This document shows positions 1 to 64,000 of a stretch of DNA of 64,000 bases, in pieces. The notes under the pieces were generated by a model, which did not search any database, was not told the origin of the DNA, and saw nothing but the letters and a program-made list of their open reading frames with translations. The first letter of the stretch is position 1; each line of letters starts with the position of its first letter. The stretch comes from Octopus vulgaris (taxonomy: Eukaryota), in assembly GCA_951406725.2 (NCBI GenBank), contig OX597830.1, positions 72,478,001 through 72,542,000 of the forward strand, given 5' to 3'. The translations under genes were made by a program, and so were the position numbers.

Positions 1-39
1 CTGCCTTCTAGAACGACACATTCCATCAACCACTAGACG

Positions 40-230
40 TCAAAATATTCAGCTCTGTACCATTAATTTGATTGTCAGTTGATTGACTTAACCACTTGAA
101 TATGTTCCTTAGTAGCTGGATATCTTTGATTGAGAGTAGAAGCAGTGGAGGTCATAATAACCTTGCGTGTAAAGAGATTCTTTGGGGTTTAAATAATTCA
201 CACCTGTCAAAATGGGTATTTCGTTCTTAA
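40..230 (+). mobile_element. Old diverged fragment of the same repeat as 14130-14587, opposite orientation
   Basis: Reverse complement aligns with ~14384-14580 (shared blocks such as gaattattYaaaccccaaagaatc, cagcYactaaggRacat, caactgacaa, gaatattt). Confidence 0.7.
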
Positions 231-1817
231 ATGAACTCTCAACGAATTCAAATTCTTATATTTACATTCTTAATGTAAGACCTATTGCACAACGAAGGTA
301 AAAACTATATGGCAAAGAAGGAAACAAGCAATAAGTGATGATCAAGAATAAGAAAGCGAGAATATGAAGGGCATAAATCTAATTTGCCTTATTTAGTCAT
401 ATACACCGCATAACCACTGGATGTAGAAATGCAACCAAATGATTAGAGATGTGTACTATGTTCACACTGTGACTTTCCTTTAGTTAAAATCTTTTGTTTG
501 ATTTTAAAATTACGTTAATGGCACTAAACCTGATTTTGTGCGTATCAGGTTTGTATGAAAATGTTAATAAGTTTAAGATAGGAAATCCGTAGTCTTTCTC
601 AAACGATTCTTATGTTATTAGTTACATTTCAATATTTATTTTATTTTTGTCACACTGTATGTTAAGTTATTGTCTTTCTAATATGGTGGTTTTATTTGGC
701 TCATATGAGAGGATTATACTGCAAGATATTTCGTAGTTTTACAATTTTGTATTTCTTTGCAAAAAATCTTGATACGAATGCAATATTGTAATAGTTGGGA
801 AGAACTATATCTAATGAATTTAATAAACACATTCACCAGCTGCTTAAATATATTTCTCTACGTTTTCTGAGTATTTAGTTTGTTTACTTTTCCCCCAAAA
901 TATTTCAAGGGGCAATCATTTTAAATGCTTAGCGTTTAAGTGATGTTTACAGTTGCTAAATGGCTATTGTAAGCATATTTATTTGTTTACTTGCGTTATA
1001 ACTTCAAAAGATGCAGAACTTTCCCCCAAATAACTTCAAAATTAGAAACGTTTTGTACCACACTATATGTGAAAGGATTGCAGAAAATTGGAGAGAATAA
1101 ACTGAAAAGAAACAAACATATGTACTCTATTAACATACAATACAGCTATGCACATTAGCTCGAAATAGAAATATATGACGTAAATTTTTTTTCAGACCTT
1201 CAAAAGACTAAACTTTACGGTAGATACAATAACGAGAGAAATATCAGAATCAGACAACAACTTCACATATAATATGAAGAACAAGTGCTGTGTAACTCCA
1301 GCTTAAAGGAAATCCACCAGCACAATAGTATAGAACTAAGGATAAAATGAATCCGAAAACGACAAAGGGCAACGAATACAAAGAGATGTATGTTCAAATG
1401 TCAACAGCAGTAAAGGGAAAGAAAATAAAGGAATAACTAAGTACTACAGTCACTCAATCACATGACATGCTCAGTACAGAGACGTAGAAAAAGTAAAATC
1501 AGTTAAAACAAAGAACATTTATAAACATAAAAATATTCAAAGTGTACATGATGGTATAATGAAAGAATATTTGTGTGAACATAAACGAACAAGGAAAAAA
1601 AGGAAAGATATATAAACAAATAACAACCGGTGAGTTTATTTTTCACAGGCTTTATAGGTTCTTCCAATATATAACAAAATTTTGTCTATTTTAACAACTT
1701 GGAACATTAGACTCAAAGTGATATTGTATTTTCTCTGAGAGGCTACTATTTCAAGACTTTTTTAACGTAATGCTGAACACCCGTGAAGACGCACAGACAT
1801 AACACACGTGTGTGAAT

Positions 1818-1919
1818 GAGTGTGTGTGTATGTATGTATGTATGTATGTATGTATGTATGTATGTATGTATGTATGTATGTATGTATGTATGTATGCATT
1901 ATGTATATATGTATTTATG

Positions 1920-1950
<31 letters not shown>
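1818..1950. repeat. (TATG)n microsatellite; representative of dozens of (TA)n, (TG)n, (TATG)n and (TAGA)n arrays across the window
   Basis: Directly visible tandem repeat; explains the [12 protein letters not shown] ORFs. Confidence 0.98.
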
Positions 1951-1951
<1 letters not shown>

Positions 1952-2823
1952 CATGTAAGTGTACATACACAATTATAATTATTGTAAAGTACTTACAAGA
2001 TATTCAATATTTCAAGTCCATTTCACACCGTGTTGAACACATATACTTACACGAGCATGTGTGTATGTATATATATATATATACGCACGTATGTATGTAT
2101 ATATGTATGTATGTATGTATGTATTCATGTATGAATGTATGTACGTATCCAGCACGATACAAGATGGACTTGAAACTCAGAAAAATATCGTAGTGTAGTT
2201 ACATTGTAATAATATGCATCATTTGTGATGTACGACCATCACTGTTTCCATAAATTTGATCAATCCATATATCATACGGTGGTGTAGTCGATGAAATGCC
2301 ACTAAAAATCTGGAAGATTATTTATATTCAATATGATCTTAGGTGAATTAATTTGCCAGATAAAGATTGTGTTTCAATACACAATTTGGTTTTGAACATT
2401 AATATGGAATTTGTACCCATCCCTGCGGTACGATTTCAAATGAACCTAGATACTCGTTTTATCGTGAGTTTATTCTTTCTTTATAAATAATATTCAATCA
2501 GGTTGTAACTTGACATGCTAGAAATGGGAGCCAGTTCTCCCCCAAACTAAATTTTTTCGTTCCGTCTTAGTACGTTTTTGGGTGCTCCGGAGGTCGAAAG
2601 GTGTTGGAATTATCAAAACTAAAATACGTTTGATTATAAGATTGTGCCAGCTTTGCTGAGCTTCCCTTATGTAAAAAAATGGTGGATTTATTGTAGAACT
2701 GGCATTCATTCAGAACAAGTGATTATAAATGTATACAACTAGGTGTATAATAAAATTATGTGGAGGACTCTATTATAGATAATACATTAATATATGTCAA
2801 AAATATTAGCTTCGTGCATCATA

Positions 2824-2887
<64 letters not shown>

Positions 2888-2891
<4 letters not shown>

Positions 2892-3231
2892 GATGTACTT
2901 GCATAGCAAGTAACTTTATCTGAGATCGTGTGCTGAAGCAACAAGAATTGCAGCGAGCAGGATGTTTATATGCCATTTAAGAACACATGAAAAGCCGTTA
3001 GATTTACTTCAACATTTAAATTAAATTCGTGTCAAGATATTTTCGTCCCTTTGAAACTGCGAACTGCTCACTGACAAAACGTCATGCCGCACGAAGCTTA
3101 GTTAGTGAACAGGTCACGGCTTCAAAATGACGAAAATATCTTCACACAAATCAAATTTAAATGTCGAAGTGAATCTAACGGATCTTCGTGTGTTCTTAAA
3201 TGGCTTATAAACATCTTCCACGCTGCAATCG
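2888..3231. mobile_element. Foldback element between two (TA)n arrays; ~130-bp inverted arms, each with an HHR-like motif (G3-C8 core)
   Basis: 2947-3075 is the reverse complement of 3101-3230 (roughly 80% by eye) with a 25-nt loop. Each arm reads GTYA-GTGARCA-G-stem II-GAAA-ATATCT-TSAC. Confidence 0.7.
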
Positions 3232-3266
<35 letters not shown>

Positions 3267-3267
3267 A

Positions 3268-3323
<56 letters not shown>

Positions 3324-3452
3324 CATACATACATACATACATACGTACTTTTATATAATTTGTACTTTTACTGCTTATGAAATCAGCGTATGATTTCAAG
3401 AGAAAACTTATAAAGTGACAAAGCGAGATGATTTTAAACCTAGTCGCGGTAA

Positions 3453-3514
3453 GAGCCACTGATGAGCATTAAGCTGCGTAAGCATTAAAATGCGAAATCA
3501 TCGATGATCTGTTG
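3453..3514 (+). ncRNA. Type I hammerhead ribozyme motif
   Basis: CTGATGA 3459-3465; stem II GCATT/AATGC with inner TGC-GTAA-GCA hairpin; GAAA 3494-3497; palindromic stem III ATCATCGATGAT; AUC triplet, predicted cleavage after C3509; stem I weak (gcca/tgtt). Confidence 0.8.
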
Positions 3515-3890
3515 ATGCTGTAGGGAAATTGCCTCCCTTGTCAGTCAGTCATTAATATAGTGTTTGTATACATATATTAATTTTGGTGCTGATTAGTAAC
3601 CTTTGTCACTTTGTGACGTATATAATTCTGCCTTTAGGTTGTGAAATTGCGAATTACCCACCCACACATTATATATATATATATATATGTATACATAAAG
3701 TTTGAAGTGGTGTCCGGATTTTATATTTTAAGAAAAATGAAGTAGTCAGGAGTTGAATGAACTATTTATAGATAATATTTTATCCAAATCCTGATCACCT
3801 CCATATATTTTAATATATATATTTATATAAATATATATATATATATATGTATATATGTATATATATATTTGTATATATGTATATACATAT

Positions 3891-3954
<64 letters not shown>

Positions 3955-5143
3955 TCGTGGTATTCAGGCTAAATTTGACGATTTTTGTCTTTGTATATAT
4001 ATATGTGTGTGTGTGTCTATGTATATACACGCGTTTATGGCTGCTTGTGTGTGTAAAGAGAAGGAATGCTTAGGAAGACGATAATAACAACTGTTGAGAT
4101 AGAAAATAATAATACAGCTCCGTTTGACTCCCCACTATCCGGTCACCCATTGCATATATTATTAATCCCAGCTGGTTTGATGGAAGATATATGTGATGTG
4201 ATCAAAATGCACATGAGGGGATTAACTGATAATTGAGTCTTTATGTTAATTCTTTCCCCGAGGAATAGCACACTGTCGGCGTAAATTAGAGAGATTGAGA
4301 GAGAGAGAGAGTGGGATTCGCTGTGCTATTTGAATATTTCTCGATTTAAACAATAGAAAATAACATATTACCGGCTTCTAGGTCTTGTTAATGTTATGTA
4401 AATATGTAGATTGTATTGTATAACGTTCGGCAAATACTGGTGGTCATAGTGGTGAGGGATATGGCGCTGGTGTGGTGGTAGTAGTGGCGTGCAAATAAAA
4501 AAAAGAAAACGAAACAGGTGTAGGGATGAAATGGAGGTGAGTGGGTGAACGTTGTGGTAACGGTGTTAGAGCACTGAGTTGGTTGGTGTAGGATGGTTGA
4601 GTTTTAGATTATAAGTTTTTAATATAAATTGCTGGTGATGGTGGTGGTGGCGTTGGGGGCTAATTGTTGATAAGTCTGTTCCAGTGTCTTCGTGAATGTG
4701 TGTATTTGAATGGGAGAGCGACTGGCAGAAATAATAGAGGGGGAAGAGTCAGAAACACAGAGCTAGTGAGAGTGTATATATGTGTGTGTCTATCTGAATA
4801 CCATAAGGAAGTGTGATGGTCAAGTAATTTTTGCATATCAGATCAGATTTTCCGTTTTGTTCTGATGTTTTCGCCTCGTTGTCAGTCGTCTATCTCTTCC
4901 TCTCCCTCAACCCTCCTCCTCTCTATCTTTATTCACTTAACAAATATTGATTTCCACTTCCACCTCCTACTTCTAATTTACATCTGCCTCTTTCTCTTCC
5001 ATCCCTTGAGACAATAGCTGTCCACCCATAGTTGAATTTCTTTGATAGTCTACGCAACGTTATTAAAGCTATTACGTTATATATCTATCCATATATACAA
5101 ATATATATATATTGTAGATATGTATATATATGTACATATATAT

Positions 5144-5191
<48 letters not shown>

Positions 5192-5193
5192 GC

Positions 5194-5233
<40 letters not shown>

Positions 5234-5236
5234 CAC

Positions 5237-5695
5237 TTACTCTTTACTCTTTTACTTGTTTCAGTCATTTGACTGCGGCCACGCTGGAGCACCGCCTTTA
5301 GTCGAGCAAATCGACCCCGGGACTTATTCTTTGGAAGCCCAGTACTTATTCTATAGGTCTCTTTTGCCGAACCGCTAGGTGACGGGGACGTAAACACGCC
5401 AGCATCGGTTGTCGAGCAATGCTAGGGGGACAAACACAGACACATAATTCTACCCAATTTCATTAAGATTTGCCATAGAGGCTTTACAAAGAGTAGCTTC
5501 CGGGCTGGACACACACATATATATATACATATATACGACAGGCTCTTTCAGTTTCCGTCTACCAAATCGACTCACAAGGCATTGGTGGGCCCGGGGCTAT
5601 AGCAGAAGACACTCGCCCAAGATGCCACGCAGTGGGACTGAACCCGGAACCATGTGGTTGGTTAGCAAGCTACTTACCACACAGCCACTCTTGCG

Positions 5696-5697
<2 letters not shown>
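5237..5697 (-). mobile_element. tRNA-derived SINE, family A (internal microsatellite, TGACTGAAACAAGTAAAAGAG tail), carrying a foreign insert
   Basis: Close match to the copies at 23643-24035 and 57960-58425; A-box/B-box-like head (TGGCTGTGTGG, GGTTCAGTCCC). Confidence 0.9.
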
Positions 5698-5762
<65 letters not shown>

Positions 5763-5771
5763 GCACACACG

Positions 5772-5853
<82 letters not shown>

Positions 5854-7332
5854 GACATAAGCACACAGTCACACGCAACTATTCCCCGACCTCAAAATGC
5901 TTTATGTTTTCCCTGTATAGTTTCTGCGGTTGAAATGAGAAACTATGCATCTTGCACTTTTTTCTGCTACTGCTATTCATAATTTTGTGCTGTTCTGCTA
6001 AGTAATTCCAATTTGCATCAAGATAAATAGAGGGATTGAATAGTCTACATTTCGGTTATAAGGCAGCAGCTTACTCTATCTTCCTACATCTTTAACAAAT
6101 GTCATCATTACGCCATTCTTCAATGATAAAGACCAGCGTTGCATCTTTTACCAAACTCTTTTGCTCTTCTAATGAAATTCACTGTTTGAGATATTTTTTT
6201 TTATAAAGAAGCAAGTAGTTTAGAGAACTGATGATATATAAATAGTCTTGCATATCTAATATTAAACAAACACCAGCAAACTTGGATGGTTTTATACTAA
6301 AGAATCTGTCCTCGAAAATTTGGTAATTGAGTATTTGGTATCATAACACGTCACCCTGGCAAAGTGGTCATTCCAGCATATAAAATAACATAAAATATGT
6401 CCGTAACCCAACTTCTCTTGAAATATATTTATCTTAAGTGTAAATGATTTACGCCAAGTTTTCTTTTTTCTTGTTTTGAAGTAAATCTTTTTAAGATTAA
6501 TTATATTTCGTAAAGTCTAAAACTGAATTTTTTTCCAGGTTTCACGGATGAGCGAAGCTTTTTGAAACCAGTTGTTGAATTCTTTAATTCGGTGACTTAA
6601 GAAAATACTAAATCTAATTTTTGCTTTATCTATTTTATCATAATTCTGAATTCATATGCTACACACAAAATGGAGCAAGAACTCTGGAGTAAAACAAAAA
6701 GTGGGTTTTTTTTTGTTTTGGAATTCATTGCTCTGGTGAAAAGATGATTTTTGGAAAGGTCATGTGAGTATGCGATTTGGAGAATACTGCGAGAGAAACA
6801 TGGATTTGTCAATTCTACCCTATTTCATTAAGATTTGCCATAAAGGCTTTACAAAAAGCAACTTGCGGTCTGGACGCACACATTGTTGAGGTGAATGATG
6901 AAACAAAGATGATATTGATGAGAGAAGACAAAAAACGCCCGCCGGTTTTCTGCTTCTGTAAAACATTCTTCTTTTTTTTCCAACAGAAAGAACAAAACGA
7001 GGTATTGAACATCTCAAGACAGTTTTTACAATTACTGGACATAATAGTCCATTACAAATAATAACATGGAATTACATACAATGAAATATTCAAAAATACA
7101 ATCAACACTAGTCCATTTACAAATGAGGCGCTGAGCCTCTTACACTTCATAACACTGAGGCTTTTCGACCTTTTTCAACCATGAAAGATTCTCCTTGAGA
7201 ATCTTTGATAATTATAGAAGACAGTGTCAATGGAAAATGTTAGCGCTTCAATAGAAATTGCATATTTATAGGTCTAATGGGAATGCGGGCAATTAAAGCA
7301 TCCCTTTTGGCACAATCACTAATAATTGCATA

Positions 7333-7510
7333 CCAGTGGGTGCTCAAAAGGTCCTGGACTTGGGGAAAACAAATACGGAAGATCAGTTAATTTTGATTTT
7401 ATTCAACACTTTCCCTTCTCAGATTCACACACTTATTGCAGCGCTCTTTCAGCTTTGTTAAGCCCTGTAAAAACCAAGAACTTTTCATCATCCCCCTATC
7501 TGGACAACAG
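7333..7510 (-). mobile_element. Mariner 3'-end fragment
   Basis: Minus strand encodes FLQGLTKLKERCNKCVNLRRESVE*, resembling a mariner transposase C-terminus; a TIR-like end follows TA at 7331. Confidence 0.65.
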
Positions 7511-8172
7511 CTACAAAGGATTTTACGCTACATAGAGGTGATGTGGTCAAATTTTGCAGCAACATAATAGATGCAAACTCTTTCAGTTACATATGGTAAA
7601 GATAACCAACAGCGAGCTATTATAATTGAGAAACTCAGTCGGATAGTTGTCAGCAGCGTTAACGTCAACTAAAGTGTGAAATGTTTTGTACCATTAAGGA
7701 TTGAGCTGTCACAGGCTGAATGATGGTGTCATTGATATATCCTGCTCAATGACATTTTGGGGAGTTAGAACGGCACATTTGAAAAACCACTCGTGATTTC
7801 TTTAGATCTGTGAGAGTTTACGCTGTGCATTCAAAAACAGTATGTACAAACAGAAACTGTAAGAATTCCTGTTCCAACGTTGCAACACTTAAGCGATTAT
7901 TTAGATTACCAGCGATGGTATTCGACAACTGTTTTTTCTTTGAGTGCTTCTCAGTTCAGGGGGATACCGGATTTTTCAGATTATCTCCATTGCAAATTCA
8001 GTGTTGGTTTCCATTACCTGCAAGCATAATAAAATGTTAACCTTATCTCAATGAGAAGATAACGTCAACAAATTAAATGTATTAATATTTCTAATTTCAT
8101 GATCCATTTTGAGTTGTTTTAGCACATTTTCAAATACAGACATCCATACATGCATATACACGCGCACGCACT

Positions 8173-8211
<39 letters not shown>

Positions 8212-8279
8212 CACAAACACACACACATACAGACACACATGTATCGAAACATTTGTAGTGATTATTAAAAAGCTGCCCA

Positions 8280-8465
8280 ATATAAGGCTGGAAACTTTGG
8301 GGGAGAGGGATAATCGATTACATCCATCGCAGTGCTCAACTTGTACTTACTTTATCGACCCCGAAAGGAGGAAAGGCAAAGTCAATCTCGGCGGAATTTG
8401 AAGTTAGAACGAAGCGAAGTTAGACGAAATACCGCTAAGCATACGATTCTGCCAGCTCACCACCT
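8280..8465 (-). mobile_element. SINE family B (central GCCTTTCATCCTTTCGGGGTCGATAAA domain)
   Basis: Similarity to copies at 29379, 39101, 54285 and 56755. Confidence 0.8.
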
Positions 8466-8495
8466 TATCTATATATATAATAACACATGCACATG

Positions 8496-8526
<31 letters not shown>

Positions 8527-8527
8527 A

Positions 8528-8565
<38 letters not shown>

Positions 8566-8918
8566 AAGGTTAAAAAAAAGAATCGAAGTAACAACTTGGG
8601 TATGTTTCAGTGTGCATCACTAACATGCATATTCGAATCTTCCTCAATTGCTGCTTTCAAATCACCACTATTTCGTTTCATCAATCACATTTTAACACCA
8701 GGGAACGTTGAAATCGGATTACTTTGATCCTGCATTATCCTGAATTGCTCATGATCCTCTCTACAATATTGGTTAGATATACTAAGGAATGAAGCTTTGT
8801 TTCAAGACTCATAAACATCATAACTATATCAAAATCCCCTTTTCTACATCGAAAGATTGGCTAAATTGCAGAAATCCACTTACATTATATAACAAGGAAC
8901 ACAAAAAATTTATTAATG

Positions 8919-8966
<48 letters not shown>

Positions 8967-9864
8967 TATATCTCCATACAGACACACATATACACACGCA
9001 GCACCATGTCAAATGCCATCCACACACATGCATGCATACGCACGCACACACACACACACACAACACCATGACAACCACACACGCGGTTGACAAACATACA
9101 CCTTCCTACCAAATATTACAGACACACAGACACATCTATTCACGCCACATATGTACGTATACACACACACATACACACAAAGACACACATACTCACCTCA
9201 TTCTGACCCCAAAATCATTGATGCTTGAAGGAGAGCCAAAAAAAGAAAAAAAAGAAAAGAAGGGTACATTCTTTTCAATTCCACATTTCTCCTAAAACGG
9301 ACAGGTTAGTTCTAACTTCACCACTATAATAATGTAAATCTTTTTGAACTCATAATATTCTGTATGTGTATACTGAACTTTTTTTAATAATTCCTCCTGG
9401 AAATTACCCTGAGATGTATAATATATTTGTTTTAATCTTTTCTGCCCATTTTTTCAATGAGCTTGTTAAACTTTTTTATATTCTCAACATACTGTTGTCA
9501 CCAAAGATTGTATATTTATATGGATTATAGTACTCTGTGTCAACCAATATTCTGTGCATGTTTGAATATACAGATACAGTACCAATATCAATTCCTTCTG
9601 GAAACTATCTTAAGTATGTCCTTGAGAACGATTATTTATGTAATCTTTTGTGCCCAATATTTTAAGGAACTTGTTGAACTTTTTATGTCCTTAACATGTC
9701 CCTGTTACCGAAGACTGAATATATATATGTAATGTAGCAATTTGCAACAACCAATAATTAACGCAACCAAACTTCCACATGTTACTTTTGACAACCTTTT
9801 TCCAAAGAGTGAAACCGGTAAAATAAATAAACACCTTTTAAATTGCATTTCCAAACCTTCTTTC

Positions 9865-9939
<75 letters not shown>

Positions 9940-10036
9940 AAGAGTATGATTAAGTTATAGAACGAAGTTCTACAAATCTATTCATATTTGTCGAAAATAG
10001 AGATGAGATGTTAAACGCAGTAAGAAGTTTAATGCT

Positions 10037-10082
10037 GCATACGATCGTTTCGAACGTAGATATAAATTCATTTTCAGAATGC
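10037..10082 (-). ncRNA. Decayed type I hammerhead-like motif
   Basis: Minus strand: gcatt-CTGAAAA-T-GAAT...GTTC-GAAA-CGATCG-TA-tgc; palindromic stem III ACGATCGT; G8 is A and stem I is out of register; ~105 nt upstream of a (TA)n array. Confidence 0.5.
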
Positions 10083-10228
10083 GTAAATATCAAAGGACTC
10101 ATAACTGCAGTGAAAATTAAAACTTAAAAGAGTATTTGGACCAATGATTTTCATGTCTATTTGTTCCTATCACTGTGTAGTAATAATGGAATAATAGGAG
10201 TCCTGTCACTTATTGAACCACAATTCAG

Positions 10229-10261
<33 letters not shown>

Positions 10262-10270
10262 AACAAACAA

Positions 10271-10336
<66 letters not shown>

Positions 10337-10338
<2 letters not shown>

Positions 10339-10625
10339 AGGCGCAATGGCCTAGTGGTTAGGGCAGCGGACTCGCGGTCGCAGGATCGCGGTTTCGTTGT
10401 GAGTGTTTATTGAGCGAAAACACTTAAAAGCTCCATGAGGCTCCGGCAGGGGGTGGTGATCCCTGCTGTACTCTTTCACCACTCTTTCTCTCACTCTTTC
10501 TTCTGTTGGCCTGCTCGCTTAGCCAGCGGGGTGGCGTCATTCGAAGGCTAAAACAATGCGAACGCATTGTGACCAGCGATGTGTAACAACAAATGATGGT
10601 CTGGTCGCTCACGTGATCACGTGAT
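10337..10625 (+). mobile_element. tRNA-derived SINE, family C
   Basis: tRNA-like head GGAGGCGCAATGGCCTAGTGGTTAGGGCAGCGGACTCGCGG; tail of TCACGTGA repeats. Confidence 0.75.
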
Positions 10626-10730
10626 ATATATATAGTCAAATAGAATAAATGAACCTTAAAAAGTAACAGTAACAAACAACGACAGGGCGTGCACATGTGA
10701 TATAATAGTTTGAGGCTCAGGAATAAGATA

Positions 10731-10766
10731 GTTTTAACGTTTCGAGCATAATTCTTCGTCGGAAAG
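10731..10766 (-). ncRNA. Minimal hammerhead-like motif in a ~150-bp TA-tailed element (~10633-10790)
   Basis: Minus strand: CTTT-CCGACGA-A-GAAT tat GCTC-GAA-ACGT-T-AAAA; homologous to the copies at 22381 and 59377. Confidence 0.55.
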
Positions 10767-11864
10767 GAAAAAAGGGAAAAGAGAAACGTCTAAAGAAATT
10801 TTCTTTTAAATCTCCAACATTTGTGTACTTATATTGCTATATCTATATACACACATGAGATTGTGAATCTTTGACTCTCAGTCCCTCTGTCTTTCTATGT
10901 CTTTTTACCTCTCTCTGACTATCTGACTCTCTCTTTCTCGTTTTACCTTCGAAACGTAGAGTAGATGAAACCATAGCGACTGAAGAAGGGTTTTTTTCCT
11001 TGTGTTATTTGTCCTGTACTCTATTTTTTTGTTGTTTAAAAAAATGTCCAGTTCCTTTGGTTTGTGTCTATGTTTTCGTTTCTCTTTGTGTTCGACGTCT
11101 TTTTGGTGTCCTGTACTCATATATGCGTGTATATGTACATGTAGAGGTAGGTACGTACATATATGTTTATATATATGCATATGTTTTATTTATTAATATA
11201 TATATATATAAATACTTACGCACACACATCAACGCATTTATGTATATACACACACATAGGCACAAACTTACTCACACATACACACATCTAAACCCAATCA
11301 CACATAAACACATCAGAAGACGGATGGCGGAATAGATGTCTCGAACAACTTCGTGTTTCAATCCGATCCTGCCTCTTTATACTGAAGTCGATAACACCTT
11401 TCCTCTCTTTCAAGATTGATAGAATATCTTCCATGCATGACCATCGCTATCAATGTTTTAAGGGCATGCACCTACATGACCGAGAGATAATGGGCAAACC
11501 CTTTAAAAGAATAAAATAATCTGAAATTGCATTAACATAAGTAATGGGTATTAAGTTTATTTTCAAGTCTTTAAATTTACAACCTGAAGTTTTTGAACGA
11601 AAGTGTTCATCTAAGTGTCTTGAAGCAAATGATACTTTCAGGGAGCAATTGAGTGAAACCATAAAGCTATTGGATCTCTTTAGGGCTGAAGATATCCTGA
11701 TGCCCGATGATTTAATAATCATGCACTGGCAGTTTGAAATAAATGGGTTCAGAAATACGATATTGTTTCTTTTTTCTTTTGTTTGTTTAGTCCTTTCTTT
11801 GATTTTTTTTTCTGTGGTTTTGGTAAAGATAGTTTATGCAGTTAATTATTACAACTTTCCAAGG

Positions 11865-12730
11865 GGACACGCTGACAAAATCGTTACCGCGTAGAGCAAA
11901 ATGTTTAGCAGTATTTCGTCCGGCATCTATTCCTGGTCAATAAAATAAGTACCAGTTGAGCACTGGGGTCGATGTAATCGACTCACGCCTGAAATTGCTA
12001 GCCGTGTGCCCAAATTTGAAACTAATTATTATTACCTCGGTTCATATTTAATCAAAATTTTAGCATAAGGCTAGCAGTTTTGGGGAAGGGAGTGCGTTGC
12101 TTACATCGACTGCAATATTCAACAGGTACATATTTTCTCGACCCTCAAAAGATGAAGGGAAAAAACGACCTCGGTGGAATTTGAACTCACAACGTAAAAT
12201 CAAACAAAATTGTGCTATGCATTTTGGCAAGCTTTTTAAGAGCTCGTCGTCTTAAACGTCTGTTATTAATGATACTATTTATTATTAATATTATTAGAGT
12301 GGCGGGCTTTCAGAACTGGACAAAATGCTTAATGGAATTTTTTTCAGCTCTGCGTTATGAGTTCAAATTCCACCATGTTCGACTTTGAGGTTCATCGTTT
12401 CAGGATCGATAGCTTAAGAGCCAGTGCAACATTAGGGTTCATGTAATAGACTAGTCACCTTCCGCAAAATGTTCATGCCTTGTGCCTTTAGCAGAAAGGA
12501 ATATTTTTATGACTACCATCATCATTGTCATTATTAACAGGCGGGCAGGCAGAATCATTAGCACAGAAGAAATGTCTAGCGGCATTTCTTACCGTTTTCC
12601 GCCTTAAGTTCAAATTGACTTTCATTCTTTCGGGGTCGATAAAATAATTACCAGCCAGTAGTTGAGGGTGCAAGGAAAATGAAGCAACCGCCTCCCCAAA
12701 CATTTCGGGTATTCTTCCAAAGTTAAAAAG
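11865..12730. mobile_element. Cluster of four decayed family-B SINEs (~11865-12025 +, ~12050-12250 -, ~12298-12500 +, ~12540-12730 +)
   Basis: Recurrent blocks gagttcaaattcc, ggggtcgataaaataagtaccag and actggggtcgatgtaatcgact. Confidence 0.75.
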
Positions 12731-12776
12731 AACCATTTTCTTTTTGTTTTGTTGCGTCGTCGTCATCGTCGTCGTA

Positions 12777-12777
12777 A

Positions 12778-12855
<78 letters not shown>

Positions 12856-12877
12856 CAGCAGCAGCAGCAGCAGCGGC

Positions 12878-12922
<45 letters not shown>
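12777..12922. repeat. (TAG)n/(CAG)n compound microsatellite; similar arrays at ~17164-17228, ~17400-17565, ~26530-26760 and ~52329-52413
   Basis: Directly visible; source of the poly-V/S/T ORFs. Confidence 0.97.
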
Positions 12923-14011
12923 TGACGCTTTATTTCATGTTGCTTTGGTCTGCTCAGCCGGTGAAAATGTTTTGTACCTGTAATTCAAAGGCCTAGCCAT
13001 GTCACATACTGTGTCATGCTGAATCTCCCCGAGAACTACGTTATGGTTAAACGTGTCTGTGGATTACTCAGCCATTTGCACGTTTATTTCAGGAAGTAGG
13101 CTGTTCCGTTGGCTGGATCAACTAGAACCCTCGTCGTCTTAAACGACGAAGTGCCATTTTGTTTTTTGCAGTCTTTTTTTTTCCTGTTTGTTTTTTTTTT
13201 TCTTTTCAGTATATACATTTCTATGCGGTAATAAATAATACAGAAACTTCACCGTTTTTCTAAAGCGTTTAATAGAATCAAACAATATTTACACGATGCT
13301 TCTAAATTGTGGTGTCAACAAATCAGTATATTTTTTTTTCTTATTCGCTCGTCTAAGAATCAGCCAAGCAGAATTGATGGAGATCACACATCTGTTATGC
13401 AGGCCAAAGATATAGTTTGGAAAAAAAGGCGAAAAAAAACCCCCAAAAGAAAAGATAATATATTAGGTTATTCTTCCTTGGAATACACTTTCTCATCACA
13501 AATACAACCACGTCGTATTATAGCATGTGATATCACACCGGAGCACAACGTGATCCCTTTGGCTCAATGGAATACACTGCGAATTAATAACTCCATTCCG
13601 ATGGGCGTTGTGTTCCTTTGAGGAATATACTTTCTTCGCACCACATATTAATTTTAGGTCAAATCTGACCGACCTGTAAACTGGAAACCCAGAAAGATAT
13701 TAAACCAATTAACATTTTTGGCAAAACTCCATAAAGTGAAATTAAAATATAGTACCGACTGTTGCTTATGTTGCCTTAATGTTTGAATATTCCTAGCTTT
13801 TACTTATAGTCGCTACTCCTATTGCAGGCCTCATGATTTTAGTTGTTATTGTTGTCGCTACTCTCCCAGATGTTGGTGGGCTTCTCACGGTTGTGATTTC
13901 AATTAATATCGTTTAGAATCCAATACACAGTGGGCTGAGTAGTTCCAATCAGAAAAATGAATGAGACACACAAAACGTTTTAAAGATAGCAAGTTTTAGA
14001 ATGTGTATTGC

Positions 14012-14129
<118 letters not shown>

Positions 14130-14587
14130 GAGTGAGAGAGCAGTGCATGCCATCAAAGTGACACTGGGGTAAAATATACGAAGCCCAATATACCCATCAT
14201 GACTACCCGTCTGATAAAGGTACACCAGGCACATGCATCACAACCATATGTGCGCGACATGGTGATCTCATATCAAGATAAACAGCACATGACCTTGCAG
14301 GTGGGGCCCAGTTAGAATTTTCTTCAGATCGAGTAACCCATCCCGCTCAAAAGGTCCCTGAATAAGGGTTGTTTAAGGACGTTGAACGAAACACCCATGT
14401 TTCCAGAGGTGAATTATTCAAACCCCAAAGAATCCTTCTCAACACATGGCTATGATGCTCCCCCACTACTTCTGCTCGTGATCAGAGATGCACATATCGT
14501 CAGCCACTAAGGGACATGCTCAACTGGTTAAGGCCAAACAACTGACAAGCAAATCTGTGGTATTGAGCAGAATATTTGCTGTAGCCC
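14130..14587 (-). mobile_element. Retroelement 3' portion embedded in a (TTA)n/(TAA)n array, possibly a Dong/R4-type LINE 3' region
   Basis: Unique 458-bp block flanked on both sides by TTA repeats; second diverged copy at 40-230. Family assignment is inferred only from the target preference. Confidence 0.55.
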
Positions 14588-14601
14588 ATTATTATTATTA
14601 C

Positions 14602-14652
<51 letters not shown>

Positions 14653-15218
14653 CATTGATATATGTGTTCAAATTCCGCCGAGCTCGAGTTTGCCTTTCAT
14701 CCATTCAGGGTCAATAAAATAACGTTTGAACATTGGTGTCGATGTAATCAACTCGTCCCCACCTCCCTCAAGCTGTCCTTGTGGCAAAATATTTAAATAA
14801 TATTAATTATTATTGTATAACTAGCAAGGCAAAAATCACTTACCACAAGGAGCATTTATAATTACTTTCCTTAGACTGACGCCTTCTACCATTTCCTTAA
14901 AGTGTAACAAACTTCCGATTACTCTTTCAGTCATTAAATATTACTCTTTAATCATTGTAAAGCATATTCTAATTTAAGGTAATACTGGAAACTCTAAGTA
15001 TCATTAGTTGCAATAGAAAGTATAAATCGCACATAAGCGGTAGTAAGTCAGAAAAAATAAAATGTTTTAAATGTTGAAATTTCTACAGGTGTTGAATGAA
15101 ATGTTTAACTAAAAGCTTAGCTGGTCTTTCTGGGACATTGTTGCACACCATTTCACATAGAGGAGACATTATGACTTCTTTGTAAAGGAGCAAGTGCAGA
15201 GTTGTTAGAACGTCGAGC

Positions 15219-16288
15219 TAAGTGCTGAGTAAAAAGTATGCAGCTTTCTGAAACATGAAATTCATCATAATATATTTCATCAATAAGATTTTTCTCATCA
15301 ACTTAAGTACCATTACAATCAACACATTTTTCCTAAGGAGTTATAAGTTTGTTTATTCTGATAACATAAAAATTCGGAGTTCTGGAGCTGATGCACTCTC
15401 TGAACGCACTTTCAGTTGTGGTTTGATATTTGAACTCCTTCTCACGTAGAAAACCGTCAAGTTGCTTGAAAAAGTGGTAGTCGATACGAGAAAGGTCTGG
15501 GGAATAAGCTGGGTGGGGAAGAACTTCGTGGCCAAATTCACTCAACTTATGGAGCGTTGTTAGGGAAACGTGTGGTCGAACATTGTCATGAAGAGTGATT
15601 GACCTTCTGTTGACTAGTCAAAGACGGAGAAATAGCATTTTTTCGATCATTTTGGCAATTTTATGACAATATGTTTCTGCAGTAATGCTTTTCCCGGGTT
15701 TTAAGAAGTTATAGTGGATAAGTCCAGCAATACACCACCAAACAGTTAACATGATATTCTTTCTGAAGATCTCAAGTTTAGGGAAGGTTTTCGGTGCTTA
15801 AATTTTGGTACACCCACTGCGAAGAACGCTCTTTTATTATTATTCAACAGAATCTACTTTTCATCGCAACTTACAATACGGTCGAGAAATGGATGTCTGT
15901 TTACGGAGAAGAAGCAATGAGCAAATTTCATATCTGCACATTTTCTGATTTTCATTCAGATCGTATGGTACTCATTTGTCGAGCTGTTTATTTTTCCGAT
16001 CGCATGCAAATGGTTGCAGGCAGTTTTCTGGCTAACGTGAAGTTCTTTTGCCGGTTCTCGATTGGTTTCACGTGGATCTTTCTCAATGACGGTCCTTTAA
16101 TTGACCGTCATCGTTGACAGATGGGTATCCACTACATACACCATCTTCAATGCTCAGGTCTTCACTGCATTTGGGCAAGTCTATGTCTGTATTATCTGAC
16201 AATCGCAAAAAAAATTGTTTAAAAAAATTTTTAACTCTGCAAATCTTTGATAGTTCAAAACGTTGCTTACGTTTTACTCAACCTGATA
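15219..16288 (-). mobile_element. Decayed mariner (DD34D) transposon with internal deletion
   Basis: Minus-strand frames give FLDRIVSCDEK, IMLTVWW..GLIHYNFLKPGKSITAE, LHDNVRPH and HPAYSPDLSRIDYHFF, with stops and frameshifts; imperfect TIRs at ~15219-15246 and 16261-16288 (gYtgagtaaaaMgtaWgca). Confidence 0.92.
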
Positions 16289-16433
16289 TTTTCGTTCTGA
16301 GTTCAAATATAGTAAATTTCACTGTACAAGAAATTATGCGCACACGTTTGCATTAATATTTATATTACGCTACTTTGTATTTGATAACTGTATAATGATA
16401 CACACATACATGCAGTCAACCATGTGTATGTGG

Positions 16434-16515
<82 letters not shown>

Positions 16516-17163
16516 ATATCTCAGCATGTAGGATGCCGAAACAATACTGTTAGGCTATTTGTCATATTCTGCAAGGTCTCGACCAATCGAACCCACAAAA
16601 AAGAATGCATTGAATAATGTGACCTCGTATTCTTGATACATAAGAGTGCCTGAACATACAGTCTTAGAATCTCATAGATTATAGGAAGCTTCCATCTCAG
16701 GGTTGATTTGAGTAACAACAATAACTGCAAAATTCTTAACAATGATTATAAAAAATGCACTCTATTATGAGCACTTCTTTCTAACGACCTTCAACGTGGA
16801 AATCGTTACTGCTGGAAATAGTTACAACGAAATCTTCCTTGGTTCTTGTCACTGTACCGTTTATAAGAAAGGAAGAAAAGGAAGATTGTGTCTTGGCTGG
16901 AATGTCTTGGATCATGTGTCTTCTCCATTATAGCTGATCTGGGCAGAAACATCAATATCATCAACAACAACAACAGCAATAATAATATCAAAAACAAAAA
17001 CGACAACAGCGTCGCAGACAACGTCGGTTTACTATGGAAGAAAATACACAATATCAATAACAATTATCTCAAGTTCGGAAAACAATCAATAAGTTATCAA
17101 TCAGAAATGCAATGATGCGACTGAAATACGACTGTTTTGTACTGGAGTGACAGGGAAATCAGA

Positions 17164-17228
<65 letters not shown>

Positions 17229-17406
17229 TCTATGGAGTGGTATGTAAGGTGATTAGAAATTGCAAACCACCGGATACATGCAAGCGTTAGAGTGATGATT
17301 ATGCTTTGGAAAATGGAGGTACACCTCTCAAATATTTTTCTGTATTGGAGCGATAGAGGTGACCTCCAGTTTTACGTGTAGCAGCAACTGTGATAGTTGT
17401 AGTAGC

Positions 17407-17459
<53 letters not shown>

Positions 17460-17483
17460 CAGCAGTGGTAGTAGCAGCAGCAA

Positions 17484-17566
<83 letters not shown>

Positions 17567-17653
17567 ATTCCAGAGAAAAAATCCAGCACTTTTTTTCACT
17601 TAAATATATTTGTTTATATTATGTAGAGGGCATTACTATACTTAAATGCCTGA

Positions 17654-18206
17654 TGGATTTTTTCTCTTATGAGGTTTTTCACTCTAACTACTTGATAAAT
17701 TCTTATAAAGATTTTATCCTATTTTTAAATTGTAAATTTAACCGGAATATTTTCAGTACTGAATTTTTATTCCGAAATTGCACGTTTTTACCGAAATGCA
17801 ATTCGAAAAAGCACGCCATTTACATAGATGTATAAGGGGTGAACATTTCTATATGGTACATTGGATACATTGGTTGTTCGTCTGGTATGTTGATTTTGTC
17901 CATTCGTTATAAATCTTGAATTATGCTCGCACTGATGATTAAAAAGTGCATTACTGCACTAATTATGAAATCACGGTGGTCTGCAGCTAAATTCTGTTTT
18001 TAAATGACTTGCTTCGAGAGTTGCATTCGGTATGATGTATTTATTTATTTTGGTAGTCCCTCCTAGCGTCTGGCATTTATGTCTAATAATGCCCTCTATA
18101 TAATTTAAATAAATATATTCAAGTGAAAAATTGGTGGATTTTTTCTCTTATGAGGTTTTTCACGCTAACTACTAGATAAATTCTTGTAAAGATTTTATCC
18201 TATTTT

Positions 18207-18212
<6 letters not shown>
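17654..18212 (+). mobile_element. 481-bp unit with a 78-bp terminal direct repeat and an internal hammerhead (retrozyme or partial-tandem pLTR-like)
   Basis: 17654-17731 is repeated at 18135-18212 (about 4 mismatches); the second copy runs into (TA)n; HHR at 17925-17987. Confidence 0.75.
17925..17987 (+). ncRNA. Type I hammerhead ribozyme motif
   Basis: Stem I GCT(C)GCA/TGCAGC; CTGATGA 17932-17938; stem II with AGTGCA-TTAC-TGCACT; GAAA 17967-17970; stem III ATCA-CGG-TGGT; GUC triplet, predicted cleavage after C17981; U-U mismatch at 10.1-11.1. Confidence 0.8.
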
Positions 18213-18259
<47 letters not shown>

Positions 18260-18262
<3 letters not shown>

Positions 18263-18850
18263 TTGTCTCAGTCATTAGAATGTAACCATGCTGGTGCACA
18301 TCCTTGAGGAACTATTAGACGAATGGCTCGAAACCAGTAGTATTTAAACCTGGTACTTATTCTGTCGATCATTTTTCGCAAACCTCAAAGAAACAAAATC
18401 GTTAACTCACCAGCACCGTTTGATAAGCGGTGCGGGGAGACAAACACAGACACAAAGGCACACGCACGCAAACACAAACATGCACACACGCCATCGCACG
18501 CGCACAGTCACTCGCGCGAGCGTATATATATATATATATACACAACAACAACATAAACACATATGTATTTAAAGCAAATCAAATACAAAATATAAGAAAT
18601 TCCCCTGAATCGTTCACAATTGATAGAATGAAATCGATAGAGTTCAAGTGCGACGTTTCGGAAATAGGCCTTCTTCAGCTACTAGAGGAAACATTTCAGA
18701 GAAAGAAGAGAAAAAGTAAATCCAGCATAGAGCCAAGAAAAGGCAGGTGGCTGAGGTTCACGGTCTTCCACACAGGTTTCGTATGACAAATTCACTCACA
18801 ATGCATTTGTCTGCCCGGAAATATAGGAGGCGTCATCTGCCCTGAGACAT
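18260..18850 (-). mobile_element. Old family-A SINE interrupted at ~18540-18770 by another insertion
   Basis: Tail and body blocks (cagtcatt, ggtacttattct, ggggagacaaacacagacac, attcactcacaa) match family A. Confidence 0.7.
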
Positions 18851-20389
18851 GATTAAACTGAAAGAAAAAGGATGTAAAGCAAGCTTTCTAACAATAGAGC
18901 CATGCCTGAACCTACGTTTAAATATATACAACTTTTCCTTTCTATTAACATTCCATGACACTTATTTGCATACAAATGTATACCTGCTTTTACAGACGAA
19001 TCCTGAAAGAATATTTTATTGAAATATGTTTCATGGATGGGGTATTTTCTATGCTTAGTTGATTTCCACTTAATAACAAGAGGTGATCCACAACAAAAGA
19101 ATATTAACGCAGTAGATAATATAGATTTTTATCAGCTGTTCATTGAATGTTGTGTTTTCTCTATTATACTTAGTAACTACAATGCTATATAGAAATATAT
19201 ATAAGTGCGAACATAAGTGAGACACACACAAAAGCGCGTCGATATAAATATACCTATATCATTAAAAAACACATTCATAAATACGCACAGACGCAGACAT
19301 TTATATTCATATTCCATACCAATGCATACACACACATACACATATATATCGTTAATATCTTTAAAGTGCTTCAGCTCTAAACCTGCGGTCATGCTGGGGT
19401 CCTACCGTTGGATGTGCTACATCATTATTTGGAACCTCTGATATGTGGCATCAGGCGAATGAGGGAGTTTGATGCAGCTACTCTCATTTGTGCTTCCTGT
19501 CGTGAGGTAGGCTCACCTGGAACCCTTGACAGGAAGAGATCCAGTTTTGTTTTGGAGACACCTACATCAATACTATGCTGGACTCTCAGTTATTTTGGAA
19601 GGATATTGAAAAACTACGGGAGCTTGAAACCCGGGCTGTTGCAGTATTTGGTCCTGTATTTTGATGGAGATGCTGGGATCTTTGGCACTGTGCAGTGGCG
19701 CCTCGTACTGCTGTTTGTGTAACTTCCAATGCCGAAGTTTAGTACGAGACTTTCCAGGATTTTCCAAATATATATCACTACATATATTTCCCACCTTCGT
19801 TCTAGGGAGAAGATTTTAACTCCTACATTCTTTCTCAGTAGCTGATACTTTGCATTGAGACGATTTCTTGGTATAGCTTCGATGGATTGCCTCGAGTTCT
19901 GGCTTTAATTTTATATTGTGTGGTGATCATAGCTGGGAGCAGTAGTCCAAGCCGCTGAGAACGTATGCCCTCCAAAGGACCATCATTGTCTCTTTCTTAA
20001 TTGTTTTAAAAGTTCGAAGGAACCATCCAGCTAGCCGTTTGCCTTCTATCACTAGAAAGATGCATCATTGCGCAAGTCACTACTCAGGTCACGCACTGAT
20101 TTTGATTCAGTGATTGCAATCCCTCTTGGGCTAGTGTATCCTGTCTACATGACGTTCAACTTTCTGTATTGGTAGCACACAAATTGATTTATCGAGGATC
20201 GCTACTCAATCCTTGTTTTTGTTTATATTACTTAATTTTTATTTACTGAGTTCTCCGTTCCATAATATACGAAAAATAATCCTTATTTAAGTAAATTCAA
20301 ATCTGGTTACTTCTAAAAAAAACTAGTAATATTCTGATATCCGTTAGTAGAGCCTTACTCTATATCTATGGGGTAATATGCGTTGTAGT

Positions 20390-20670
20390 TATTGTTGCTC
20401 TAAGTTTATATTCATATTTATTACGGAATTCTCACTTCGATAAATTAAGTAAATAAAGAACAATTTTGTTAGTTACTTTAAACAATCCTTTTTATGACAA
20501 TAACTTTATTGTAGCTCTAAGTTTATCCTCTTATTTATTAAGGAATTCTCCCTACGATAAATCAAGTAAATAAAAATCATTTTTGTTAGGTTTCTCTTCA
20601 TACTTAATATGGAATACTCTCTCCGATAAACTAAATATATAAAGAACAGTTTCCGTTAGTTATTTTGAAT
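20390..20670. repeat. Degenerate tandem repeat, about three units of 85-120 bp
   Basis: Recurring ggaatWctc..cgataaa..aaagaaca..gttag blocks near 20425, 20542 and 20611. Confidence 0.7.
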
Positions 20671-21104
20671 CACTAACTTTAAATAAAGATTTCTTATATA
20701 TTACCAACATAATTACCATTTATTTATTTTTTTACACGTTTTATTACAGTTTCTAGATTATGTAGGACCATGATACTTAATTTATATTCCTATGTATTGT
20801 TATATTTGTTCTTATAATGGGAAAATATTATCTCCGACCTAAACGAGTTTAGATTAATATTATTTGAGATATATAGAAATACATTTCCATAGTTGTAGAT
20901 TCTATTTACTTAATTATTCTGTCCGTTATAATTGTAATTGCTATATAGTTGAAAAGTTAACACTCACGCTCATAATACATAGGTATCTGAATTAATTTTT
21001 TACTATCCAGCGGACTTTGCACACGGAATTTCGTCTGTCTTTTAACCTTAGCTCTGATGAGACTTATATAATAGAATTGAATTGTTTGCACATGAAATAA
21101 TGTA

Positions 21105-22222
21105 CACAGACATGCAGGAAGTAAATAAACACCTTTAATTTTCAAAATCTTTTATTTACTACGCAAAGCGAACAATTGAAATGTAATACTACATAATTTA
21201 GTATTTTGTTGACATTCCCCTTGCAATTTTTAATTCAGAAACTCTCCTTAGCATTGAACTGATGAGCTTTGTGATTGTCTCATGTGGAATTTCTTCCCAC
21301 TTTTCACGCAATAATTGAAACAATTCATCTTTAGATTTAGGTTTCTGTCGAGGTATTTTTATAGCTCTATTTAGTATGCTCCAAAGATTTTCAGTCGGGT
21401 TCATCTCAGGAGATTGGCTCAGCCAAGGAAGCTTTTTGATCCCATTTTCAGTCAGCCATTATTGTTTCCTTTTCCCTGTGTGGCATGGAGCCCCATCGTT
21501 TTTCGTTATGTTATCGTGTGAATACAACGGAAGTGGTCCTTGCTGAAGTATTTCGATGTATTTTCAGAGTTTACGGTTCCGACATATTCGATGGGCTCAG
21601 AACAACCATTGCTGGTGACAGCTCCCATACCATTATAGAGATACCGCCATGTTTAACAGTTGGAGTCGTTTCAAATCAAATTCTTGATTGGGAAACCTCC
21701 AGACCAAACAGGCCCACTGTCTGAAAATAATGAAAATCTGGATTCATTTGAGAAAATGAACTGGATTTTCCTGACATCTAAGCCGATTCATTTCTTTTCA
21801 TGATATTAAATCGTTGAATGAGAGGTTTTCTTCTAGCTACTCGTCCATAATACCCAAGCTTATGCAGATATGTAATAAACGTTCTTGGAGTATCTTCTAG
21901 CTGTTGATTCTTTTCCTTGCCTTTTGAATTGCACTAAAATTCTATTAACAGTAGCAAGAGGAATTTGAAGCTTTTCAGCAATTTTTCGCTGGCTAAGACC
22001 AGCCTCAGATTGACCAACAATACGATCTCTTTGAAAATCTGACAGTTCTGCTGAATTTTTGTGTGTGACATGGTTACTATTCGCACATGTTTGACATAAT
22101 GGCACCTGCAATGAAAAAATAATAATTATACTGAAAATTCTACACCGCTGAAAACATATTAAGACTCTCAGATCAGAAATTTTGAAAATTAAAGGTGTCA
22201 ATTTACTTCTTCCATGTCTGTG
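21105..22222 (-). mobile_element. Decayed Tc1-family (DD34E) transposon with both TIRs
   Basis: ~44-bp TIRs at 21105-21148 and ~22179-22222 (cacagacatg..gaagtaaat..acacctttaattttcaaaat); peptide remnants [30 protein letters not shown] (HTH), GYYGRVARRKPLI, TVKHGG, DGAPCH, SPEMNPTENLW and ARGMSTKY*. Confidence 0.95.
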
Positions 22223-22380
22223 AATATAAGTCGAAACAAATTCTTGGCGTTTTTCGTTTTTTAATGATTTTTATGTTATTCTGTCTTATATTATATTCAT
22301 AGTATATTATATTATAACATAAATAAATTATTGGATTGTTTTCCTCTGTCTTCTCTTCCCGGGATCTTTCCTTCTCCTAT

Positions 22381-22415
22381 GTTTCCGACGAAGAGCTCCG
22401 CTCGAAACGTTAAAC
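22381..22415 (+). ncRNA. Minimal hammerhead-like motif in a TA-tailed element (~22330-22512)
   Basis: GTTT-CCGACGA-A-GAGC tcc GCTC-GAA-ACGT-T-AAAC; stem I GTTT/AAAC; palindromic stem III ACGT. Confidence 0.65.
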
Positions 22416-22508
22416 CCTCCTTCTTCCCTTCTTTCCTGAGCGTCCAATAATACTATATTTGTTCTACGTCCTCGCGTTGTTGTGTTTTTTGTGTTTTCTT
22501 GTTTGGAT

Positions 22509-22558
<50 letters not shown>

Positions 22559-22722
22559 GTTTTGGGAATTGGGTTTGCAAGACTCTATGTGATTTCGTGT
22601 GTTGAAAAATATTCTGTTGTGTCTGGGGAGATTCATTCTCTTTTGGTGCCTTATAATTTAACACATTCACCGAAACAATTTCCAAGTATTTCGTTTTTAT
22701 TTTTCTAAAATTTCTTTGCATC

Positions 22723-22771
<49 letters not shown>

Positions 22772-23052
22772 AGTGTGTGTGTGTATGTGTGTGTGTGTAT
22801 ATGTATATGTGTTTGTGTATCGCAAGGCTGTGTGGGTGCCATGTGACAGTCCGTATCCTAGTGGTTAGTGCTTGGTTCATGAGTATAAGGGTCCAATATC
22901 TAGACAAGGCAGCGTGATGTGTTCTTGAGCTACGCATTTCCTTTTAAATTCTTGAAACCTACTGAGGCGTAATATGAACAAGATGCAAATTCTAGTGCAT
23001 ATATCTCTCTTTCTTTCAGTTGTCATCTGGATGTGAAGAAAGATCTTATTTT

Positions 23053-23074
23053 TCTTCTTCTTCTTCTTCTTCTT

Positions 23075-23159
<85 letters not shown>

Positions 23160-23164
23160 TTCTT

Positions 23165-23217
<53 letters not shown>

Positions 23218-23312
23218 GCCACTGCTGCTGCTGCTGCTGCTGCTGCTACAACTACTACTACTACTACCACCACTACTAAATTTACTGTAGCTGCAGCTGA
23301 TGTTGTTGTTGT

Positions 23313-23352
<40 letters not shown>

Positions 23353-23368
23353 AATGATGATGATGGTG
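23053..23368. repeat. Compound trinucleotide microsatellite (TTC)n-(TTA)n-(CTA)n-(CTG)n then (GTT)n-(GAT)n
   Basis: Directly visible. Confidence 0.97.
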
Positions 23369-23642
23369 ATAGTGAGGATGCTGCCTCCGTTGCGTTTGCT
23401 GTTGTCACAATTCTATTTAACAATTCCTTAGTCATCACCCTCATGTTTAACAATAAATGCCTCAATCATCACCCTTACGATCAAACGCATTCCTTTCATG
23501 ACCATCTCGTCGTTTACCTAATATATGCATCCGGAGTCCAGTACGACAAGCATGTCGAGCAGCTAAGAAGAGGTTCTCCCCACATCGACAGCTGCTATTG
23601 TCCTTGATATTTTATTTTTATTTATTGTGGTGGCTGTAACAA

Positions 23643-24035
23643 CAGGAGTGGCTGTGTGGTAAGTAGCTTGCTAACCAACCACATGGTTCAGGGTTCAGTC
23701 CCACTGCGTGGCATCTTGGGCAAGTGTCTTCTGCTACAGCCCCGGGCCGACCAATGCCTTGCGAGTGGATTTGGTAGACGGAAAATGAAAGAAGCCCGTC
23801 CTGTATATGTATATATATATATGTGTTTGTGTGTATGTTTGTCCCCCTAGCATTGCTTGACAACCGATGCTGGTGTATTTACGTCCCCGTCACTTAGCGG
23901 TTCGGCAAAAGAGACCGATAGAATAAGTACTGGGCTTACAAAAGAATAAGTCCTGGGGTCGAGTTGCTCGACTAAAGGCGGTGCTCCAGCATGGCCGCAG
24001 TCAAATGACTGAAACAAGCAAAAGAGTAAAAGAGA
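23643..24035 (+). mobile_element. tRNA-derived SINE, family A
   Basis: Near full-length match to 5237-5697 and 57960-58425. Confidence 0.92.
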
Positions 24036-24740
24036 GAGTAATGGTTGTGGTGGTGTTAGTGGTGTTTTTATCCTCCCCTCAGCAGTTATATATAAGATGT
24101 ATATAATCATAGATGTTCCAACCATGATCATCCCTTGTCAATATATACTGGACTGCAGTCTCTGATGTATTATCCAGGTTTTATATGATAAAGGATAGAT
24201 AATCGAATTGAGCAAAAGATTATTTAATCGTTCCCTCATTATATTCTGTTTCATAAAGTCGTATTTGTGACCTTTGCTACCAACGCTACTGTTGTAGTTT
24301 GTATCCAAGTCAACCATGTCGTATAAGGGGCTCATCTCTCAATGTTGACAGAACATCTGTTTATCATTGCTCAGGGGCATATTTATCGTTCCGTGACCAG
24401 CCGAAACCGTTCTTCTCTGACGGAATAAGCAGGCTTTTGGACCGCTAGAAGTGGATTGAACAGTAAGGAGACTACGTCGAAAATGGCTTTAATTGTTCAA
24501 CTCCGGCTTTTGTTTCAGTAAATTAAAGAAAAAAAAAAGAGTACGTATAATTTTGTTACTTACAATCCAACGTGCGCGCGCATACATAGACCCAGGCACA
24601 CACAACTAGTGAATGAAAAGGAAGCAAGCATAAACAGTACTAAAATGCCTCGGACAGAAGATCTGTTGAGTCGGAAGTGATCTGTGTTTAACGACCAACT
24701 ATTAGTGTTTCAGTTATATATGAATATGTGTGCATGTATG

Positions 24741-24774
<34 letters not shown>

Positions 24775-24834
24775 TGTATGTATGTATGTATGTATGTATA
24801 TATATATATATGTATATATAGTGATAGATAGATG

Positions 24835-24870
<36 letters not shown>

Positions 24871-24927
24871 GTACATATATGTATAACAATGAGAGAGAAA
24901 TGGATATATGTCTATATGTATGTATAT

Positions 24928-24985
<58 letters not shown>

Positions 24986-25471
24986 ATATATGCATGTTTA
25001 TTTACATATGTACATATATCCATATACGCACACACATATATATCTATATGCGGGTATATATATGTGTGTGTGTGTGTGTGTCTATGTGTGTGTTTGTAAG
25101 TGTGTGTATGTACAGCATACAGTAGTTTAAACGTATACACAGCCATTTTTCGGATGCTCGCTTTAATGTGTCAGTGTTTTTAGTATATATATATATATAT
25201 AAATATAGCAATAAATGTATGTGTAAACATATCGCAAATAAAGAACTACGTATATAAAATGATGCATCAGTTGAGTAATGGTATTCAACATAATTCCTGG
25301 CAAAGTTCCCATTCAATAGTCGGTAGAGCCTAATGCTTGGAATACAGTCAACTGGACATCTTACGAATTTCTTTGACCATTTCCAAACTTTTAATCATCT
25401 CTTACGAAGTAGTGATACTAATCTTCAATATACATACATACATACATACATACATACATACATACATACAT

Positions 25472-25524
<53 letters not shown>

Positions 25525-25561
25525 TAGATAGATACATACATACATACATAGACAGACAGAC

Positions 25562-25625
<64 letters not shown>

Positions 25626-26328
25626 TTAAATGCCCTTGTCTATGTGTGACGAGAGAAAGCGGACGAATGTTATATTGAATAAGTGGTAGATAAATACTAA
25701 GCTAAATGAGACCTAATTGATTGGATATGAGAGTTTTTGAAAGTGAATCAGAGACAGACAAACATATACAGTGGCAGAAAGGGAGAGATATATAACGAAA
25801 GAGAGGTGGTGAATAATGACGGGGTTATGGTATTAGGCATACTGAAAACGAAAGGGAGAAAAAAGGTGATGGGAAGGAAAACAAGCGTGGAGTTCCCTTG
25901 AACATTTTTCAAACGTTAAATACTTCCGATAACAATGTACGAAACGTAACATCGATTTGTGGCTTTAGAGAATTCACGGAGACTTTTTGGGGGAGACCAA
26001 ATTAATCCCTACGAGCAAATTCGACGACAGTAAATTATTTGCACAACGCATCTATTCAGAAAACCACTCCGACCAGCATAAGCCCCTTGAGAGTCTTTGA
26101 TACATTTGCTGGCTGTCACAAAGCCAAGTATTTTATAATTGTTTGTTGGTAGATTGGCTGGTGTAACACAGCGGAAATTTAGTTTGAAATGAAAAGACAA
26201 AAATGATGTCTTTGGTGTTATTCCGGAAAGAGTTATATGTGTTTATGTGTCTGTATGTGCGTGCGTGTCTGAATGTGTATTTATCTATATGTATATACAC
26301 ATTATATATGTATCAATGCACATAATTA

Positions 26329-26413
<85 letters not shown>

Positions 26414-26562
26414 GTGTGTGTGTATGTATACATATGCATGTTTATAATTATAAATGTGGATGCAAAAATTCAAAAGAAAGCTAAATATAGGGAAGGACAA
26501 GGAAAAGGAAGAGACAGGAATAAAAAAGGAAGTAGTAGCAGCAGTAGTGGTGGCAGTGGTGT

Positions 26563-26595
<33 letters not shown>

Positions 26596-26619
26596 CAGCA
26601 GCAGTAGTAGTAGTACTAT

Positions 26620-26712
<93 letters not shown>

Positions 26713-26729
26713 CGGTAGTAGTAGTAGCG

Positions 26730-26761
<32 letters not shown>

Positions 26762-26847
26762 CAACGATGCTCTCTAATACTGGAATGGGTATCAGTACTA
26801 TAAATGCTGGGCATCTCGAGACAAAACTGGCAATAATCAACAATATT

Positions 26848-26923
<76 letters not shown>

Positions 26924-27602
26924 GCAGCAGCAGCAACGATAACAATAGCATTTAGCATCCTTTAACATCAATATTAGCAGCAATAACAGTATTCACAATA
27001 GCAACAACAACAACAACATGAACAATATATATACACGTAGTAGATATAATGTTGGGTGAGAAGCTATGTTTGTTTCCGTAGACAGGTTACAAAGAGTTTC
27101 CTTTCACGTCCTTAACGAGGGGATGGAGTGCGCACGTTGTATGTATAAGCTTTATAATGTGTGCGTATTTGTGTGTGCTTGTGTGTGGTGGAACGAATTT
27201 TGTAAACTAAGAAGGTTAAATGGTTTTATTTTATTATTATAATTTCTTTTTGTTATGCTTTTTGTTTCCCTTTTCAAATGAGCAAAACCTGCCATGTCCT
27301 TAGGGATCGGCGAAATGACAGACTCCGGGTAAATTTACGAGATAATAAACAAGTCATTTTTCAGAATACCAACCATGCTAAACGATTTCGGTCACTGACA
27401 AAGTAACTACTTCACCTCCGGCAGCAAACCGAACAAGATTAGTGTCCTACACGTGGAAATCTCTACGGTAGCACTCCATCTATAAGAAAAATAGTAGCCA
27501 AATTTCCCCTCATGTCGCAAACGCACGTGACTTTTGATTGAATCACATTTGCTCAATTTTTTTTTTGCCTTTCAGACCTTCAATACGGTTTCGTTCATAG
27601 CC

Positions 27603-27765
27603 GCAGGCGTGGCTGTGAGCTAAGAAGCTTGCTTACCTACCACATGATGCCAGGTTCAGTAACACTGCGTGTCACCTTTGGCAAGTGTTCTCTACTATAA
27701 CCTCGAGTCGACCAAAGCCTTGTGAGTGGATTTGGTAGACGGAAGCTGAAAGAAGCCCGTCGTGT
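27603..27765 (+). mobile_element. Family-A SINE, 5' half
   Basis: Head through GGATTTGGTAGACGGAAGCTGAAAGAAGCCCGTCG, ending at the internal microsatellite. Confidence 0.85.
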
Positions 27766-27783
27766 ACATATATAAATAAATAA

Positions 27784-27852
<69 letters not shown>

Positions 27853-27861
27853 TATAAATAT

Positions 27862-27909
<48 letters not shown>

Positions 27910-27986
27910 ATAAGGGTAGAAATTGATATTAATCAATTAAAACCTAGCATACTTTTAAAAAATCCGAAGATTAAAAATTTTTTTAC

Positions 27987-28058
27987 ATACAAAATTTAGA
28001 GGACTGACCACTAAAAGTATATAGGCTGTCCACTTTTAGTGGTCAGACCTCTAAATTT

Positions 28059-28063
<5 letters not shown>
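27987..28063. repeat. Near-perfect hairpin (32-bp arms, 1 mismatch, 13-nt loop) in an insert between (TA)n arrays
   Basis: atacaaaatttagaggactgaccactaaaagt / acttttagtggtcagacctctaaattttgtat. Confidence 0.9.
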
Positions 28064-28122
<59 letters not shown>

Positions 28123-28401
28123 CATACATACATACGTATGTATATACATATATGTATGTATGTGTATATATATAAATATATATATACATACATATGTATG
28201 TACATACATATGTGTATGTGTGTGTATGCATTTGAATTAGTGTGTGCGTAAGTACTTGGTGCTAGAGCACAACAAGAAACTCGGTATGGACCAAGTGATT
28301 GGCGCAGATCAACACACTATAAATGAGCATTATTTTTATTTCTTTTTTATCACAGGTCTTCTCGGAACTCCTGGAGTCATGCATTCTTCTTCTTCTTAAT
28401 A

Positions 28402-28471
<70 letters not shown>

Positions 28472-29009
28472 TATTATTGCTAATGTAAACAGACATTGAA
28501 AGAGAAGAATCGAAAGCAAAACAGGCACATACCCATGCTGCCATCCAGCCACAAACACCCACATCCGAGCTAGCAAATACACAAAAAACATGCACGGATA
28601 TATACGTACAGTTTTTCTAACAATGAAATGTTGACTTATGTAGGTACTATTGGTTGTTTATACAGTGAGATAACAAGACTGGTGTTTTATTCTAAATATA
28701 TTGCTTTGTCATTTGTTAAACGTCTGTTCTCGCAAATGTCTGCTATTTTTATTTATTTTTTTTTCATTCAATTTCTGTTTGCTGTTGTGTTTTTGCTGAT
28801 TTTATGGTATTATTTGTTTACCTGAATTTTATTTATTTATATTTTTATCTATTTATTGATTACATTGCTGTCGTACATACATACGTACATACATACATGA
28901 ATACACACATTCATGCATACATGAATAGAACTACATACAACTCCGTCTGTTTCGACGATGAGTATTTCAGTTATTCGTTTCAGTTGTTCAGTCCACTGAA
29001 TTGCTGATA

Positions 29010-29225
29010 TATTGGTTTCAAATTTTGGCATAAAGCCAGCAGGATTGGGGTGGGCATGAGTCGGTTACTTCGACCTCAGTATTCAACTGGTACTTACTTT
29101 TTCAACGCCGAAAGGATGAAAATCAAAGTCAACCACGGCGCAATTTGAACTCAAAACGTAAGAACTGATGATAAACCGATAAGCACTTTTCCCTGCGAGC
29201 TAACGATTCTGCTAGCTCACCGCAT
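29010..29225 (-). mobile_element. SINE family B
   Basis: aaaggatgaaa..caaagtcaacc..ggc..aatttgaactc..ctaacgattctgc. Confidence 0.8.
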
Positions 29226-29378
29226 TAAAAACAAAAAAAATGGTGATATATTCAATTATAGCGCAATCAGCCCTTTCAGTACACCGTCTATTTGCTTTCC
29301 CCATTGAAGTGTCACAGTGGATGCCATGATTTTTGTCAGCCATCGAAAGACAAACAGAAAGTGACTGAATTTTATACA

Positions 29379-29590
29379 GAGCTGGCAGAATCGTTAAGCA
29401 CGCCGGGCGAAATGCTTAGCATTATTTTGTCTGTCTTTACGTTCTGAGTTCAAATTCCGCCGAGGTCGACTTTGCGTTTCATCCTTTCGGGGTTGATAAA
29501 TTAAGAACCAGTTGCATATTATGGTCGCTCTAGTTGACTGGCCCCTCCCCCGAAATTCCGGGCGTTGTGTCTAGAGTAGAAAAGATTATT
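29379..29590 (+). mobile_element. SINE family B
   Basis: gagctggcagaatcgtta..gttctgagttcaaattccgccgaggtcgactttgc..tttcatcctttcgggg..ctagagtagaaaagat. Confidence 0.9.
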
Positions 29591-29711
29591 GCGTATTTTA
29601 TGACAAGGGGAATTATAAAATTTTAAATAAATTTACTTGAAATTGTATTTTTAAAATACTATTTACAATTTTTAAATATAGTTTATTATTTTAAAGATTA
29701 TTTTTCCATTT

Positions 29712-30040
29712 GGGCGCAGGCATGGTCGCCTTATTAAGAAAATCGCTTTGTAACCATGTCATCACGATTTTAGTCTCGTTACGCAGCATCTTAGGTATTT
29801 CGGGACGGCCAATACCTTATGAATGAATATAGTTGACGGGAATTGTGCATATTTGTGTGTTTGTGTTCGTGTTTATCCCCCATAGGATTTTGGTTTATAT
29901 CCCCGTAATGTAAAGCTGCGGTAGATGAGAACAATAGAATAACTACCATACTAAAATATAAGTTATGGAGTCGATTTCTTTGACAAAACCCTTTAAGTCG
30001 GTGCTCCAGTATGGTTGCATTTCAAAGAAACAAATAAAAG
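29712..30040 (+). mobile_element. Old family-A SINE
   Basis: ggcgcaggcatgg head and ggtgctccagtatgg tail block. Confidence 0.65.
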
Positions 30041-30219
30041 GTATTCATGTATATCACTCTGTGTCTGTCTGTTTGTCTCCCTTCCACTCTCTCTTTCTCT
30101 CTCTCTCACCCCATACATATATATATATTTATATTTATATATATATATATATTGGTAAAAACGGTAAGATAAGAAAAGAAAGAAAGAGACCTCAATATTA
30201 TGTAAATAGAGGAAATTCA

Positions 30220-30258
<39 letters not shown>

Positions 30259-30309
30259 AATATTAAATTTCTAAATATCTCATAGAGATATGTGCGGTGG
30301 TGGAGCGAT

Positions 30310-30555
30310 AGAGTGGTTGTATACTGTCAACTTAACGTGACAGTCCCGTAAAGGGAATTACACCACCACTATTTAGCCCTAGGAAGCATCGACGCTTCCT
30401 GTCGGCCTTGACACATTTCCTGTGTCTTTGTATATTTACGAAGGAGAGACAAACACCCCCAACAGCTAGGCCTGCGTCGATGCTTCCTAGGGCTAAATAT
30501 CGGTGGTGTAATTCCCTTTACGGGACTGTCACGTTAAGTTGACAGTATACAGCCA

Positions 30556-30559
<4 letters not shown>
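30310..30559. mobile_element. Foldback element with 86-bp inverted arms (3 mismatches) and a 78-nt spacer
   Basis: 30310-30395 is the reverse complement of 30474-30559; lies between (TA)n arrays. Confidence 0.85.
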
Positions 30560-30620
<61 letters not shown>

Positions 30621-30623
<3 letters not shown>

Positions 30624-30977
30624 TGGCAGGGCTTACTGCTAGGAGTCGGCCGTACGCTAGAAATAGACCATCAATGATCAAAACTACAAGGAAATTCTCT
30701 AGGGGAAAAATACAGCGAACACCAGAACCAACTTTGGCGGGCATGACAGATGAAAATTTATATAAAAAACAGAATTAAATACATACCTCGGTTTCAGCCT
30801 TAACAAGAGAATTACTTACGTAATTCAAATGTCCGTGCTTCTTCAGTGCATCCGTTCATTGTAATGTAAACGGTGAAACCAACCCCAGCTTTCGTGCCAG
30901 TACAGACACGTGTGTAGTTTCACCGTTTACACTAGTGATAAAATTTCAAATGTCCCTAGCAGTAAGCCCTGCCAATA
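30621..30977 (-). mobile_element. 357-bp hammerhead-bearing element with a perfect 23-bp terminal inverted repeat, in (TA)n
   Basis: tattggcagggcttactgctagg (30621-30643) / cctagcagtaagccctgccaata (30955-30977); internal 15-bp stem 30865-30879/30917-30931; HHR at 30779-30851. Confidence 0.85.
30779..30851 (-). ncRNA. Type I hammerhead ribozyme motif (best preserved in the window)
   Basis: Minus strand: ATGCA-CTGAAGA-AGC acg GACA ttt GAATTAC gtaa GTAATTC tct TGTT aag GCT-GAAA-CCGAGG-TA-TGTAT; GUA triplet, predicted cleavage between 30784 and 30783. Confidence 0.85.
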
Positions 30978-31075
30978 TACACATATATTAGAATTTTCTC
31001 TGACTTCTCAGATTTTTGTATGCTGGACTACTGGTCTTAAATTGATATTAAAATTAATATTAATTTATCTCCCTC

Positions 31076-31162
<87 letters not shown>

Positions 31163-31685
31163 GTATATGTATGTATATATATATATATATATATATGTAT
31201 ATGCACATGTATATGCATATATATATATGCGTGTGTATGTGTGTGTATGTATGTATGTATGTATGTATGTATGTATGTATGTATGTATGTATGTATGTAT
31301 GTACAGAACACTTACTATTCGCGATGTTCATGCGCAAACATCGAATATTTTGGAGTGATTGATCTAAAATTGTTTTAATACCGGCCAACCCATATTGATT
31401 TTGTTGCGTAGCAACACATCAGGGCTGATCTTGCAAATTTATCAATTAATCAAAGCGTTCTCACCGTGAACATCACGACATTATTTTTTTAAAGGAACAT
31501 ACCAAATGCTTTATTTCTTCTATTCAGCGACAGCAAACTGTGATTTGAAAGGATTTTAGCCAGACAAATTAGCAGAAGGGAAAACATTTCTCACCGTCTC
31601 ACAATAACCTTAATCTTGATCTGTGCCGTCTGCAAAGTACACACACACAAAAACTTACAATCACGCATAGAGTGGCAGTGATATA

Positions 31686-31745
<60 letters not shown>

Positions 31746-31888
31746 AGGTTTGGAGATGATGTACAGGTATTATATATTAGAAGAAATGAGGTAATCAGAA
31801 GATCGGATGGTTCATATTTATAGATATTTATTTATATATTACATTTTTTACATATATATATCATATCATTCAGATCATATCATTCGGA

Positions 31889-31930
31889 TTATTAGCGCTT
31901 TCTCCCATTCCAGTGGGGTTTTCAAATCAA
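31889..31930 (-). ncRNA. Hammerhead-like motif with U3-A8 core in a TA-flanked element (~31741-31930)
   Basis: Minus strand: gat-TTGAAAA-cCCCA ctggaa TGGGa-GAAA-GCGC-TA-at; palindromic stem III AGCGCT; stem I only 2 bp; the tail resembles the 3695-3790 insert. Confidence 0.45.
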
Positions 31931-32252
31931 ATATATATATATATATATATTACTTGTTCTTTATGTATTGGTTTATGTCTATCACTGTTTGAGTTGCATA
32001 ATAGTGGTTTTATCGCTAATTAATATTATATTTGTATATATATACATATATATAACAAACAAAGTTGCTAGTTCTAAGTAGTAGTAAGTAGTAATTGTAT
32101 TGAAATGTAATGGCTATTTCTCTATAGTTGTCGTTAACCAGCAGGAGGAGGTTTCTCCTGGGGTTATAAAGAGTTGTAACATTCTTCTATGCAGAACAAC
32201 CACATTGTGGTGGTAACGACCATTATTTTATATGTGTGTGTGTGGCTGTGTG

Positions 32253-32381
32253 GTAAGAAGCTTGCCTACCAACCAACTGGTTTTTTGTTTAGTCCCACTG
32301 GGCAAGTGTCTTTTACTATTGCTTCGGGTCAACCAAAGCCTTGTGGGTGGATTTGGTAGACGGAAAAAAGCCCGTCATATA

Positions 32382-32430
<49 letters not shown>

Positions 32431-32636
32431 ATGTGTGTGTGTGTTTGTGTGTCTGTGTTTGTCCCTCCATCATCGCTTGACAACTGATGCTGATGTATTT
32501 ATGTCCCCGTTTATGGCGGTTCGACAAAAGAGTCCGATAAAATAAGTACTAGGCTTACAAAGAATAAGTCCTGGTATCGATTTCTTCGACTAAAGGTGCT
32601 GCTCCAGTATGGCCGCAGTCCAATGACTGAAACGTG
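32253..32636 (+). mobile_element. tRNA-derived SINE, family A
   Basis: Matches 23643-24035 along its length. Confidence 0.88.
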
Positions 32637-32659
32637 TAGGAGTGGGTGAGTATGAGTTA

Positions 32660-33115
32660 TCTTTGGTTTCAGCCACTGAACTACGGCTATGTTGGGGCAA
32701 AGCTTTGAGGTGTTGCAATAGAATAAATCATTACTAGCATTTAATATTTTTAAAGTCCGGTGATTATTTTATCAGTCGCTTTTCTCGCATTGCTATGTAA
32801 TGTGGGGAAAACAAATCAATACCTATTATCAGGTGTTAGACTGATAGACGCAAGCAAAAATCGCTTACAAAGTGACACACATATATATATGCACATATAT
32901 ACCCAAACATACAAACACATATGCAGATAACATATCCACATACACACAGGTATACACAGATATGACAAATATTATACGACGGGTTTCCTTCAGTTTCCAT
33001 CCACCAAATCCCCTCACAAGGCTTTAATCGGCACGGAGCTATATAAAAATATTTGTCCAAAGTGCCAGAGTGGTACTGAACCCAGAACCATGTGGCTTGT
33101 TCGAAGCATCTTATG
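32660..33115 (-). mobile_element. Old family-A-like SINE
   Basis: acgacgggtttccttcagtttccatccaccaaatc..tcacaaggcttt..actgaacccagaaccatgtgg. Confidence 0.7.
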
Positions 33116-33371
33116 TAAATACCTGACGTCGCTGATATATATATTCCTACGCAATACCCACAGAGTGACGTCAAGATCCTGCCTGCATCCCTCTACCATG
33201 ATATGTGCACAACGTGGAGCTAGCGACGAGACAAAAGAAAAAAATTTTTCTAGGACTAATCCTACAGCATAAGGACTTATCTCGTCCGTATACACCTGAA
33301 CGTGTTATTGCTTTGATAGCACGAATAACTACGACATGGACTGACTAATGAAGGCCTAAATACAGAGAAAA

Positions 33372-33770
33372 TCTTTATATATAAAAGTGAGGTTGTGTGC
33401 TGTCTGTCTCCTACGATTTAGATTCCTAACTACACCCACATTTTGCGGTGCAGTTTAACCAAAGCCGGGTATCTTATAGTCGTGATTCATATCGAGCCCT
33501 TCTGGGTATTAGCGCGCGTCTACGATGAGTCTACGATTAAAAAACAAATTACCATCAATTTTTCCCATTTTTAATGCATGTTTGGCATATATAAGGGAAG
33601 TAACTCTCTAAAAATTTATTATTAAATCTCAGAACGTAAAAAGCTACTGTAACACCCCCCCCCACTTTGTGGTTAGCCATATTGAGATGGCTATTATTCT
33701 TTACATCTCTAAAAATGCTTATATAGTTATTTCCCTTACAAACCCGAGCAACGCCGGGCGATACTGCTAG
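33372..33770 (+). mobile_element. Non-autonomous Helitron
   Basis: A|TC 5' end (TCTTTATATATAAAA), subterminal hairpin CCCGAGCAACGCCGGG at 33743-33758, CTAG|T 3' end, no TSD. Confidence 0.88.
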
Positions 33771-34178
33771 TATTCTATATTTCTTTTACTTCACTCTGTT
33801 GTATCTCCGAACATTTGATCCGGCCACGAGCATACTCCATTCATTAACTATAAATAATATGAAAGTCAGCAGAACTATTATTCTGACATGGAATTCTCAA
33901 TACATGTATTCAGTGCGATTTGCTTTCGTTTTATCGCTCACATGCACATTCATATACATGTACAGATATGTTTGTGTATGTGCGTATAAGTATATATATA
34001 TATATATACATACATATGTGTGTATGAATGTATATGTGGCTCGATTTCAGTATATACGTATACATACGTCTAATTATTCTTAATGCCAGATGCTTTATTT
34101 TAACATATTCTTATTTCTAATAAGCATGTCTGTGGATGCATATAGGTATATGAGTGACTACATATATTTATGTCTGCG

Positions 34179-34232
<54 letters not shown>

Positions 34233-35634
34233 TGCCCTTACTTATTACAAGCATACATACACCAAGATCAATACATATAAATACATATGTATATTTAGTC
34301 TTGTTCCAAGATATTATTTTGTTTAACGTATGCATATTTGTGATAACTGTCCAGCACATATTCAAAAATGATCTCCAAGATAATCCTTAGTCATAAAGAA
34401 TTTTCGTTTTAAATTTACTTCTCTTGCAGTTTATATCTTTTCGTTTTCCATTTATACTTCCATGTTACAAAGAACAAAAGGAAAAACGAAGTAAAAAATA
34501 TTGGAACGAATAACCTTGACGTTAGTCTCCTTAATGTGACTTATTGAAGAATTTTGACACCGCTGATACCAATTCTTTATAGAGAAACATGAGTTAATAT
34601 TTATGATTGAGCGATTATCATATAAATGGTATGTATTTAACAGCAGACTGGCGTTATGAAAAAAAAAAAAAGAAATTTATTATAATACAAAACGAAAAAA
34701 ATTATAAAAATGAAAGGAAAATCGAGTGGGGGTGAGAGATAAATGATTTTTCGATTTTTGGCACCTGGCGGCAGAAGGCATCAACCGTTATGAAGACACC
34801 TGAGAACAAAGCAAAAAAATCAATGATTCTAAATGATATCTCTGGCACAGTGTTGTGTCAAATGTATTAAGACGACAGGCAACCCGGTCCGTCCAGTGAG
34901 CTTGCAAAACTGTCATATGCTAGAAACAACGAAACAGAGGTACAAAGGCGTTTTGGTACACCTTATTCGACATCATAAAAAATGTCACCAAAAATAAAAA
35001 AATATAATAAAAAAATATTTTAAAAAATGACCCCTTATTCGACATCAGGCATTTTAATAGTTTTTCATCCAGTCTCTCTCTCTCTCTCTCTCTCTCACGG
35101 TATGTCCTTCAATTTCACTCTGTACATGTGAGTGAGCATGTTTCTGTTAATATGTATAAAGAGAGTGAATGCGTTATGTCAGCACTGTAAGTTCATAAAT
35201 TGTAACCTCTCTCTCTCTCTCTCTCACACATACACTCCTTTTTCTCTGTCTCTCCCACGACTCCCACTTTCCTTCTCCCCTTACCTCTCCCTCTCTCACT
35301 CTTTCTATTTATATGTGAATATTCTGATTGCGCACACCTCCATGTGTATGCGTGGGTGTAATTGCCACCAGTGCCAAAAACTACTTTTTGGCACTGGGTG
35401 AATGTCTAAAATGAATATTATGTCTGCCGTTTGATTTTGCTAGACGGATGTTCTTGCTGTTCTTGGTGATCATATCCAGGTCAATTCCTGATCAGATCTG
35501 ATTAAACAGATCTATGGTCACTAGCATTGCTATGGTTTATTAATTAATTAATTAATTTATTTATTTATGTCTTTTCTCACATCTTCAGGTGAAAATCAGA
35601 AGAGTCATTTATCAATTTTATAACAATATAAATT

Positions 35635-35727
35635 TAGTGTTACGTAATTCTAAATACAGGAAGCTTAAAATATGTAGTGTTACGTAATCCTAAATACAGG
35701 AAACTTAAAATGAGTAGTGTCATGTAA
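35635..35727. repeat. 40-bp tandem duplication (about 2.3 units)
   Basis: tagtgttacgtaatYctaaatacaggaaRcttaaaat repeated. Confidence 0.9.
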
Positions 35728-35995
35728 GTCAACGCCGAATAAATAATGCCAAATAGACGGCGCCAAAGCTGCTACGCCAAAACGTCACCTATTCCCTCGT
35801 TGATTTCACCTTTGTTGTGGCAGGTGCTGTGGTGAATCGGGCACTAAATTATTTTCCGGGCCATCGCTGAAATAAATGATGACTCAATGCATTATACTAT
35901 TCAGACTGCATATATGACGATTACTTAGTGTAAGCATTCCAGTCAGTCTTTTAGCTATCACGCTTCTGGATTACCTTTCACCCAGCATTGCATAG

Positions 35996-36235
35996 TGAAG
36001 ATGCGTAGTCTAATGGTTAGGATATTTGTACTCACAGTAAGAAGGTTGTGGTTTCGATTCCCTGACCGGGTGTATTGCATTGCGTTCTTGAGTAAAAACA
36101 TTTCTTTTCACCTTACTACAATGCACTCAACTGTAAATGAATAACTCAGTGATGAACTGGAGTCTAGTCTCTATGCGGTGGGCAATGTTGAGCTTTCAGT
36201 CATCTTGGAAACAAGGAAGCCGGTCCTATGACTGG
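35996..36235 (+). mobile_element. Old SINE, family D
   Basis: Diverged match to the reverse complement of 47225-47475 (tRNA head, tcgattccctgaccggg, cactcaactgtaaatgaataac). Confidence 0.6.
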
Positions 36236-37260
36236 AGACAGGGGTGGGTGATGATGATGATGATGATGACGACAATGACGATGATGACGATGTCGATGAC
36301 GACGACAACGACGATAATGATGACAACGACGACGATGATGATGATGAACACTGCATACCGAGAAATATAATAATCAAACTTGTTCTTACTTCTGCTTTAA
36401 GACAACAAAGGAAATAGGATATTAATGAACATAGTCGGTTATTTCTAGCAAATCTACCCGCTCGGGAGGGTGCCTCGTTGACTCATTGATTGTATGTACA
36501 GCAAATAAAAAGAAACCGCATGAACGGTATTAAGCATCTGGCGTTTAATTACCCATCTTTAATGTTAGTGCATACTATTTGTCTTTCAAGTCCTTTTTCA
36601 GGGCATCGCGTTTTTGCTCGTATTTTTCAAAGTTAAAGCTGTCGTTCAGTACGTGTTGTTGAAATGGATGAATTATATGCAGTACCGTAGTGCATAATTA
36701 TATGGAAACTGTCTTGGTTATTTGAAATATGAATATACTTATGGTAATTGAACCAATGTTGTTGACATCATAATGACGCAATGCATATATACATGCATGC
36801 ATACATGCATGCATACATGCACACATACATACATACATACATACATACATACATACATACATACATACATGCGTAAATGCACACTCACTTACATACATAC
36901 ATTCAATAATAAAGAGAAAGAACATCCAGCTTTCATATCCCGATTACAAATTTACACTGATTCAAATATTAATTGGAACACTGGCTCTCTGGATAATCAA
37001 TCAACTGATTGGTATATTACAAATGCAATCTGTAAGCGGAACGGTAATACTATGTAAAACTTTTCTCAAGTTTAAAATGTGACATGGTTTTCACTATCTA
37101 TATTCCAGAGATGGATATTTGTATCTTTGTTAGAAACCAGATCCTTCTTCAGGGAACGATTATAAATGCTTCAATACAGAAGAGACATACTTATATACAT
37201 TCATACATACATAAATACACACACACACATAGTACAAATATGCATATATGCATGCATGCA

Positions 37261-37294
<34 letters not shown>

Positions 37295-37605
37295 CATAGA
37301 TGCATACAGACATGTATTATCTATACCCATATATATGCTTATATTAGCTTTTGTGAAGGTGTGAACTTACTCATTTGTTTGTGTGCGTATATATCGTTCA
37401 TACATATATATGTATGTGAGTGAAAAATCAGAGAACACACACACAGACACGCACACACACTCCGAAGCACATATATATTTATATAAATGAAGGGTAGGAC
37501 AGAAAAGCATAATAGACGATAGCACGACAACCGGCAAAGAGGACAAAAATAAGATACATAGATTATTCGCAGCCGATATCCTCATCAGTCGGAGTCGGGG
37601 AAGTT

Positions 37606-38030
<425 letters not shown>

Positions 38031-38039
38031 ATATATATA

Positions 38040-39056
38040 TCTTTATATATATAAAACTGAGAATGTGTGTCTCTCTGTGTTTTTCCCTAAAACTTCAGAA
38101 CTACACAACCAAATTCATTCAAATTTTACACATGCCTTACTTATGGTCCATGTAGTTTCATGGGCCAAAAAAATGTTCAACTTCTTGCCTAGAGCGAGCC
38201 CATAGCAATATCATATCTTCTCCACTATTTCAGTATTACGTGTTAAAAGTGAAACAAAACCATTTCTCTATTTTATGTCAGATACTTTCACTTTAACATT
38301 AAAAATAATAATAACAATTGAATTATATGTAGTAAGTAATAATTAAAATCAAACTAAAGTATAATATAATCGTAACATAACAAAAGTAAAAATAGCAATT
38401 GGTATAAAATTGCATCAATGACTTGAAATTGAATAAGTGGTTTCACATGAATGGGAATAAATTAAGAATATAATTAGCGTGCAGAAATAGAATAGTCCAG
38501 ATGGATAATAAAAAAGTAAATTAAAGAAAAGACTATTGCGTATAAAGTATACAATGTAGAGAAAAAAGGAGATTTGAACACATGGAGGAAAGCACCTTCA
38601 AAAAGTGTCTTGGTGCGACTATGAAAGATATCTAACTAGAGGCGGTAAATTCGCCACAATAGAAGCAAGGTTCGAGTCAACGAAGCGTGCAAGGGAGTAC
38701 TCGACTCGAACTGGCAAAGTGGAAATATTTTATTTTCACCTTTATATCTGTGACGTAGGACGTCCCGGAAAAAAATTTTAATGCCCCCCCCCCCCTAGAA
38801 GTAGAGGTAGACTGGATTGTAGCCACACTTCTATAGAAGAGGGTGGACAAGATACAATTGATCCAAATTACAAGAGACGGGCTAACAATTCCAGTCTTTT
38901 ATATATTTTGAGTATTGTTATCACTAGCGATATCAAGATATAATTTTGTATTTTGTATTTTATGTGTAGATGTATATATATAGATGTACATGTAATATGT
39001 ACACATATATACATGCACTAGCACTATGACCCGGCAACGACGGGTCTTTAATGCTA

Positions 39057-39057
<1 letters not shown>
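38040..39057 (+). mobile_element. Non-autonomous Helitron (about 1.0 kb)
   Basis: A|TCTTTATATATATAAAA start, hairpin GACCCGGCAACGACGGGTC at 39028-39046, CTAG|T end. Confidence 0.88.
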
Positions 39058-39100
<43 letters not shown>

Positions 39101-39102
<2 letters not shown>

Positions 39103-39590
39103 CTATTTCGTCTGCCGTTACGTTCTGAGTTAAAATTCCGCCGAGGTCGACTTTGCCTTACATTCTTTCGGGGTCGATTAAATAAGTACCAGTTACGCAC
39201 TGGGGTCGATATAATCGACTTAATCCGTTTGTCTGTCTTTGTTTGTCCTCTCTGTGTTTAGCCCCTTGTGGGTAGTAAAGAAACAGGTATTTCGTCTGCC
39301 GCTACGTTCTGAGTTCAAATTCCGCCGAGGTCGACTTTGCCTTTCATCCTTTCGGAGTCGATCATTTAAATACCAGTTGCGTACTGGAGTCGATCTAATC
39401 GACTGGCCTCCTCCACACTAATTTTTGATCTTGTGCCTAGAGTATAAAAGAATATATAGAGATCGAAAGGCGGCGAGCTGGCAGAAACGTTAGCACGCTG
39501 GACGCAACGCTATGCGTACTGGGGTCGATCTAATCGACTGGTCCCCACCCCATTAATTTCGGGCCTTGTGCCTAGAGTAGAAAAGAATAT
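39101..39590 (+). mobile_element. Head-to-tail array of three family-B SINE units
   Basis: Units at ~39101-39287, ~39288-39455 and ~39467-39590 (the last internally deleted). Confidence 0.88.
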
Positions 39591-40019
39591 GAAGAAATGA
39601 AAAATATATAGATTGATGGATAACTAGATATAGAGATATGTTTTGAAATGTTTTCAAGATGCTTCCGGTTTCAGTTCATGACTAGAATTTGATTTTATCA
39701 CTCCAGAATGAGTATGAAAGTTTATTTTATCAGGAATTGAACCCAAAACATAAAGAACCGGAAAAAAAAATCGCAAAATGTTATAATATTTTTCTTTTTA
39801 CTCTTTTGGCGTTTTAACTCTACTACCAGTTCGATAAGCTGAATAGGTGGGTAAATAGGTAGTTAGATAAATAGATAGGTGGGAAGATAAATAGATTGTA
39901 ATATAAAGGGAAATAGCTAGACAAAAATAGATAAGCAAAAGCAGATGGTGACAGAGAAAGAGAGAAAGCTCGAGATAAAGAGACAGAGAGATAAGAGAAA
40001 GTAATACAAAAAGAGAAAC

Positions 40020-40058
<39 letters not shown>

Positions 40059-40513
40059 AGGGGGGGTGTATAGAAAAACTATTGACTCCCAAGTATCATA
40101 ATCATACCGTAAGATTATAGACTCAAAGCTGCAAGTTTTAAATTTAAAAAAACCATTAACCTTTCAAAAGAAAAAGTAAAGAAAAAGGAGAGAAAAATAA
40201 GGAATAAATAAAAGGAACCAATATTCTTTAGTTTTAAATTTTACGATTCATGGTGCCTGATGCTCCCCTCTTAATGGGAAGTCTTAAACGGTGCCGTATA
40301 AATCTTATCCAGCGTAGAGGTCATGCGCGAGGCGAAGATTAGACAGTTTAAGCAAACATTGACTGAGGAGGATAAGATATATGGTGGCTGTTAGTATTTA
40401 TGCGGGGCGAGGGAAGCGGTGGAGACCATTGGTTTTGTGTTGCTTCGCTAAGTGGGAAAACCCATACGTTTTTTAATATTAAGCGTTGCTGATAGCAACA
40501 GCACGTACTTGGT

Positions 40514-40697
<184 letters not shown>

Positions 40698-40984
40698 GGT
40701 AGAGAATATTTGACCTTCACACTAGTATATTGATTTCTTGCATATTTACATAAACGACATTCATTTTTGGGGGTATTTTTGTAAAGTGTGGAAAGGATAT
40801 TGGAATATTATTCATTTTTTTTGTTTGTAAGGTGTGTGAGTAAACACGTACAACTGAGGTGTGATTGCATTGTATTTGCGGGCATATTTGTTGTGTATGT
40901 TGAGTGAAGTGGCTGTTGTTTATGATAGTGAGTCCCAGAGCATTTGAAAAAGAAATATGTTTCCAGCCGTGACCATCAAGTGTG

Positions 40985-41208
40985 TTTGCCAGTACCACCT
41001 GACTGACCCCGTTACGGTGGCACGTAAAAAGCACCCAATACACTCTCGGAGTGGTTGACGTTAGGAAGGATATCCAGCTGTTGAAACTCTGCCAGATCAA
41101 GAGAATTGGGGCCTGGTGCAGCCATCTCGTTTGCCAGCCCTCAGTCAAAATCGTCCAACCCATGCTAGCATGGAAACGGACATTAAACGATGATGATGAT
41201 GGTGATGA
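40985..41208 (+). mobile_element. SINE or LINE 3' fragment with a (GAT)n tail, RTE-like terminus
   Basis: gcacgtaaaaagcaccc..ccaacccatgctagcatggaaacggacattaaacgatgatgatg; the RTE affinity is inferred from the tail type. Confidence 0.65.
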
Positions 41209-42444
41209 TACCACAGTGTTCAATGTTCTCTTCCAGTAATTAACTATAAAACTGTGAAATTGGCTTTTGAGAACGTTTTGTTTAATAAAACATAAATAGA
41301 GTAAGCTACCACGGGTGTAACATAGTTAATTGAAACATTTTGATGAACTGGTCTGTTTATGCATTTATTTGGGTGGGTTGGCGAAACCATCAAGAAGAGT
41401 TTGAAACTAAAATGACCATCCACTAAATATAGCCAGAAACACACATAAAGTGGGCTATCACGAGTGTAACAGGGGAAAACCCTTCAATACGTTTTTGAAA
41501 CTAAAAAGACGAACCACTAGTTACAGCCAAATGAATGTATTGGAAATTAAAAAGAAAAATAGGAATGAATAGTGTTTTCATTAAAAGAAAATATGGCCAT
41601 TATTTCTGGCAAGTTAAGATAGCACAAAAATTATTCCTTCCTGGCTTCAAAGTGAAGTTTACTTTTGAAAATTTGGTATTGAAAATGTGTTGAAAGATAC
41701 GAGGGTTGAGAAATGTAGCTCTGTGCTGTAACATTCAATCATTTGCCTTGACATAGTTTGTCTATGTAACGCTTGATTGAAACGTAGATACACCATTAAA
41801 ACATAGAGCCTGTTTTGGCCATCTTATATTTTTAGCATTCAGTTTAATGCTAATTTATTCACATTATTTTAAATTTATCATGCATTCTCTCGTAGTTCAG
41901 AGATTTTAACGAGTGATTCTTTATTTTTAGAATGACATTGTATGATAGGTGTGAGAGGCTGGATATAGCCAGTTTGAAACAAGGTTGAATGTTTAGGCCT
42001 GATGTATCTAGTTTACATGCTAAATGGTTTGAATTTGGTGGAGTCCTTATGCATTTGACAATTAAAGAAGCACGGTTATTGTTAAAGACAAATAATTGTT
42101 GCAGAAAATGTAAAGATAAATTCGTCCATCCTAAGTTTGATCATTCACTATTCATATAGGAATTGCAGAACAGCAAAGAGAAAGAAATGCACGAACAAAA
42201 TTGTAATCACCTAACAATTAGCATTTACTAAGCGCCAGAGAAATATCCTGCAGTGATCGACAAAAGAGATTTGTGTGTAATAATGCGCTGATATGAAATC
42301 AGAACATATGATAGAGATTAATGCAGACATAGGCACACACATATACATCCATATATATATATATACATACAAACGTACATTCATACATATATACATATAT
42401 ACATATATATATGTGTGTATACATATATATATATATTGTATAGG

Positions 42445-42482
<38 letters not shown>

Positions 42483-42780
42483 TATATATATATAAATATT
42501 TATGTGTTTGCGTGTTTGTATGTATGCATGCACATATATGTGTGCGTGTGTGTGTGTATGCGTGTGTGTGTGTATGCGTGTGTGTGTGTATGCGTATGTG
42601 TGTGGTAATGAGCAAAAGAAAAAAGAAGTGTGTGTGTAATACATTGCCTTGCACGGGATTATTTCAACGCCCTACCGTTTCTACCACTCGCCCAACCTAA
42701 CAAGCGATAAATTTTCTCACCCACCATTTTATTTATTATTAGTTCCCATTATATGCATATATAAATACACACACGCACAC

Positions 42781-42824
<44 letters not shown>

Positions 42825-43587
42825 ACATACCCACACACACACACATATATATATACATTTATATATATATATATATATATATTTCACATGCAAACACACA
42901 TACGTATATAAATGCTTGTGTGTATATATATGTATATATATATATATATATATACGTATGTATGTATGTATGTATGTATGTATGTATGTATGTATGTATG
43001 CGTACAAACACATACACACATAAATTCATATATGCATTGAATAGGTGACTGAAAATGTTTAACATGATGCTAAAAGAAAAAAAATTATATTGAAATATAA
43101 AAAATATAACCATTGTAAATTTCTAGATTTAGTGTGTGTATCTGTGTTTGTGTGTCTTTATATATGTGTGTGAGTGTGTATTTATATGCATGTATCTATG
43201 TATATGTGTATATATACACTCACAGACACACTTATATGAATATGAATGTGCGTATGTATGCAGGTATGCATTGCATTGTATCCGTAATGACAGGGTTTGT
43301 ATTTGTGTTTGGTTAAATATTCCTGAATGGTTTTCGCACATAAAGGAATGTAAAATTTATTGTACATGAATCTTCATACATAGCTGCACATCTCTACATA
43401 GATTTCTCTCATTGCATTAATTTTTCATCAATGTATTTAAGAAAAAAATTCTGCGTTTAATTTATTTAACTTTTTTAAATTTTTGCTTCTCACAATCCTT
43501 TGTTTCTCTTTGTTTTTTTTCTTTTTTGCTTTACTAGCTATGGCTATTTCTCCCTTATATTATACCGAAAATTTATATCAAGATTAC

Positions 43588-43670
<83 letters not shown>

Positions 43671-43989
43671 ATTTTCTTTTCCTTTTCCTTTTTCCCCTTA
43701 TTTTTCTTATTATTATCAACGTTGTTATTATTATTATAATTATTCTTATTATCCATATTATTATTGCTATGCGATTATTGTTGCTGATGTTAGTATCATT
43801 ATCGTCAGTTTCATCATCATCATCATCATCATCATCACCCTTTTTCTCCACATTTCTCTTGCTCATGTTGTTGTTGCTGTTGTTGTTGTTATTCTTTTTT
43901 TCTTTTTCTTCTTCTTCTTCTTATTATTATTATTATTATCATTATTATTGTTGTTATTATTGTTGTTGTTGTTGTTATTATTATCATCA

Positions 43990-44069
<80 letters not shown>

Positions 44070-44695
44070 CCTGTCCTTGCTGATGTTCAGTGTTGTTTCG
44101 ATAGGTTTTTATTTAGTTCTTATGCATTTTCTCTTGCTATCTATTTTTAAAAAGTATTTTATACTATTTTCTTTCCATCTTTTTCCCCCTTCATATATAT
44201 ATATACATGCATACATACATAAATACACACACATATATATATAAAAAAATTATATATACATATATATTGCATTTTATTTTCTACCCTGAAATTTTGTTTA
44301 CTTTTTCACCTACCTAATAAATTAAATGGAATTTTGACTTCAGGATCAAGAAGGATAATAAATATTTACTTGTCTGTCTGTTGTTTTATTTTTACTTTTA
44401 TCTGTATTTATTCATTTATTTGTTTCTTTGTTTCCTACTCATCTTTGTTCTTCATTTAAAATAGCAGAGATATTTTAGATGAAAATGAAGTTTTAGAAAG
44501 AAAAAAAAAGGAAAAAAGAAAAGAAAAGAAAAGCTAAACAAACCTAACAATATGTCAGATAACATACATTAATACATTACAAATATCACAAGGTAGATAT
44601 ATATTTCACATTATTTCACATTATTTCACAGCGAAATTTATCTCAGTATGTTTCAGATAGCTTGCTTTTTAGTTAGTTAATGTAAACATCGATGG

Positions 44696-44726
<31 letters not shown>

Positions 44727-44875
44727 CATACATACATACATACATACATACATGCTTATATATACATACATATATCAATATCAATACATAAATACATATG
44801 TAGGTATATTTGTTTTCACATACAAACACACATACGTATATAAATGCTTGTGTGTATATATATATATGTATATGT

Positions 44876-44921
<46 letters not shown>

Positions 44922-45719
44922 ATATATATATATTTCTATCTATCTATCTATGTATATATATATATAAATATATACCTTTCTATCTATCTATGTGTATATA
45001 TATATACACACACCTATGTGTGCGTGCGTGTGTGTGTGTATATGTGTGTGTCTATATATATATGTGCATGTTTGTGTGTGTGTCTATATATATGTGCATG
45101 TTTGTGTGCAGGTAGTTATGGGACATGCGTTTATGTATACATTCTTCTGTGTTTACATATGCATGGCTACAATACTGGGAAGAACGCAGCTAACTTCTTT
45201 ATTAGCTCCAGTTACAGGTAGAAATATACAGAAAGATAAACAGATATCATACAATAAATAAAATAACGGAGGAAGTAAAAATATTTCATAACACTTGAGA
45301 GGATGTTGCCTTTGCAATCGTAGCAGCATCTAATGTAATTCTATAATACCACTGATATCAACTATAAAAATACGAGCCAGTCAGGTCAATTCTTCGTAGT
45401 CATTTAAATAACTTTTCAGAAATCGCAGTCAGATTGTCTTCAAATCTCACCCCGTCCAAGGTTAGCATTGTTTTGCAGTACTGCGCTGATTTTTTTTTTT
45501 TTCTTTTTTTTTTGCTTTTGTTTTCATGATTGTGAGTCATTTCAAACTTTCCTGCCAAATTCACATGATCAACATAGCAAGTGAGAGTTAAATGACATAT
45601 CCACGAATACAATAATATCCTTGTGACTAGAAACTTAAAAATGGACTTGTTTACATTATCAATTCTGCATCCTTCAGCTAATTCTGAGAGTAACCCATCA
45701 AGAATATTACCAATAATTA

Positions 45720-45915
45720 AGGCGGCAATAATGTAGAATCGTTACTGCACCGGAAATATTGCTTAGCGATATTTCATCCTTGTTTACGTTATGAGCTCAA
45801 ATTCCGCTGAGGTTGACTTGGTGTTTTTACCTCTCGGGGTAAAGAACAGTTAAGCAATGGGGGTTAATTCTTCTCCCGACATTACTGGCCTTGTGCTAAA
45901 ATTTGAAACCATTAT
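45720..45915 (+). mobile_element. Old SINE family B
   Basis: gagctcaaattccgctgaggttgact..ctggccttgtgctaaaatttgaaacc. Confidence 0.7.
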
Positions 45916-47224
45916 TATCCAGGAGTTAAGATAAAAAATCTTGAAAGCAAATTGTTATATCAAACTCTAAGAAAACGTCAAGATTATTTACGAGAACTCT
46001 GTTACATTTAAAGAATATTGGACTAAGATTGAAGTAAACAGGAAAGTTACCGATTAATACCTAGATTCGATCGATTCAAATACGAAACGCAAATCAAATA
46101 ACGTATTATCACTATTAGAAATGAAAATATCATACAGTATCACATGTAACTAATATTCACAATGCATTTGTTTAATGTAACATCAAATTCAGTATCCCAA
46201 TCGGTTGCATAACCATTAGTACGTAGAAGGTGATTATACAGGGAAAGCGTAAATAGAGACGCCTTAAATTGAAATACGAACGTTTTGTCAACATTCTACC
46301 TAGAGAAATTGTGTCTTCTCTTAGTGATAATTATTCGAATGAAAATTTAAACACAGAAGTCTTTGTATGAGAAATACTCAAAACCATCAACATCTACTGG
46401 TCAGTGCAATGTTCTATTTGCCCCGTCTCGTTTGCACAGGACATGCAGGACAACACCAATTATTCTGAATATATATGTATATATAAATATATATATATAT
46501 ATATAAAGCGAGAGAGAGAGGGTGAAAGAGAGGATGAGAGAGAGAGAAAAACGAAGAAGAAAGAAAGTGACAGAGATAAAATACAGAGATCTAGACTGAT
46601 TCAAGTAAGAATTACAGATAAATAATACATGATATTAAAAAGAAGAGAAGAGTACAGTGCATCACTACCTCCATGTCCTGAACTAAAATTAAAGTGCTAA
46701 TTAGTTTTCACTTAGATATAAGGACGATCAAGACGTCTGTGTTAGATAGAATGTCACGCTTTATTTGTTACATCCAATTGTGTATCTTTAGTACAAATCC
46801 CACAGGATTGAACTTTAACTTTCGGGATCAATTTAAAAAAGAATTACCAAGTCATTACTGCTTCTTGGTAGAACACTAAAAACGCCGGACTGGATACCTT
46901 ACGGTGCCTGTTCCGGAATGAGCTGTTCAAAATATTCTATGACTTAATAGGTGGTAGACTGATTCTATTTGCCGGTTAATCATCACATTCTGGCTGCTTG
47001 GGTGTTTTTAGTGCAGTCCAAGTTATTGCATGCATTCGGGTACAGCCCTTCTAGTGGAGAATACTCTTTACTGCTCTTTCTACTAATCCTAAAAATGATC
47101 ATGCGTGCCACATTTAATTCCAGCTTCAAGATATTACGAGAAATTGAAAAGTAATGGCTTATTCATGTAGAGAAACATTTTTTTCAGTTTACTGAATGGC
47201 AGGTTTTCTAAAAAAAAAATTAAT

Positions 47225-47475
47225 GAATGTGCCCTTTTAAAGCCTAGCCAGGCTTATGGGCCCGGTTTCCTGGTTTCTATGGCGTATGTGTTCCCCAGCT
47301 GGACGGGACGCCAGTCCATCGCAGGGTTATTCATTTTTGGCAGCTGAGTGGACTGCAGCAATGTGAAATGAAATCTCTTGTTCAAGAGCACAACGCGTCG
47401 CCCGGTCCAGGAATCGAAGCAACAATTTTACGATCATGGTGCTGACACTCTAACCACTAAGCCACGTGCCTCCAC
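47225..47475 (-). mobile_element. tRNA-derived SINE, family D (V-domain-like)
   Basis: Minus strand: GTGGAGGCACGTGGCTTAGTGGTTAGAGTG head, TTCGATTCC B-box, CCCTGCGATGGACTGGCGTCCCGTCCAG central block. Confidence 0.82.
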
Positions 47476-48134
47476 GACAGGTTTTATGGTCATTCATAAA
47501 TATGCGACAGAGTGAAGGTATTTATATTAGTGTTACAGGCTTATCATGATATTTTACATTGATCATTTGGTTGGTGTTACACCGAGACCAACGTTTACTA
47601 TTGTACAATAACTGAAAATATGTTTGAAATGCTATGTTTTTCACACATAGACGGCTTCGGTACTCACTTTTGTCGGAGAACTAAAATCACAGATTCTATT
47701 AATATACGGATGGTTGCTTGGACTGTAAAACCTGGAGCAAAATATATATCGTGCATGTAAATGAAATGGTCAATATGTCGATACACATGTTATTTTCTTT
47801 TATTCTTTTAGACATTTCAGTCTTAAGGCTGTGGCCATGCTGAAGCACAGCCAGTGTAATCACTTTTTTTAATGGCCAATTCTTACGTGATTGTCTTTTG
47901 GTGAAGGAGGGATTTCGACACTACTGCCCAATTTTGTGTTTCCTCTCTTGATATAGGTTCAACTGGGACCCTGAAAAACAGGAGGTGAAGTTGTTTCTTG
48001 AAAACATCTACTCTTACTCTCGGAAGATCTCTCAGATATTTTGGCAAGGTGTTGTTTATTTGTGGGTCCTAGAATCCCAAGCTATTGCAGCACATGGTCA
48101 TCACCCTAGGCGGGACAGCTGGGTATATATTAAT

Positions 48135-48345
48135 TCCAAATTTTTGCACAAGGCCAGAAATTTCGGGCTGGGGGAGCAGGTAAGTCGATTGCATCAACCC
48201 TAGTATTCGACTGGTATTTATTTTGTCAAAGAAAAGGTTAAAAAGCAAAGTCGACGTCTACAGAATTTGAACGCAGAAGGTGAAAACGGCCGAGAAGCCG
48301 CTCAGCATGTTACCCACCGTGCTAACGATTCTGCCAGCTTGCCAC
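48135..48345 (-). mobile_element. SINE family B
   Basis: gcacaaggccagaaattt..gctaacgattctgccagcttgcc. Confidence 0.78.
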
Positions 48346-48400
48346 ATCTGAATGGTATCACACACGCATAAACAACCATACATCTTTGTGTCTATGTGTA

Positions 48401-48444
<44 letters not shown>

Positions 48445-49249
48445 GTGACATACAACCTTAATCTAATAGAAATGCTTAGATAAGTCACTGCACTAAGCTT
48501 TCCAACGGAAGTCACGTACCTACGTCTTTCGGGTTCGTATTCTTTAATTAGTTTTAAGTTACTTCAGTGAGTTCCGTCCTAAATCACCCCATTAAAATGT
48601 AGAGTTGAATTTTATCATACATATACTAGATCACATTAGAGACACGCAGTAAACATTACCCGGATATACATATGCATACACGTATCTATGCATACACACA
48701 CACATATATATGTGTGTGTGTGACTCTGTGTCTGTGTGTGTGTGTAGCTGTATGTGTGTGTGTGTGGGCGTGTGTGCGTGCGTGTGTACGCCTGTGTACG
48801 TGTGCGTATATAGATACATACGTACGCGCATATACATCACATATACATATGTGCGTATTTGCATGTATCTGTGAATATTCCATGTGTGTGGTTTATGTGT
48901 CAGGAAGGCCCATTTGTGTTTAAATTACGATATATATACACGAACACTAACACACACACACACGCATACTCACGCGCTCCCACACATACGCACGCACACA
49001 CACACACACACACACAAGGTACACTGACAGAATCGTGATCGTAGATATTGTCGTTTTGGTCTTCATTATCATCATCATCATCATCCTTTTCTCCCTCCTC
49101 CCCCTCCTCCCCATCATCATCATCACCACCAACATCACCACTACCATCATCATCAGTGTCATCGTCACCATTGCCATCGTCATCAGTTCTCAATATCGCC
49201 TTCATCATAACAACAATCTCATCTATAGACACAAGTTCGAAATACTCAC

Positions 49250-49300
49250 CCATTTGGACGCCTTTCCTCATTGATCAGTTCGATTGAGGACGGCTTGAGG
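49250..49300 (-). CDS. Candidate 51-nt internal coding exon (xLKPSSIELINEERRPNG), gene unidentified
   Basis: T-rich acceptor ..ttcttttgtattattgatgtgattcAG and consensus donor G|GTGAGT; length is a multiple of 3; exactly one frame is open; non-repetitive and GC-richer than the flanks. Confidence 0.45.
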
Positions 49301-49385
49301 CTGAATCACATCAATAATACAAAAGAATATCAACGTAACAATCTAATCTTAAAGGGAAATTTTTTTTTAATTTTAAAGGGAAAGT

Positions 49386-49728
49386 TTTAAAATTTTAAAG
49401 AGAAAAAATTTGACAAGTCAGTCAGTCACCGGCTGACACTCGCTGACGATGCATCGAAGAGGCCAGGGAACAGAAGAAAGAAGAAGAAAGACATGCACCC
49501 AACACCAGAGCTGAAGACACCTCTGAAAGTGGGGGGGGGGCACATCAAAACCGTAGAGGAGTAGGGGCCGAAACCGGACGTGGTTCCTCCTGATGATGTC
49601 TTGAGCTGACTGGTGTTGGGTGCATGTCTTTCTTCTTTCTTCTGTTCCCTGGCCTCTTCGATGCATTGTCAGCGAGTGTCCGCCGGTGACTGACTGACTT
49701 GTCAAATTTTTCTCTTTAAAATTTTAAA
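49386..49728. mobile_element. Foldback element with ~130-bp near-identical inverted arms
   Basis: 49386-49519 is the reverse complement of 49597-49728 with few mismatches or indels; 77-nt spacer. Confidence 0.88.
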
Positions 49729-50051
49729 GGAGCTGTTGTTGGTAGCAGACCACGAAACACGGTTGTAATTCCTCGATACCATAACGAACATATAACAACA
49801 GACGAACAAATAAAAGCCTGTAAATCTTCAGTTCTTTTTAAAATCTGGAAGCATTATTAAAAATTAGTTTTAGCAGATGTAATTAATCTAGAAATTGTAA
49901 TTAACTAATGGCGACATTCATTTGAGTTCGAGCCAAAACGTGAGTGAAAAACTGGAACAAAATTCTAGGAATTAAATTTGCTTTCGGTTCATGTCTCTGC
50001 GTGTTAATAATTGTCTCACAGATCCTGTTCGAAACCGAATAAAAGAAAACA

Positions 50052-50475
50052 GGCTCAGGCCTTGCTGTGTGGTAAGAAGCTTGCTTCTGCAGTCACATGG
50101 TTCTGGGTTCGGTCCCACTGCATGATACCTTGGGCCAGTGTTTCTGCTATAAACTAGGGCCGACCATAGCCTTGTGGGTGGATTTAGTGGACGACACTGC
50201 AAGAACACCATCGTATATATAACTATATGTGTGTGTGTGTGTGTGTGTGTGCGTGCCTTCGTGTGTTTGGCCCCACTACCACTGACAACCGATGTTGGTA
50301 TGTTTACTTCCTCGTATCTTAGTGGGTCGGCAAAAGAGACCAGTAGAATAAGTACTAGGCTTTACAAAATAAATAACGACTGGGGTTGATACATTTGATT
50401 AAAATATCTTCAAACCGGTGTCCCAGCATGGCCGCAGTCTAATGACTAAAACAATTAAAATGGAAACGATAAAAG
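50052..50475 (+). mobile_element. tRNA-derived SINE, family A
   Basis: Head, internal (TG)n and cagcatggccgcagtc..atgactaaaacaa tail. Confidence 0.85.
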
Positions 50476-50684
50476 AGACAATGTTCTGTTTTCCAGATAT
50501 TGAGTTATTACAGGTATCAGCTTTCTACTCATGTTTTCCACCGCATATGAATTTCACCTTCGCCATACGAAAACATCACATGCTAACGTGAAAATATCTA
50601 CGTGATCGCTCGCCCTAGCAGAATTAGAGTTAAGTCTGTCATGAGCTTTAGGTTTTTGAAACTTAAACAGGTTTCTATGTAAAA

Positions 50685-51431
50685 GATATTCACAGAAACT
50701 CCTCCAAGTTTAACAGTTGGAAGAAGGCAGTATGGGTCAAATGCTTCTTTTGGCTGTCTCCACACGTATACTTGGCCAGTGGTCGGAAATAAAGAAACGG
50801 ATGACTCGTCAAAGAAAATGACATTTTCCCACTGCTCTAGGGATCAATTCTGTAGATTTTTACTCCACTCTAAACGCTTTCCAACGATTCTTTCTGAAAA
50901 TAGTGGTTTTCTGATTGCAGCCTTCCCGTGAAATCCACCTTTGTGCACCTCCTGGCGAACAGTTTTTGTGGAAAATGGTTTTTCAAGGTGGTCATTTCGC
51001 TCTGCAGTAATTTTAGGAGCTGTACTTTTGTGTTCCCTTCTCACAATTCACGTAAGAGTCCGTTGGTCCCTATCAGAAAGTTTTTGGCTTTCTTCCGAAG
51101 TTTTATTTCGACGATGAAATTTTCCCTCAAAGGCTGTCATTACTTTCGGGACAGTACTTCTTGATACACAAAACATTTCGGCTGTTTTCGTTACGCTAGC
51201 ACCTGCCATATGAGCACCAACAAATTGACCTCATTGAAAATCCGAAAAATCTGTCATTTAAATGAATTTTAATTACCTTTTTCTGACGATATCTGAAAAG
51301 AAACACCAATATCAGCAAAACTAATTGTAAGTAAAAAGCCATAAAAATAAACAAGCTTTGACGGTTTTATATATATTTCAAAATTATGATTCTAATGCTA
51401 GGTATTTCCATGATTTTGTCCGATCCCTGTG
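50685..51431 (-). mobile_element. Tc1-family transposon, 5' portion only
   Basis: TIR-like end cagggatcggacaaaatcatggaaatacc; peptide remnants GAHMAGASVTKTAEMFCVSRSTV, TVRQEVHKGGFHGKAAIRKP, WKNVIFFDES, VWRQPKE and LLPTVKLGG. Confidence 0.9.
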
Positions 51432-51469
51432 TATATATACTTATACATACATACATACATACATACATG

Positions 51470-51562
<93 letters not shown>

Positions 51563-51724
51563 CTCTGTTTGTCAAGACCGTTTCCCGCAACTTAGCGGAT
51601 GGGTATAAAGAGATTATGTTTCAGAACTTAAAACTCAAAAATAAGCACAGCGTTGGCGTGATTTGAGTCAATGCGTGTAGGCGGTGTCCCACCATAGTTG
51701 GCTTCCAATAGATTCTTCTTTCTA

Positions 51725-51935
51725 GATTCTGCTATAGGGACATGCCGTGAAATTTTGAGGGAGTGGTTGCTAACCAATTACATCGACCCCACTGGTCAAC
51801 TGGTGCTTATTTTATAGACTCCGATAGGATGATCGTTAAAATTAACCTCGGTGAAATTTAAGCTCAAAACGCAAAGACGTACGAAATGCCGCAAAACACT
51901 TTTCTCCCGCGCAAAACGATTTTGCAAGTTCGGTA
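51725..51935 (-). mobile_element. Old SINE family B
   Basis: ttacatcgacccc..aactggtgcttattttat..aacctcggtgaaattt. Confidence 0.65.
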
Positions 51936-52042
51936 AAAACTAGTAACGATACATATATATACATACATACATACATACATATATATATATATACACACAT
52001 ATACGTACACATATATATATATATACATATACACACACACAC

Positions 52043-52094
<52 letters not shown>

Positions 52095-52328
52095 GTGTGG
52101 GTGTGCGTGTATGTATGTATAACTTTCCTTATCGCAGCTGCATCAATATTTTGCACTCAGTTACGTTCACAGCAGTTAGCAGTATCTATATCACATTTAC
52201 GTTTTTATGATCTTTTGTGCTTTTCTACGCCCTTGATTTTTTTCACTTTCGTAGTCGCTTTTTTTAATCTTTTTTTTTAGTTTCCCCACTCATTTCTTTT
52301 GTACATTAGTTCATGTTATCTTCACCAT

Positions 52329-52405
<77 letters not shown>

Positions 52406-52818
52406 AGTAGTAGTCTGGTGAATATTATCATATCGCATTGCTTCTTGGTCTTAACAGGCAATATGGAGAAGCAAGCTTGAAACGGTGCGTAACAACAATC
52501 ACGGAAGCAGGCGACATCTGTTGCTTATTCTCCATTATAGTCAAGAGAGTTTAAGAGGCACTTTGTATGCATTGACTGGGGAATATGAGGAGTATCAAAT
52601 ACTTGAATTGTGGGAGAATAAGCGTATTTGCGAAAATCCTCTTCCATCTTTTGTTGTCGCTCATTTTCTATCTTTCACACTACCTCTGCTTCCGTCTGTC
52701 TATCTATCTGTCTATCTGTCTTTTTCTCTCTCTCTCCATCTGTCTATCTATCTACCTATCTATCTATCTATCCATCTATCAATATATTTATCTATGTATC
52801 CATTTATCTATCTATATA

Positions 52819-52878
<60 letters not shown>

Positions 52879-52880
<2 letters not shown>

Positions 52881-53005
52881 AAAGTTAAAAAATACAAACT
52901 GGGACAAGAACGTGAAACATTTAGAAGACGACACAAAAAACACAGACTGGACATTCGAAGCCTTCAATCTTCAGTCAAGAACCGGATCATCTTCGCAATT
53001 TCGAT
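52879..53005 (-). mobile_element. TA-tailed short element, same family as 37895-38030
   Basis: Shared tcgaaMttgcgaagaYgatc..gactgaagattgaa..cgaatgtcc.gtc and acgttcttgt tail. Confidence 0.75.
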
Positions 53006-53280
53006 CCTTCTCTCTTTCTCCCTCGCTCTCTTCCTCTTTCTTCCACTCTATCTCTACGTATTTTATTTTTTGTGTCTTACTACCTCCAGTCATTACACAG
53101 CGGTGAAGGCTTGATTAGAGGAAATGGTTACCCAATACGTATATATTCTTTTGAAATTCTCTTGCACATTTTGTCGGTCTCTTTCGCCACAACCTTATGT
53201 TTTGCATAAACGTATATATACACACATATATATGTATATATATATATTTATATATGCATACACATATATACACACAGAGA

Positions 53281-53357
<77 letters not shown>

Positions 53358-53688
53358 TTATATATATGTATATATACACACAGAGACAAATATACATACA
53401 TATATATTTAAATTCCCAATGATTGAAGATTAACAGCACGCTTGAAACTCTGAGTACTTGTGAATTTGAAGCAAACTGATTTGATCCATAGATGTAATTC
53501 TCAATAAATATGTTGAATGCCTTTCTTTCGTTTATCTACTCACTCGCGTATATATATATGTGTATATATGTGTGTGTGTGTGTGTGCGTGCGTGTGCGTG
53601 CGTGTGTATGAGTGTGAGTATGAGTATATTTATATATATATATATATATATATATACATAGAGAGAGAGAGACAGACAGAGACAGAGA

Positions 53689-53769
<81 letters not shown>

Positions 53770-53815
53770 GTATATACATCCACATATTTATATGCGGTTA
53801 AGTATATATCCGGTC

Positions 53816-53879
53816 ATAGAGTGACCAATGATTTCGCACCCATAAAGCACTTAGCTTTATGGACGCCTCGCCAGATCTT
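53816..53879 (-). ncRNA. Type I hammerhead motif with A6G change
   Basis: Minus strand: agat-CTGGCGA-G-GCGTCCATAAAGC taagt GCTTTATGGGTGC-GAAA-TC att GG-TC-a(c)tct; 13-bp stem II; GUC triplet, predicted cleavage between 53823 and 53822. Confidence 0.7.
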
Positions 53880-54284
53880 TATGTCGAAGGGCATATACAT
53901 CTTCAAGGAATGGAGGTAGACATCCGTTACATTTTGTATCCACCCTGGGGGCATCGAGTAAGTGACGTTCCTGGAAATGCGACAAAACAACGAAACAAGA
54001 CGGACCAACAAAGATCAAAAAGGGGAAAAAAAACGAAATAAATAAGCAGAATATGTCTTTTGCGCCAAGCGAAGAGGAAAAAAAATAATAATACATGCAC
54101 AAAATAAAATTCTACATGGAGAACAAAAATGCCGTGAGCTAGCCGACAGATAAGTTTGAAGTAGCGCAAAGGCGAATGAAAACTGTCCTACAGGGTTTAA
54201 ACAAACGCAAGAGAAAGGTAGATTCAGGAGCTGAGAGAAGTGTGACCGATCAGGTCGAAGGCAACGCGAAAAAAAAATGATACT

Positions 54285-54508
54285 GCTTGGCAGAAAGGTT
54301 AGCACGCCGGGCAAAATGCGTAGCCGTATTTCGTCTGCCGTTACGTTCTGAGTTCAAATTCCGCCGAGATCGACTTTGCCTTTCATCCATTCGGGGTCGA
54401 TAAATTATGTACCAGTTACGCACTGGGGTCGATGTAATCGAGTTAATTCGTTTGTCTGTCCTGGTTTGTCCCCTCTATGTTTAGCCCCTTGTGGGTAATA
54501 AAGAAACA
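54285..54508 (+). mobile_element. SINE family B
   Basis: Close match to 39101-39287 including the gtttagccccttgtgggt tail. Confidence 0.9.
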
Positions 54509-55078
54509 TATGGAAAGTGGTAGTGGGAGGAGGGAGAAAGAGTGAGAGGGAACAGCAGGGAAGGAGAGAGAGAAAGACAGAGAAAAAGAGAGAGAAAATT
54601 TGAAATGGACGTAAAAGAAAGGAAAGAAACAGACTAAAGTGGCACAAGAAATATTGCAAGAATATTTTCTACGAATGGATAAAAAATAAGGAGTGTGTTG
54701 TGTTACGTAAATAATAGTTCCAGAAGTCAAAAACGTAGATATATAAGAGTATCTTTTGTGTGTGTGTGTAAGATGTTTTGTGTCAATATATACAACATAT
54801 GCGCGCCCGACTATGTTTGCATAAAAGTGTTCATTCTACAAAGTGAGTTACAACTCAAGCACCTCTCCTGCCTAAAACGGGCCGGACATGTCCGTAAGAA
54901 GGAATCTTGGTACGGATAGATCTTATAGCTGACAACTGATTAAACACGACTAGATAGGACAAGACTAGGCCAGAACAAGCCAGATTAGATTTGATATGTA
55001 AAATATCCCAAGATTGCTTGTTCTCAAATGACAAACAGAATATACATGTATATGTGTGTGAGAGAGAGAGAGATGTAC

Positions 55079-55116
<38 letters not shown>

Positions 55117-56069
55117 TGACAGAAAATCTGTGCTCGCTTACACTAAATTGATTCCATCTTGGAAAGACTCATCTCGCACAAGCTTTTTTTTCTTCTTTTT
55201 TTTGCTGTTTACTGTACGGGAACAAAAGTCTCTGCTTAACTGCGAATGATCGAGGCATCATCACTGAAGTGGCAAAATTACTCGAAACGCTGTATCTTGC
55301 AGACCGGTGACGTTGTTTGGAATGTGATGTATTTTTAAACATAAGCTCTCAGAATCTTTTTGCGAATGATTTTCCTTTCTTGTCAGAATAGTATTCAGAA
55401 TGTTTTGTTTTTTTTCTCAATGGCTCTTTTGAAAACTTTTGAGGGCTCTTTTGAAATCTGTTGAGAAAGGAAAAAGAAGGCATAGTTGATCTAGGGATCT
55501 GGTTCCATTGCTAACACAGTGAACCCACTACCTTACCCAAATGTGTCCTTTTGTATTACATATTTTCAGGAATCTTAGTATTTATTATCGCGCTGAACCT
55601 GTTTCTGTTTAGCTATATTGAACTTCTATCGCTAATGGTTCTGCACGTACAATATATTTTCTATATAACCATAGGTAGTTTTTCTTGACATAACTGGAGC
55701 TTAGAAACACCCGTTCACGCGCACACCCACCCACACACGTGTACGTGTATGTACCATACATACGTGCGCGCGTGTGTTTGTGCGTGTAGTTTTGTATACT
55801 TATATAGCGTGCATATCTCATAGTTTGTATATAGTTATATATACATAGTTAACGTGTAGTTGTTCATCAACATAACACTTAAAACGGCCAAAAACAATTG
55901 AGATATAACTGTTTAAAAAGGCTTCAAGTGTGTTGGGAAGTGAGATTCTAGGGATCTTTCTCTGTTGTTTATCAGCTTCTGTCTTGATAGTTATTATGCC
56001 TCTATTTAAGTGTTCTCGTTTGTAATATAAGAATAAGTTTACGCATATATGTATGTCAGTATGTATATG

Positions 56070-56108
<39 letters not shown>

Positions 56109-56168
56109 GCGTGTGTGTGTATGTGTAAGTGTGCGTGCGTATATATATATGTATATGTATATGCATAC

Positions 56169-56213
<45 letters not shown>

Positions 56214-56232
56214 TCAACGGTTTTATAAAATT

Positions 56233-56384
56233 GCAAGCATGATTGTATGGTTAAGGAGCTCTCGTGCTGTAACCATGTGGTTTCGTGTTCAATCCTACAT
56301 TACAACACCTTGAGAAACTGTCTTCTGTTACATTTCTGACAATACTTACAATGCCTCGTCAATGAATTTATCAATAACTGTGTC

Positions 56385-56444
<60 letters not shown>

Positions 56445-56750
56445 CGCTGTTTTTGCGTGTGTATGTGTGTCTGTGTGTGCGTGAGAGAGAGAAAGAGTAT
56501 TCCATGCTTGACCGCTATATCCTGAAGTTTTTTTTTTAAATCCTGTCTTTATTTTCTCTTATTTTCACCCCTACAGTACCTGACAACCGGTGTTGGTTTG
56601 ATTACATTCCCATAACTTGGTAGTTCTGAGACAAATAGAGGGATAATATAAGTACTAGACTTTTAAAAATACTTACTATGGCCGAATTTTTCTATCAAAT
56701 TCTTCCAAGAAGGTAACCCGTCACAGCCACAGTCAAAAGCTGAAACAAGT
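56233..56750 (+). mobile_element. Old family-A SINE
   Basis: aaccatgtggttt, tgacaaccggtgttgg, ataagtactag and ctgaaacaagta blocks. Confidence 0.65.
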
Positions 56751-56754
56751 ATAA

Positions 56755-56962
56755 CCCTTTCTACGGGAAGCACAAGGCCTCAAATTTAGGGGAAGGAATT
56801 AAGTCGATTAAATCGACCCCAGTGCGTAACTGGTACTCCTTTTATCGACCTCGAAAGGATGAAAGGCAAACTCGATCTGCGCGGAATTTGAACAACGTAA
56901 CGGTAGACAACAGACTGCTAAGCATTTCACCCGGCGTGCTAACGATTCTGCCAGCTCGCAGC
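56755..56962 (-). mobile_element. SINE family B
   Basis: atcgaccccagtgcgtaactggtact..gaaaggatgaaaggcaaa..gctaacgattctgccagctcgc. Confidence 0.9.
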
Positions 56963-57334
56963 CATTGAAACAAATATAATATATAAGATATGCATGGACC
57001 AGTGTGCATGGGTTTCCATGCATGTATTTGCTGTTATTTTAGTTGATATTCTTGTTTATTCATTGCCCAACGCTTACCACTAACACTGATGTATGATGGA
57101 TGCAGTCCAGATTTGTTTATTCCATATTTATAGATTACCAAGACAGGATTTCTTCCAATGTATTCTTGCATTCTCAAGAATCTATAGAGAAAACTGAACA
57201 TCACTTTTTGCTGTTATTTCTAGCAAAGCAAGAAAAGGCGTAGATGCCTTTGCACCTTGACATGTGGCTTTGTTGATGCAGTATCTTCAAGGCTACATAC
57301 TGTTGTGCATTTAAGCTGACGTCATCTGAATACT

Positions 57335-57467
<133 letters not shown>

Positions 57468-57637
57468 ATATATGTATATATATATTAACCTTGATATGAC
57501 TACAGAAGAGCTAAGATAATATGGGAATCACGTGTCCCCCATATTAAATGACTTTGCCAAATGTAAATTAATCTATTATGTTTCCCAGGTTTTATGCTGT
57601 GAGATCAGATTAAATACATACTCAGGGTATATTCATA

Positions 57638-57669
<32 letters not shown>

Positions 57670-57709
57670 GCTTGCCAGCTATCCATATGTACATATATGT
57701 ATGTTTTCT

Positions 57710-57777
<68 letters not shown>

Positions 57778-57959
57778 TAAAGGAGTGTGTGTGCGTGCGT
57801 ACGTGTGTGCAGGTGTGTATGTGTGTGTCTAGATATATACATATATATATATATTTCTGTGTGCGTATCTGAGTGTGTTAGTGTGCATGGATTAATTAAG
57901 TACTTTTCTTTAAAGTTGCCGAAAAATGTATCTCCTCCATATAATGTGTATATATACTC

Positions 57960-58221
57960 TTTACGCTTTTACTCTATTACTTGTTTCAGTCATTTGACTG
58001 CGGCCATGATGGAGCACAGCCTTTAGTCGAGCAAATCGACTCCAGGACTTATTCTTAGTAAGCCTAGTACTTATTCTATCGTTTCCTTTTGCCGAACCGC
58101 TAAGTTACGGGGACGTAAACACACCGCATCGGTTGTCAAGCGATATTGTGGGGACAAACAAATACACACAAACACACACACACACATACACATACACACA
58201 CGCACGCACACACACACACAT

Positions 58222-58265
<44 letters not shown>

Positions 58266-58425
58266 CGAGCTTCTTTCAGTTTCCGTCTACCAAATCCACT
58301 CACAAGACTTTGGTCGGCCCGAGGCTATAGTAGAGGACACTTGCCCATATTGCCACGCAGTTGTACTGTACCTGGAACCATGTGGTTCGTAAGCAAGCTA
58401 CTTACCGCACAGCCCTTCCTGCGCC
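57960..58425 (-). mobile_element. tRNA-derived SINE, family A
   Basis: Full-length match to 5237-5697 without the insert. Confidence 0.92.
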
Positions 58426-58624
58426 TATATATTAGTAAAATCTAAAAATTTTGAATTGTGGCTATGAGTTTCATGTTTTCAATTGCTCAAGCCATTTAAA
58501 TAAGGTTCTAGAGCAACAGTATATAATGTGACGCCACTTCCTCAATTTAATAATACGATTAAGCAGTTGTGAGATCTTTCAGAGTAACGTTTCTAGAAAT
58601 ATTACATCCTGTAATATTAATTTT

Positions 58625-58840
58625 GTTTCCATCTATAAGCACAAGGCCCGTAACTTTTGCAGGGTGGAGCTTAGTCAATTGCATCGATCCCAGTGCTCAA
58701 CTGGTATTTTAATTTTTTAACTCTAATGGAATCAATAAAAAAATTGACCTTAACCTAATTTGAACTGAGAACGTAAAGTTTGAAGAAAAACCGATATCAA
58801 TTTTGCCCAACGCAGTAACGATTCTGCCAGCTCGCCACCT
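58625..58840 (-). mobile_element. Old SINE family B
   Basis: gcacaaggcc..atcgatcccagtgctcaactggta..aacgattctgccagctcgccacct. Confidence 0.75.
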
Positions 58841-59376
58841 AACTGATACATAAATATATAATGTAGTGCTATAGTAAAATATAACATAGAAATATAGTAA
58901 TATATGATATATGATATAAAAATACTACTGTTTCAAGTAATCGAATGTTGTCAGTCAAATCAAATCAGATGGGTATGTTCGATTTTTAGTGCTCTCAAAT
59001 TTAAATTTAATGAAATCTTGTGCTGATGACAGGAATGCTGGAATAGGGATGTATTTCTAGCATCTCTATATCTGACTAACCCAGAAACACGATCACAAGT
59101 AATCTATTTTCGGGTGAACTTTCGTCATTTTCCCCTCTATGCCTACGTGAATTGTTTTTGAGTATACATTGTCTGGGAGACTCTTCTTATAGTAGAGGAA
59201 ATAGCTAAGTTCTTTGGCTGTTATTTCTAAAAGTTCGGTGTGTGGTAAAGCAAAGTTTTTTTTTTATATAAAGTAATATATATATAGGGAAAGTTTACGA
59301 AAATAAACAAAAGACGAAGGCAGGTGGAGTACAAACAAACAAATGTATTAGTATAGCGCTCAGGAATAGAAAAAGT

Positions 59377-59412
59377 ATTTTACGTTTCGAGCCTACGCTC
59401 TTCGACAGAAAG
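59377..59412 (-). ncRNA. Minimal hammerhead-like motif in a TA-flanked element (~59287-59490)
   Basis: Minus strand: CTTT-CTGTCGA-A-GAGC gtag GCTC-GAA-ACGT-A-AAA; A6 replaced by U; homologous to 22381 and 10731. Confidence 0.55.
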
Positions 59413-59533
59413 ATACACAGAAAAAAACAAGGAGAGAAAAAAATGCGTGTAGTAGCTAACGATCTACCAATGCGTCCTGACTTCGGACAATATATATATA
59501 TATATCCATATATGTGTGTGTGCTTACCTGTAG

Positions 59534-59573
<40 letters not shown>

Positions 59574-60308
59574 ATATATGTGTGTGTGTGCTTACCTGTA
59601 GATATATAAATATATATATATGCACTAAACCATGCGGTTTCGGTTTCTGACTTAGCTATGGCTCCCCAATGTCATTAATTTTATTGTAAGATTTATTGCA
59701 GGAACGGAATGGAGAAGCGTGGATTTTAAACAGAAGTACTCTGAAGAGCTACTAGGTTCTAATATTATCTTAGATTCGTCTCTGTAACATTTCGCTAACC
59801 ACAAATACAATAAACTCTTCTCTTTCACTCACAGACACACCAATCTGTTTGCGCATCAAATTAAACAGAGAAGAAACTTTCAAACTTGGTACTTACTACT
59901 TATCTTAGCAGAAAAGTTAATTTAAATATACGAAACCAATCAATAGAAAATTACGCACTATCGTTGTCGTTTAGTAATTTTCTTATTAGATAAAAGCACC
60001 ATTCCACAACTTAAAGATGTAAGGGTGGTTTTGTGATCATAATCTGATATAGCCATGTTATTGTTGTATATATGTCATTGTAGTATATAAATATATATAC
60101 ATATATATATATAGCTCGATTATCTTCATCATCATCATCAATAACATCACCATTATCATCATCATCATTAATGTTGATACTACTGTAGTAGTAGTAGTAG
60201 TAGTAGTAGTAGTGAGATAATGGTAGCTGTAATGAGCATTATGGTTTTACATTAGCGTTGATGTAAGAGCGTCGCATTATAGCAATTCTGTTTCTTAGTG
60301 TATGTGTG

Positions 60309-60346
<38 letters not shown>

Positions 60347-60773
60347 CGCGTGCTTATGTCTGTGTATGCATTAGTGTATTCGTGTGTGTGAGTCTCTGTG
60401 TGTGTGTATATGTGTCTATGTATGCATGTACGGTTGTGTGGGCTTGTGCTGTGTTTCTCAGAGAAGCAAAGGAAATGTGTCTAGAAGTGATTAATTGATA
60501 TGATTACTCATTGACGCTGGCTAAATTTTGGGTAACGATTTCATATAATAACAATTGAATATGAAAAGACAAAAAGTTTTCAGTGAATGGATGTAGGCTC
60601 CGTATAAATGAAGATAATCTACAAAGAAGCACATAGAAATACACATAAGAAAACATACAGAATATGACAAAAAATTTCATTGTATTATATCAACACAGCG
60701 GCATACAAAAATGTATACGTATGTATGTATTCACCGGTACGTACATATATATATATGTATATATATATGTATA

Positions 60774-60830
<57 letters not shown>

Positions 60831-60831
60831 T

Positions 60832-60889
<58 letters not shown>

Positions 60890-61138
60890 ATATATATATG
60901 CATATATATTTATATGTATACATATATATATATATATAATTATAAATATATATACATGTATATATATATTTATAGATATACGTATATATATATTCAGATA
61001 TATATATACATATATATATACACATGCATATTTATATATATACATACATATATATGCATGGGGGGTGGATGTATATATATATAAATCTAAATAAATGTAC
61101 ATAATTTATGACTTCGTTTGCTTTTCTCTAGTTGTAGG

Positions 61139-61170
<32 letters not shown>

Positions 61171-61207
61171 AGTATATATATGTCTATATATTTATATATA
61201 TATATGT

Positions 61208-61238
<31 letters not shown>

Positions 61239-61335
61239 GATAGACGTGTACATATACATACATCCATACATTTATACGTACTTAGCAACATACATATAAA
61301 AGAACGTATATACGTACGAATATGCATATACATAC

Positions 61336-61409
<74 letters not shown>

Positions 61410-61446
61410 GATAGTAAATATATATCCATACATATCTGTGTATGAT

Positions 61447-61521
<75 letters not shown>

Positions 61522-61859
61522 TAACATAATACATACATATCACCTCTATCATTTTCGGAAGCAATGGAACGTAAGGAGCCATTCAACATTAGCACCGGAT
61601 ATACCATAATTTTATGGCAGACAGAAATTTGAACACTGATTCATACACGGTAGACTGTGCATTGTGCAAGATTGAATACGTCCGCTATATTACCAAGTAT
61701 GGATGGTAGAATATTGCCAAAGGTTTTTACATGATTAGACATACAATTGAACAGAGACAAACATACATATATATACATTAAGCCATATATATATACATTA
61801 AGCCATATATATATATATATATATTTATGTGTGTGTATGTATATATTTGTTAATACATA

Positions 61860-61933
<74 letters not shown>

Positions 61934-63215
61934 GAGACAAACACAGGAACGTGTATCAGCACATTTTTGAGCATGTATGTGTACTTGCGAGTGTACATGT
62001 TTCTATATACCTGAGTCGTTTGCGATGTGAATGCGTTTGTGGAACTCTTACAATTTGTGTGTGTTTTTGTATGTTATTGTCATTGGAGATAAGAGGCAAG
62101 TAATTCCATTCCCTTGCATGAGAAATATATATATATATATATATATATTAGTATGTATATATATCATATTATATATGATATATATATATATATATATATT
62201 ATTTATTGTTACATATTGTATATATGATTATACGTATACATAAATCCACATATATATATATTTATATGTGTATGTACGTTCTTGTCTACGTTCGTATATA
62301 CGTATGTATGCTTAAAATTTGTTATTATGTATTTGTATTTATGTAAGCATATATATATATGTACGTATATGTGTGTGTATGTATGCCTATATATATATAT
62401 ATGTATATATCTACGTATGTGTTTGTATGTATGCCTATATATATATATATACGCACACGTATGCATGTATGTAAGTTGAAGTCATTATTCCCGATTAGTA
62501 ATGAATCTAGTTTTCATTTATAGGTAGTATTTGACTAGCTTCCTGTATTTTATCTCATCAGTTTTATGTGCAACCTTTCTGATCATTATTACGTCATGTG
62601 GATATGATGATTCCACCATCTTGAAATATCTATAATAATAAAATATCTCGCTACACACATACGTACATATATACACGTATACGTGCAAACGCAAGTACAA
62701 ACACATAATCACAACCTCAAGCACTCTCTGTAGCCCCACTACCAGCACCAACACCAACAAGAAGAACTAGAAGAAGAAGAAGACGGATGATAACATTACG
62801 AGACGGTTTTAACAACCATCTCACCCAACACTCGGAAAAATCACACGAAACTTTGGTCCCGAGTTTTAAGTGGTTTAGTTTAGTTTAGTTCAAGATACGG
62901 ACGCTAAAAATGAGTTGTGCAAGACATATTAAATTCAAATTCTTATTCAGAGAAATTATTTCTTAAAGCATGTGCTCTCTTCTTGATGCCTTTTGTAACG
63001 GAAGTTTGGAAGGATGGGAGGTGCGAAGTAATGGGAAAATGATCTTTATATTGGCACACAGAGAGAACGAAAGTGTATTGTAATGTTGTAATTCGACAAC
63101 AATATTTCGCACCGGTGAATGGGCCTAGCTTTCAAAGAAACCATTAATAAGTGCCGTATATATATATATATATATGTGTATGCATATATATATGTAGGTG
63201 TGTATGTGTTTATGC

Positions 63216-63264
<49 letters not shown>

Positions 63265-64000
63265 TGAATATATATGTTCGCATAAACGTGTATATAAAAA
63301 TACGTACATGTATATGTGTGTGTTCTTATGTATCATCTCTACATATGTGTATATGATGTCCGTATTCCTATTAAAATATATACATTCATATATATATATA
63401 CATTATATATATACATATGTACTTCATATATATATACACATACATAGCCTTGTATCCCATTATATATATATGTATGATTATATATATATATATATGCATA
63501 CATATATACATATATATATGCATATATATATATGCATAAATATATACATACACATATATATACTCACATTGATATGTATATGAATATGTATGTACGTATG
63601 TATGTAAGCATATAAGCATTACACATATGTGCGGACGCCCACTCGCACACAAAGGCACATACCTACACGCACACGGAGATGAAGTAAGGAGAGTGAACAT
63701 GATATCATAACACAGAACATAACACTATATACATTAGATTTTAAGGTGAAAATACAAATTGAATAAAAACATTGAATAGTTTTCTCCAACTTCTGTCTTT
63801 ATTGAAGCTATAATTATTTAGTTATTCAAATAAATATTATTTTAAAGAAACATTCTCAGTAGTAATGGATTTTAACGGATGAAAGCTTTTCTTATAAGTT
63901 TTTATATTTCATATCAATATATACGTATGTAGTATTTTAAAATATTGACAAAGATAGAAATTTCAATATATGCGATATAAGGGTATCAGTGTGCTTCTAT

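Follow-up and report, generated by a model that had tools for sequence, protein, structure and literature searches.

The window analyzed here, a 64,000-nt stretch of the Octopus vulgaris genome, contains a ~460-bp element composed of two oppositely oriented pieces of one 540-nt repeat unit, which meet head-to-head (Table 1). The main arm shares 93% identity with the natural unit in locus L012 and 99% with locus L002, and its 3′ end lies at a fixed site of the family (site A), followed by (TA)n. The inverted arm likewise has its 3′ end at a second fixed site (site B), also followed by (TA)n. The first-pass annotation had described a shorter element bounded by perfect 23-bp terminal inverted repeats (TIRs), both abutting TA repeats. 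The 23-bp inverted match is indeed perfect and the left arm touches a TA run, but the 23 bp are not the ends of the element, because family sequence continues for ~100 nt past the right end proposed there, up to 31080, before (TA)n is reached. The accompanying view, in which the inserted 3′ terminus served as template for the inverted end, has to be abandoned as well, since the inverted arm holds ~100 nt (unit 441-540) that are absent from the main arm. As to the recent insertion read from the perfect match, 23 bp say little on age, being the short overlap of two pieces from a young family.

Table 1. Features of the inverted retrozyme insertion and its flanks (window positions; unit positions refer to the 540-nt tandem unit)
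Feature	Position	Strand	Remarks
(TA)n run beside site A	30581..30620		likely target
Main arm	30617..30954	-	unit positions 104 to ~441 of the 540-nt tandem unit; 5′-truncated
23-bp inverted match, left half	30621..30643		partner 30955-30977; perfect; overlap of the two arms
Small stem-loop	30639-30626		immediately before site A, inside the left half of the 23-bp match
Type I hammerhead motif	30779..30851	-	predicted cut between 30784 and 30783
Hairpin upstream of ribozyme	30865..30931	-	15 perfect pairs in the window copy
Head-to-head junction	30953..30954		2 bases compatible with both arms (microhomology)
Inverted arm	30953..31080	+	unit 413-540, ~100-nt tail included; 98% to unit
(TA)n run beside site B	31081..31228		likely target

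All hammerhead core elements named in the first-pass annotation, including the 5-bp stem I and the three-segment stem II with its GUAA loop, are present on the minus strand in the order of a type I hammerhead (CUGANGA / GAAA / UH with stems I-III). Stem I pairs 30851-30847 with 30783-30779 and includes one G-U, at 30781, where the family has G-C; this C-to-U change occurs in only 2 of 159 other segments. The catalytic core CUGAAGA (30846-30840) is followed by stem II (30839-30796, with segments of 3, 4, and 7 bp), GAAA (30795-30792), a short stem III, and GUA before the predicted cut. The motif goes beyond chance: the type I descriptor matched once in the 64-kb window, and 20,000 base-shuffled versions of the initially annotated 357 nt yielded no match. 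Five other CUGANGA sites in the window have a partial hammerhead look (3440-3540, 37900-38010, and 49495-49600 on the plus strand; 18580-18695 and 52880-52990 on the minus strand), and none of them passed the descriptor. In Rfam, no hammerhead match was obtained for the element: all four matches in one search were unrelated, and no hammerhead was among the 150 of 333 matches listed in a second search. The perfect 15-bp stem reported upstream of the ribozyme (30931-30917 with 30879-30865) was also recovered; this hairpin is imperfect in most family copies, with four pairs changed on both sides within the family. When the monomer was folded, stem II was firm, stem I had pair probabilities of 0.33-0.48, and stem III had 0.01 or less; the monomeric catalytic fold is predicted to be weak. 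Moreover, the basal pair of stem II, usually G10.1-C11.1, is A-U in the window copy, A-C in other young subfamilies, and G-C in older ones, and loss of the usual pair in young subfamilies may lower activity. Ribozymes of this kind have been reported to work as dimers (PMC4209133, in the text available).

A search of the window's genome (2.8 Gb) returned 1234 first-look candidates, the best 40 of which were scored. None of the 39 other full-length matches among these begins before base 24 of the 357-nt query, and the 5′ arm is thus no general property of the family. In the 29 other loci retrieved, what precedes base 24 and what follows base 357 join to form a single 540-nt unit, which occurs in partial and whole tandems with a period of 540-547 nt. 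Exact patterns identified 500 ribozyme cores and 499 tail ends genome-wide, with reversed-pattern controls at zero. The unit has the layout of a non-LTR retrozyme: it is short, non-coding, and tandem, with one type I hammerhead each and no LTR, PBS, or PPT. No long reading frame was found in it, and none of the 175 mapped family loci, which are part of ~500 copies, is joined to coding sequence. These 175 loci, collected in four different searches and thus not a random sample, reduce to 148 distinct elements, of which 147 were classified: 68 single-arm insertions, 76 two-arm insertions, and 3 complex cases. Across the classified insertions, 5′ ends are scattered along the unit while 3′ ends are fixed, clustering at site A (unit 434-449) and site B (unit 528-540), ~100 nt apart. 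The family thereby displays an anatomy of the Penelope-like element (PLE) type, with 5′ truncation, partial tandems, an inverted 5′ copy, and an optional tail. A larger mirror-image set of several truncated pieces, ~2.5 kb in extent and unlike the simple two-arm insertions, is present at L064/L065 (G000:C1:197065771-197070075).

The first-pass annotation had singled out the window copy as the most likely to be active. That ranking is contradicted by the copy itself, which lacks unit positions 1-103, carries a single ribozyme, and has the rare C-to-U change in stem I, and by the existence of several tandem loci with 2-4 complete ribozymes spaced 546-547 nt apart. Judged from its sequence, the window copy is a young product and not a likely source. 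Arrays of 3-4 ribozymes with the same spacing (G000:C2:8129421-8131542, C2:52898618-52899774, and C3:50453884-50455041) are better candidates for source loci.

The arms of two-arm insertions follow a nearly strict rule. Their 3′ ends face outward in all 76 cases. For the family sample as a whole, a TA-rich neighbor was found at 181 of 225 outer 3′ ends and 47 of 69 outer 5′ ends (raw counts in a repeat-rich genome, without a background rate); because TA flanks mask it, a target-site duplication of ~8-10 bp, as expected for a PLE, is unreadable in the 540-nt family. Both outer ends lie at A or B in 56 two-arm insertions, comprising 54 A+B, 2 B+B, and no A+A pairs, whereas independent choice of site predicts A+B in half (P = 2e-14). 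Two of the 54, L003 and L004, are one duplicated event, leaving 53 A+B insertions. In each of the remaining 20 two-arm insertions, one arm ends elsewhere, paired with B in 15 and with A in 5. One arm lies within the other in 37 of the 53 A+B insertions and neither lies within the other in 16, the window copy among these; in 45 of the 53, the B arm reaches beyond site A. Inner ends are no more than 15 nt apart in just 3 of 53 A+B insertions, so palindromic junctions are rare. The junction overlaps by at least one base in 45 of the 76 two-arm insertions, as measured from rough BLAST ends. In 38 of 39 testable cases, the likeness between sister arms exceeds that to the median other copy (97% versus 91%), indicating that both arms were derived from a single source at the same time; such likeness would fit one RNA molecule and one master locus alike and does not separate the two.

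These counts bear on how the inverted arms arose. The closest competitor retains the same retrozyme and derives the inverted arm from fold-back self-priming, whereby a single cDNA or an antisense template would turn back on itself and be copied from its own sequence, as has been proposed for rotifer Penelope elements (PMC3846280, in the text available). The 37 nested insertions, the near identity of sister arms, and the overlapping junctions are all compatible with this route. However, in the 16 non-nested insertions each arm has sequence missing in the other, and fold-back of a single cDNA cannot give those; the other 37 fit either model. The rarity of palindromic junctions also speaks against fold-back, which by itself offers no reason for the second arm to stop at the other fixed site, and we regard it as rather unlikely. 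It is far less credible that the two arms are independent insertions into one TA run at different times. TA runs do collect unrelated elements, as at L100, L285, and the neighbor at 30253-30556 in the window, but the arms meet directly without a TA spacer, their orientation is invariably outward, sisters have common subfamily variants in 38 of 39 cases, and A+B pairing is far from random. Because of that pairing (54 of 56) together with the 16 non-nested cases, two separate primings at sites A and B are preferred over fold-back, and we consider them moderately probable.

Two further alternatives concern the nature of the element itself. A DNA-transposon MITE with 23-bp TIRs and a hammerhead present by chance would account for the perfect inverted match and for the TA at the left end, yet it is barely conceivable given the paralogues: the 5′ arm occurs in 0 of the 39 other scored copies, the right arm lies inside a longer piece, and copies are tandem, 5′-truncated, and non-uniform in length. 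Inverted overlaps range from none to ~500 bp and are specific to each copy, as the comparison of paralogues advised in the first-pass annotation revealed; fixed TIRs common to the copies were ruled out in this way, and the preference already expressed there for a ribozyme-bearing retroelement was borne out. There is also a slim chance that the unit is not a free-standing retrozyme and represents instead the pseudo-LTR of an autonomous PLE, with its coding part outside the sampled loci. Retrozymes have been related to PLE pseudo-LTRs (10.64898/2026.07.22.740005) and solo and opposed ribozyme pairs have been derived from PLEs (PMC4209133), both in the text available, and the sample covers only part of the ~500 copies. 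Against this stand the direct reading of unit into next unit, the lack of a long reading frame, and the absence of coding sequence from all 175 mapped loci. The identification of the element as a non-LTR retrozyme, i.e., a non-autonomous Penelope-like element, is made with high confidence. That the window stretch is one inverted, 5′-truncated insertion of this 540-nt family, likely mobilized via RNA by a PLE RT with a GIY-YIG endonuclease, is also quite likely.

Whether the ribozyme has been functional was approached through sequence variation. In 294 segments, none of the 12 catalytic positions is polymorphic (at least 5%), compared to 19.5% of other positions (P = 0.07), and position 7, which is free to vary, is the one polymorphic site of the core; taken alone, this conservation would be weak evidence of selection. 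For covariation, 71 ribozyme variants were found and 69 were used, one row from another family and one mis-cut row being left out. Six pairs change on both sides, and none of 500 shuffles reached the covariation score. Sister families (L232-L261 and L264-L289) are older, share 70-80% identity, and have the same layout, tail, and two end sites; they carry the canonical G10.1-C11.1 pair and GUC or GUU cut sites. In 23 chosen rows from sister families, all five stem I pairs covary (0 of 500 shuffles), and stem II is re-formed from other nucleotides; the evidence here is confined to the stems, because the rows were found with a pattern that fixes the core. The scores count sequences and not independent events, related rows not being independent. 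The covariation of stems I and II across subfamilies indicates that the fold was selected, and selection retained the ribozyme in the lineage. Cleavage in vivo by the predicted motif is reasonably probable.

Ends at the cut site and assembled contigs were also considered. The 5′ ends of 5 of ~102 arms fall within 3 nt of the ribozyme cut, against 1.5 expected (P = 0.017), and genome-wide pattern matches at unit 272-275 include 16 true junctions out of 26, compared to 4 of 15 just upstream. A downstream AT-rich control gave true junctions in ~16 of 64 matches by eye, with other AT-rich windows at similar rates. The excess of 5′ ends is lost against the AT-rich control, and the pile-up may reflect in vivo cleavage or, equally well, microhomology with TA. 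Four contig sets, whose RNA status is guessed, were aligned to one unit, and all gave some coverage of it. One 573-nt contig from another organism (run X9, RNA status likewise guessed) extends across the unit and wraps around, which is evidence neither of a circle nor of transcription, because genomic tandems would produce such wrapping and it is also found in X18, a large run. The idea of a spliced form came from a donor-like motif at the cut site and was discarded, since the four contig sets contain no GT-AG joint.

A search for GIY-YIG sequences returned 6136 candidates, and 148 of 150 scored match, many of them in 781-codon frames. One locus was tested and contains an RT as well as a C-terminal GIY-YIG with a Cys linker, similar to the one described for Neptune and Nematis elements (PMC8557442, in the text available). 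The genome thus has the machinery for mobilization, in the form of many such elements. In 30 GIY-YIG loci of the 6136 candidates, DNA likeness between the family and a helper was never better than E 0.04, and a helper search by way of GIY-YIG loci and the tail and ribozyme patterns yielded only non-coding sister families. The sole PLE fragments near family copies (L100 and L285) are separated from them by a TA run. An abundant and apparently young PLE family, represented by L037 and related loci, has 781-codon open frames encoding RT, the Cys linker, and C-terminal GIY-YIG; a scan reaching 1.5 kb from its 3′ end detected no hammerhead. Other hammerhead families occur near GIY-YIG loci at L039 and L034, with an opposed pair in L039.

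The hairpin next door in the window (30253-30556) is a head-to-head insertion of another, unrelated repeat family (3064 first-look candidates). Members L303, L304, and L306 of this neighboring family contain a minimal hammerhead, its stem III palindromic, immediately upstream of the portion found in the window. Its ~50-nt tail is present at one end only, and 11-13 nt flanking matches were seen in 5 of 9 hand-picked loci. Among 19 loci inspected by eye, the tail is at one end in 15, at both in 1, and at neither in 1, while the other 2 loci end elsewhere. The one-tail rule in this family (15 of 17) is the same as in the 540-nt family (54 of 56).

A working model would begin with transcription of a multi-unit locus, followed by cleavage of the transcript to unit length, and perhaps its circularization, by the ribozyme, probably acting as a dimer through its near-palindromic stem III. 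A PLE protein would cut both strands in (TA)n, site A priming one DNA end and site B the other; the two cDNAs would stop early and be joined head-to-head via a few complementary bases. In the window copy, the A-primed side would thus be ~340 nt and the B-primed side ~128 nt, and their overlap of 23-25 bp mimics a TIR. More generally, there is an even chance that Penelope-type integration is intrinsically two-ended and asymmetric. On this account one complex would cut both strands and prime each end at a different fixed RNA site, producing the tail and the inverted pseudo-LTR in the same step, and retrozymes of at least two unrelated families that pass as MITEs would have recorded the process hundreds of times per genome.

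As an element, this family is ordinary: a further hammerhead retrozyme from an animal, Penelope-like in its anatomy. In families of this kind, short inverted copies resemble MITEs and would be misfiled as DNA transposons. The near-strict pairing of one A with one B end, together with the non-nested arms, places a numerical constraint on how PLE tandem and inverted structures form, whose origin has been named an open question (PMC8557442, in the text available). This constraint is testable in the existing in vitro PLE system (PMC11167929), for which the 540-nt non-coding RNA is a small substrate. Should two-ended asymmetric priming be true, the tail and the inverted pseudo-LTR would be explained by one step. 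No paper was found that describes this 540-nt family, or that counts A/B pairing within insertions or tests it against fold-back, although subscription papers, Repbase, and supplements may hold either.

The tandem and inverted arrangements, the tail, and the (TA)n targets have all been published for retrozymes or PLEs, so the family is a non-LTR retrozyme with a PLE anatomy already known in kind. In LINE-1 twin priming, two primings produce a 5′ inversion whose pieces meet head-to-head with microhomology; these pieces overlap very little, and the site of the second priming varies. In contrast, both sites are fixed in the present family, and the B arm extends beyond site A in most A+B insertions (45/53). 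Non-LTR retrozymes are tandem non-coding units with type I hammerheads that have been proposed to be moved by PLEs (PMC7229834; 10.64898/2026.07.22.740005). The window family resembles the metazoan members described in the available text of these two sources in its tandem unit, which is non-coding and carries a single type I hammerhead, its low GC, its many solo and partial copies with few multimers, and the presence of PLEs in the same genome. It differs in the length of the unit (540 nt, versus ~300 typically and 51-972 reported) and in stem II, which is long and has three segments. In the window family, known here from genomic sequence, most copies are dispersed and truncated, with inverted arms and two fixed ends, features that are not part of the retrozyme descriptions compared. 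As a point against ribozyme activity, eight of nine predicted frog retrozymes in one study were without cleavage in vitro (10.64898/2026.07.22.740005).

Among PLEs, partial tandems, inverted 5′ copies, an often one-ended tail, and (TA)n targets are on record (PMC8557442; PMC3846280, in the text available). The window family shares with EN+ PLEs of the Neptune/Naiad type 5′ truncation, partial tandems, an inverted 5′-truncated copy, head-to-head junctions, an often one-ended tail, and (TA)n targets, and is unlike them in having no coding frame and a tail of ~100 nt versus 30-40. The presence of one tail per insertion, counted here as 54 of 56, is treated qualitatively in the available text of those two papers. 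The closest biochemical parallel is with the anole Poseidon element PAc, which in vitro cuts and extends both strands, with two start sites bounding the tail (PMC11167929). Two internal RT start sites that bound a tail, a stem-loop at the start, and AT-rich targets are common to PAc and the window family, as would be cutting and extension of both strands and a predicted protein dimer. Less favorably, the ribozyme of the anole PLE depended on protein and was dispensable for insertion (PMC11167929). In bulk, PAc gave no difference in start site between strands, and pairing within single events was not addressed (PMC11167929); unlike that bulk result, the genomic copies analyzed here point to the use of different sites at either end of a single insertion.
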